64,000 nt of DNA, from the NCBI GenBank assembly GCA_001179505.1, contig CDMY01000770.1:203467-267466 (forward strand). The letters run 5' to 3'. This document shows positions 1 to 64,000 of the stretch, one piece after another. A model generated the notes under the pieces. It was not told where the DNA came from and ran no database searches. It worked only from the letters and a program-made list of their open reading frames with translations. The translations under genes and the position numbers were made by a program. Source of the stretch: Vitrella brassicaformis CCMP3155 (Eukaryota; Protista; Chromerida). Each line of letters begins with the position of its first letter. Position 1 is the stretch's first letter.

Positions 1-1817
1 GAGAGTGGAGATGACACAGATGATGCCGGCGATGGTGGGAGGGGACACTGCACGATATGGCTCGCATTCACGTCCAACATGATCTCGTCCGGTAGGCATG
101 CACACACACACAAGTGTGCAAGGCAAGACACAATGAAGCACCCACTGACTGGTTTGCGTGTTTCTGTCAGGTTTGCGTGAGGTATTTGTGTTTCTGGCTA
201 AGCACCGGCTGATTGACGTGATCGTCACATCAGCTGGTGGAGTGGAGGAGGACTTCATCAAGTGCATGGCACCCACATTCATCGGTCACAAAGACATATG
301 ACGACCACACTCACCAAGCCAGCACATGATTGTCTCTGTCTGTCTGTCTGTCTGTCTGTCCATACACAGGCGATTTCACATGGCGTGGGAGGGAGCTGCG
401 TGACAAGGGATGGAACCGCATCGGCAACTTGGTGGTGCCCAACGACAACTACTGTCGGTTTGAGGAGTGGCTGCAGCCGATTCTCGACGCCATGCTCGAC
501 GAACAGAGGACACACGGCACCATCTGGACTCCATCCAAGGTGCGAACACATGAGTGAGAGCGGCTGGACCAGCAGTCCTGCCCACGTGTGTATTTGTGTT
601 GGCAGATGATAGATCGTCTTGGGAAGGAGATTGGCCATGAGGAGTCCCTCTACTACTGGTGCCACAAGAACCACATACCCGTAAGCAAGCAGCTGGTGGA
701 AGCCGTTCCGTCGACCTGCGCACGTGTGCGTCTGTCTTGTCTTTGTGGCAGGTGTACTGTCCTGGCCTCACTGACGGCTCCCTGGGCGACAACCTCTACT
801 TCCACTCATACCGCAGCCCCGTAAGCCCACCCACCCACCCACACACTCACTCAGTCAAGAGAACGACAGCTTTGCTCCACACGTTTGTTTGCTCTTTGCG
901 ATTGTGCGGCGGGTGCGTGCAGGGTTTGTTGCTGGACGTGATAGGCGACATCCGTGCCACTAACGACCGTGCGATCAAGTGCCGTCGGTCTGGCATGATC
1001 ATACTGGGCGGGGGGCTGTCCAAGCACCACACGTGCAACGCCAACCTCATGCGCAACGGCGCCGACTACGCCGTCTACATCAACACTGGTACGCCACCAG
1101 GGGGGGGGGGGGGGGGGGATGANNNNNNNNNNNNNNNNNNNNNNNNNNNNNNNNNNNNNNNNNNNNNNNNNNNNNNNNNNNNNNNNNNNNNNNNNNNNNN
1201 NNNNNNNNNNNNNNNNNNNNNNNNNNNNNNNNNNNNNNNNNNNNNNNNNNNNNNNNNNNNNNNNNNNNNNNNNNNNNNNNNNNNNNNNNNNNNNNNNNNN
1301 NNNNNNNNNNNNNNNNNNNNNNNNNNNNNNNNNNNNNNNNNNNNNNNNNNNNNNNNNNNNNNNNNNNNNNNNNNNNNNNNNNNNNNNNNNNNNNNNNNNN
1401 NNNNNNNNNNNNNNNNNNNNNNGGGTGGATGATGGACGGATGGCATCTGCACGTCTGTGCGTATCGTCATTGCAGCCCAGGAGTATGACGGCTGTGACTC
1501 TGGCGCCAGGCCGGACGAGGCCGTCTCCTGGGGCAAGATCAAAAGCGAAGCCAAACCTGTCAAGGTCAGGACATAAATGCATTGCTTGCACCCACCAGCG
1601 TCGACGCGGGGAGTTTGTCTGATGCGCGTGTGCACGTTTGCATCTGTATCAGGTTCATGGCGATGCGACTGTGCTGTTTCCCCTGATTGTGGCGGCCACC
1701 TTTGCCAAGCACCCCCATGCCAACAAGACGGCCGCGGACAAAGGGGAGGATGCGGAAAGCAGCAGAGAGCACAACCACCACCACAACGTGCCACTGCACG
1801 CTGTGACGGGGTGCTGA
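1..1817 (+). CDS. DHPS: Deoxyhypusine synthase, multi-exon, 5' end outside the window; one intron spans the N gap at 1123-1422
   Basis: Spliced exons read [15 protein letters not shown] / [31 protein letters not shown] / [20 protein letters not shown] / [13 protein letters not shown] / [27 protein letters not shown] / [22 protein letters not shown] / [17 protein letters not shown], which are hallmark DHS motifs including the catalytic Lys in KHH. GT-AG junctions are in frame; stop TGA at 1815-1817. Confidence 0.96.
1123..1422. other. Assembly gap (300 N); similar gaps at 36345-36644, 47247-47546 and 61033-61332
   Basis: Runs of N of identical length, each bordered on at least one side by a G or C run. 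Confidence 0.99.
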
Positions 1818-1914
1818 CGGGCGTGTGTGCTTGATGCTACGTGTGGGGCTGGGCCTTTTCTGTCTGTGAATCGATGTTCTGATGTGGGGGAGTGCGTGCG
1901 TCGGCTTTATCGAC

Positions 1915-2006
1915 TTGATGGTGTGGACTGGTGTGTAATTATCGCTTGTGGAGTGGGAAACCGGGACGTCATGACTTCACGCATGCAGACATTCATTGAC
2001 CAATCA
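1915..2006. repeat. 92-bp direct repeat, copy 1
   Basis: ttgatggtgtggactgg...cattgaccaatca matches 3790-3881 at 90 of 92 positions by manual alignment. Confidence 0.95.
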
Positions 2007-2163
2007 ATGCACTCGTGCACAGTCAGCAGCTGGTGAATATGAAGGCATGTGTCAAGAGGCAAAACGGTGACATCCATTCCATTCCATTCCATGTAAGTGA
2101 ATGCGATCAGCCACTTCACCACACACACAAACACCCACAAACATCTGTCTTCTCCCTCGCCCC

Positions 2164-3288
2164 TCATCTCAGCGCCATCCCACTGTTGATGACACCGTCC
2201 GCCAGCTCGAAGTGGCTCAGCACGGCACGCCAGCGGGGCATCGACTCCGGGAACCGGTCGGCCAGCGGCTGAAACAAATTGCCATTCTCAGGTCGCTCGG
2301 TCGTCAACAGACTGATGTTGCGCCCACTCACCCAGAGATGGGCAGCGACGGTCTCGTTGGGCCGGAAGCCGCTCACAATCACGTCACGACGGTATGCTGG
2401 GTTGGCGTGATGCAGATTGCCGTCGTCCAAGCGGTAGTCGACAGCGATTCCCCCCTGCTGCTCGGTCATGGGCTCAGTCAGCAGACGGAGATAGCGGTCG
2501 TTATTGTGGCTGATGGCTTCACATAGCACCCTCCTGTCGTACCCCCCCTCCTCACGGCACCACCGCTCGAGCAGCGTGCGCAGGAGGAACGACGAGAAGA
2601 AGGGGAAAAGCAAGTGGTCCGATCGGATGACCGGATCGCTCCGCTTGTAGCAGCTGCGATAGTCATGGTCGTCTGGCAGCTCACCCAACGGCACCACACG
2701 GAACGACTCATTGCCGATCCGATACGCCCCGTCGATGCCTTGCTGCAGCGCCAGGTTGGTCCCCTGGTGTGTGAGGCTGTGGCCGATGGTCTTGTAGAGG
2801 GCCATGATGAGCGGCAGCTGGTGGAAGGCTGTTGGGGAGGGCAGCGCATTAGCCGACAGCCGCAGCGGCAGAGTGGCATTGGGTGTGAGCCGATGAATGG
2901 CGGCCAGCCGAATGAACCTCCCCATCGCTCGCCACTCGCCGCCACTGCCCTGCTCCAGCACATGCAACACCTTCAAGCCGTTCCGCAGAGCTCGACGCTT
3001 GGCTCGACGGCTTGCGCACTGAAACACGTCGAAAACCAGCACGTCCTCGAGCTCCAGACGACGGATGACCACCTCTATGCGCTGCTTGACGAGTGTGAGC
3101 ATCTCGTCCACTATGGCGCGATTGCTGTCGTCGATCTGTGCACGGAGCTTGTTTCGTCTGGCGGGGTCGGGTGACATGGCCATGTCTGCCGCCTTGGTGA
3201 TGGCAAGGTCGCGCAGAGAGGGGACTGCCGGAGGGGCGGCGGGGGGCTGGGGAGTGGTGGGACGCATCTGATGCGATGACGACGCCAT
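2164..3288 (-). CDS. Intronless 374-aa hypothetical protein, probably a lineage-specific family
   Basis: Long uninterrupted ORF with globular-protein composition in an otherwise intron-dense genome; no motif I recognise. Confidence 0.75.
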   Translation of the reverse strand: MASSSHQMRPTTPQPPAAPPAVPSLRDLAITKAADMAMSPDPARRNKLRAQIDDSNRAIVDEMLTLVKQRIEVVIRRLELEDVLVFDVFQCASRRAKRRALRNGLKVLHVLEQGSGGEWRAMGRFIRLAAIHRLTPNATLPLRLSANALPSPTAFHQLPLIMALYKTIGHSLTHQGTNLALQQGIDGAYRIGNESFRVVPLGELPDDHDYRSCYKRSDPVIRSDHLLFPFFSSFLLRTLLERWCREEGGYDRRVLCEAISHNNDRYLRLLTEPMTEQQGGIAVDYRLDDGNLHHANPAYRRDVIVSGFRPNETVAAHLWVSGRNISLLTTERPENGNLFQPLADRFPESMPRWRAVLSHFELADGVINSGMALR

Positions 3289-3789
3289 CGGTGAGTGAGA
3301 GATCTGAATGAATCAAAAGTGGAAGGACACACAAACGAGTGAATGGCAATCAGTCAGACGAGAGCCATGGGAGGGCGGGATGCTCTGCTCACCTGAGACA
3401 GGCACTGTGACAGCAAAGAGGCGGGGGGAGCGAGCCGTGGTGAATGAATGACTCTGCAGACAGACAGCACAGGCGTCCTGCAGCACCCGCCAGACTGATT
3501 GACACGCCGCTTTGCCTCACCGATGTCAGTCGATGCGATGACGAGTGAGCCACCGACCGCCGCCAATCGATGGCCACCAGCACCTCAGAGTGATGCCCTC
3601 GCCGATGAGCGACGCAGCTCTGCTCAGACACACCAGCAGCAGCTGTGTGAAGCATTGTCAGTCGTCCTTTGTTTCTCTCGCTGCCCTCTCACCTTCGATG
3701 AGCGAACAAAAGCCTTCAAAATCTCACTCGACGAGAAGAGCTCGCTGTCGAATCAGTTCAACTGCCGCCGCCGTCAACCTCGAGAATGA

Positions 3790-3881
3790 TTGATGGTGTG
3801 GACTGGTGTGTAATTATCGCTTGTGGAGTGGGAAACCGGGATGTCATGACTTCACGCATGCAGACATTCATTGACCGATCA
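3790..3881. repeat. 92-bp direct repeat, copy 2
   Basis: Matches 1915-2006 with two transition differences. Confidence 0.95.
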
Positions 3882-6800
3882 GTGTACGCATAACCTCACA
3901 ATGTGTTGTGTCCGTCACACGCAACCCATGCCACACACACACACACACACACACACATGCAGCCAGGCAGCCAGTCAGGCGGTCTCGCTAAGCACTAGCA
4001 GCACCACACACAGGAAGTGAAAACCGTCATCCGTCCATCGACATCTGCACGCACGTGTGTAGGTAGCCGTCCCGTCAGTCAGCCTCAAGGGCGGGTGCAC
4101 TCATCCATCACATCGGCCATGAGCACGGAGGAAAGATCGAAGGGGTGACATTCTGACGACAAATATGCAGCAGCACCAGGCAACAACAGCACCAGGAGCA
4201 AGTGTCTCGACGTGCACGCAGACCAACGCCAGCAGCCAAGAGGAACGGGCAAGCAAAAAGTCGACCCGAGTAGCCGACACCAATGAATGAATGAGTGTGA
4301 CAAGGGAAAAGCTCTTTCTTATCCTCACGAGTGTGCCCTCCGTGAGTGGTGTGTCGTGCCCCAGCACTCGACGAACACTCCTGAATCAGAGGGGCCGTCG
4401 AATGCAGACAGTCAACACACCACACACAGGTCCGTGTCTGTCTGTCTGTCTGTTGTGTTGCGTTGTGTCCGAATTAGCACCTCTAGACAAGGGCCAGCTA
4501 CCAAGGACACCTCCCCTCCCTCTACCTCTCCCTCAGGCAGGCAGTCCAAAACAGTCGGCGGTCAAAAATGCTCCATCGAACACTCAAACGATGCCCTGCC
4601 CTGCCCGCCCTGCCGTCCATCCGGCCCCTCTTGATTGCAAGTAACGTAAACAAACACAACACTACACAGAACACAACACAACACCAAACCACAACACGCA
4701 CCTCCTTCCTCTGGGATCTCATCCACACATAGACACTCACTCACTCCATGGTCCATCCATCCGTCCGTCCGTCTATCGCTTTGCGTCAGGTCATTCACTC
4801 ATCCGATGAAAAAACCTCAACCGATATATCAAACCGCCGTTCGTCCATGTCCCTCTCTCCGTCCGAAGACACACGTGTTGCAGATGCACGAGCCACTCAG
4901 TCAGTCTGCAATGGTCGATCAGGCAGGCAGGCAGGCAGGCAGGCAGGGGAGAGAAACAACACACCAGATGAAGTGAGGCAGCCAAAACTACGATGGGTGG
5001 TGTGGAGTCTCAAGTAGGTATCAACGAGATCGAGATGCATTCAGCAGGCAGGCAGGGAGCCACAATGAGCGAGCAAGTCATTAGGTGGGCATGATAGCAT
5101 TAATGAAGGCAAGAAGCAAGCAGGGAGGAGCGAGCGAGGGACATCGGCAGACAGGGACGTAGGTGTGCTCAAGTGTCGCTCGAACAGACAGGACGGCTAC
5201 GTGACGACAGTCAGCAAAAGATGTGTGCACTCACACCCGCCCACCCACGCGCACATGTCCGTCAGCACACACAGGCAGGGAAAAACGGCAAAACCACCAC
5301 ACACACACACACACGCACCCACACAGATGCAAACTGTCGACACCGCCTCTCCTCTCCTCTCTATGCAGCCGACCAGCGATCCGCAGACAGACAGACAGAC
5401 AGACAGACAGAAAGTCAATTCAGCCAATCTCCCAGGCAGTGTGGCAGCCACGCACTCATTCGTGCACACCCACACAGCGTGCCAGCCACAGCTGCCAGCA
5501 ACCAATCTGTCGGTCGGTCGGTCAGTCAACAAACATACCTACCTACACTGCAAACACACGCACACAAGTACGTCCACACACACACACGTCGTCAGGCAAC
5601 ACGCAGTTTTTTGCTGTTTTTGGTCTTTTGTTGTTTTTGGCATCACCGGCCGGCTATTTAAATACCAACACCTCCCCTCTCCTCTCCTCTCCTCTCTCAG
5701 TGAGTCAGTTAGTTAGTCCCCTACACACACAGCCACCTGGCCCTTAGTGCACGGAAAAAGGGGCCGCCTCGCTCCATCCATCCGGCCAGCCATCCGAATT
5801 CTCGACAATGACCGTGCGCGTGTATCTATCTCCTCTTCCTCTCCTCTCTGGTCAGCCAGTAAGTGCCTGTCGGTGACAGAAAATAGCAAGCCAGTTAGTT
5901 GGTTGTTCAAGGCAGACGCAGTACGCAGGTAGCTAAAGGCAGGCAGGGAGGCAGGGAGGTAGGCAGGCGCAAAAAGTCCGTCGCCCTGTGTGTGTGTGTG
6001 CGTTTCTTGTTGTTACGGTACGGTCGGCAGCTCCCATCATTGCTATACCTTCCACTCGGTACGTATCCCTCTCTGTCCCTCTCTGCTTGCCCGACACCAC
6101 ACACATGCACATGCACATGCACCCGGCACCGTCATTAAAAAAGCAAACGACACAGCACATTCACTGGCCCCCATTTCCCGTTAGATAGACAGACATACAC
6201 ACAGGGAGAGACGTACGTGACATACGGCAGCAGGCGAGGAGAGACGAGACAGCCGAAGATGCTGTGCTGCGCTGTCCCCTGGTTGTATGCGCATGCAATG
6301 CACTCAACAACCACACAACCACCACACCACACGACACAGACATGCACCGTACGTATCGCATCGCATCATGTTGTCTCTTTCTTTCTCTCTTTGTTCTCTT
6401 CTCTTCTTGAAAGTCAGCCTGTTGAAAGCTTCCCTTCCACCATCGCTCGCTCGCAGTTAGTCGGTCAGTCAGCATTAAATACCGCGCCACAGATAGACAG
6501 ATACGTACTCAGACAGACAGACACACAGACACAGACAGACAGACAGACAGACGTACGAACACAGGGAGAGAGACACACCCGGACGCACCGCATCGGGGGG
6601 GAGGATAGCACAGCACAGCACAGTACAGCAGTGGCCACTGCACTGCGCCAGTCCGCCTGTCCATCCCTCCATCGATCTGTGCGTGCGTGTGTGTGCTCCC
6701 TCTCTCCTCTCGCCATTGTAAACTACAAATAGACACACGCAGGCAGCCACGCAGCCAGCCAGACATCCCTCTCTCTCTCTCTCTCTCTCATGGTGTGCTG

Positions 6801-8375
6801 TTTGTGTGTCTTTTGTTCTGGAGCACAGCACGGAAGATAGAGTGCTTCACAGAGACAGACAGACAGCCACACAGCAACCACACACACACACACACCCCAA
6901 ACATCACAACACGCAACGCAACGCAACGCACCACGCTCGACGTTCGACGACGAGTCAGCAAACTCTCTCATATTCGCCCGACCCTCCTCTACCTGTGTGT
7001 GTGTGTCATGTGTTGGGAAGATGACTCCTTCACTGACTGTACACTCACTCACTGCAATGATGAAACAAAACAAAACAACACTCACTGCACGCCCCGCCCG
7101 CCCGTTGCCCCTTTCTGCCTGCCCTTCCCCCAATGTGGTGTGTGTCTGCGTGTGATGTGCTCCCTCATCTGAGCAAAGACTAATCTACAAACATACATAA
7201 GAGACAGGCAGACAGACAGACAGGCAGATAGACAGCCAGTCGCTACGCATTGTCGGCAGCCAGCCAGCCAGCCATAAAATTACCAGCTAGTCAGTCAGTC
7301 AGTCAGTTAGCGGCGATCGACTCGTTCGGCTTTCCATCCATTCCCTCACTCCCAAACAGAAAGACAGAAAGGAATTCAATCAAAGTGTCTCTGTGTCCGT
7401 CCGGATGCTCACGCATAGCATGCAACACACACACAGCATGGCATCTTATGCCCTCCCCAAGTCAGCATGGCATGCAACACACACACACACACACCCACAC
7501 ACACGAGCACAAGGAAACAAACATGCCAATGATCACGTCACAACAGGCCCCCTGCCCTTCGCCCCCCTAGCAATGAAAGTCAACACAAGAGCACCATGCA
7601 CCATACTGTACTTCTGTACGGTACGTATGCATGTGTCTGTGTCAGGGTGTGGGGTGGTGCATTGGGTTGAAAGGAAGGCCATTGCGAGAAAAACGAGCCC
7701 ATGCTTCATGAAATCCTTTCGTTATCAAGATCAACAAACAAAAGAAGCCACAGAAGGAAAAAAGAAACGATCGGTGTCTCCCTCTCCCCTTTCGTCCAGT
7801 GCTTACGGGCCGCCTGAGGCGCCCTGCCTGCCTGCTTGCTGCGCCGCTACCAACACCCGCCCGCCCGCCCGCCCGACAGACACACAAACCATTCACTGAC
7901 TCACTAATAACGATAGATGGATGGAATGGATGCACATATATGCGACAGCCCCCTCCCTCTTTCTGTCTTTCAAGCCCTTCGCTCCCCCGCTGGTGGGTTG
8001 GAAAAAGAAGGCACCACGTGTCGACCGTACGTGGCAGCGGGGCCCCCCCACACACACAGTCACGACACACGATCAGTGAGTGAGTGAGTATCAGAACACA
8101 CCACGCAGCACCACGACATTGTTTGCCCTCTCTCTCCACTCCGCCCTTAGTCAGTCCCTCGCTCAACCAGAGTCATTGAATTACTCTCCTCTCCTCTCCT
8201 CCCCGCTCCCTTCCCCTCCTCTACGTACGGGCAAAAAAACAAACATACACTGGCCTGGCGGTATGGATGGGCATGGTGTGGTCAGAACCAAACCAACAAA
8301 CACTCAATCAATCAGTCAGTAGGTGGGTCAGGTCGGGTCGGTGGGTCGACCCCTCCCCCCTCTAAACCACCCCCA

Positions 8376-10003
8376 TCAGCTCTCGGTGCCGCCCTGCTGC
8401 TGCTGCTCCTGCTCCTGCTGGAAGAGCTCCAGGGCCTGTGAGTTGTCCATGCTGTCGGTCGCGGTCTCGGGGCGGCCATTGTCGGTGCCACTGCCCTCTG
8501 CGGCCGACTGGAGAGCGTAGGAGGTGAGGGGAGGTGACGAAGAATCGAAATACGCCAGGTGGTGCTGCTGCTGCTCACTCTGGGGCGGGTAGAACATCTC
8601 GTTCGCCACACCAGCCGCCGCCGTGGTGTCGTGAGTGTGGGTGTCGGTGGATGGGGCGGGTGGGAGGTCCTCTGGCGGCGGTGGGAGGCCCATCATGCCC
8701 TCCACGCCCGGCACGCCGACGCCCATGGCCATGCCCCCCTCACCGAACCCCATCATGTGCATGGCGGCCGACTCATCGCCGCCCCACACGTCCACACCCA
8801 CACCCACACCCACGCCCACACCCCCCTGCCCCATGGCCATACCCATACCGCCCATACCGACGGCCACGCCAGCCATGTCGAACTCAAACGCAGCGGCCGG
8901 CGGTGGGTTGGGCACGAAGCACCCGTCCTCGCGATAGTAGCCAGTCGACATGGCCACCATCTCTGCAGCACCATCGCCGCCGGCAGCACCAGCAGGAGCA
9001 CTGGGCACGAACGCGACGGGGTTTGATGGGTAGAACTCGTTGGAGAATGGGTTGAGTTGCGATGAGCATGGGCTGACGGTGGTGTTGGGGCCGTCCTGCT
9101 CCGATGCGGGTGGGGGGTAGGGGAAGGGGGGAGGGGGGGGCACGCCAGCCTGCATTGATTGCACACACACATGACACACACAGATTGTGAATGGATGTGT
9201 AAGGCAATCGACTGAGTGTGTTTCGTCATTACCTGTGCGTAGAAGCTGTCGGGGTCGTCGAAGGGTAGGGGTGGGGGAGGGTGAGCGGGGGCGGACGGGA
9301 CACTGGTGAGCATGGGCAGGGTGGCATCGGGGGGAGGGGAGGGGGCGTGGACACCCAGATCCACAGACAGACCACTGAGCGTGCTGTCCTGCCACGTCTG
9401 ATCAACCACGAACCAGTCACACACAGACACCGATGATGCGAGTGCCGCCATCCATGCCTTGCGATGGCTGCTCACCAGTGTGCTCCCTTCGTATGCGGTG
9501 CTACCCGAGTCGAGAGGGCTTCCACACACCGAGACACTCCCACCCTTGCCGCCCGCACCCATCCCCACCCCTTGCACACTGTCGTACGAACGCGGCGACT
9601 GCTGGTCCGCATCGCACGGAAACACCGTGGAGTCCACTGACGCACCGTCGCTGCTGACGTCATCCGGGTGGTGATGCGACCCCCCACCCGGCTGCTTCCC
9701 ACTCGCCCGCACAGACGATCCCTTGCGACGCAACTCGCTGGTGGCCGCCGCCGGTGGCTGTGTGGTCTTGTGGGTGAGCAGGGCAGGCGATGATCGGCTG
9801 CGTGTGATGGGTGGGAGGGGCTCGCCGATGTGGATGAAGGTGTTCTTGACCATCCCGCTGTCCCGCCCCGGGTACGAGTAGATGGGGAGCTCCACCCGGG
9901 TGCAGACGAGGGTCTTCTTGGGCGTGGCTCTGTTGAGCGACACGTGTCTCGCCGGCTTGATGGGCAGTTGGCTCGCCGGGATGATGACCGGCGCTCCCGC
10001 CAT
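8376..10003 (-). CDS. Low-complexity Pro/Gly/Ser-rich protein with VKNTFI and RSRSSP motifs, about 3 coding exons
   Basis: ORFs 8753-10003 and 8376-9395 are joined by GT-AG introns at about 9389-9475 and 9150-9232. The true start could lie further upstream. Confidence 0.65.
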
Positions 10004-10683
10004 CCCTGCCGCCCGCGGATGGATGGTTATCCCCGCCGCCGGGGTGTCGTGCTCACGGTTGAACGGCGCCGTCTTGATCAGCTCAGCTATGACGATGATG
10101 ACTCAGACAGAACAAGTCGTCCTTGACCAACACTCACAGGAACGATGAGCATGCGCTGAAGCGACGCGACAGGGTGGGAGGGGAGCTGTCAACGAGGGGG
10201 GGACTAGAACAGCGGACGATGTGTCGTAGGAATTCCTCCAGCGATGTCACAACCACCCCGAGCCAAATGAACGCCGGAATCAGCGCCCAGTTGACGAGGT
10301 TCTGATGGTGTGGCGATGGTCAAGCCACAGTGATCCGAGAAGCCAGGGGAGGAGGTTTCACACGTCGATCATGCGAGTTTGAAACCTGAGCTTAGCTCGC
10401 AGGGAAAGAGAGGGGGGAAAAAAGGAGAGGGAGGGCAGCCTCGCTTGCTACCTGTAGTTGTCAGAGGTAACTGAGCAGCCCTGCATCAAGATCCTCATGT
10501 TTTGGTCACCGATAAACTCGTATGTCCTTTGCAGAGCCCTCCGGCTCTTCCCCCTCTTCATCTCGTAAGTTTAGGGAGTCCCAGATCCGTGAGAGCCCGC
10601 GCAGCTGTTTGTTGTGGCGCCGTCGAGGTGAGCATGGACTGACACAAAGATCCGCATTTGGATGCATCTGTGTGTTCAGCACC

Positions 10684-13600
10684 TGCGGCAGATCTTGAAG
10701 AGATGACCACCCGACTGTCTGATGAGGCAGCAGCTCAAGTGGACGCCCTTCTCGCGTCGACGGACAGGACGGCGTTCGAGCAGCGCCTCGATGCCCTTCA
10801 TGACACTAACGCAGCCAGCGACGGCATCAACTCGGTGGCCATTCTCCTCCGTATCCGTGACCGGTGCAGCAGCCCCGCCACGCTAGCGCGTCTCGTGTGG
10901 ACCTGCGTCATGGATAGCGCGGCGCCATCCCACCGCAGGGACACGGCGCTGTCCGTCGCAGCACTCCTGGCGAGCAACGACACCCAGCCTGCCGTTCGGG
11001 ATGCCTTTATCCAGGAGCTGATAGTGCACAAGGCGTCGCCGCAGAGGCTGCTGACGGCTGCGGTCGGCCTCATACCGGCGCTTGGTGATCGCAATCCACT
11101 ACTGGTGATCATCAGGACCACAATGCTCTGAAGATCCTCCAGTACGGCAGGGCGATCGACAAGACGCAGGACTTCCACGGGCATCTGGTGGCCAACCACA
11201 TGGACTTCCTGCACATGGTCGACGACATGGCTGCACGCAGGTCAGTGCTCATGGGTGGACAGATGGACGGATGGACATAGGTCGTTGACTCCACTGGCCC
11301 CTGCTTTGCAATCTGTGCATTGTCAGGGATGCGCCCACAGCTCCCTTGTTTGCTCCGGATGTGGTGATGATGGAGTTCATCAGGAAGCTGCTGGAGGGAG
11401 CGACGCCGTCGGCCGCCCTGGTGTCCTTGAGGCTGGCGTCTTTCCACAGCCTGATGGCCATGCCGCCAAGCGAACGCTTGCCGACCTTTGAGCTTGCGTG
11501 GAAGATGTATGTGTTCGTAGTGGAGCTGTTGTCCAACGGTGAGTCAGTCAGTCAGTCAGTCAGTCAGTCCGTTGCTCGAGCGCTGACCAACGGTGGCGTT
11601 GGTGATCAGTGAAGCTCCCAGATGCCTGGCAATCACATGTATGTGCCCATGTGTGTGACTGGTGTGCAGAGCGGGCGAGCGAGGCCTTCGCTGCGGTGTC
11701 GGGAGGGCTTGAGAAGCACGCCTTCGTCTATGCAGATCAGCTCGGGGGCGTCACGTCCACCAGTGCGACACCTGCAGACAAGTGGGGGGCTTCTGTCAAG
11801 TTGGGCGCCATCACCAGACTCATCACTCTGCTGGACATTGCGGAAAGAGAATTCCCAGGTATGTGTGCCACGCAGGTACATGTGCACCAGGCCAGCCTCT
11901 CTCCCTGAATGTGTGTGTGTGAACAGAGGCGTCTTGTGAGCATGGCGGTGAAGTTTATGACTTCGTCGAGAGAGTGACCCAGCCGGCCGTCTTGGGGGGC
12001 ATATCGAGTGTCCTCAGCGACGTGGCTCCCACTCTAGATGGCCACACAGCACCGCCGGAGATCAGCATCGCTCTCTCGACGCCAAAGCTAGCAAGTAGGT
12101 CACCTGACAGGCAGACAGAAAAATAACAAAGAGGGCAGTGAAGGGCGATGTTGTCTTGCGCTGCTGTCTGTTTCTTTGGCTGCCTGAGTGCAGGAAACAC
12201 TCAGTCCCTCATCGAGTCGGGGCTGCCCGCGACCTTCGTCAAGCTCGTCAACGACGAGAAACTGATGCGCGGCGAGGGAGGGCTGATGGTGCTTGGCTTT
12301 CTCACGCGCCTAATGCAGATAATAGCAGCCTTCGCACCTCAGGTACATCTGTGGGCCGAGTGGGGTCCCTCTCTGCACATGTGTGTGTGTGTGCGCTTTG
12401 CTCGGCAGGTCGCCATCGGGGAGCAGTTTGCTCCTGTCGTGTGCAAGGCTTTGCTCCGCATGTCGAGAGGCTATCACGGCAGCATTCCAGAGCTCGAGGG
12501 CCCAGAGCTCGAGGGCCCAGAGCTCGAGGGCGCCGAAGAGAGTGTCGTCGACAGCGCGTGTGGCATCCTGCAATCACTCATCAAGTTAGTGGGTCACTGA
12601 CACTGACTGGCGGCGCAGCGCGACTTTGTCTGCGCTCCCGGCATGCAGATATGGGGAAGAGCGGATGGGGCGGAGGGGGCACACCCGCAACAACATCGCC
12701 ACAGAAATCCTACAAGTAATTGTGCACACACAATACGCACGCCAAGACAATCCCAACAAGGGGGCCATTCTTTCCCTGTCTCTGTGGTCAGCTCGACTCT
12801 GTCAAGGCGCTACGTGGAGTAGAACAGCGCAAGGGCAAGAGGGACAAACGACTCAACGTGCCCGAAAAGGTCAGCCGAGACGCACACCGCATCACGTCAC
12901 GTACACACACCCCCAGGACTCTCTCTGTCGTGGCTATCCTGATCATTTCATGAATCGACATGCAGGTGCTCGCACTATTTAATCGCATCGAGAAGGAAGA
13001 GGACAAGCGCTATGACAAGGCCCTCGACAACATGTCCTTCGACGACCCGCCCCAGCCCGCTGCACAGCGCACCACAACCAGCACATCATCCGGCAAGAAG
13101 AAGCGACATAACAACAAGAAGGGCAAGGGCGGAGGACGGGGAGGCGGCCAGAGCACCTCGGCGGCTGCCAGTGCATCGTCATCGAGCGTCGCTGTCGAAC
13201 ACACACGGTGGCAAAATAGCTTGGGGACGGGGCCCGCTAATCGATATGTGACGTGTCATGTCCTGCCTTTGTTGCTCTGTGTGTCGGTCAGCGCTGAGTT
13301 GTCCGATGATGGTGGCGCGCCAGCTGATGGCGACGATGGGCCGGATGGCGACGAGCAGCAGCCATCGGTGTCCGTAGGCGGTCTCCCAAATGATGTCGAT
13401 CAGGGGTAGGCACAGCTCATACACACCACACACAAACTCAAGACGCCAGCCAGGCACATGAAGTCGTTCACTTCTCGCATCCTTCCATCGTCGTCTGTGT
13501 GCGGTCCTTTCTGTCAGTCGTCTGCCGTGTTTGACCCCTCCACCGTCCTCCCCTCCCCCTCACCCGACGCTGCCCACACCTCCACCACCTCCACCGCCCT

Positions 13601-13792
13601 CTGACTGCCCCCAGCGGCACGACAAGGACAGCAGGGCCAAGACCGCTTTACAGCCAACCATGTCGCCCGCTCAGCTGGCATCCCAGGAAGCCGCGGCCAA
13701 GCGGACTGAAAGCCAGAAGGAGGGCAAAGGCAGAGAGAACCAGACGGCCAACAAAGGCAGGGGCAAGAAGACCAAGAGCGGCAAGGGCCGAC

Positions 13793-13824
<32 letters not shown>

Positions 13825-16146
13825 CGGAATGAGGCGAGCCCCTCTGATTCGGTGGCGGGGCCATCGGCGCCCTCCACTGCCGCATCCACCAGGTACAGCC
13901 GTGAGCCACCATGGTGACTGATGGACACCTCACTGCCTGTCTGCCTGCCTGTCTGCTGTGGTATGTCCAGCCGGGCGTCGGCTGCGGCTGATGAGGCTGA
14001 GGCGGGCCAGCCGGAGCCCTCCTCGTCCAGTGCGATCGACATGTGAGCAATCAATCCACTTTGCCATTGCCTACCCATTCCCTCTGTCTGTCCTGTGGCT
14101 TCTCTTTGCAGGTCGAGTGTGGCCGCTGTGCCGTCCGTGTCAGCGTCGTTGGCGGACGGCGATCGGCCTGGCGGCGAGGCAGTCGAGTCGGCGGCTGATG
14201 CCATTGGAGGCGACGGCGATGGTGTGGTTGAGGACGGTGAAGAGATGCTGCTCAATTCGGCATTCGCACGGCGCGCAAGAGAGCAGATGAGTGGGGGCAA
14301 GAAACAGAAACAGAAGGACAGTAAGAGCAGCACGAGGCCCACCCCAACGCCCACATGTCAGCTGAGCAAACCGTCCCTGCCGTCATTCCAGCCCGCGGCC
14401 GAGACCAAACAAGAGGAGCACTCTATGCCTGCCGCCAATGAGGATCGTCGTTGCGGCGGCATTCGGATGCCCTCACCCATTCCACTGTCGAGTGCTGCAT
14501 TCTCTGCGGGCCAGTTCAGCAATGGGGGGGCGGTCTCCCGTCAGCCACCTGCTGCCATGCCGAAGCGTCCCTCGATCCGTCCGCTACTGTCTGAGAATGA
14601 GAGCCCGTCTGGCTCTTCGTCCCCTCCTCCCCGGCCTATGCGAGGTGGTGGGGCGGGGAGGGGCCTCATGACCATTTTCGCCCATGAGAAGCTCACCCAC
14701 CCTCCCCCTCCTCCCGCCGTCCCCTGCCCCCGGCTCCCGTCGCCCCTGGAGCTGCGCAACAGACCACCAATGTACCACACCGGACAAGACGACCAGCAGC
14801 AGTCGACACCTGAGGAGTGGCCAAGGTAAGGCCATCGCAGACAACTGCCGATGACGGCATGTATGTGCAGCCCCCGCCGGGCATTCCAGCGCCACCCGCA
14901 CCCCACTCACCGGTCGACTCAAGGTCAGACATTAACGACACACGTCAACGCCTGTATCGTCTGATTGATTGCTCTGTGCCTGCCATGCCATGTTGTGCAG
15001 CAGTCTCCCTCCAATGAGTCATTCGATTCCTGTGAGCTGCGGTGACGGCCCCCAGCCGTCGGGCGGCTCTCCTCTCCATTCATTCGGTTGTCCACATCCA
15101 TTCCAGTCTGGCCCACCGGCTCCCGCTGCTGCTGCTGCTGCTGCTGCATCGTCATCATCTAAGGTGCATTCTATGGCAACTGGCCGGCGGGGCCGTATGC
15201 GGCCGCTGAGGGGGGCGACTATGGCGAGTGGCCTGACTATGGCCACAGTGATGGTGAGGAGCCTCCCTCACCACCGCCCCCGCCCTTCCCCATCTTCGAA
15301 GCGGACGAGGCTCACGCACCAGACAGCACGGGCAGTGGTTGGAATGCGCTGCCGATGGGGTGGCTGGGCGGCCAACAGGGCACCGACAGGGCCAATGCTG
15401 CTCATGGGTAAGCCAACGGAACAGGGCAGCCCAGATGCTTTGGCGTATGCCCATCTTGGTGTCGTGTGTGTGTGTGGTGTTTGTAGGCCCTTTACGGGTC
15501 CGCCATCTGTTGCGACTGAATTGCAGCGAGAGAGGGAGGAGCGGCGGAGAGAGAAGGAGCAAGACGAACGCGAGAAGGACGAGCTGCGGCGCCAGTAAGG
15601 CAACACGCCGCACACACGGCAATCAACGTATGACTGAGTCTCATTGACTGGTCGCTGTGGTTGTCTGGTTCGTTCAGGCTAGCTGCCCTGAGCTTCTATC
15701 AGCAGCAGCAGCAGCCCCCATCGTCCAGCAGCTCATCCGCCCCACCACCACCACCACCACCACAGCCATACCCATACCAGCAGCAGCAGCAACTGCCGTC
15801 GGCCCAGCAAGAGGGAGATGGCCATGAGTGCGCCATCTGCTTCGACGCGGCCCCCTCGGTCATGTACATGCCCTGCAGACACCTCCGGGTGTGCCGCCAG
15901 TGCTACGACCACCGCCGCAGCAAGCTACAGCAGGACCTCCAGAGAGTGCGGGCGGAGAATGTGCGGCGGGGTAAGGAGAATGAGGACATCGAGAGGCAGA
16001 ACCAGGGCCGCAAGAAAGAGGACCGGATAGCTTTGGTGGACCTGCTGGACGAGCCGGAGTACCTGTGTGAGCACTGCAAGGAGAGGGTGGTCTTCGCCGG
16101 GTCGCGCGAGGAGGTGCGGCAGTGGGCCGCGCGGGCAATCACATGA
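10684..16146 (+). CDS. Large multi-exon protein: helical N-terminal region, low-complexity middle, C-terminal RING-HC finger (putative E3 ligase); apparent frame break near 11115
   Basis: Chain of GT-AG-bounded exons with coding composition ending in CAICFDAAPSVMYMPCRHLRVCRQC...CEHC. The splice from the donor at about 15596 to the acceptor at about 15678 links the RING exon upstream. It may be more than one gene. Confidence 0.6.
12487..12531 (+). repeat. Coding 15-bp tandem repeat x3 (PELEG)3
   Basis: Three perfect copies of ccagagctcgagggc, in frame in ORF 12148-12600. Confidence 0.95.
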
Positions 16147-16940
16147 CTGACCGTGCGCGCCGGGGTTGATACGACATCGCTGGATGGGGCCACAAGGGGA
16201 GGGAGGGAGGGACAGTGTTTTGTGGTGCCGGCTGCATATTGTGTGGATTTAACTTCATGCAGAGAGAGCGAGGCATCCGAGGGCTGTTTGTACGTTGGGG
16301 AGTGGGTGAGTTAGGTGCGTGTGTCTGTATTGCTCCCTGGATGGACTCAATAGTGTCTTCGTGTGTGTGCGTCCATGGCTGGCTAGGGCGGTTCCTCCCG
16401 ACATGACGCACATATGGCGTCATGCGTATACACATACATTTGTGTGCGTGGGTTTATCGAAATCGCTTCCACATGTGTGTGTGTCGGACCGTCAATCTCG
16501 CGGCTGCATCGAATCGCATTGAATGCATTTGTGTTCTATCGCGAGTGGTTTGTAGCACCTTGAACACTGAACGCCACGGCACACACGAAATGCAGCCGTA
16601 TCAAGTCGACCCCACGCAGTCCATCCATCCATCCAGGCGACACTTGCCTCCTACACACACCTGCCGGCCCTCCCCTCTGCTATGAGGTGTCCGCCAACTC
16701 TGTACAGCTAGGCAGTCATCAAGACATCCACACACACGTACACACGCATCAATGCAGGGATGCACCACACGAATGTCGCCAGCCACCGCCCGCTACTCAC
16801 AGCAACTCCCCCAACTGCCGCTGTGCTACGATCCACCACAATAGCCGGCCTGCCAAACAACCGCCAACACGCACAGCAGAGATGATCATCGTCACACGTA
16901 CAATCGGACTGGCGTGTACACTATTGCCATCCCTCACCCA

Positions 16941-19102
16941 TCAGCCATTGCGAACTGCTACCACAATAGCAGCTCCACGCGTCAACAGATCCACGCGAGT
17001 GATTGTGAAGCCTCTGATGTTGGTGCCCTCGGGGAGGGAGTCGAGGATGGAATCATGCTGCTGGGGCGTCGTGGGGTCCACATCCAGCCTCACATGCTGC
17101 AGGCCCCTGACGTGGTCGATCAGCGATGAGAGGCGGGCGTACACGTGGCTGCCCACGTCCTCCTCACCAGCACCATCCGGCACTGAAAGAAGCCACACAC
17201 ACACGCACAGGACAGCAAGGGATGTTCGCGCAAACGAAGACGGAAGGACACATCCCCCCCCCTCTGCGTACGCTTCATGATGATCCATAGGTCCTTGATC
17301 TTCGGCAATCCACCGGCCGCCCCCACCAGCTGGTCGACACCGACCTCAACCATCTCCACATTCCCCACCTCCCTCTCACTCCCAGCGCCGTCAGCACACC
17401 CACCTCGTCCTCACCACCCCAGCGAGTGTCCACGCCCCCCACCTTGTCAGGCATCTTGGCGGCCAGCAGCCGGCCCGCAGCACCACCCAATCTGCTGCCG
17501 ATCCACAGGTGTGTGGCCTTTGGGAACGGCTGCTGCGGCAGGTGGGCGATGATGGAGGGATGGGGCGAGTCGGCGTTGGCGGGGGGATCGAAGTCATAGG
17601 CGTTGCGGACCTCCACCGAGCCGGCCTCGTCGAATGTGAGTGTGTTGGCGATGTCGATGGCCGACTCGCTGGGATTGCGGAGGTCGTCAGTGAGGTCGTC
17701 CTGGGTGAGGGAATACTGCACCTGTGTGACCTGCCGAGCCAGCTGCTGGATGACGCTCTTGAGCCAGGGCGAGGGGTGGGTGGGGATCTCGCTGTGGTGG
17801 AACATGTTGAGGTCGAAATACGTGCAGACAGGGGAGCCAGGGGAGGTGAATGTGACGGGGGCGTCCTGTCGGCAGCACTCGGTGGCCAGCCGGTCCACGG
17901 CCAGCAGGACGGGAAACGTGCGGCGGCCAGCGTCGAAGAGATCACACGACACGTCCAACCGCTGGAGCGACCGTCGGCAGCCGCGCGCCAGGAGCACAGC
18001 CTGAAGGCAGGAACACACAAACGAGAGGGCACGAACCAACTCACAGGCCCTGCTGTGCATTTCCTTTGTTGTTACCTGCAGCCGCTCGACGCCCAGCTGG
18101 TCGGTGCTATTACCACGGATCTTGATGGTGCCGATGGCCTCCAGCTGGGAGAGTGGCCCTCCCTGCTGCCCAGGAGGGGTCTCAGGAATGCCCTCAAACA
18201 CACCCGCCCACCCGCCCTCGTCAAAGCTGGAGCTGCCGCCCACAAACACACGCCGCAGGGAGCTGGATGTGCTGATGAATCGGCCGAGTGTGTCAGCATC
18301 CCACCCCTCCTGCTGCACGACAGCGAGAGAGGGCACTCGCCAGCGGCGGTCGGCCAGTCCCTGATGGACGGGCATCAAACCGACGATGTTGGTGAGTGCC
18401 GGGAGGGCCGGGGGCGGGTCGGCAAGGGGTGGGAGGGGTGGGTGTGTCCTTGTGACGGTCTCCCTCTCCTTGCGGGTCAGCTGAATCCCCTCGATGGTGA
18501 TGGTGTGCAGTGTGCCGCCCTCCATCTTGGCTGCACGCCGCGCGGCGATATGACCCTCCACCATGGCAACGAAGACGTCAGAGCACCAAAGAGTGAAGCC
18601 AATGGGGTAGCAGAGGACGACACACGTCAGCTGTGTGAGCAGTGTCGCGAGCTGATTGACGAGGGTCATGGGCACTCGCTGCCACAACGACCGCTCCTCT
18701 CTGTGCTTGGCGCTGATGACGAGGCGATGCTGGCGGGGGGCCGCCTGCTGCCACGTCTGGTTGGACACACGGACCAGCAGATGGAGGGGGAGGGAGGCCA
18801 TGACGATGCTAAGGAGGCCCGGCTGCACACAAACCCACAGCACACATGACCGGAAGAGAAATCCATCAGTGCACACATGGCCTCAGTCTGTGGGCGGCTT
18901 ACCGTGTCTGAGATTTGCTGTTTCTCTCCCTCTCACTCACACCACCACCACCACCAGCGGATGCCGTTGAAGCCGCAGCAGCAGATGCAGCCTGCTCTTC
19001 GTCACGGCGAGACCTCTCCACCTGCAAACATGGCGCAACACAAACACAATCCACCAATGCAGTCAGCCATGGGCTGCGCCTCACCTGTCTATCGTTCTCC
19101 AT
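16941..19102 (-). CDS. Lineage-specific family member, copy 1; 1-bp frame break near 17382, so possibly a pseudogene
   Basis: ORF 17275-18876 plus terminal exon 16941-17192 and short 5' exons (MENDRQ|VERSRR...). Shares motifs with copies 2 and 3: LWQRxP, GPLxxLExIGTI, ARGCRRSL, GGAAGRLLAxKMP. Confidence 0.75.
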
Positions 19103-19557
19103 GGCTATCTGTGGTCGAGATGCTCTTGGCTGCGATGTGATGTGATCTCGAGCGCCCTCTATGAGGCGGCTAATACCCGCTGCTCACGGTGTTACCAATT
19201 CCCTCCCTGACGCACACATACACAAAACCAGACAGACAGCAGGCACATGAGGGCGGCGCCGACGGGCGAATTTGCCTTCTCGCTGCCTGACTACCGCAGG
19301 GTGGACCGAGAAGGATGGCTCTCATTCAACCCATCGATTTGAGGGTCAGCAGGCACAGTACGGGGCACCAGGCGCTCCTCGATGCGGAAGGCTGTCTGCG
19401 TCCATCTCCCGTCGTTTTCTGCGCTTCTCTCATCTGCGAGCTTAAGTTGGGGAGAGCAGAGGATTGGACTCATCGCAAATCGGCGAGAGAGCCTCCATAT
19501 GGACTGCACATTCACACCAGCGCACGGCATGCAGTCAGCGCAGCCGTACGTATCAAG

Positions 19558-19885
19558 TCAAATGCATCCATGTGAAGCCGTTCCACTACATCCACCCATC
19601 AGGAGGCTGCTAAGTTGTGCAGGCACGGCAGACTCCAGCAGGCTGCGTGTGTCGGCGTCCAGGCCAAGCAGCTGCAGCACCACCGTGGTCGCACTTGAGC
19701 TGCAGCAGCGATCTCACGCTTGAGCAGACGAAGTCGACGAAGTCGGAGACGCCAGTGGGACCTAATGGGTTGGACACGCAGACATACGAACAGACAGACA
19801 GACAGACAGACAGACATTCACATGCAGGTCGACCTGCCCTCCCACCTGTGAGTTCGACAGCCAGTCTGGTGGTGTACGGGAGTCC
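19558..19885 (-). pseudogene. 3' relic of a fourth family member (end of penultimate exon, last intron, frameshifted last exon)
   Basis: LPYTTRLAVELT|gt...ag|PTGVSDFVDFVCSSVRSLLQLK aligns with FPHITTLGVDLT|gt...ag|PAGVSEFVEFACSSMRSLLQLR at 20077-20470. There is one extra base near 19688 and no upstream gene body. Confidence 0.8.
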
Positions 19886-20076
19886 ATGATGCCTGACTGC
19901 ATGTATGGGACCGTCTCGACACACGCGTCAACAATCCTCACTTCAGCATGGACCACATAAACGTCTCACGCCGTGCAACATCTGCACATACATATACAAA
20001 CGGCACGTGCACCAATTGATTCGAATGCAGGCACGTCACATCAAACCGTCCCACTCAACGCAACGCCCGCAGCTAT

Positions 20077-22254
20077 CTATCCACTGTGGATGGCAGCGAT
20101 GGCCAGCTTGTTGTCCTGCTGCATGCACACTATGAGCGGGCCCCCGACGCTGCTACATTGCTCAGGCACAGCAGACTCCAGCAGGCTGCGTGTGTCGGCA
20201 TCCAGGCCGAGCAGCTGCAAGAACACCGCCCTGCACCTGAGCTGCAGCAGCGATCTCATACTCGAACAGGCGAACTCGACAAACTCGGAGACGCCGGCGG
20301 GAACTGAGGGATTGGACACGCAGACAGACAGACAGACAGACAGACAGGCAGACATTCACATACAGGTCTCTCAGTGGGTCTGTCTACTCACCCTCCCACA
20401 TACCCACCCACCCACCCACCTGTGAGATCGACACCCAGTGTTGTGATGTGTGGGAATTCATCTGCATGGTCCCCTATGCTGATGACATCCCCGCTGCCCA
20501 ACCCCCGGATAGCAATCGCAGTCACCATGTCAAACTCCCGCTCCCACCCGATCGCCTTGATGGCCTCCACCGCCCACTCCTCGGTCATGTCACTGGTGTT
20601 GAGTCGCCGCAAGTTGGGCATCTTGCTGGCCAGCTGGATGCCGGCCGCCAATGCCGTGTGCTTGTCGAGTGACAAGAACGACGCCTGCGGCATGGGCTGG
20701 ATCTGTTCGATGAGGGCGGGTGCAGGGTTGGTGGGGGCGGGCTGTGCAGGCTGGTCGCCACCGAGCACAGTCACACTCGTGGCCTTGTTGAATGCAAGGC
20801 CTCTGGCCATGTCGAGCATCGCAGGCGTGACCGGGGTGGCGAGGTGGAACTCAACGTCCACGAGCACCCGAGCCGCCTGGTCGGCCAGCTGGCGCAGGAC
20901 AGTCTCGAGGATGAGAGAGGGGGCAGCGGGGAAGAGGGGGCAGTACAGGACGCTCAGGTGAAATCGCGGAGCAGCACTGGTGAAGCTGATGGGGACGTCT
21001 CCGATGCACACCGCACTGGCGAATGACTGGAGGGCCACGGCTATGTCGAACACCCCTGGGCCCACAATCGACTCGTCGACGAAGTTGACCTTCAGCGACC
21101 TGAGGGAACGACGACAGCCTCGTGCCACGAGGGTCGACCCCAGCTCCTAAGAAAGGAAAACAGACAGGAACATAGTAAGCATCATTGCATCTGTCGTCCA
21201 TTGCGTGTTAGCAGCCTGCTGACCTGCAACCGTGTGCACCATACTGTCAATACCTCTGGATCCATCAGGTCGCCGGGGACCTCAATCGTCCCGATATCCT
21301 CCAAGTTCGCCAGTGGCCCCGGCTGTCCCTCCTCTGCTGCGACAGGCACCTCCTCCAGCACCTCGGCCTTCTGGTCGACCGTCGAGGGCACGTCGAACAC
21401 CCTCAGGCACCGCGACGAGCCGACGAGTGGTCCCAGTGTGTCGATGTGCTCGTGCGCCTGCACCCGCTCCAGCGACGGGGCGCGCCAGCCGCGGTTTCCG
21501 ATGCCGCGATGGTGGGCAGTGAGGCCGCTAATGGATGTGAGGGCGGGGAGGGAGGGGGGCGGGGCACACACAGGGGGTAGGGTGGGGTTTTTTGATCCGC
21601 CCGACGGACAGCATATCGACCTCGCTGAGCTCAGCCGCCTCAAATGTGATTGCCGTGAGTGAGCCGTCAGGGATGTCGGCCGCCTCTCCCCGCCTCTCTG
21701 CCTCTCCCCTCTTCTCTGCGACCATCGCTGTGCGGCCCTCTGTGTGGCCTTCGATGAGCGCCGTGATGACGTTCAGACACCAGGCCCCCCCGCCAGCCGG
21801 GTGACAGCACCAGATGCGGGTGAGTTTGGGCATGCGGCCGCCCCACGTCTTGGCCACGTTGACGGGCATCGTCTGCCAGAAGGCCCTGTCGGCGGCCCTG
21901 GAGGAGTCGATGTCGAGCTGGCGGCACTGAGCCCCGGCCCCCATGGCGATGCTGTTGTTGAAGAGCGGCCACACGCCATAGCCCGAGATGTGAATGAGAT
22001 CCTCACACGACAAACGCCTCCCAGCCTACAACAGCAAGAAGATCCAGGATTGTCGAATGCATCAAATTTGGCCTGCTGCCGGTCTTACCGGTCCTTCATT
22101 GATTGGTCGTCGTCCCGACTGATGGACCAAACGAAACGACGTGCCTGTGGCGCTACTCATCCTGCACGCACCGCATCCACAGGGCAGTCCAGTCCATGGG
22201 CAGGGAATGAATGGAGGCGCTCAACTCGCGAGTGAAGGCTGGGCTCACCTGCAT
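20077..22254 (-). CDS. Lineage-specific family member, copy 2; +1 frame break in an A6 run at 21588-21593, so possibly a pseudogene
   Basis: ORFs 21528-22013, 21182-21643, 20388-21128 and 20077-20355 are collinear with copy 1 and have the same intron positions. The start is tentative (MQ|AGRRLSCEDL). Confidence 0.7.
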
Positions 22255-22653
22255 ACATTCTCACAGGGAGGATGACCGGCATTTCGTTCAAGTTAAAGAA
22301 TCGCTCCTCCCACGACTCCTTGACGGGTCAACGATAACAGATCACGCCAATGGTGTCAGGGAGGTGTAGCACCATGCTCGCGCACCGGTGAGCTCGAAAA
22401 GCATACAATGCGGGTTCGACCCGCCCCCTTCCGCCACAGCAGGCCTTCTTGCCTTCTTGGCTCATCTGCAGCGCCTTGATTCGTTGCTTCACGGCAGCAG
22501 CGGCTTCGTTGCTTCACCGTCTGCAAGCTTGGCTTGCAGATCGGGAGCTCGCAGAGAAGATGGCGTCGATTCCAAAGTTCTGATGCTCTGCTGGTGCTGG
22601 ACTGAAGCCCCGAGTGGCTATCTCGCGAGATCTTGCTCCGTCACGCCGTGGTA

Positions 22654-23102
22654 ATGAGATCTCCTCCATCAGTGTGCTTGGCTGCCGTGTTGGCGGCGCT
22701 GCTGCGGCCTACAGGCGGTGCTGCCGTCACAGAGGTGAGGGCAACGCGACACAGACACACACACGCATGTGGGATGAATCAGACCGGCGCACGACTGACA
22801 CGGCCGTCCGGAGTGGTTGCCTTTGTGTGTGTCTGCAGGTGTATTTGGCCACTGCAGAGGGCCTGGGGTCAGGCGAAACGCGCACCTACCAGGTGAACCA
22901 GTGAAATGCACGACAGAAGCGCACACACACCGCTACACAGATGGTGCACCTGTGTGCGCCTGTGTGTGGTGTCAGTTGGCTGTGGGTGAGGGCGGTCAGC
23001 TGCCCTTCGGTGACGGTTATCTCGATTTGCGTGTGGAGATCGCCGTCACAAAGTCGAGAGACTGCGAAAGGGTACGCACACACACACGAGAGGCAAGTCG
23101 AC

Positions 23103-23133
<31 letters not shown>

Positions 23134-26100
23134 CATTGGCTAGGGCGTGTGTGTGTGCGCAGGGCAACCCTCCTGTGTGCAGCAGAGCTCTGCTGGCACA
23201 CGGCAGCTTAGTCCCGGCACCCGCCAAGCCCCACAATGACACCACATTCGACACCAAGAGTGAGTTTGTGAAGAATATACCCCTCCTGCACTGCACACGC
23301 TCACACGCCTGTCCTGCGTGTGGGTCCCATTCGTCTGTATGTCTGTCTGTCTGTCTGTCTGTTTGTGCGTCACAAACAGGTCTGACGCGCCACGCTGTGT
23401 ATCAGGACGACAGGTCGCTGGTCATCACTTGGAGCGCTTGCTCGTGGGCTCGCATGCAGGTCAGGCACATCAATCACAGCTGGGCGAGTGGAGACCGATC
23501 ACTCCCGCGCACTTGACGCTTGTGTGTACTCCGCTGCACACAGGCGGGTCGTGTGGCGTTGCGAGTGGTGGTTGGCGCGTGGGGCGGCGAGCATGTCATC
23601 AACATCCGAGCCATGCTGGCTGGTATACAGAAATCGATCCACAGGTGTGTCCATTCCATCCGCTCGATTCTCTCTCTTTGTGCTGTGCGTTTGTGTAGAC
23701 AACCGTCCCTACTCGCTGCTGTGTCCCGGGCCGCTGCCGCTGGTGCGTCACTCGCACACCCTTGACGCCGTCGGCCCTCAAGTTATCGTCTTTGGCGGCA
23801 AGGATGACACAGGTGGGTGTGGTGTGGTGTGTCGTCTTGTGGTGATGAGCAATCGGATGCGTGTGACGATCGAAATGTGTGCGCAGGGGAGGCGACCAAC
23901 GATCTGTGGCGGCTCAACTACACACTGATTGGTGTACGCACGTCAGGCACACACAGGCAGCGGTGGATTGGATAGGTGGGTGGGCATACCGTTGGTGTGT
24001 GCATTTCTTCACACCCAGGATGGTGCCCTGGCCCATGTGGATCCGCTCAGCATGGTTTGGGAGAGCCTCGACGACGTGTACGGCATCTTCCTGAGACCAC
24101 CGTCACGGTGAGGGAGGGAGGGAGGACCGCATTGCAGCTCAGCAATTGGGTGCATGAGATGGATGGATGGATGCAGGCATGGTCATGTTTCTGTGGTGTC
24201 TGAGCGTGGCGTGCTGCTCATATACGGCGGCAAAGCTGGTGCATACCCATAACATACATTTGCCCGCCTCTTTGTACTGTGTGCTGTGCTGTGTGTGTGC
24301 AGGTGACGTGGTGCTGGATGACATGTGGGCCATCCAGCTGCTGACGCCACAAGAGGGGGGCAACGGAGCAAGTCAGTCAGTGACCTAACCACAATGCAAT
24401 CAACGGATGCAGACTTATCCACACGTGCGTGTGTGTGTATTCTGTGTGTGTAGCTCCCTTCAAGTGGTTCCCATTGCCGCCTCTGACATCCGCCCGCCCG
24501 CCACCGCTCGTCCACACCGCAGCCACAACCATCGGTACTCATTCATTCACACGCGCAAACAGAAGGTACCATGATGGACCGAAATGCAGGCCCCCGTCTG
24601 TATGTCTTCGGCGGCGAGGCCACCCAGCGCAACCTGACCAACCACCTGTGGACGGCTGACCTCAGTAAGGACGCACAATTGATACGCAACATCAGAGAGA
24701 GAGAGAGAGAGAGTGAGTGCCTTCTCAGTGTGCCTGGCTGTCTGTCTTGATGCACTCACTGCACAGGTACGGTCTTCGACGGCTGGTCTGCTGCTGGTCC
24801 GAAAGGCGTCGAGTGGGAGCTGGTGGCGGTGGATGAAAGGCGCCCCACACCTGTGGCCAGAATGGGTACGCACACGTGCGTACAGTACATCCATGCCACG
24901 TGGAGTGGACACACTGCGCTGTGCTGTGCTGTGCTGTGCTGTGCGTGTCTCTCTGTGTGTGGATACATACATAATGTGATTGATATTGGCGTGCAGGTCA
25001 CAGCATGGTGCCCGCCCTTTCCCCGCCACAGATCCTTTCCGCAATCAAGAAGCGCATCAACGACACACAGAGCCCTGCACACCAGGGGGAGGATCTGCTG
25101 CAGCAGAGTGAGTGAGAGACGGCGAATTCTCATACCCATCCCATCCCATCGCATCGCGTCGATACGTATGTGCACATTCCGTCTGCTGCACTCACTTGTC
25201 GCTCGCAGAGGGTCTGTTAGTGTTTGGCGGCCGCACGGCCAACACGATGGCTACGAATGACCTCTGGTTCCTCATGCACAACGACACAGGTACACACACC
25301 TGACTCTCTCATTTATGAAATAAATATGTCAGACTAGACGTCTGTCTTTGTTTCCTGTGCAGGACCCTCTGTGTGGTTCCAAGTAAAAGAGCCGATACCA
25401 CCGAATGCACGTGTACGTCACGTGCCCACAGGCAGATAGCTTAGACGTACACGAGAAGAAATCACCCGCACAGATGGATGGATGGATGGGTGGATGCAGG
25501 TCTCAAGCCCACCTTCATTGGCGTTCCACTCATCCGTGGCTCTCAACGAGCGGTCATTCACACTCATCGGCGGCATGCGGGGAGACAACGGCAGACATGG
25601 CGGCCGGAACCATGACGCAGGGACGGTCAGGTACGGCCGTGCAGTGCACTGCACCTTGACGTCGGTGTGTGGCGTACAGTACAGAGTATTCTGTGTGTAT
25701 GCACAGAGCAGCTCGCAGATGTGGGCCTACGTCAACGGCACCTTCACGCTCACACACACATCAGCGCTGCCACCAGGTAGGTACCCGCGTCTATCAGACA
25801 CTTCTCCGTACGTGTCCATGGGCTTGCAAGGGTGTGTGTTGTGTGTGTGCCACTCAGTGATTGCCCCCGACCAGTATCGCGTCAAGGCGGCAGCCGCGTA
25901 CGTGCCGCCTATCGGAAAGGTGACCACCCCGACCACCACCACACACCACACTTGCCGTGCCATACCGCCTCTGTGTGTGTGTGTGTGTGTCCAGGTGCTC
26001 ATTCATGGCGGTGGGTGGACTGTTCCCTCATCAGAGCACTCGTCATTGTTGCGGCAGCTGCGTGGTGCTGACACCAGCCCAGGAATGGCCGACATGAGAG

Positions 26101-29100
26101 GTACCGATGCGCACAAGATAGAGTGTATCGTCCGTCCATCGTACCTCCCTCTTATACGTCCGTCTCTGTGTGTGTGCAGCGACCGTCGACCACAAGCATC
26201 CGCCTACGATGCACTCGTCTGTGCTGGTGGTGTACCAAGACGCATGCACACCTGCGAACGATCAGGACTGCACTGTCTGCGGCACAGGTACACACACACA
26301 CACACACACACGTACCGTACAGCACGTCAACGCAACGCATGGAACACTCATCTGTCTACTGGCCTGGCGTCTTGTGTGTGTGTCGAGCAGGGTCGCGAGC
26401 CGTCCCATACCCAGTCTCAGATGCCAACGACACCTCATTCGCTGAGCACTTCCCCTGGGTTGGCAATACGTCCGATGCAAGTGCGTGTGTGCCGTGCCCA
26501 CCCGGCCACTACCACAATCACAACCACAGCGACATCAACAATGACGATGGCGATGGCGAGGTGGAGTGCGTCCCGTGTCCAGCGGGATTCTATCAGCCTT
26601 TCAGAGGGTACACGAACTACACACTTGTGTGCACGACGTAAAGGTGTGTCCCCGCACCAATGTGTGAATGCCCTGTGTGTGTGTGGGGGGCGTGTGCAGG
26701 CAATGGTCTTCGTCGTCCTGTCTGCCGTGCCCCCGGGGCACCCACGCCAAGGAAGCAGGCACGGCAACCTGCAAGGTGTGAGGGATACAAAGATACATGC
26801 ATGTGTGGAAAGTTCTGTGCATAGGATAGGCTGTGTGTGGGTGGATGGGCGCAGGCGTGTGGCGGCAACATTTGGTGTCCATTGGGCAGCAGTGAGCCGC
26901 TGGAGAAAATCGGTACACATGCATTGCAGTGAATGGACACCACACATGACACCACATCTGGCCTGGCTGGGTGAGTCCCATCCGTCTGTGGTGTGTGTGT
27001 GTCGATCGGGTCCTGACGTGACGTGTCGTCAGATCCCGCCAACAGCATCGTGTACCAGCACGACGAACCGCACGCGGCATCACTGCACGAGGTACGATAC
27101 GATAGATGAGATGACACACTGGCACACACAGACGGGCATGGTATAATGCAATTCATGTGTGTTTGCTGTGTGTGTGTGGTCGGTTGGGTTGTTGATTCAG
27201 TCGCATTTGCTGTGGCAAGTGTCGACCTTCTCAGTGGGGCTAATCGTCCTGGCCGCCTCACTGTGCGTACTCAACCTCCTACACGTCAAGGCACCCAAAC
27301 GGGTCTGTCAGTGAGTATGGTTGCTTCACTTCACCAGACACACAGGTCTGTATGTCTGTATTGGATGTCATCGTGCAGGTGAATTCGTGGATGCGTCAGA
27401 TCGACTCCCGGGCCATCACCGGGGTGATATTTCCCTCAGAGGCTGGGGGCGTGTGCACCCTCGTCTACACGGTCCTGGCCGTCTGCATCATACTGCTGGT
27501 CTTCATGCAACAGGTTGGGGCCGTGCCAACCGTATACATACACCACACACACGCATGACAGACATGCTCGTGATGTGACGTCTGTGTGTGTCTCTGTGGT
27601 TGGTTGGCGTCACACCAGCTGTTCTTCAACTACTCGTTGGCGGCTCTGACCGCGCCATCCAGTGGCATATACAGGAACGCGCTGCGCTCTCCACCTGCAC
27701 AACAGACAACACAACACATACACCCTGGCGCATTGGTCCTTGGCTGTCTGCCTGGCCTGTCTGTGTGTGTGCAGGTCGACGGACTTCGACTCGGACTTCC
27801 ACGTCCGGGCCGTCTTTGTCGGTGAGTTAACGAGACACACACTAGTGGCATGCGTGTGTCAGCCGTGTGTATGACTAAACCATGTAGGTTATCCCGGCCC
27901 GTGTGAGGCGTCCAACACCACTCGCGTGACGCAGTTGACAGACCAGGGGGGCGGCGGACACGCTCACCAACACCCGGAGGACCACAGGGCGAGAATAGGT
28001 CGGCGTGCATCCCTCCACTGCACGGATTCATCACTCATCCCGCCTGTGTGTGTGTGTGTGAGTGTGCCCAGTGCCAATCCACTCTTATCTGACCTACAGA
28101 GCCCATGACGCCTCGTTCCGACTCAACCACCTGCAAACGGTACGGTGCACACGGATACGACACGTCTGTCTGTCTGTCACTCCGTCCATGTATAAATGAA
28201 TGCACACCTGTGCTGTGCTGTGATGTGTGTGTCCACACAGCAGCGGAAGTGGTCCATTCTGCCGGCGGTCCTTCCCTTTATCGTGTCCGTCGACACCAGG
28301 AGGCAGCAGAGAGACGATAACCAGGTACGGGACGCAGCCCAGCCACACCACACACACATATGCATTGATGTGTGTGTATTGTCTGTGCACACACACACAT
28401 CGCATACAGGTTGTTGGTGAGGGCGAGGCGATTGACGTGACGTCTGAGGATGAGAAGAGGCCGCCCAAGATGGAGTGGCGGTGCGGCCAGGAAGCCAGAA
28501 TCACTGCCCTGTACGGCTACACAGACGTCTTGTCTTGGGCAGTGCGGTGCACGTCCCTAAAGTGCCTGCCTGCCTGCATACCTGCATACCTGCGTTATGT
28601 CATTTATGTCTGCAGTGGTTTGGTCCCCAAGAACATCAGCACGGCTTCATCCGTCTCGTGCGCACAGATCGGGCCGCAACAAGTGAGCCAAGCCTCACAC
28701 CACCCACACGCGACCCGCCACACACACGTCCCTGGATGTGATGTGTTGTTCTTGGCTCATGCAGTGTGTGGTTGAGTGGTCTTGTCGTGACTGCGGTGTG
28801 TTCGACCAGCGGCTGCACCTCAACATAGCCCTCAGCCACCACACATTCGCCGCCGCACAGGCCATACAGGTTAGCTCACTTACACAGACATCCAGGGCAC
28901 ACACGCATTCGCAACGGACAGGTGCCTGTATGGATGTGTGTGTGTGTGTGTGTGTGGATGTGCTCATACTGTCATAGTGGGAGGTGATGACTGTGTGGCG
29001 GGAGTCTGGCAGCAGCACCGCCACCACCAGCACGCCCGTGGAGGCCTTCTCCACACTCAACTCCACTTTCGTCGGCAGCGACCCCAACAATGTCAGTCGA

Positions 29101-30445
29101 CAAGCCTTTGTTTATCTGGTCATCGAGGTGCTCATGTGTGGAGGTACGTGTCATTTGTTCATTGGTTCAGGTGCTGCGTGGCGAGGACCCGACTGTGCTG
29201 CGGCTGACGCTTGTGCCGACTGACTACGAAAACCAGGTAAGTACCTCTGCGTCACACGCACATAGGCAGGCCACTCACTCAGTGGTGTGTATGTGTTGTG
29301 TGGGCGTGGTGTTGGTGTCTGTCATCCACGATGGATGACACACGCCACACGACCATTCTTTGCAGCGTCTTGGGGTCCACGAGAACGGCTTCCTTCTGCA
29401 GTACATCGCCTCAAGGGAAGGCTCAGCGACAGGTAGGTGTGTAGGCTGCTGAAATCACACACACATGGGTGTGTATGCGAGTGTTGGTGTCTGTGTGTGT
29501 GGTTTGATCACATCATGATCAGATGGGGTGCACTTCCACTCGTCAGGCGACGGCCCGTCGACGGTGCAGTTCCGCATTGAGCTGACGGTGTCGCCCTTTC
29601 TCTACCGCCTGCTGCTCACACAGACCAAGACATTCTTCGACTACCTTGCACAAGTACCTAACCCTTGCACGCACACACAAACCGAGCAAACACACACACA
29701 TACACACACGACCTGGCTGTGGTGTGCATCCTTCCTATCCTATCCTGTGCTGTGCTGTGCAGGTATTGGGTCTGCTGTCTGGCATGTCGCTCCTGGTGCG
29801 CGTGTTGGTGTCCTTCTGGCTGTCGATCCCACGAGAGAGGAGGAAGACAATGACCAAATACTGGGGAGAGGTACCACACCGTACCGCACCCGAACACACA
29901 CACGCAGAGAGCTGGTCTGGTCCATGACGTACACGACGTGTGTGTCACTTGTTTGTGCGTCCGGCCCGTCCCCACAGAGCAACTCGCTGATGCTGTGGCT
30001 GGTCCGGCGGCTGTGCGCGTGTGTGGACGACGTTGACCGGACCGACCCCAGCGCAGAGACCCCCTCGCACCTCTACCAGCTTTGCCCCTCGCCCTCATCT
30101 CCACCGCCACCCCTGCCAGCCCCTCCCGCCATCATCACCATGGCGAGGTCACACAGCGACCCAGCCATGGAGACCCCACGAGCCACAGCCGCCCCAACCA
30201 ATGGGGTCACGCACAGGCAGACCACAGGACGAGAGCAAGAGCCGCTGATCGAGCATAGAGCGGGACCACAGTCGAAAGCAGCGATGGCTGGTGGGAGTGC
30301 GGGTGGGTGGCTGAGTGTCTTTTCCTTTGGCCGCCAGGGCCAGCAGGGAGAGGGAGGGGGGAGTTGGCAGCGTGTGACGCAGAGAGAGGCGGCAGAAGAG
30401 GATGCGGCGGTGCGGTGTGCAGAGGGAGAAGGGACGGCTGCCTGA
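22654..30445 (+). CDS. Signal peptide + Kelch repeats + Cys-rich GCC2/GCC3 (ephrin-receptor-like) repeats + three TM segments; many small exons
   Basis: N-terminus MRSPPSVCLAAVLAALLRPTGGAA. Kelch-type exons: RHSHTLDAVGPQVIVFGGKDD, NDLWRL, LLVFGGRTANTMATNDLW, AFHSSVALNERSFTLIGG. Cys repeats: CVPCPPGHY, CVPCPAGFYQP, CLPCPRGTHAKEAGTATCK. Hydrophobic segments at about 27201-27290, 27450-27513 and 29762-29825. Confidence 0.75.
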
Positions 30446-31064
30446 ATGAGTGGACGCGTAGCCGACTTGTGATACGGATCGTGTGTGGGGCTATTCTCGG
30501 GAATGCGAGAGAAGCTCTGTTCGTGTGCACATTGCCACACCGGTGCCATATGGTGCGCCACACACATTCATCGATGCAGTGAGCCGTGCTGTGCCACTCG
30601 AGCGTCGCACTGAGTGGCTCTGCTTCCCCGGGTCGGAAAGAGCGCACGCAACAGGTTCACAGCTGGTGGCCAGGTTGGATCTGCAAAGCTTGAAATCAAT
30701 CTCGAGAGACTTGAAGATGACCTATGGATCTTGATCCGATGTCTGTGCTATGCTCGTCTCTGTGTATTTATTCCATCGACTGAAGCATACGTAACGTCCA
30801 CTTGAGCACGGAAATCATAGGAATCGATGGGCCCACACTGCACAAATGCGCCGCGCCCACATCCATCCATCCATCGGTCAGTTAGTCAGTCAGTCAATGC
30901 ATTGAGTATCCAGGCAAACGGCCGGCAAACAGACCCCACTCCGTCCCGTCCAGCGTGCAGCGCAGCGCTGTGCTATTCACACCCCACCCTCCACTGTGCT
31001 AACTCACCCATATACATATCCCAAATATACACGCCAATGCCAACAGACCGATCCTATGGATGAT

Positions 31065-33880
31065 TCATTGGTGGCATTGGTCAGGGACGTCCGCCACCGA
31101 CAGACCGGCCAGCCAGGGATGACGCAGCGCGGCCTTCGCTGCACACGCACACACACACACAGGCAGGCAGGCAGGCAGCCAGAAACAGGCAAGCGACATA
31201 TGACGACACTTGGTTCACACACCCCCGCCGACCTGTGATGCGCTTGCTGGGGTCCAATATGAGCATCTGCTCGATCAGCTGATACGCCTGGCGCATGTCC
31301 CCGTCAGCCCCATCGGGCAACTTCACCTCCTGAAGACACAGCAGGCACCCAAGGGCAATCGTCTCGTCGTTGTCTGTCTGGTCTGTCTGGTCTGTCTGGT
31401 GTGTGTGTGTGTGTGTGCGTGAGGTGTTTCTTTCTACCAGCTGTCCGTTCAAGCAAGCGTTCAAGTATGCCTTCTCGACTTCGTCAGCGGTCAACCTCTT
31501 CTTGTCGATGTCCTTGAAGGGGCTCTTCCCGCTGAAACACACCAAGTACCTACACCCACCAGGCAGCCAGAATCTCTGTGTGTGTGTACGTGCCTTCGGT
31601 TGCTTACAAGCTAACTCCAGCCGCCCAGATGTCGCTAGCAGGGCTCCATTTCCTCGCCTTATCCGTCTCTTAAGTGCACCTCTGGGGCCTGACGGACGCC
31701 ATCCAGCCAATTGAGCAAGGACAGGCAACACACATCAAAAGTAGTTCCGTTCTGCGCCGTGCAGTCACTTGTCGGCCGACCGACTTACCCGGAAAACGCC
31801 AGTACCCGGGAGGAAGCCCTCTCTCTCGGCTCGTCCTGAAGCGGTCGGCGGCCGACCGACGAACATGCACTCGTCGAAGTCAATCAGCTTGCAGCCCTGC
31901 GGGGTCCACCTGATGTTGTTGGGCTTGACATCTCGGTGCACCAGCTGCGGCACACACACACACACTAACGGCTGCCGCTGTCCATCCAGAGCACCCACGT
32001 TGGCTGTGTGCAGTCGGTCGAGTGCCTCGAGCAGTCCGAGTGCGATCCACTGGCACTGGTGGTTAGGCACCGACCGCTTCTGGTCGATATACAGCTGCAC
32101 AAGAGCGGACACGTCGCGGCCCGCAACGTCCTCCATCACGATGAAGAAGTACGACGAGTCATACAACACCTGCACGACACACACACACACACACAGATGG
32201 GCCGCCCACCCCTCCCACCCCTCCCACATCCCACCCACCTCGATGACCGTGGCCAGAGAGGGAGAGACGATTTTGCAGATGGCTCCATACACCTGAGCAG
32301 TCTCAACGGCATCCGCCACGGCCCTGATTGATGAATGGATGGTGGCACGTGACACAAGTTACTCGAACAGATCGCAGGCGTACTCTTGTTTCATCTTGCA
32401 CAGCCGTTTGATGACGATAGGTCTCTTCGTGCGTTTCTGAGTGCCCCGCCACACATTCCCAAAGCTGCACACACACACACACACACATACACAAACGAAC
32501 GTGTGCAGAAGTTGTCTATGTGTGTGTGTCTGTTTCGTACCTGCCACCGGCCATTGGCATGGCTTGTACTTCGTATCGGTTCCGCACACGTGGATTGCTG
32601 CACGGGTTGCCCTCCACCATTGGCACACTAGGGCCGACCTCAACGGTGAGCAAGGACGGCCGCACGTTGACGCCCTGCTCCTTGGACGCCACCTCCGTCT
32701 TGGTTTCCATGGCGCAGAGAGATGCGGACTGATCGCCTACGGCCGTGCTGGTTCCCCCCTCCACCACATGTGGGTGCACTTGCATGCCATTGGCCTTGCC
32801 GTGCGGGTGCGCCTGGACGCCGGCGTCCTGCAGGCTGTGGGGCTGGGGAGAAGGCGAGGACGGGGCGAGTGAGGGAGGGGGCGGGGAGGCAGTCGACCGG
32901 GCCAGCTGTCAAACCACACGTGCATATTTGTGGTTGGTGATGTAAACAGTCCTTTGTGTGGGCTGGCTGGCTGTGGTGTCGGTACGTTGATGTGACATAA
33001 TTAATGTACCTGCTCCTGCAGCTCGGCTATCTTGGCCCTCAGCGCGGCGATCTCGCTCTCGACCTCTTTGGTCTGCTTCTGTGGCCAAGAAGGGACAGGA
33101 CGCACAGACACAGACAGACAGAATAAGCGAGATGAATCATAAGTCACATGCTTCCCCCGCCTGCCTCTCTCTCTCTCTCTCTCAGCGTGTGTGTGTGTGC
33201 GTGTGTGTGCGTGTGTGTGCGTGTGTGTGCGTGTGTGTGCGTGTGTGTGTGTATTCCAGAATACTGACCCTGGCGGCGACGACGGCTTTGACGAGTTTGG
33301 CCTGCGCACACGCATCGTACAGCCACCCACAAGCAGGCAGGTAGGCAGATGAGCAGGTGTGCCGTTCGGGCCGTCGACGCCTCTTCTCTCGTCCGACATA
33401 TGCACCGTAGAAGTAGCCCACCTGATTGGACTTGGCGATCTCCATGTTGTTTCGTAACGCATCGATGCGCTCACTGTCGTACTTGCACCGCGCCTGCAAC
33501 CACTCGCACTCGGCTGCACGCCATAAAGCCCACACAGACGGACAGATGTGTGTGTATTTATTTGTATATCAATCGCATGAACGACCACGTTCGTTCTCAC
33601 CCTGCAAATGCTCCCTCTCGCTATAGAGCTGAAGAAGCTGGATGGCATCATACTTGGCCAGATCTGCAACACACACAAACGCAGCATGCCCAGAACGTAT
33701 GGATCAAGTGGAAGCAGCCTGCCCGCCCCGCCCGCCTCTCTCATGTGTGCAGGTCGGTGCTCTCAATGCATCCCCACCTGCGGCAAACTGGAGCCGCTTC
33801 TCAATTTCCTGACGAGCAATCTCCTCCGTCTTGTCAAGGAACTCGCGGTCCCGCTCTTCCCGACTGATGCTCTTGTCCAT
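31065..33880 (-). CDS. Ser/Thr protein kinase (CAMK-like fold, DFD instead of DFG) with a coiled-coil N-terminal region; frame irregularity just after APE
   Basis: Spliced motifs AGGSFGNVW, IVIK, HRDVKPNN, LIDFDE, FRAPE, SDIWAAG, GKSPF, LDPSKRITAKAALRHPWL*. Upstream exons splice in frame (KQTKEVESEIAALRAKIAELQEQ|LARSTASPP...). The start may extend to 33982. Confidence 0.8.
33191..33240. repeat. Intronic (GTGTGTGTGC)5 minisatellite
   Basis: Five perfect 10-mers visible directly. Confidence 0.9.
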
Positions 33881-34613
33881 GCCGGGGCGTGACGTTACCG
33901 AGAGAAAACGGAAGTCGCGCCCTCTCCTTCGCCGTTGGCGTACAAAATTTACGAAGTTGCCCTGGATCGCGGGGGAACGCATCTTCTCGCTATGGTCCCT
34001 CTCGTCAGATCTTGCTCAGCCAATGAATCAGGTTGACACACTGCGCGTTGAGTCTGTGAGTGCATTGGAGAACCACGGTCACCAATCTTTCTTTCGCGCT
34101 CTGCCGAGTGTCTGCCCTGATGGACCAGCCGCCGCCCATCGACTTCACCAATTACTTCACCATCATCGGCGCTTCCCGCCGATTCGTGATGACTTCCTGG
34201 CCTTCATCGAGATGACCAAGTACAGTCTGTACTGTCGTGGGCGGCAGACATGTACCTCGACACCAACGAGGCGCCCCAGCAGGGCGTCGATGGTCCTGCT
34301 GCCTTCATGAGGCAGTGGCCAAGGCCCGCAACAAGATGGGTGGCCGGCCATTGGACATCTGACATAGGTGCGCACACGACACATAAGGGCAGGGGAAGCC
34401 ATGCATTGCTGCCCACGTCTATTGCCTTTTCTCTTTCCCGTCTGTCTGCGTCGAGAGGCGTCGCGAGGTGGCTGTCGACCGACTGGAAGGGTGGTGGGTG
34501 GGGGGACGGGGGGTGGTGAATCGGCATTGGGGGGCGGCTGGCTGACTTGAATCGTCTGACGGACAGATGAATCAGTGCAAGGATGCATGGCGTGTATTCA
34601 CTGTTTTTCACTG

Positions 34614-34667
34614 ACGAGATGAGTGGCGGTCACACCATCCAATCATTCCAGCCACGGCACACACAAC

Positions 34668-34702
<35 letters not shown>

Positions 34703-36936
34703 GGGTAGAGACAGACAGAGAGGGCAGAGGATAGTATGATACACCCAGAAACCCAGTCACCACCGTTCAGGGGTTATCAGCATTGCCGTGTCACCAAATG
34801 CACTTTGCGGCTTTTGTCATGCACACAGACAACCTGTTCCTCAAGTTTGGCGATCTTTGCCTTCAGTGCGGCATTTTCGTTTGCCAGCCTCTTGGCCTCC
34901 AGCTGTGGCCAGGAAGGGACAGCGCAGACACAGACAGACTGAAGAAGTGAGATGAATCATAGGTCACATGCTGCCCCCGCCCTCTCTCTAGGTGTGTGTG
35001 CGTGTGTATGTGTGTGTGTGTGAGCATTTTGTCCTTCAAGCGCTAACTTGTGTGGACAGGCTTGTGTGGACATACTGACGTGTGAATGCAGGTGCGTTCG
35101 GCATCAACATCATCGAGTAGCTGTGAGTATCTTCTCGACCGACTGATTCATTCAGACCTGACTGACCCATCGATGACCGATACAAACGGAACATTAATAT
35201 TGCGTGGCTGCTGTCTGTCTGTCTGGCTGGCTGTCTGTCTGTATAGTGAGTGCATGTGTGCGTTAATGGCTATATACGTCTAGTACATGTGGTGTGATGA
35301 ATGGGTGTGGGCGTACGTACATGTTTGTCTGCGGGACGAGTGAGTGTATCATACGCTCGATGGATAGATAAACTGACTGACTGTGATCGCTCGTTCAAGG
35401 TGCTTGCCAAAACCACACGAATGAAACCGTTACACAAAGAGCCGGTGCAACGTCGTGATGCAACAAGAGTCTCCGGGCAAAGCACGTGTGGTCACACGAG
35501 CACTCAAGCAAGGGAGACGGATACCAGAAACACAAACTAAGGCAGACATCGACAAGCCTGTCAACCTCTTTGTTTGCCGAAGAGACTTCACGATATAAAA
35601 TGCAAGCAGCGATAATGAATAGTCTCTCTGCCCGTTGATCGATAGCTTGGCGAAAGGGCAAAACAGCCGAGAGGCCAGACAGACAGACAGACAGTCAGAC
35701 AGTCAGACAGCCAAACAGCCTAGCCCCACATCCATGATATCCGATCCAAAAAACATAATGCAGGAAGGATGGTGGCATAGGCAAGATGGCATGGTGGCAT
35801 AGGTGGCATAGGCAAGAGGTCGTGTATGGTATGCATGTGTTGCGGTGTGCCTATGTGTGTATGTGTGTTGCTCCTGCTGGGCTGTCTGCGTAAGGTTTGA
35901 GTATGCCTCGTCAATATCTACGTCTATAGTACCTCCTGGATACACACCTGACATACACGTACGCCCCGCCCCACACACAGACAGAGTGTGTCATGTGTGT
36001 TGTGGAACAAGAGATATGTAGCGCTCACCGTGAGCTCTTGGGTCCCCGCGGCGGCCTTCTGGAGTGTGTCAGCCGCGATTGTCAGCAGATTCTTGATGCT
36101 GAATATGTTGGCCCATACGGCGCACACCTGCACCACACACCCACATAGACACACACACGCGGTCGCACGTGTCTGCCATCCATCCATCCATCCATCCGTG
36201 TGTCTGTGTGTGGGTGCTCACCCACCTGATTGTCAGTATCGATTGTTAAACTCCTTGGCCTTCTCGGTCACCGGCCCCTCCACCTCTTTGATCTTGGTGA
36301 TGAGTCTATATACACGCTGGACCTGGCATCCCCCCCCCCCCCCCNNNNNNNNNNNNNNNNNNNNNNNNNNNNNNNNNNNNNNNNNNNNNNNNNNNNNNNN
36401 NNNNNNNNNNNNNNNNNNNNNNNNNNNNNNNNNNNNNNNNNNNNNNNNNNNNNNNNNNNNNNNNNNNNNNNNNNNNNNNNNNNNNNNNNNNNNNNNNNNN
36501 NNNNNNNNNNNNNNNNNNNNNNNNNNNNNNNNNNNNNNNNNNNNNNNNNNNNNNNNNNNNNNNNNNNNNNNNNNNNNNNNNNNNNNNNNNNNNNNNNNNN
36601 NNNNNNNNNNNNNNNNNNNNNNNNNNNNNNNNNNNNNNNNNNNNCCCCCCCCCCCCCCACACACACACAACATGGCCGGCGTCGTCTGTCTCTCTCTCTC
36701 TCTGTGGGTGTGTCTGTGGGTGTGACTGTCTGCGTGCGGTGCTCTGATCTGCGTTTACCATCTTGGCGACCATGCGGACGGCCGTTGTGCTGCTGCACGT
36801 GGCCGGGTTGCTCGATCTCACCGCCGCGGCGCATGAGTTCAGGGTTCGCACGGTTGGCTGCGTGGTTGTTGTACTCGATCCTCGCCGGGTGCGCACGAAT
36901 CTCCTGCTGGACTGGCAGGAGAGAGAGACAGACACA

Positions 36937-36972
<36 letters not shown>

Positions 36973-39200
36973 CACACAGACACAGATACAGACACAGACA
37001 CAGATACAGATACAGACACAGACACAGACACATGTATGCTTCTTTCCAACCTGACGCACTGACTGCTTTGCTTACTGTGGATCTGACGCGGAATGATGAA
37101 CGCCGACGGTTTCATGCCCATCATCTTCTTGTGGTGCAATCCGCCGAGGGATGGCTGTGCGACCCAGGCGCCCGCATGGCACACGAGCTGCAGTAGCGCG
37201 AAGACACGACCAAAGGGCAGGCAGATTTGCGCCAGTTCGGGTGCCCTCCAAGCGTTCTAGCCCACAGTACATATCTCGGAAAAACCAGGTGATGTGTGTC
37301 ACGCGTGTGATGTGTGTGACGTGTGATGTGGATTCTGTGTAGTGAGGGGCATCTCCGTGTGTGTTCCTATACGTCTCCCCCCAGGTGTTGAGCATATCCG
37401 TGATGCATTCCTGACACACACACACATGCAGACAGACAGACAGACGGACGGACGGACGGACAGAGAGAGAGAGAGAGAGAGATGCATGGCCGCTGTCGAC
37501 CCAACTCCTGGCTGTGTGTGATGTTGTGTGACAGCTGATGCTCACCTTGAGCTCCTCGGCTCCTTTGCTGGCCTGCTCTGCAGTCGTGTTTGTGGCGGCG
37601 AGTATTTTCTTCATGACGCCCAAGTTGGATACGACGGAACAAAGCTGCACCACACAAACACACATACACACACACAAACACACATACACAGACACATACA
37701 CAGACACATACACAGACACAAATGCACCAATAGCCATCCACACGCCCGCGAGTGTCGGCCGGCCGTATGTGTGTGTGAGGGGTGGGTGACTGGGTGGGTG
37801 AGTGCTCACCGGCTCCGTGAGCAGTGCAGTGGTGGCGCCACCGCGTTCCTTGACCTCGTTCTCGGCCATCTGCTGGGCTGTCTGCATCAGATCCTCCACC
37901 TCGGCAGCAAACCTGTACGTACACACATGGCCATATGGCGACAGCGGCAGAGCAGACACGTGTGTGTGTTGTGTGTTCCGTTCTCCTAGCTGTGGGGTGG
38001 CTGCTCACTCACTCACTTAGGCATCTCAGTGGTGACCTACAGGCAGCACACGCACACAAACACAGAGAGAGGATGGCGCCGTCCACAAGTGCATATGGGT
38101 AGGTTGCGTGTGTGTGTGTGGTGGGCGTTGGGTTCGTTACTCACCCTCTGGCACACCCTCGAGTAGTCCTTGAGCGCATCCACGGCCGCCTTGACGTGGC
38201 GGTCGTCGTTGAGCGCATCGACGGCGGCCTCGACGTGCCCATCGACGCCCTTCGACATCACACCACGTTCTCGTCTGCACATACATGCGTCAACACACAC
38301 AGCTCACACATGACGTCTGCGGCCCGCCCCTCAAGGCTCATTGAACACCTATCAAGTCGATGGTGATGCTCTTGTTCTTCGCCGCAACTGCACACACGAA
38401 ACACACACACACACACATGTGAGTTGCTGTGGGTGTCATGGTGTGCGCGTCATGGTATGTGTGTGTGTCACGGTGCCGGTCACTTACGCCTTCGGTGAGT
38501 ACGGGAGCCGCTTGAGCCAGCAAGGCGCATGAGGCCTCCTGCAACATACACACACACACACACACACATATTTGTGTGTCCGTCGGTGTGCGCGTCATTG
38601 TGGTCTGTCTGTGCTGTGTACCACGACTGTGCAACCGACTGCGAACCTGAGGACCACACAGTCAGTCCATAGAGAGAAGGAGGGTCATTCGTGGACTTGA
38701 GGCGATGCATGGATGGATGGATACGGCCTATCTCGAGCTCACCCGTCTGTAGCTGATTGCCGAAGAGACTTCACAATATAATATGCACGCAGCGATAACA
38801 AACCGCCCCCGAAAAACACCCTTGGCTGCAGCCGTTCGGCCGCCTCCTGCAATGCGGACACACAGACCGACAGGAACGGACGGAATCGGTCGGGGACGCC
38901 GCTCGGAGGACACCTGCAGGTGCTCTGCACTCACTGACCTTGGCGAGGCGCTGGTCCCTCTCGGCGCGCCGCCGCGAGTTGCTCCCTTACGCAGCTCTTG
39001 TGTGCGGGAATGATGGAGGGGTGCTGTGCCACCGTCAGGTTGTTCTTGAACGCCGCCTCACTGTAGTCGGGCATCATGGCCTGGAGCTTCGCCGTCCCGC
39101 CATTGCCGAATACGGCTTCTCGCTCGGCGGCATTCTGCCGCTGAATCGTGAGCTGCAGCTGGTTAGTCGCCTGCTGTTTGGCTTTCTTGGTCTTGCCGCC
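34614..39200 (-). CDS. Uncharacterised multi-exon alpha-helical protein gene(s); model unresolved and interrupted by the N gap at 36345-36644
   Basis: Several GT-AG-bounded exons with helical composition, e.g. RFAAEVEDLMQTAQQMAENEVKE, LCSVVSNLGVMKKILAA, VCAVWANIFSIKNLL, HVEAAVDALNDDRHVKAAVDALKD, LEAKRLANENAALKAKIAKLEEQ. I could not phase them all into one chain. Confidence 0.4.
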
Positions 39201-39724
39201 CTTGCAGTAGGGCTGGCTGCGGCCTGAGGCGGGTTGACGTCAATGATATCATCGAGGAGCTCCTGGAGGTCGTGTCGGCCCTTCAATCTTCTTGGCAGGC
39301 ATTGGGAATTCGAACGACAGTTGAAAGCACATTTTTCGTCCCGTCTCGGCCGTCGAGAATTCTCGTCTCCTCGCGAGGACTATCACGGTCTACATATATA
39401 GTGCGCCTGTGCCACTGCTCTGTTTTACGCATGGTGCACTGCACCTCACGAAGACGCAGGACCGAAATCACACAGTCTGTACGCAACGCTGTTTACACAA
39501 GGTGGCTGGGCGCCCAGTCATGACATAAGAAATAGTCTGCGGCAGTGCCCTTTCGTCCAGACAACGCATGGCAGATGAGAAAAAGCCGTCTATACGAAAA
39601 CTCAGGCAGGGCTGCATCAATCACTCAAGCCATCCATATCCACACACGCAGCACAATGCAGTCTCCGCCCCCTCCCTGTCCATCCATATACGCTTCAGCC
39701 AGCCAGGTACGCATGACCCCTGTG

Positions 39725-42286
39725 TCAATCGATCTCCATGTCCACCACGAGAACGGTCCGGGTGAGGTCCACTGGGGGCCTCGTTGGGTCGAAGTCCACA
39801 GCCGTGAACCGCAGATGCCGACCCAACATGGCCTGGGGACGACGCAACACGTCAGCGAGGGGCACTTCCACCTTGCCTGTGACAGACAGACAGACAGACA
39901 GACATGAGATTCTCACGTCTGTCATGTGGTGCCGCCTTGCTGACCGATTGGTTGGTGTGCTCGCAGCATCTCATAGTCCATCAGAGTGAAGCGGAGCACG
40001 AGATCCTTCACGTCGGCTGCCCCAACACGACGCAGACGCGCCTGATTAATTGATGGATGGATGGACAGCACAAGGCACACATGACACATGCAGTGTGTGG
40101 GGCCGTGCGGCGTCGTGTGTGTCATCCGTACGGCTTTAACGGGCAGCACGAGCTCCTCCTCCCATCTTGGCTGCAGTGTGTTGTACCGCACTGTCGTCTT
40201 GGCCACACAGCCCTGACGAGACGACACACGTGCGGACGCACAGTAAGCCGGCCGTTCGTTTGTGCCATTCACCGATCCATCTCACATCCATTGTCGTTGC
40301 CTCGTCCTCCTCCTGTTTGCCCCGATAGCCACCATGAAGTGAAGGCGCCTTGCCAGGCTGATTGATGAGGGAATATACATCACACACGCACACCTACATG
40401 TCCACCCACACACACTTTCCTGCTCGCTCACCCCCACGACGCGAATCTCCACGTAAGGGTCACTTTTGCCTAGCCAGTCAGTCTTGGGCAGATGCATCGC
40501 CTCGACAATTCGCACTCGGACTGTCACGTCATCGCTCACACGCTGCGCGGCCGTCGGTGCAGACGACGACGTCTCTTTTCCTGTGGGCTTGGCGGGCTCG
40601 GCAGCGGGAGGGCTGGATGGAGTGGATGGGGGGAGCCCGACGGGCTCAGCTGGCCTCTCGTGGAGATCGGGAGACAAGGTCGTCTGCGGCGACGCCCGAG
40701 AGGCAGCTTCCTCCTGTCCAACACAGCACCACCACACACAAGCGGAGACAGATGCATTTGTCCCTTTGCACCGGAAGGTGTGTGTGCTGACTGACCGGTT
40801 GCTGTGACGCTGGCGACAGAGTGGGTGGCGTCGTCTCGCCTCGTGCCTTGAGCTTGGCGCACACTGGCCACTGGGAGGGACTCTTGGGACGGCAATAGGC
40901 CAGAGGTAAGGCGTTCTCACATGAAACCGGGGAACCAGCAGCCTGGATGGACACACACAGACGCATCGGACGCAATGTGTACTGCTCTGGCTATGTGTGT
41001 GTTGCCTTCCTCACCCCTCCACACTTGATGCGATGGAAGTGGTGCGCCTCTTCGGTTTCATAATCGCCGCCACCGATGGCCTCAACCTTCCCGCCCACAT
41101 CTGCGTTGACAGGCATCCCCACCGGGAGCTCCTGCACGCTGCTCTCATCCGCCGACACCTCAGGGTCTTCACACGCGCAAAACAGCGACCAAAAGGCCCC
41201 ATACAGCCCGCCAGCTTTGCCCTGCTTGGTCTCCCTTGTCTGAGGCAGTCGGGGCAAACGCGCCACCCGCTCAGGACCAAAGCGATCGATCAGCTTCTGT
41301 TCGTTCTTCTCCCTTTCTGACGGCATTAGAGCGTCCGGCGAGAAGGAGACCTTGACGTGCAGCCGAGAGTCGCTGATGTAGAGAGGCGGCCGCCTCTTGC
41401 CCTCCTGCACATAAGCGTAGCCGTCATGGTCATAGCTGCCGCTGTCCGGCGGGGGCCGGAGGGACAGTGCCTCGGGAAGGCTCCCCCCATGCTGATAGAA
41501 AGGGTCCATGACTATTTTCAGGGGCAGCCACACCTCGCCCACAGGGCATGCGGCCGCGTTCGGGTCGTAATGCATGACTCTGAAGTGGATGAAGAGTGAC
41601 GTTGGGTGGACGGGGAGGTCGGCCAAATGAAAGAAGAGGTGCTCGTGCCACTGCGGGTTGATGGTGGAGGGCCTGTAGTCTGTCCTCCTGGTGCTGTTGG
41701 TGACTGTTTGGCGGGCCAGGTTGAACGCCGGATGGTCTGGCCGAGGCGGTACTTGCACTAAGCGCACCTGAAATGGCATGGCACAACATCGGAAATCACC
41801 TCATTGATTCTGTATTGGGTTGTGTGTGCGGTTGGTTGGTTGGTCTGCCTGACGTACCTCTACATAAGGATTGCATGTGCCGTCCCACTCCATGACGGGC
41901 AGCCGGATGCCCCGCTCGACCACCACGCCCAACACACCCTCCCCCACCCACTTGCCGGTCACCTCACCCACAGCATAGCCCTCCAGCCGCCCCTCAGCTG
42001 CCATCCTGACCTGCCACTCCTTGACCCGCGCCCTCAGCTCATGCCTCATCGCCTGCAGCTGCACCAGTTCCTCGTCGAGCCGCTTGCGCAGGACAGTTGC
42101 CTTCAGAGACCTGGTGTCGTTTGTCAGCTGCCGAATGCGGTCATCCAGGGCTGCCAACTGATCAGGGGCGCTGTCGTAGCCGCTCGCTGTGCTGGGGGGG
42201 GCACCCCAGTGATGTGAGTAGGCCCATGGCAGTGCAAGGCTGTGGTCTGCGGGGAGCCGACTATATTGCAAGGCCTGGCCGTGCAT
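39725..42286 (-). CDS. Protein with a short coiled coil and two C2 domains
   Basis: C2A: GVLGVVVERGIRLPVMEWDGTCNPYVEV...NPQWHEHLFF...FRVMHYD. C2B: VRVRIVEAMHLPKTDWLGKSDPYVEI...NTLQPRWEEEL...FTLMDYE...IGKVEVPL. The start is taken as MHGQ at 42286 to avoid overlap with the opposite-strand gene. Confidence 0.85.
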
Positions 42287-42427
42287 CTTCTTTCGCCAAA
42301 CAAACAGTTTCGATTTCCCGACGGTCTCGTGGCGTAGTGTCGTGCCTGTCGTGCCTGTCTGCTTCCCTGCTGTTTCCTCTTTCTCTAAGCTCGCGAATTC
42401 GCTGAGCTCGCAGGTGGAAGGGAGAGG

Positions 42428-44027
42428 ATGGCAAGAGCGCGTCACATCAGGCCTGCTTGGTTGCCGCACATCGCCTCGACATTGCCGCGCTGCAGTCTGC
42501 CGAATCGACGCTTCTCGAGCGCTGCAGCGGCATCCGTCAGACAGACGGCGTCGGCTACGCCACCTGCGAATCTGCGATTTGCCGTTGGCGGCGACCATGT
42601 GAAGATATTTCCAGCTGGCGCTGAAGATTCGTCCGTATCACTCTCCCACGAGCAACTGCGGGAAAACTGTCGATGCTCTGAGTGCTACATCGGCCTGGCG
42701 CATCAGAGAAAGGGCGTGGAGATCGGCCAAGGCGTCAAGGTCGAGTCCATCCGTCCCCTGCCGGCCGTGCCCGGGACTGGTCATGAGGTGTGGGTGGAGC
42801 TGACATTCTCAGACGGTAAGGAAGGAACATAAAAGAGACCACACGCACACGGATGGATAAGCAGGCTGATGCGCGTACGTCGATTGCTGCAGGTCACCAT
42901 GGCATCCTTCCCATCGACCTGACCCCGCCCTTGCTGCCCACAAGAATCGCAAAGACCCTCTGGCAACACACCCCACAGGCAGCAGACCCCATCGACTACA
43001 CGACCACTCTGCATGACGACGCCCACCTGCTCGCCCTCTATGAGCAGCTGGAGAGGAACGGCCTCGTGAGGGTCTTCAACGCGCCCAGGACAGCGGGGGC
43101 GGTCAAGACTCTGGCTGAGCGTCTTGGCGGCATGGTCCGGCCCACAGTGTATGGCGAGACCTTTCACGTGACGGCCAACCGTGCACCAGACAACCAGGCT
43201 TACACAAGTCTAGCGCTGCCGCCGCACACCGACCTGCCCTACCTTGACTCGCCGCCGGGTGTGTTCCTCTTCCACTGCCGCAGCCCTGCTCAGCAGGTGA
43301 TCACACTGCACAGACCACTCATGCATCGCTGTCCGTGTGTCGACGTCGTGTGTATCTGCGTGCATGTGCACAGGGCGGTGGTCTGTCGACCTACGTTGAT
43401 GGCTTCTATGTGGCGGAGAAGATGCGCCGAGAACACCCGGAGGAGTTCGAGACCCTCACGCAAGTCAAGGTAGGCGTGCCCGACCACTGCGCTGCAGCGA
43501 TTGGCGAGCACATACACTACAACTCTGTGTGCTGTTCAGGTGCCCTTCCGTGACGTGCCCGAGCACCACGAATGGGACCTCATGGCAGGTACCAATCAGC
43601 CGAGAGGGCGACAGCACCTCATCCATGAGCGGCGCCCTTCATTGATTGTCTACCTGCTGTCCTTTCAGAGCACAGCACCATTGCCGTGGAGCACCGCATC
43701 ATCAAGAGGATCACTTTCAACGAGGCCGCCAGATACTCACTCCTGGCCTGGGCCGTCACCACGCCACAGATGGACGCCTTCTACTCGGCCATTCGGACCT
43801 TCAGGCGGCTCGTGAGTGACCCTTCACACACGCACCACATCGCCATGGGTGCGGGGGAGATCACCGTGTTCGACAACCACAGAGTGCTGCATGGGCGGAC
43901 GGCATTCACTGGGGGAGGGCGGGAGATGGAGGGCGGGTATTTGGAGTGGAGCAACGTCAGGGGGTTCATGCGACGGATCATGAGGCGCCACATGGATGGA
44001 ACAGCTGGTGGGTACATGCACACGTAG
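42428..44027 (+). CDS. Gamma-butyrobetaine / trimethyllysine dioxygenase family (TauD-like Fe(II)/2OG), probably mitochondrial; 5 exons
   Basis: GBBH-like N-domain LRENCRCSEC; NQAYTSLALPPHTDLPY (HxD); FDNHRVLHGRTAF (distal His, 2OG Arg); Arg/Ala/Ser-rich N-terminal leader. All exons are in phase. Confidence 0.92.
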
Positions 44028-45000
44028 ACCACTGCACACCAGGACTGGGGAGGGGCATGGCATGGCGAGGGTGATACTGCATGCTGGGGCACTGATTGGC
44101 ACGCCGACAGACATCTCATCGCTTTTTGGATGCACGGATGTCAGCCGTGTTGGGGGTGGAACCACTGCATGTCTGTGCGTGAGGGGTGTGCGTGTACAAA
44201 GAAAGATCGATCGGCTGGCCGGCTCGGAGGAGCGACGACACGATCGCTCTCTCCCCTGCCTGCACAGCCGATGTACATTCCATGTCTGGCCCCTGTCACT
44301 GCTGCGGGACGTGGACGAAATATTCATGAGAATGTTGTTTGTTTGAACCATGTGTGTGAGTTGAATTGCGTGTGGTGGGGTACGGAGGGCACAGTGGTGT
44401 TTGTTCACACGGATATATGATGGACTATGGCGAAGGGCTCGAGTGAACGAAAGCACCAGTGACTTTAATCGATCTATCCGCTGACGTCCGTGTCTCATCG
44501 TCATCTCACAAAGGCATACACGAACAATCATTTCACCACTCTACGCTCTCTAGTAAAAAAGCACAGACAGCAGAGGATGTACCCACACGCACAGAGACTC
44601 ACATCCCCGCCCACGCAGGCATCAAGACGCCACGCCACGTGAAAGCAGTAAACGTAACTAGGTCTGACTGCACAACACAAGAAACGAATCGACAAAGGCA
44701 CTCCAATGGCTGCATAAACACGGCACAGGGAGAGCACCCATCCCTCAAAGCATGCATCAGACAGCATTTGCCCTCAATGCACTGCGCACACGCATCACCA
44801 GGCACCACGTACGTCGCATGTGTCCCATCAACACCGTCAAGAAGGCCTGCGACACCAAAGGAGAGATGGTTGCTGGCATCCCTCTGTTGGCCGTCGCGAA
44901 TCGTCATGACGAAGTGGAAGAGAAAAGATGCGACTCAGGTCAAAACACAGTCGATGCACCCCTCCCCCCATTTCCCGCCTCAGCAGCTGACCAGATAAAA

Positions 45001-46095
45001 TCACTGGATGGATTCGTGCCTCTTGGCCTTCGGCGTCTTGACGCCCTCTTGCTTCAGGTAGCGCTGCACCACTATGTCCTTGCCGCCATTCTTCGGACGC
45101 AGCCTGTAGACAACCATACACACAAACCACAACACACAAGACAACACAGCCATGTGCACACGCATCGCACCCACTCAGCTGTCGTTCGTTCCTCGCCAGA
45201 TTGACTGACTGACCTGTATTCGATGTGGAGCATGTTGCCGTAGGTCTTGTCGGCGATTATGCGCCTGGTCTCGATCATGCTGCCCAGCTTGTCGTGCTCG
45301 CGCACATTCTGGAGGGCCATGTGTGGTCGTTCAGAGCCGTCGATGGGGTAGGGGCCCGCCTGGCATTTGGCGGTCCATACGCCGCAGTCGGGGTCATCGC
45401 AGGGGAAGGTCTCGCCGTCGAGGCGCCACACCATGAGCCGCTCGCTGACCACCGGCAGGTGGGCGATGATGTGCAGGAAGCGGGCGTCGTCCTTCTTGAA
45501 GTCGATCGAGATGGGGAACACCGCGCTGTTCATGACCTTGCGCTTCATCCACGCTATCCCCAGCGCCTTGAATAGCTCCTCGAACGGGTCCGATCGCTTG
45601 ATGACCACCACCCAGCGGCCCACCAGCGCCTGAGCCAGACGCTGCAGAGTGGCCAGGTCGGTGACGGGCGGGGTGCGGGGGTCCACGACGGATGCCACGG
45701 GTGAGGAGGTGGGGGAGGCGGACGTGACGGAGGCGCCCTGGGTCGTGCTCGAGGCCGTCTGGGCGGGCGAGAGAGCTGCACGAACGCAACACAGGGTGGT
45801 GAGGTGACCGGTGTCATCGGCCTTCTCTCTCCTCACCATCGTTGGAGATGGTGCGATGGAGGCGATTGATGGGGGAGGTAGCACGGACGACCACACCGCC
45901 GCCTGAAAGACGCACACGGAACAAGCCCTGTGTCGGTGTGTGCCAGTATGTGGTGCCGACATGTAATCTCTCTCACTCACCCTCGTTGCTGTTTTGTCGG
46001 AGCTCTTCCAGCGTCCGCGAGAGCTCCTTCCTGAGCTCGGGCACATCCTTGGCCACCTCCTCGAGCAGGCAGACCGGAATATCACACGGTGCCAT
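45001..46095 (-). CDS. FABP/calycin-like beta-barrel protein with a low-complexity N-terminal extension, about 4 exons
   Basis: LVGRWVVVIKRSDPFEELFKALGIAWMKRKVM resembles the FABP signature GxW..S.NF.EY.KALG....RK; the following sequence is beta-strand-like and ends VVQRYLKQ. Confidence 0.6.
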
Positions 46096-46207
46096 CTCTG
46101 TAAACGTTGGGAGATATCAAGACCGATGCGAAACGATGAAAAAAGGCAGTAGAGAACTGTTTGGCCTTCCCCGTCGTTTGCTTGTGTTGAAGACACAGAC
46201 GCCGATG

Positions 46208-46230
46208 TCTAGGGTCTAGGGTTTAGGGTT
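46208..46230. promoter_or_regulatory. Telomere-like (T[C/T]TAGGG)3 containing a telo-box (reverse complement AAACCCTA) in a divergent promoter
   Basis: tctagggtctagggtttagggtt lies between head-to-head starts at 46095 and 46311. A regulatory function is inferred only. Confidence 0.4.
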
Positions 46231-46310
46231 GAGAGAAGCTCGCAACGTGTTTCACGCTACCCTAAGGCCCCAGGTCGCCTGCGGGGTGCTGCCTGAAACG
46301 CTGGGGGAGA

Positions 46311-47045
46311 ATGGAGATGCCATATTCGTCGGCGCGAGCATCCCCAAGATCTCATCGTTTCATTCGGCATTTCTTCCTTCTGCTGTCAGCATCTTGGTCG
46401 CTGTTGCCATCTGCAGCCTTCACACATTCAGGTGGCGTTCTACGCGACAGGAGTTCGCTCTCCATCTCCCGCCGGTGTGATTATTCACGATGCGATGAGT
46501 CAAGGCGGCTCCTCCTGAGGCGGCAGATATCACGACGAGCTGCCCAGGCGGCTCTGTCTGATGATGCAGTTGCAGTGTCGGACACACACCCCCCAGCCAA
46601 GAGGGCCCTGACCGATGTTGATGATCACACGTTCTCGTCTGCAGTTCTGAGCGGCAGCAAGACCGTGGTAAGCTCACGCATAAGAGCCTCCCGTAACCAA
46701 CACACCTCAGTGATTACTGAATGCTGTCACTCAGCTGGTGTTCTTCAGCGCTTCGTGGTTCGAACGAGATGGAAAAATGGACACAGGTTGTGACTGTGTT
46801 GTGTCATCAGGTGCGGGCCGTGTAAGCTTGCCGAGAGTGTGCTGGAAGACCTCAGCGACGAGCTGGCGGGGCAAGTCGATGTGTATCGTGTGTGCATAGA
46901 CAGCAGTCCTGGTGTAGCGATAGAGTACAGGATTAGGAGCATACCCACCTGTGTGCTGTTTCGTGACGGCAAGGCAGTTGACAGGGTGGTCGGCGCTGTG
47001 CCGCGGGCCACCATCATGAAGACTTTGAACGCTTACGTGAATTGA
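46311..47045 (+). CDS. Thioredoxin with a bipartite (signal + transit) leader, probably plastid-targeted; 3 exons
   Basis: Spliced sequence LVFFSASW|CGPCKL (WCGPC split by an intron), IRSIPTCVLFRDGK, VVGAVP. The leader FFLLLSASWSLLPSAAF is followed by a Ser/Arg-rich stretch. Confidence 0.9.
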
Positions 47046-47591
47046 TGTCGATCGAGTGTATCAGAGCCATGATACTAAGTGAACAAGTGCACGACACTAA
47101 CACAAGAAGAAAGCTAGCTGAAGAAGGCAAAACGGGGCGCAAGAAGGCAAGTTCTAGAGCCAGAAATCCTTTTGCACATTCCCTATTGGTGCATGTCCCA
47201 GCCGAGAGCACAGTACAGGAGTCGTTCAGCTGACCATTCTTCCCACNNNNNNNNNNNNNNNNNNNNNNNNNNNNNNNNNNNNNNNNNNNNNNNNNNNNNN
47301 NNNNNNNNNNNNNNNNNNNNNNNNNNNNNNNNNNNNNNNNNNNNNNNNNNNNNNNNNNNNNNNNNNNNNNNNNNNNNNNNNNNNNNNNNNNNNNNNNNNN
47401 NNNNNNNNNNNNNNNNNNNNNNNNNNNNNNNNNNNNNNNNNNNNNNNNNNNNNNNNNNNNNNNNNNNNNNNNNNNNNNNNNNNNNNNNNNNNNNNNNNNN
47501 NNNNNNNNNNNNNNNNNNNNNNNNNNNNNNNNNNNNNNNNNNNNNNCCCCCCATGGTGTTGACATCCCTGTTGTTCGACGGCGCCTTTGTA

Positions 47592-50500
47592 CTAAAGTTT
47601 GTAGGGAGACCGCAAAAGATTAAACTCAGTGTCTTCATCGCAGTTGCTGCAGACAGGCGCACACGACAAGAAAGAGTTGTTGCGAAGGGCCTGCTGCCCA
47701 TGTGTGCGTACATGAGGAGGTATTGGAGCCTCTGTTTCAGCTTCGGCGCGCGTCTCTGGACCTCCTCATAAAACTCCCGGGCTTTGCTGAATGGAATCAA
47801 TAAATCAACTGCTGGCTGGTGTCTCGCTGTCTGTTTCCTCTCTCCTTACCTGACGATGTTCCTGACAATGGGGAAGGGCTGTCCCATGTTCTTGGCGTCA
47901 AAATAGCAAATGGCGCGGACCATGGCAACGGAGAACATGCCTGCTCGTACAGGAACAAGAGCGGTCGTTGGATGCGGCGCATTACTCTGTCTTGTGCTTG
48001 AGATCCGTACCTGACACCGATCCTTCGTATGGAAGCTCCAGTGCTGCCTCATCGTGCCCCAGCCCCGCAGCCCAGAATATCTGTATCTCTGGAGCCGTGG
48101 ACAAGGTAGGCCCGATTGAAGGACTGGAACATGAGAAAAGAGACACGGATAAAAGATGCAGTGGACAAACACGGCTGCTCGCCTCACTTTGTGGCGACGT
48201 TCACAGGTCTGGGGACGAGGTCCATCTCCCTCGGCCTCGTCGCAACTTCCTGGCCTCGCGAATAATCCACAATAGGGCCGAGCCTCTCAAAGCCCTTGTG
48301 GATGAGATGTTGAGGTGAGACACCAGCCTTCGCTTTCGCTCGTGGCGCATCCGTGAGTATCACAGAATTGAACGGTGAGTGGCCGCAGTCGAGAAGGACG
48401 GTCACGCGCGCCTTCTGCTTGATAAGGCTGAGAACCTCGGCCAGATCCTGGAAAGTGATCACATTGTAGCCTGCGACAGAGGCAGGAAAGGTATAGCAGG
48501 AGACGCACATATTTCTACCCACCGCGGGACTGATGACGAGTGCCCGGCGAGCCCCTGCTCTCATCCCCCAGTCGTGATGCCGCCGGTGACGCAGTACCGC
48601 CATCCTTCCATCCCGCTAGCTGCGCATCCCTCCTGGTCATGGGTGTGTCTCCTGCATCCTCAAACTGCTGGTCCCAATCGCACGGCAGCAGACACCCCTG
48701 CAGAGTCGCCGTTCCGCCAATTTGTGGCGTGCGTGACGAGGCGGAGGCTGCCGCCGCAGCGCTGCGCACGGGCAGGAGAGCCCCGGCTCCCGCGAATATG
48801 AAGACAATGTTCTCGTCTGGCTCTGCGCTGCGGGCGAACTCCGTGAGGGTGGCGAGGATGTTGGTACGAGTGGCGAGCCGGCTCTTGATGCCCTCAAGGG
48901 GATTGAAGGACTCTGCACGACATGTGAATAGCATGTGTGTGTCATTTCTTGTATCTGCTTCAGCTGTCATTACCTGGCTCCTCGGCCTCCATGACGTAGC
49001 TGTCTCCGAACAGGGGGCTCCGTTCCTCCTTCTTCCAGTTAGCAGCGGTGTCGATGAGCGTCACCACCTCGCTTTGGACCCACCCGCAAGACAACAGGTA
49101 GTATGACCACACGATGGCGTCAACACAGGCCCCCCTCAGCTTCACACCGCCCCTCGATCGTTGATAGTTGCACCCGACGACGAGCGCCCTTCCTTTCTTC
49201 ATCCCTTTGGGCAGGCGGCTGGCCATGCCCTGCAGGAGGGCTCGCTGGAAGGTGGCGTTAATGTCGATGCGGGCAGGTGACGGGCCGGGGGTGGTGTGCG
49301 CTTCAGCTGGAGACTCCTGAGAGAGAGCATTCTGCAAGAAGAGGAGGATGTACGTGATACAAGGCGGCACTCTATGGCATTGTGTGTACCAGAGCATCCT
49401 CGACCGCTGCCTCGTCTTCCTTGAGCTTCTCAAAATCAGCCTCCGCCTCCGTCGAGCAAAGCTCCATATGTTGTGCGTTCTCGTGCTCCGTTTCGATGAG
49501 GCTGGTGGTAACGAGACACTGGATGTCGAAGTATTCGTGGCCCACAGACTGGAGTGCAACACCCAGACGCTGATATACCGAGGCACGGAGAAAACCGTAG
49601 GGAAGACCATCAAGACAAGGCAAGACAGACATCATCAAAGCAAACACATTTTGTTTACCTCAAGGTCGATTTGTTTCCCTGCTTGCAGTGCTTGCAGCTG
49701 TTCCTTGATGTCGCTGATGGTCTTTTTGCAATTCTCCATGCTCTTGACTGGGAGCTTGTCGGTGTGCTAACAGAGACACGGTACAGACGCTGCTTGGCTG
49801 GCGATTCACCAAAATCCGTGTGAGCCTTACCCTTTGCTGCATGGTCTTTCTCAGGTCCTCCTCTGCCTGCTGGCTCTCCAGTGTGAGATGCTTCTTCCAG
49901 CTCTCGACCCTCTCGTGAAAGGGGTTCCTGATCAGCCAACAACCAGCCGGTCGGCCCGTAGTATAATGTCTCCGCTCGTTTCAATTTGGCCCCTGACATA
50001 CCAGTAGTGGAAGAAGGATGTCTCTGCCTGCTTCAGAAGCCGCACATCATGGTCCGCCTCGACAGTTATGCCTCTGAGTGACTCGATCACACGCCGACAG
50101 CTTGATCGGATGTCGGTCTCATCAATCCTCTGCTGGCCACCGAGATTCGCGTCACACTTTGTCAGCAGCTCTTCAAGCTAAGAAAGGACAGGGCGAGGAG
50201 GATCACGCGTATTAGCTTGCTTGTCATTCTGCGCACCTTATCCTTCGCCTGGGCTTCTCTATGTGTCTCTGCTTGTGTCTCGCCCTTGATTCGGTTTTCT
50301 TCCACATTCAACTCCTCGAGCGCCTTGGCCTCCTGACAGCCAACAACGGCTGTACATGCATTGCTTCATCATTTCCTTTTACCGGGAGCTCACTTTGTCC
50401 TTCTTGCTTTTTAGTCTCTCCTCCAGCTGTCGAGAGGTCATGTCCAGATGGTGTTTCATAGTCAAGTGGGCCTGCTCCTCAGCAGCTTTCTTCTGACGCA

Positions 50501-53500
50501 TCTCGCTCAGGGCTCGCTCAAGCCGCTGACGACCAAAGCTGAAGGCAATGACCACAGAGACTACACGTTTTTCTCGTCGCTGAGAGGCATTGTCGTTCAC
50601 CGGATGTCTTGTGTCTTTCTTTCTGTCTCCTGTATGCCCCTCTGTACGGCCAGCATTTCATCCCTGAGACGGGATTCGTGCGCAGCAAGCGCAGTGGTCT
50701 CCTCGTCAGTCTGCAGCCAATCGTACAGAGGGCACTTCCCGCAATCTCTTGTCGCATTTCACCTTCTTGCTGGCCTCTTCGAGTTGTGTGGAGAGCTCGG
50801 CACCCGCTTCCTGTGCGTGTCGGAGACCCACATTGTCGTGCCAGTGAAAGGATTTCACACTCTGACCTCTTTGCGCTTGATGTCTTCCTTTGCTTGCTGC
50901 AGTGCCTGCTGGGCTGCCTGTATGTTGGCCTCAATGGCCGCCGTCTCGTCACTCATCCTCTCGATCTCCTGCTGTAGTCGGGCCTCCTGTGCGCTGTCCG
51001 CCTGATCCGACACCTGGGACTCCTGCCGACACTGACAGGAATCAGCAGATGACACATCCTTCTTTGGACGTCGGCATCAGTCTCTCTTACTTGATCGATG
51101 AGAGTCTGCAGTTGCTGCACACGTTCCTCCATTGATGCGATCTCGTCTTCCTGGGTCTTGACTTCCCTCTGCATGGACGAGACGTCGGCTCTGTGCTGCT
51201 CGAGCTGCTTCTCAAGGGTCTGTGCCGCGTCCTGCTCCTCCTGAAATTATGAGAGGCACGATCCGTGTGCAGACTGTAATAACACGTCGCTGTTTCACCT
51301 TGACGTGGCCTCGTCTTTCATCGAGCATCTGTCGAAAGTCGTTCTGTTGCTTCTCACGGTCATACAGAGCCTTTCTTTCCCTAGCAAAGGCCCTGAATAA
51401 ACACGCATCCAAAACATCCTGAGGGTCGCCAACCAGACAGGGCGTGTGCAATTGGCGTACTCTTCCATTTGTTGAATGGCCTGTTGCAGCTGGGCCGCCT
51501 CCTGGATGGCTCAAAAAAGCTGTTTATCATACGCCAGAAGACGCGGATGTCACATCAGTGCGTCTCACCTGCTCGCAACTGGCTTGCCGCTGCTGTGAAG
51601 TCGACTGCGTGGCAGCAATCTGGACCACAATCGTACACTCCATTAATTGCTTTGTGTCTCACATCTTTCGTACTTTCTGGTCAGATTCTGACGCCCGTTG
51701 GGCCAGCAACGCAATGCGATCACGCAACTCCTGCACACACGTGTACACCGCATACACTCAATCCCTCAATCGGCGGCATTGGACATTTCACTCACCGCAA
51801 CTTGCTTTTCGTGCAGCGCTCGCGCTTGCTGCTGCTCTTTGACCTCAGATTCACGATGCTGAACAGGGAGACATTAAAGGGACGCAGTGAAGGAGCAAGC
51901 TGGCCGACGGTCTCGGTGCAGTGTGCGCTGTGCTGACCCTGATGTTTGACTGTGTCTGCTCCAGCTCTGCGAGCAACGCTTGCTGGTCGTTCCGGACGAG
52001 AGCAGCCTGATGAATAGAGACACAGCAGCAATCCAAATAGGGTAGAAATGTTTCTGCTCTGCTCACCTCCTCCTCTTGTTTCTTGGCTTGTTCCTCCAGC
52101 AGTTGGGCCTCTCGGTTCCTCTCATCCAGTGCCTGTGTGGTGCGGCTGAGCTCCTGCTCGATCTCCTGGAACCTGCTGCCATCCTCCAGCTGGGCCGACA
52201 TGTCCTTGATGGACTGCTCGAGGGACGACTGCTCCTCCTGCCGGCTCCTCAGCTGCAGCTGGAGGGCCGTTGTGCTGCGCTGATGGTCGTCCCACTGCTG
52301 TTGTCTGTAACGCATGTCTACAAGGAGAGAAGAAGACGGGGAGACACTCTGATGTGTGTCAGTTGAGGCATATCCCACCCATGTGCTGACCGCGGTTGGT
52401 GTCTTCCAATTCTCTTGACTTCTCTTCTTCTTCCTTCTGCACACTGGTTGCCCTCTGCTGAGTATCTGCTATCTCCTCTTGGATGGTCTGCAGCTTCTGA
52501 CGCGTCGACTGCACACCGCAATCAGGTAAATCACAGACAGGTGCATTTCTTGTCTGTTGTGTGTCTCTAACCAGAAGCTGGATCCTATTGGTGGCGGCTG
52601 TGTGTTTGAGGCTGCTGGTCGACTGCCCCAGCTCGTCTTCCTTCTGCTTTCGCTGGTTGTCGAGCTCAGCCATCTTTCTGCACGCACCCACACGCCCTGT
52701 ACGTGATCACTGCTAGAGGATAGAACAAAACGAGTACAGTACCTCTGCGTCGCTGCGATGGACTTTTTTATTTCTTCGCATGCTACCCTTGAATCGTTGT
52801 ACTGCCTCTCAGCCTGCAGCGACACAAGTACCACCAGCAGACCTATGTCAACCTGGGGTCTGCAATGTGCCCACCTCGTCCAGCTGTTCATGCAGCTCGT
52901 CTGCCTCGATTGTCTGCGCGTGGCGGGCCTCGGCATAGCGCACCTCTCCCTCGAGTGTTTGGACCTCGGCCTCAAGCTCACCCAGTTGCTGGTTTCAAAC
53001 ATGTGTGAAGAGAAAATTGTGTGCCTGCCTTCATTTTCCCGTGTCATTGGTGTCCGCTGACTTGATCTTCGTCATCCTCTTCCTTGCGGAGCACGTCAAG
53101 CCGCATCCTGTGGGGAAGCATAGCATGCATCGACGCACACATTTTGTCACGTGCCACCCATGTGCGTGATCCTCACACGACGTTTTGCGCCTTGTCGACG
53201 TTCGGGTCAGCACCCAAGGCGGTAGACGACCGAGACACATCCAGATCTGCACATACAGCATCCAGGGGAGGGAGAGGTCTCATGAAATGACTTCTGAGCC
53301 TGTCATTTCCATTTGCTGACTTGCAATCGCATTCCCGTCTTTGTCCACCTTCATCCACTTGCCGCTCGAACGACCAAGCTGACACACCAGGAAAAAAGGG
53401 GGAAGATAAACGCCGGGAACCACCAATGTCAGGCGCGTGTGTGGACTCACCTCCGTACTGGATTTTGAGACGCCCATAGCGAGCGACTGAATCTCACGGA

Positions 53501-54063
53501 AGATTTTCTAAAATGCAGAAAGCAGGCAGAGGAGGATAAACAGGGTAGCGGTCGATGGAGTGTCCCTCCGTCAGTAGTTTGCCTCTGTGCGCTGTTTGTC
53601 GTCTCGAACGCGCGTCAGCTTCCGCGCCAGCTGAATGCTCTCGCTGGAAATCAGCAAACAAAAAGAACCGGTACCGATACCAATATGATGCCATCGATAT
53701 GAGTGTCATCATGCCCTGTACGCGGATGCGTTTTCCATCTTTTCGAGGTTCGATGCTCGAGTCTTGTCCAGTGCTGTCGCCTCGGCGCGAAGCTCCTCCA
53801 CCTGAGGTGGACACACGACAACCGGGCCATTCGGCACATGTGAAAGATATCCGACTTCACGAGCACCTGTCGGTAGATTTCCATCGGGTCCTCCGACGTC
53901 AGGTCCTCGGTATCTGAAGACAGATACGAGGACACACCTATGGCGTGATGACAAATAAGTGGCCTCATACGTTGAACGCCTGACCAGCAGATGAAGGCCC
54001 AGCGCTCAGTGGCGGAGACACGGGGGCATACATGCCGCCGGTGGGCGGCCGAAGCGGCTCCAT
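47592..54063 (-). CDS. Long coiled-coil protein with a C-terminal metacaspase (peptidase C14B) domain lacking the catalytic His and Cys; many exons
   Basis: GRALVVGCNYQ...LRGACVDA, ATRTNILATL...DENIVFIFAGAG, CLLPCDW, RVTVLLDCGHS and GMFSVAMVRAI are collinear with metacaspase motifs. Upstream exons (about 49400-53800) are heptad-rich in E/Q/K/L. The 5' end is tentative (MEPLRPP at 54063). Confidence 0.75.
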
Positions 54064-54081
54064 ACTGAAGAAACAATGCCA

Positions 54082-54903
54082 TCATATAGATGTGTGTGTA
54101 CAGATAGCCCTTCCATGTCTCCTCACATCAGCTGACCTCCGTCTTTCGGTGCGATCAAATGTGTCCCTCATCGAGGCAACCGATGGAGGCCTCTCCTCAG
54201 CCCGCACGACCGCGACCTCACCCTGCCTTCCAATTGACACCCTCTCTGCCCTCGGGGGGCGGCCATGCGTGAAGCGCTGGCTCTGCAAGAGCGGGTCGGC
54301 TGGCACTGGCGCTGGTGCAGGGACGTGGACAGGCCGTGTTCCAGTACGCTTGAGGATCATGTGCAAACACGGAGCCTGCAACAAGAACGTACACACTCCA
54401 TGCATTGATTGCATGGCTGGCCATCTTTCGAGTACCGCCATGTTAGCCTGGTCAGTGTCGAAGCAATTGACGAAGCGCATGGGTGCGTTGAGGCTGCCTG
54501 CCAACTCACGCGGCTGATAGAGGTTGATCCAGTTGTGCAACTCGACGTCATCATGGGCGTCCAGGTTGTGCAGGGGCACATTGCGGCAGTACAGCAGCGG
54601 TGCTCTGAAGCGCTGCCTCTCGGCGGGCGTCAGGAGAACAGGTCCTGCAATGGGACGACTGAGGTCGGCCAAACACGCCTTGCTATAGACGCCGATTCGG
54701 AGGTACTGCCCCTCCTCTCGTCTGTCAGGGACGATGGCGAAGAACCCTCGCGGGAGTTGGAATATGGCGATGTTTGGGAAGATGACCAGGGAGGGGCAGA
54801 GGATGGCCTGGTCCAAGACATCGAGGCGGAGGCACAAACTGTGGGGGTTTGTGAAGTGGACCTGGTTGTTCACCGTAATCGTCACGGAAGCACTGGCATC
54901 CAT
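54082..54903 (-). CDS. Hypothetical 273-aa ORF; may splice into the downstream coiled-coil/metacaspase gene
   Basis: Long ORF with globular composition. An intron-like stretch gtgagg...cttcag (about 54065-54130) overlaps its end. Confidence 0.55.
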   Translation of the reverse strand: MDASASVTITVNNQVHFTNPHSLCLRLDVLDQAILCPSLVIFPNIAIFQLPRGFFAIVPDRREEGQYLRIGVYSKACLADLSRPIAGPVLLTPAERQRFRAPLLYCRNVPLHNLDAHDDVELHNWINLYQPRELAGSLNAPMRFVNCFDTDQANMAVLERWPAMQSMHGVCTFLLQAPCLHMILKRTGTRPVHVPAPAPVPADPLLQSQRFTHGRPPRAERVSIGRQGEVAVVRAEERPPSVASMRDTFDRTERRRSADVRRHGRAICTHTSI

Positions 54904-55229
54904 TTTCCTTCTTGGTGGGGGCTTGTGGGGGCGGCATGCAGTCCCTCGGCGTCTGGGCCGACGGAAGATCTCCCGCCATTACTTACGCCACGGCCTCAAA
55001 AACCCACAGCAAACTCTTTCACCTCGGCATTCAGGCACACAAACGTGAAAACACAAAAAGAGTCACAGATAAAGGCGCAGGAACGACAAATATCACTGCA
55101 TGAATGCTACATTACGGAGTGCTCTGCCTATCGTCACGTAGTACTCGCCGCGCACACAGACTGTAGTAGCCACTAAGCTACCAACAGCAATTCGCGGCCA
55201 CTGACATGCATCCACGAAAAATACAGCCT

Positions 55230-58177
55230 CTACAGTGTCGAATACAACGTCATTGCTAGTGTTCTAGTGCGCCACTGCTTCGATGACACGACGAAATGCC
55301 CGATTCTTGCGCCGTCAGGCACTCTGGCTTGGACGGAAGCTGCCACTGTTGAGGGCTCCACACGCAGCTCCATACCATGCAGCCCTCTACCTCGACCGGT
55401 CATGTGCTGGATACGGTATGAGAGGCCGGTGAGGATGTAGCCGCCAGCGTCCTCAACAGTATCAGGTACTGAAGGCATACACACAAAAAGACGGACGCAC
55501 ACACATCACGAGGACCAACAGAAGGTATGTCTATCTTGCTCACCCTTCGTAGTGAAACTCAAGACGCTGGCACCTGTCACGGCGAGTATCGCCGGGAAGC
55601 TGGCAGCGGACTGAGCGAGCTGTGTGAGATCGACCGCCTCCCCCATATACACATTCTCCACCTGCCTCTCCCTCCCCAAAGCCCCCAACACAGCCACCGC
55701 CTCAGCACCCGGAACAGAGAGGATGTCCATACGACGAACGCGACTTGGCATCTTGTCGGCCAGCAGTCGGCCCGCAGCACCACCCAATTTGCTCGAGACT
55801 CTCAGCTCTCTGGCTTTTGGGAACGGCAGCAGGTGAGCGATGACGAAGGGGACGGGTGACGCGCTGACGGCTGGGGCCGTGAAGTCACGAGCATCTTTGA
55901 CCAACACCCTGTTGGCGTTGTCGAATGAGAGTGTCTTGGCGACTCCGACGGCTGCCTGGCTGGGGTCATCGATGGGGTGCGTGAGGTCGTTGTCTGTGAA
56001 TATATACGACAGGCATTTCGGCTGTCGTGCCAGCGACTGGATGGCGGTCTTGAAGAGAGGTGAGGGGTGGTCGGAAAGTCGTCGCTGTAGAAGAGGGACA
56101 GGTCGAATGTGTCGTCATCGTTGGGCCCTGGGTAGGGGTCTCCCTCTTCCCACCCGAACGTGCCGAAAACTCGGTTGAAAGTCACCGGTGCGTCAGGCCG
56201 GCAGCACGCCGCAACCAGGGGCTCGAGAGCGTTAAGGAGGGGCAAGAGGGCACGGTCGACCGGCTGATGCGAGGGCACTTCCACACGGAGACTCGTGATT
56301 GACTGGCGACAGCCACGCGACACAAGGGCAACCTGAAGAGACGACAAGGCAGACACATCAACCGGTTATCTCACTAAGCTAGCCGCACTTTCCTGTATGT
56401 CACACCTGAAGCCGGCCCAGTGCTGTCACGGTCTGCGCCGGCTTGAGGTGTCATGGCGGGAATCCCGATTGAGGATCATTGATTGTCTCAATGGGCCTTA
56501 TCCAGTGGCCACTATCAATCAAAAAGAGGGAGGATCTGCGACCTCATGTCGCTTCAGGTCACACAAGCAGAGCACAGCTCTCGCGTCAGCTAGGAGACTG
56601 GACACGCACCGGAAGCTAATGGTAGGTGATGGAAGCTGACATCAGGCACAATGGGTTTGAGCACATTCGTGTTGCTGTGTGTTTGGTCATCAGGAGGGGA
56701 CTCACTACCTGTTCAGGAAGTGAGCACATTCAGACCAGCACACCGACAGACGGTCACTCGACATCGATATTGGGTCCGACAAACAGACATCAACACAGAC
56801 AGAAAGACAACAAAGCCCCGCCATGTTACGTGGTACATGTTGAGTGGCATCGCATCAAAGTGCCTTCGTTCCAACGAGCGTCCGATCCATCCATCCATCA
56901 ACAATCCATCCATCCATCAGCCCACTCTCACTCTCTCAAGCTAGCTGTACAACCAGGCGTCCCCTCCCCCAGTCAGTCAGCGTTGTGCCGGCTGCGTGGC
57001 GATGCGCTCCGCTGCGGCATCAGGGGAGGGGGAGGGATGGGGATGGCGATCGGGGTGGGGGCCGGCTGGGTGTTCATGGGGAGGGTGCTGGTGGTGGTGG
57101 TGGCTGCTGGGGCAGAGGCAGGGGCGTGGGGATACGTCCCAGCTGGCCGGACTCGTTGATACCACAAGGCCCATTGAGATCGATAGTCCCGATGGCCTCC
57201 AGGTGCCGCAGTGGCCCCGGCTGCCCGGGATCCGGCGTAGGCATCCGCTCAAACACATCCTCCACCCACCATTCAGCCCGCAAACACCAGTCGATGCGCC
57301 GCACAGAATGGGAAGAATCGATGAGCTGTCCGAGCTTTGCGGCACCATACCCCATGCTGACGTCCTCTTCAAGCGTCACCTCCTCCAGCGACGGCATCAA
57401 CCACCCTCGGCCACCGAGATCGAAATGGAACTCAGACAGGCCCTTGATAGCTGTGAGTGCGGAGAGGGTCGGGGGAGGGTCGACAAGCGGCGGACGAGCC
57501 GGATGTTCCCGTCCGAAGGTCCCAGACTCATTGCTACGCCAGCCGTGTTTCTCAATTGTGATGGTCCTCAACGTTCCTCCATCCATGTTGGCAGCCCGCC
57601 GCCCGGCGACGTGGCTCTCTACTACGGTAAGGAAAACGTCAAAGCACCAGAGAGGAATGGCCGAGGGATGGCAGAAAGTGATGCTGATCAGCTGCGTGAG
57701 GGATGTTGCTATCTGCTGTACGAGGGCGAGAGGGATTCGTTGCCAAAGCGAGCGCTCTCCCCTCAGCCGTGCGCTGATAGACAAGTGATGGTAATTGGGG
57801 GCCGCCAGGACCCAAGTTTCTCGCGACAGCCACAGCAGTAGATGGAGTGGGAGGAAGGCCATAATGCGGCCAAGGAGTCCAGGCTGCAAATGTACAGACA
57901 GCGACACGCCGGCTTGTCCGTCCCATCCCAACACCTGTGATTTGCCACTGTTTTGCTTACCTCATCGCTGATTTGCCGTCGAAGGTCCCGCTCCCTTTCC
58001 TCGCGTCGCTGCCGTTCCTCCTCACTCTCACCACCCGATGGCGCAGCTGTGCCAGGAGCGGCGCGGCGCCTTCTTTTGGTCTGAAACAGAAACACAACAG
58101 ACACACTCACCGATGTCAAAAACTTCGACAGCGATGCCTTGACTCACCCGGCGAGAAGCGCTGCGGGCGGACGACAT
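55230..58177 (-). pseudogene. Lineage-specific family member, copy 3; 1-bp deletion near 56069 and about 800 bp of foreign sequence at 56333-57136
   Basis: ORFs 57074-57934, 55802-56356, 55506-55907 and 55230-55502 align with copy 1 (PGLLxxxMAxLPLHLL, ERSLWQRxP, MxGGTLxTITIE), but the frame and one splice donor are broken. The start is approximate. Confidence 0.7.
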
Positions 58178-58429
58178 TGGATGAGTGACACATGGTGGTG
58201 TGTCCATCTGATTGGCTGTGTGTTGCGTTTGATGGAGAGTTGCCGGCCGGATCGTCAAGCACGACAGTGAAGGGTAGCTGATGGATCCATGGACAGCCTG
58301 GGCTTCAACTATCCTTTCATTTTGTCGTTCTTCTCTTTTGTCGTTAGGGCACATTGGAAAACGGAAAGCAAAGTTCAGTGAGCGGACCGAAGGATATGGA
58401 GTGACGGGGAGCCTGGACGATATCAGTCG

Positions 58430-60054
58430 ATGACGGAAACCCTTCCACCTCGGCACGTGTTTATCCACTCGTCTTCGCGTGGTGTGACCAACCCTCGGCT
58501 GAAGGCGCTGAAGCGAGGCAACCTGCGAGGACCCTCAGACACCGGTCTATCCCGCAATGCGAGACGACATGAGGTGGCGCACACAAACGCCTCACTCGCA
58601 GCCGCCGTTTCCCTTCTTCTCCGGCCGAAGACGAAGGCCAAGCAGGAGGGAGGAGGAGGGCGGCACACTGTGGCTCGAGAGGTCTCTGACCCGGCAACGC
58701 TGACCACAGATCTGGTTCCTGCGGGGGAGACCAAGAGCGGGGAGGCACATCCCAACAACCCGGCAGACGATGCTAACCCTGGCGTCAGCTCATCTATGGG
58801 TGCTGGCGTCAGCTCGTCAGTGGGCACGACGCGAATGGGCAGCGAGACCTCCACCCTCTCGGTCGATCAGCACGGGCAGTCTGACGGCAAGAGCTCATCG
58901 ATCTCGTTGTCACGTGGCGACTCACCGGCCGATGATGAGGACGTGCCACCGCCCCCGCCCTCGCCCGAAGGCCTCAAAGAGGCCTGTGAGCACCCAGAGG
59001 CGACCACTTCCCCCCCTTCTCCGCCGCCCAAGCAAGACGAGGGCGCCAGCGAGGTGCAGACGACGGTTGGTGGGGATGTGTCCCGAGGGGTGACGGGCAG
59101 CTCGGGTCCCGGCCACAGCTCACCGACCGCGGCCGTCAAGCCGCCTGAGATCACAGACAATTTGCTGACGCTGCTGAACCTGCAGCAGAGCTCCAGCTCG
59201 GCATCGTCGTACGACAACCCCCCGGCCACCATGGCAACGGCCAACTCCCCGCCCGCTCTCGCCAATCGCCGCGTGCTGCGCCGCCACCCACCCGCCAGCA
59301 GCGACTCGCTGGCGTCCTCTTCACACGCCGCAGCTGGCGCGCCGCCGAGCAAGCGATGGCGATGTGTCAAGTGGCGGCCGTTCGGCAGATGGAGGACTCG
59401 GAGCAGTTCCAACACCACACAGACGGCCTCGACGGCACGCTCAGTGGAGAGGGACGACGTCCGCTTCGACGAGAGCGCCGCTGACTACGCGCGTCGCATG
59501 AGTGGCGACGGTGGGCCGGCCGTGCTGCGTCGCGACGACAGCCGGGAGATGGATGACCAGGCGTGTGGGTGTGGGCCGGGGGCGGGGTCGATGTTGTGCT
59601 CTATCGCCACGGGTGAGTGAGCAGAGAGACTGGTGGGGTCGGTGGGCGGGCGCTGCTGCATCGTGATGCATCCGTCGTGTGTGTTTGTCTCTTGTGTTGT
59701 GCAGTTGCGTGTTGCTTCGGCGCTGTCATGCTGGGGTGTCTGGCCATGATGATGGGCATGGACAGCGGCGGTGAAGACGGATTCGACATCTCTGGTGAGC
59801 CCTACCACCGAACACTCTCACACCCACCACACCTATGACCTTGTCTGCCCCTTGGCGCCTTGATTGATGCAGGTGGTGGCGGCGATGACGGTGGTGCTGG
59901 TGCGATGGATGGGCTCGCGCTCGATGCGTACCCCGCCGACAATGTGCCACAGGATGCTCTGCAGAACCAGGACATCCCTGTGGACGCGCTGAGGCCCGGC
60001 AGCAACTGGATGAGGGGCACTGATGTCGCCGCAGTCCTAGACAGGGACCTGTGA
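58430..60054 (+). CDS. Disordered Ser/Pro-rich protein with a C-terminal Cys-rich hydrophobic segment; about 3 exons
   Basis: 396-aa ORF splices at gtgagt/gcag and gtgagc/gcag to CSIATVACCFGAVMLGCLAMMMGMD...AVLDRDL*. The start is uncertain. Confidence 0.55.
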
Positions 60055-60330
60055 GCGACCTACTTCTGAGGTGGATCAAGTGATTTGTACCGAGTCATAG
60101 GGAGGGGGGCGGGGACGGGGGAGGGTGTGTGTACTGTTTTCGTGGTGGTGGTGGTTTTGATGGCTGACGTGACGAGTCACCACAATGGGAGGGCGGGAGA
60201 GGGAGGGAGGGGGGCATCGCGTCGCTTTCACTGCCTTGGTTGAGCTCACGCCGCTCTCTGTGTTTCTTCCTTCCTCGCTTGATTCCTTTCTCCCTCCTGT
60301 CTGTGCACATACACTGATGTGCGCTTTCCT

Positions 60331-60960
60331 TTATTGTCGCAGCGGCACACGCTCGGCTCGCGCCGCAGCTAATTGGCCTCTCTCTGTCCGTCCGTCGGTC
60401 CGTCCGTCTGTCTGTCTGCCCACTAGTCGATGCTCACTCCTCCCAGGCGGTCGCCCGTGCGATGCAAGTCGACGCCGCCCCCGTAACTGTTTCATAGACC
60501 ATGAATGGAGTTGTTTTTCCTCTTGTTTTTCAATGATAGCCTTTTCCGCCTTGGTCTCCCTGCCCTTCTGTGTTGGTTGTATTGTGTGTGGAGTCGTTGC
60601 TTTCTTTTGGCTGAAGGGGTCACTTACTTGCACATGGGATGGGGGATGGGGGAGGGAGGGAGGGGGTGGCCGAGGGGAAAGAGAGAGCTGGGGTGGGGTG
60701 GTGGGATATATGGTGACCGTACTGTATCGTCGGCTGTGTACGCCGCTGCTGTCGTTGGCAGCAGGCAAGAGGTGAGGGAGGGCGCGAAGATGCGTGATTT
60801 TCTCAATCGGAAGGAGAGGGGCCCAGCCCCGATGGATGGCTCTTTTTCTTGCCTGCCTATAGATGTCACAGACACATACATACATACCTACCTCATGAGT
60901 TCAGAGCAAGCAGACGTAAGTGCGTACGGACAGGCCGCCTGCCGGCCGGCCATGATTGAT
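60331..60960 (-). other. Possible 3' exons of a small unknown gene next to the N gap at 61033-61332
   Basis: Splice-site-bounded stretches with coding-like composition (KGRETKAEKAIIEKQEEKQ), but I could not establish a frame. Confidence 0.2.
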
Positions 60961-62217
60961 GGCCATTTTCTTCAATGCCTGGCTAATGGGGAATGATGAA
61001 TGTGAATGTGATGTGAATGTGAATGTGGCGGGNNNNNNNNNNNNNNNNNNNNNNNNNNNNNNNNNNNNNNNNNNNNNNNNNNNNNNNNNNNNNNNNNNNN
61101 NNNNNNNNNNNNNNNNNNNNNNNNNNNNNNNNNNNNNNNNNNNNNNNNNNNNNNNNNNNNNNNNNNNNNNNNNNNNNNNNNNNNNNNNNNNNNNNNNNNN
61201 NNNNNNNNNNNNNNNNNNNNNNNNNNNNNNNNNNNNNNNNNNNNNNNNNNNNNNNNNNNNNNNNNNNNNNNNNNNNNNNNNNNNNNNNNNNNNNNNNNNN
61301 NNNNNNNNNNNNNNNNNNNNNNNNNNNNNNNNGGGGGGAGGGGTTTCTGTAAAGCTCTAGAGAGTCTCGGGGCGGGGCGGGGCGCGCCGTTCATACCATG
61401 TCTTTTCTATTGCAGTATTTGTCGCTCTAATCTAGACGAAGACCGAAATGTAGAACCTCGCTCCTCACTGCAGGCCCCTCTGTCTCTCTCTCTCCATCTC
61501 TCTCTTTCTCTCTCTCTCTATCTCTCTCTATCTCTGATTCCTATACATGTATACAGCTCAGTTGTCTCCATCTCTCTCCAGTGAGTGTACACAAGACGAC
61601 CCCCACTGCGTCCATCCACACACGCGTACCATCGCAACTGGAAGTGTGTCGATTTGATAATTTTCACGGGGCTGTTGTGCTTTTGTGAACTTACTACCTG
61701 TCTTTTGCTGACGGTGATCCACCGCAAACGCGATGGAGAGGCCAGCCAGACGTGTGATGTCACTCTCGCTCTCTCCCACCATCATCTAGCCAGATTGGTT
61801 GGTGTGTGTCCGCCTTATGTGTTGGTCGGTCCGCGTGTGGATGGATGGAGCGGGGAGCGGGGTAGACGGTTGTGCTTGCTGCTGTGTGGTGTGGGTGCTC
61901 TGAGATGAGATCGTGGATGGCATTTTTATCCCATCTGGTGCTGTCTGTCTGTCTGTCTCGCTCTCTGCATGTGATGTCTGTGTTCTGTCTGTCTTTGTGG
62001 TGTATATGGTGCGTGCCCGTGACTTGTGGTGTGTGGACGTGCGTGTGAGCATGAATTGTTGTGAGGCTTCACTTGTGTCACAGCGCGGAACTGGCATTCA
62101 TGCGCACGCACGGAGTCCATCGAGGTTAGTCTACATCACACCCACTCACTTCCTCGGCCTGCCTTGAGCAAACGGAGTTCATTCATCTCATTGTCAGTCG
62201 GATCACAGGACGGTCGC

Positions 62218-63443
62218 TCATATTGCAAACCTCGGCAGCGTGCGCACACCATCCTACACACGCAGACAGGGACAAGACGTCAATGGTCCGACGTGGCCCT
62301 TTTGTGTGTTGGCATGCGTGTGTTGACCTTGTCGACGATCTTGACGACGAAGCTGCTCTGGCTGATCAAAAACCGACGCTTCAACTCCTGAACACACACC
62401 ACAGACACAATATCCCATCCGCCATCCCTCTCTGCGTGTAGTTCATTCTGCTTACGTCGAAGCATAGCTTGGCGACTTCGATGGCCTCTTCCTCCGTCAT
62501 ATCCTACAGGCACACGGACACCAAAGGTATACACAGACTGAGACAGGCAGGCAGGTAGGCATGCGTGTGCGTCTGCACCGGTTTCCAGTGCCGATCGAGG
62601 ATAGACATGACGAAGTACGCCGCGTATCTGCATGTGCACCAGATTGACACAGGTCACGGGTGCGATGCGGCCCCTCCCTGTCCTTGTGTGTGAGAGGTGG
62701 TGCTGTCCGTCGGCGTGTGCGTACCCGTGAGCGCCTCTGCTGACTTTGGCCATAGATGCGATGTAGTCCATCCAGTAGAGCGAGGGACCCTCCTCGTCAT
62801 GCCCAGCCAACAGAACATTCACCTGACGAACCACCCGACAGGCACCACAGACGGCAGCATGCAATATCCCTCCCCTCCCTGCCCACTTGATAAGGGTTCC
62901 TGCGCAGGTAGTATGCCAACTCCCCACTGAGTGGACGGACGGGACACACGCGCACGCAAAACGGACACATGGGTATTATCGTCATCGCGAGACAGCTGAG
63001 AGCTGGCTGACCGTGTGAAGTTAGCCGCGGCCCTGACGCTGAGGGTGACTCCATTGCGCAGCCGATACAGGTGTATGTTCTTCTGAATGTACTCGCAAAA
63101 CATCGTCCTGTCGGCTGCAGCAATCCACCAAAGCAAGCACAACACGGCAGCCAGTCAAAGAATGAGATGAGATGAGATCAGGCGACACATCTGCTCCTCG
63201 CCTCTCACCTGAGGGGCCACCTGCCGCCATGAGTTTGTTCTTGTCAATGGTGATGATCTTGTCCTCATCATCCTGATATGCACCAACACAACCACGCAGC
63301 AGAGATGCACACGCGACGGCTTCACTCTGTGCGTGTCTGTGCCGCGTGTGGCGGACCTTGAGGCGCAGCACGGAGAATTCTGCGTGTCCATCGGTGGCCA
63401 GCAGGACGAAGTCCTTGCCGCGCAGCCCCAGCGCCGAGTCCAT
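62218..63443 (-). CDS. PSMB2: 20S proteasome subunit beta type-2 (beta4/PRE1), about 9 exons
   Basis: Spliced sequence [18 protein letters not shown]...DDEDKI...[22 protein letters not shown]...[29 protein letters not shown]...GPSLYWMDY...[26 protein letters not shown]...ELKRRFLI...KIVDKDGVRTL. Confidence 0.96.
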
Positions 63444-64000
63444 CACTCAGCCACAGCACAATTATCAGTTGAAAGGCGGGAAAGAGAGAACTCTTTCTGC
63501 CGGCTGGTCGCTCTCCGTCGGCGCGTGTGCGTGGCGGGATGGGGAGAGATCTGATTTCAAGAAAAGCTCGCAAATATGCGAGCTCTGGGGAGCTGTGGGG
63601 GCCGTCATTCCGAGACGGAAATGGTGCCGATGAAGGTGAATGTCATCTCACCATACACACACTCACGCAAACCATGACGTGAACTCATCGCTCTGCAAAG
63701 GTCAACAAGAAATCGAGCTGTTCCGGTCCACAATGGCTGGCTGGTCGAGTGCTTTGAGCCTTGATGAGGATCCACTAGAGGCCAATCGAAGAACCTCTGC
63801 ACCCAGACAGGCGCATCTCGGCGTCAGACCGCCATCCGGCCAGCCGAAAAGTGAAAAAAGTCCAAAGTGAGCGGATTTCACGCGATCTGACCTCATCTGC
63901 GGCAGCAGCAATCCTCTCTCCCTCTCTCTGCCTCTAATGGCCTCCTGTCGTCCGCAGAAAACGAAATTCAAATCCGGCGAGATTTTTGCGAGCTGAGACG

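What the first reader, a model, noticed from the sequence alone, without database searches (positions are those of the whole stretch)
47592..54063. Long coiled-coil pseudo-metacaspase with both catalytic residues replaced
Seen: the His motif (canonical [YF]SGHG) reads FAGAG, with Ala at 48785-48787. The Cys motif (canonical D[SC]CHSG) reads DCGHSP, with Gly at 48382-48384. The p10 segment (IQIFWAAGLG) also lacks the usual SGC. The rest of the fold motifs and the splice phases look intact, so this is not a decayed gene. It follows several hundred residues of coiled coil. Inactive metacaspases are known in trypanosomes and apicomplexans (established), but I do not recognise this long coiled-coil fusion. 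Inference: a scaffold or tether that uses a dead caspase fold as an interaction or decoy domain.
Basis: partly seen in the sequence, partly recalled or inferred. Interest (0 to 1): 0.7.

Follow-up and report, generated by a model that had tools for sequence, protein, structure and literature searches.

The report
Coiled-coil protein ending in dead metacaspase
An expressed gene of the alga Vitrella brassicaformis encodes a 1626-residue protein with a long coiled-coil rod ending in a metacaspase-type protease domain that has lost both catalytic residues, so it most likely acts as a structural or docking protein and resembles the long metacaspase-domain proteins of the endocytic pore of malaria and Toxoplasma parasites.

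Summary
On the minus strand, one 38-exon gene (54903-47592) reproduces exactly the database protein CEM33103.1 / A0A0G4GRD3 of Vitrella brassicaformis (1626 aa, "uncharacterized", no Pfam hit). Spliced contigs from two studies join the coiled-coil exons to the C14-like exons, so this is one transcript.

The C-terminal 454 residues have a metacaspase fold (Yca1 Z 14.8; the top 26 Foldseek hits are all metacaspases).

Corrections:
- The "p10" equivalence is not statistically supported.

The only detectable relatives are dinoflagellate proteins of 420-560 aa. They also lack the Cys (Glu/Gln/Asp instead) and nearly all lack the His (Arg instead). Most end in a CaaX box.

Decay, two separate genes and residual activity are all unlikely. 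The best reading is a non-catalytic tether or scaffold.

Long metacaspase-domain proteins with coiled coil are already known in apicomplexans (TgMCA3/PfMCA2 at the K13 micropore). Orthology with them could not be tested here.

The scan noted other pseudo-metacaspases elsewhere in this genome, including a second giant coiled-coil one (s1-197237). I did not check those notes.

The parts
47592..54903 (-). Whole CDS: 38 exons and 37 introns of 52-89 nt (36 GT-AG, 1 GC-AG). Encodes 1626 aa, identical to CEM33103.1 / A0A0G4GRD3.
   Evidence: The exon model translated from the window equals P0001 exactly. P0001 was identified.
54139..54903 (-). N-terminal domain, residues 1-235, beta-rich, fold unresolved (weak C2-like lead). 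Contains one 60-nt in-frame intron at 54435-54376.
   Evidence: No Pfam, PDB or homologue hit. The single-sequence AF2 model has pLDDT 34 with many strands. ESM features point weakly to C2-type families, scores <=0.82.
53986..54138 (-). Pro/Ser/Gly-rich linker, residues 236-262.
49390..53985 (-). Coiled-coil rod, residues 263-1172, exons 3-31. The heptad signal is strongest at about residues 280-1000.
   Evidence: Heptad score 2.68 against 0.85 +/- 0.16 for shuffles. Four Pro, and 40-62% charged or Gln residues. Exon joints are in RNA contigs.
47595..49331 (-). C-terminal metacaspase-fold (clan CD, C14-like) pseudo-protease domain, residues 1173-1626, exons 32-38.
49164..49187 (-). ALVVGCNY, the strand-1 motif (canonical metacaspase: ALLIGINY). 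Invariant in the relatives that have this part.
49119..49121 (-). Asp1243, equivalent to the S1-pocket residue Asp95 of TbMCA2. Retained and invariant in the family.
   Evidence: S1 residues are from PMC4357240.
48782..48796 (-). FAGAG in place of (Y/F)SGHG. Ala1334 (48787-48785) is at the catalytic His position.
48373..48390 (-). DCGHSP in place of D(S/C)CHSG. Gly1451 (48384-48382) is at the catalytic Cys position, Cys1450 is at D+1, and Asp1449 is equivalent to Asp211.
48524..48781 (-). Ala/Ser/Gly-rich, low-confidence segment between the His-motif and Cys-motif strands (residues 1336-1421). It includes LLPCDWD (equivalent to IAPVDF of TbMCA2) and an insert of about 45 residues that is absent from relatives.
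48057..48086 (-). IQIFWAAGLG, the candidate p10 strand. Equivalence to the SGC motif is not established.
53508..53582 (-). The one GC-AG intron of the gene.
   Evidence: The loose end of contig X6 at 53509 reads on into exon 53583-53643.

Best explanation
This is one expressed gene for a non-catalytic architectural protein.

Shown:
- A beta-rich N-terminal domain of about 235 residues.
- A rod of about 900 residues with strong heptad periodicity.
- A C-terminal domain with the metacaspase version of the caspase/haemoglobinase fold, in which the catalytic His is Ala and the catalytic Cys is Gly.
- Both acidic S1-pocket residues are kept (equivalents of Asp95 and Asp211 of TbMCA2).
- By alignment, the S1 Cys92 and Ser156 and the four aspartates of the Ca2+ site are not kept.

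Inferred:
- The coiled coil pairs two chains into a rod of the order of 100 nm.
- The dead protease domain at one end serves as a docking module that binds partners without cutting them, possibly Arg/Lys-containing peptides.
- The N-terminal domain anchors the other end, possibly to a membrane.
- So the protein acts as a tether or scaffold.

Most specific guess: it is the Vitrella counterpart of the long metacaspase-domain proteins TgMCA3/PfMCA2, which form part of the K13 micropore (endocytic) ring of myzozoans.
For: - One transcript. Run X6 has a 4904-nt spliced contig across the whole laid stretch. Run X1, from another study, has a 1893-nt spliced contig whose shown pieces run from the His-motif exon (48530) into the coiled-coil exons up to 50177. 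All joints are GT..AG on the minus strand.
- 4904 = 11 + 4881 (CDS with stop) + 12, which fits the annotated splicing exactly.
- Identity to CEM33103.1.
- Fold.
- Sequence links: exon 32 alone gives metacaspases as 6 of 7 top PDB hits and Peptidase_C14 clusters by ESM features. P0001 versus P0003 gives BLASTP 1e-13. P0003 is above the Pfam PF00656 threshold. The family profile versus TbMCA2 gives 1e-16.
- Dyad replaced, and also replaced in the relatives: Cys position Gly/Gln/Glu/Asp in 15 of 15, His position Ala/Arg in 14 of 15. This argues for an old, maintained loss and against recent decay.
- No sequence differences among DNA and RNA contigs from three studies.
- Coiled coil.
- Literature parallel: TgMCA3 is 2055 aa with coiled coil and forms a ring at the K13 micropore. 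PfMCA2 has a C-terminal MCA domain that is dispensable for blood-stage growth. K13 is present, and micropores are observed, in chrompodellids (PMC10105704; PMC10718435; PMC4717298).
Against: - No direct evidence of binding, localisation or dimerisation.
- The C-terminal half of the domain (residues 280-454 of the domain) and the N-terminal domain are modelled at low confidence.
- A full HMMER scan of 1.84 billion representatives with exon 32 (49331-48975) found no apicomplexan or Chromera protein. Orthology with TgMCA3/PfMCA2 is therefore unsupported by sequence and rests on architecture and lineage only.
- The nearest relatives (dinoflagellate, 420-560 aa) have no coiled coil, so the fusion may be specific to Vitrella.
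- No orthologue is close enough for a dN/dS test.
Confidence: 0.6

Rival explanations
1. It is a regulator or decoy of active metacaspases and not a structural tether. The dead domain would compete for substrates, or be itself a substrate or partner of an active paralogue, as TbMCA4 is processed by TbMCA3 and c-FLIP pairs with caspase-8.
For: Pseudo-metacaspases with such roles are documented (PMC3220528, listed). The acidic S1 residues are kept. c-FLIP appears among the structural neighbours (rank 24). Earlier scan notes list several other metacaspase-like genes in this genome (unchecked).
Against: A rod of about 900 residues and an extra N-terminal domain are not needed for a soluble decoy. 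Metacaspases act as monomers (PMC4357240), so caspase-style heterodimer inhibition has no precedent here. Nothing was tested.
Confidence: 0.15
2. The domain is still a protease and uses non-canonical residues, for example the D+1 Cys1450 with His1452.
For: Cys1450 lies next to the canonical position and His1452 follows it.
Against: The general base His is Ala. Cys at D+1 is not conserved in relatives (C/A/T). The S1 Cys92 and Ser156 equivalents, and by alignment the Ca2+-site aspartates, are gone. The best PDB sequence match is the inactive C213G mutant of TbMCA2, which carries the same DCGHS string.
Confidence: 0.05
3. It is a decaying gene copy or an annotation chimera of two genes (a coiled-coil gene plus a metacaspase relic).
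For: The protein itself gets no Pfam hit. Long low-complexity inserts lie in the domain.
Against: The ORF stays open through 37 introns. Every intron in the laid stretch is spliced in RNA-type contigs of two studies, including 49332-49389, which joins rod and domain. Relatives share the same substitutions while keeping the core motifs invariant.
Confidence: 0.03

Closest known systems
Toxoplasma MCA3 (TGME49_243298) / Plasmodium MCA2 (PF3D7_1438400), metacaspase-domain proteins of the K13 micropore or cytostome compartment
   Same: All come from a myzozoan lineage. All are very long proteins (2055 and 2020 aa against 1626 aa). PfMCA2 has its metacaspase domain near the C-terminus (1527-1848), and the Toxoplasma proteins have a long N-terminal region. 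TgMCA3 is reported to contain coiled-coil or cytoskeletal motifs and to lack a conserved dyad residue. The PfMCA2 MCA domain is dispensable for blood-stage growth (PMC10105704, PMC10718435, PMC4717298, PMC6657590).
   Different: No sequence link was found here: a HMMER scan with exon 32 found no apicomplexan hit. PfMCA2 is reported to keep the His/Cys dyad. The location of the Vitrella protein is unknown. Orthology was not tested.
Dinoflagellate proteins P0003 and P0005-P0017 (e.g. an unnamed protein of Polarella glacialis), an undescribed pseudo-metacaspase family
   Same: These are the only significant sequence relatives. They share ALVVGCNY and RL.GA..DA..W, the F.F.G.G strand and the D..H motif. 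The catalytic Cys is absent in all and the His is absent in 13 of 14. The Asp95 and Asp211 equivalents are invariant.
   Different: They are 420-560 aa with no coiled coil and no N-terminal domain. The substitutions are Arg and Glu/Gln/Asp, not Ala and Gly. 12 of 14 end in a CaaX-type box, which the Vitrella protein lacks. Identity is only about 23% over the domain and the C-terminal halves do not align significantly.
Trypanosoma brucei MCA4 and MCA1 (pseudopeptidases)
   Same: They have a metacaspase fold with catalytic residues substituted. MCA4 is a proven non-catalytic protein with a biological role (PMC3220528; PMC6657590).
   Different: They are small type I proteins. MCA4 changes only Cys to Ser and is lipidated, released and processed. 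They have no coiled coil and arose in an unrelated lineage.
Cyanobacterial pseudo-orthocaspases (Tyr/Ser variants)
   Same: C14 p20 domains with both dyad residues replaced, conserved across species (PMC5756287; PMC6426788).
   Different: They are prokaryotic, lack p10, carry different substitutions and have different partner domains.

Membership tests
Peptidase family C14, metacaspases (clan CD) | Caspase/haemoglobinase fold (strands 2-1-3-4 with helices 1-3) | tested here: met
   The AF2 core has pLDDT 70-90. VIA gives Yca1 Z 14.8 (rmsd 2.7 over 140 aa), AtMC4 11.6, AtMC9 10.9 and TbMCA2 10.0. The top 26 Foldseek hits are metacaspases.
Peptidase family C14, metacaspases (clan CD) | Catalytic His-Cys dyad after strands 3 and 4 | tested here: not met
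   Ala1334 and Gly1451 occupy the aligned positions.
Peptidase family C14, metacaspases (clan CD) | Sequence match to Pfam PF00656 above the gathering score | tested here: not met
   There is no PF00656 hit for P0001, for its C-terminal 454 aa or for single exons, even at E 1-10. The link is only transitive, through P0003 (30 bits against a cut-off of 21.4) and the family profile.
Peptidase family C14, metacaspases (clan CD) | Acidic S1 pocket (TbMCA2 Cys92, Asp95, Ser156, Asp211) | tested here: inconclusive
   The Asp95 and Asp211 equivalents are kept. Cys92 is replaced by Ala and Ser156 by Ala.
Peptidase family C14, metacaspases (clan CD) | Ca2+ site (Asp173, Asp189, Asp190, Asp220) and p10 part with the SGC motif and two extra strands | tested here: inconclusive
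   By extension of the alignments these positions read Gln, Phe, Gln and Val. That region is modelled with pLDDT about 30, and hhalign finds no significant p10 match.
K13-compartment metacaspase (TgMCA3 / PfMCA2) | Orthology by sequence or tree | not testable with these tools
HMMER with exon 32 found none at E <= 0.001.
K13-compartment metacaspase (TgMCA3 / PfMCA2) | Long protein with a C-terminal metacaspase domain and coiled coil, in a myzozoan | tested here: met
   compared with PMC10105704, PMC10718435 and PMC4717298.
K13-compartment metacaspase (TgMCA3 / PfMCA2) | Localisation to the micropore ring or K13 proxiome | not testable with these tools
   Needs tagging or proximity labelling.
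Dinoflagellate CaaX pseudo-metacaspase family (P0003 group) | Significant similarity with shared core motifs and loss of the catalytic Cys | tested here: met
   E 2.5e-4 in a library of 1.84 billion with one exon. Pairwise BLASTP 1e-13. The family HMM gives 44 bits.
Dinoflagellate CaaX pseudo-metacaspase family (P0003 group) | Size of 420-560 aa and a C-terminal CaaX box | tested here: not met
   The Vitrella protein has 1626 aa and ends in ...SPYKL.

The most novel reading that the evidence does not exclude
Vitrella and dinoflagellates share an old, so far undescribed clade of metacaspase-fold proteins. This clade lost the nucleophile, and almost always the His, before the two lineages split, but kept the two acidic pocket residues. 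The clade would serve as non-cutting peptide-docking modules at membranes or the pellicle. The module is farnesyl-anchored in dinoflagellates and, in Vitrella, mounted on a coiled-coil tether of about 100 nm with a possibly C2-like head. This could be a component of the myzozoan micropore.
Probability: 0.3. Interest if true: 0.6.

Novelty: new variant of a known kind. Interest (0 to 1): 0.45.

Why it matters
Pseudo-proteases are common but rarely understood. The role of the metacaspase-domain protein in the K13 endocytic compartment, which bears on artemisinin susceptibility, is called unclear in the papers that found it.

A free-living, photosynthetic relative of apicomplexans carries a long coiled-coil protein whose metacaspase domain has plainly lost its chemistry. 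This argues that such proteins are built for architecture or docking and not for cutting. It also gives a comparative handle (Vitrella, dinoflagellates, apicomplexans) on which surfaces of the dead domain are conserved.

In addition, it supplies a domain annotation for a protein that public databases list as uncharacterized, and it points to an unremarked prenylated pseudo-metacaspase family in dinoflagellates.

Tried and rejected
- Pfam on single exons and on the whole protein gave no C14 hit.
- PDB phmmer with the His-motif exon and the Cys-motif exon alone gave only chance hits.
- The word search with the C-terminal 454 aa found nothing. With the N-terminal 262 aa it found only the protein itself.
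- P0002, a 3387-aa bacterial repeat protein with E 6.5e-9 in the big search, is a chance 39-residue match counted over identical repeats. Rejected.
- The scan of metagenome contigs returned only one dinoflagellate-type contig of 1685 nt, the length recorded for P0010's contig.
- The single-sequence AF2 model of the N-terminal domain was unusable (pLDDT 34), so I did not fold-search it.
- My first hand-built model for 54903-53867 kept a 60-nt intron and used other donors, giving 1673 aa. I dropped it in favour of the database model, which avoids a Cys/His/Trp-rich out-of-frame-looking stretch and fits the length of the RNA contig exactly.
- Brute-force enumeration of splice models timed out or gave hundreds of thousands of solutions.
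- hhalign of the p10-like part against the dinoflagellate family was not significant.
- No paper mentions the accession.
- The supplements of PMC10105704 hold no chrompodellid orthologue table.
Full report
**What is there**

The window is eukaryotic, at about 57% GC, with many short introns and four 300-N gaps. An earlier scan note named the organism as Vitrella brassicaformis. I confirmed this: the protein encoded here is, letter for letter, CEM33103.1 / UniProt A0A0G4GRD3 of V. brassicaformis CCMP3155, listed as 'unnamed/uncharacterized'.

The gene lies on the minus strand. From the window sequence I built an exon model of 38 exons and 37 introns (52-89 nt, mean 66; 36 GT-AG and one GC-AG). 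Its translation equals that protein (P0001, 1626 aa) exactly. The ATG is at 54903 and the stop is at 47594-47592.

**Transcript evidence**

Public runs hold this DNA. I laid four runs on 47600-53599, with these results:
- Run X2 gives an unspliced genomic contig.
- Run X6 gives a single 4904-nt contig with every intron of the stretch removed. This is 31 joints, all CT..AC on the plus strand and so GT..AG on the gene strand, plus a loose end that reads across the GC-AG intron 53582-53508.
- Run X1, from a different study, gives a 1893-nt spliced contig whose shown pieces run from 48530 up to 50177. It joins the C14-like exons to coiled-coil exons.
- The intron 49332-49389, which separates the last rod exon from the first C14-like exon, is spliced in both X6 and X1.

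The record coordinates of the X6 contig add up to 11 + 4881 + 12 nt. That is the annotated CDS with short flanks, so it also fits the annotated splicing of the 5' exons, which lay outside the laid stretch.

No base differences were seen among the contigs of the three studies. So the coiled-coil and C14-like parts are one mRNA, and the substitutions are not sequencing errors. The refutation condition 'separate transcripts' is not met.

**Method note on the spliced model**

Exons were joined only inside local scripts, to check the reading frame and to compare with P0001. All whole-protein and domain searches used P0001, the database protein that the exon search returned.

**Layout of the protein**

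- Residues 1-235 (54903-54139) form a beta-rich domain.
- Residues 236-262 form a Pro/Ser/Gly linker.
- Residues 263-1172 are the rod.
- Residues 1173-1626 (49331-47595) are the C14-like domain.

The rod has 40-62% charged or Gln residues per 50-residue bin, only four prolines, and a heptad a/d score of 2.68 against 0.85 +/- 0.16 for 200 shuffles. This score is a home-made heuristic, not COILS. At about 0.15 nm per residue, a continuous coiled coil of this size would be of the order of 100 nm. That figure is an inference.

**Is the C-terminal domain a metacaspase relative?**

Pfam does not see it, neither in the exons nor in the whole protein. Weaker signals all point the same way:
- The first C14-like exon alone gives metacaspases as six of the seven top PDB hits (E about 0.5).
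- The same exon gives only Peptidase_C14 clusters by ESM features (0.88).
- The 454-residue domain matches TbMCA2 at E 0.015 in three collinear blocks.

A full HMMER scan of 1.84 billion representatives with that exon found only four proteins:
- the protein itself;
- a bacterial repeat protein that is a chance match multiplied by identical repeats;
- P0003 (553 aa, 44% identity, E 2.5e-4);
- a 120-aa fragment.

P0003 passes the Pfam threshold for PF00656 (30 bits). It brings in 13 dinoflagellate relatives, among them a Polarella glacialis protein and MMETSP transcripts. Further links:
- P0001 versus P0003 gives BLASTP 1e-13 over 165 residues.
- An HMM of the dinoflagellate proteins alone scores 44 bits on P0001 residues 1204-1373.
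- The profile of the joint alignment A1 hits TbMCA2, AtMC9, Yca1 and AtMC4 at E 1e-16 to 1e-12. Dinoflagellate rows dominate that profile.

AlphaFold2 on A1 gives a poor model overall (mean pLDDT 48) but a confident p20 core, with blocks at 70-91. Fold searches with that model agree:
- Against 48,161 PDB representatives the best match is yeast Yca1 (Z 14.8, rmsd 2.7 A over 140 residues). AtMC4, legumain, AtMC9, GSU0716, GPI8, caspases, TbMCA2 and MALT1 follow.
- The first 26 Foldseek hits are all metacaspases.
- The ESM-Atlas neighbours all carry PF00656.

The fold assignment is therefore sound. Metacaspases are the nearest known group.

**Catalytic and pocket residues**

The numbering offset of the TbMCA2 chain is fixed by its own motifs. 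In that alignment:

| TbMCA2 residue | Vitrella residue | Window coordinates |
|---|---|---|
| His158 (catalytic) | Ala1334 | 48787-48785 |
| Cys213 (catalytic) | Gly1451 | 48384-48382 |
| Cys212 | Cys1450 | 48387-48385 |
| Asp211 (S1 pocket) | Asp1449 | 48390-48388 |
| Asp95 (S1 pocket) | Asp1243 | 49121-49119 |
| Cys92 (S1 pocket) | Ala | not mapped |
| Ser156 (S1 pocket) | Ala | 48793-48791 |

The S1 residues are taken from PMC4357240. The best PDB sequence match is the engineered inactive C213G mutant of TbMCA2, which carries the same DCGHS string.

The four aspartates of the allosteric Ca2+ site are Asp173, Asp189, Asp190 and Asp220 (PMC4357240). By extension of the alignments they fall on Gln, Phe, Gln and Val. 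This step is less secure, because it extrapolates a few residues beyond aligned blocks.

In alignment A1:
- The Cys213 position is Gly, Gln, Glu or Asp in all 15 sequences that cover it.
- The His158 position is Ala (Vitrella), Arg (13 sequences) or His (one, P0017).
- The D+1 position is Cys, Ala or Thr.
- The Asp95 and Asp211 equivalents are invariant.
- The Cys92 equivalent is Ala in all.

So the nearest relatives do not retain the dyad, and the D+1 Cys is not a conserved substitute nucleophile. This is the pattern of an old, maintained pseudo-enzyme.

**What is not established**

- The p10 half. Residues 280-454 of the domain have pLDDT about 30, apart from a short strand and a terminal helix. 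The family HMM does not reach there. hhalign finds only 'APEIQIFW' against 'xxEVQAFA' (probability 0.2%). That match lies at the place one would expect for the p10 strand, but it is not evidence.
- The N-terminal domain. There is no Pfam, PDB or homologue hit. The single-sequence AF2 model has pLDDT 34 with many strands. ESM features weakly resemble several C2-type families (NT-C2, C2, Aida_C2, RPGR1_C, DUF1005) at 0.76-0.82, which the tool itself rates as a lead only.

**How it probably works**

Shown: an expressed, intact protein with a long heptad-rich rod between two globular ends, one of which is a metacaspase fold without its His and Cys.

Inferred:
- The rod dimerises.
- The dead domain is a binding module. 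Its two retained acidic pocket residues suggest it may still hold basic side chains.
- The N-terminal domain provides the second attachment.

I rate a non-catalytic scaffold or tether at about 0.6. Other readings:
- Regulator or decoy of active metacaspases: 0.15.
- Residual non-canonical protease: 0.05.
- Decay or a chimera of two genes: 0.03.

**Comparison with what is known**

Inactive metacaspases are documented:
- TbMCA1 and TbMCA4 (PMC3220528, PMC6657590).
- PfMCA3 and PbMCA3 (PMC6657590).
- Two of the three Toxoplasma p20 proteins (PMC4717298).
- Cyanobacterial pseudo-orthocaspases (PMC5756287).

More to the point, Toxoplasma MCA3 (TGME49_243298) is 2055 aa. It is described as containing coiled-coil or cytoskeletal motifs, and it forms a ring with K13, Eps15L and CGAR at the micropore. 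It is orthologous to PfMCA2 (2020 aa, MCA domain at residues 1527-1848), a K13-compartment protein whose MCA domain is dispensable for blood-stage growth (PMC10105704; PMC10718435). The same paper reports that K13 is present, and micropores are observed, in chrompodellids, the group that includes Vitrella.

The architecture found here is thus not without precedent in the lineage. The micropore ring is the most specific functional guess, at about 0.25. It rests on analogy only, since no sequence link to apicomplexan proteins was found and orthology could not be tested.

What seems new:
- Recognition of this unannotated Vitrella protein as a pseudo-metacaspase.
- The complete loss of both dyad residues to small side chains.
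- The link to a dinoflagellate family of pseudo-metacaspases, of which 12 of 14 end in a CaaX-type box.

**Earlier scan notes**

Earlier notes list further metacaspase-like genes on other pieces of this genome. These include a 'giant coiled-coil protein capped by a probable pseudo-metacaspase and a C2-like N-terminus' (s1-197237) and an expressed pseudo-metacaspase of a Cys-less clade (s1-242820). I could not read those loci, so I treat the notes as leads. If s1-197237 is a paralogue, the architecture is duplicated in Vitrella.

**Verdict**

It is a new variant of a known kind, of moderate interest.

Noticed in passing
P0003, P0005-P0017 (proteins); locus L001: A dinoflagellate family (a Polarella glacialis protein, MMETSP and metatranscriptome contigs) of metacaspase-fold proteins, 420-560 aa. 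The His is replaced by Arg (FCGRGT) and the Cys by Glu, Gln or Asp. 12 of 14 end in a CaaX-type box (CxxM or CxxA), which suggests prenylated, membrane-bound pseudo-proteases.
   Followed up: partly
window 53508-53582 (minus strand): The only GC-AG intron among the gene's 37 introns. It is confirmed by the RNA-type contig of run X6. The donor GTCAGC/GTCAGG is used unusually often in this gene.
   Followed up: partly
window 47247-47546: A 300-N assembly gap begins 46 bases after the stop codon. The 3' UTR and polyA site of the gene therefore cannot be read. The RNA contig ends 12 nt after the stop.
   Followed up: no
window 46839-47045 (plus strand): An ORF fragment with a clear thioredoxin domain (PF00085, E 9e-10). 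It is probably an exon of the convergent downstream neighbour.
   Followed up: no
window 54376-54435 and 53914-54136 (minus strand): Two open-frame ways of splicing the 5' part exist. The annotated one removes a 60-nt in-frame intron and uses GTCAGC/GTCAGG donors. An alternative retains 47 more codons. Only the total length of the RNA contig favours the annotated form.
   Followed up: partly
other pieces of the same genome (scan notes s1-197237, s1-242820, s1-212207, s1-239575, s1-199402): The scan lists several more metacaspase-like genes in Vitrella with one or both catalytic residues replaced. One is another giant coiled-coil protein with a C2-like N-terminus. This points to an expanded set of pseudo-metacaspases in this alga.
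   Followed up: no
P0002: A 3387-aa bacterial surface-repeat protein (DUF7507/DUF11/GEVED) scored E 6.5e-9 against a 119-aa eukaryotic exon. The cause is that one weak 39-residue match recurs in identical repeats. This is a reminder that summed repeat scores can look significant.
   Followed up: yes
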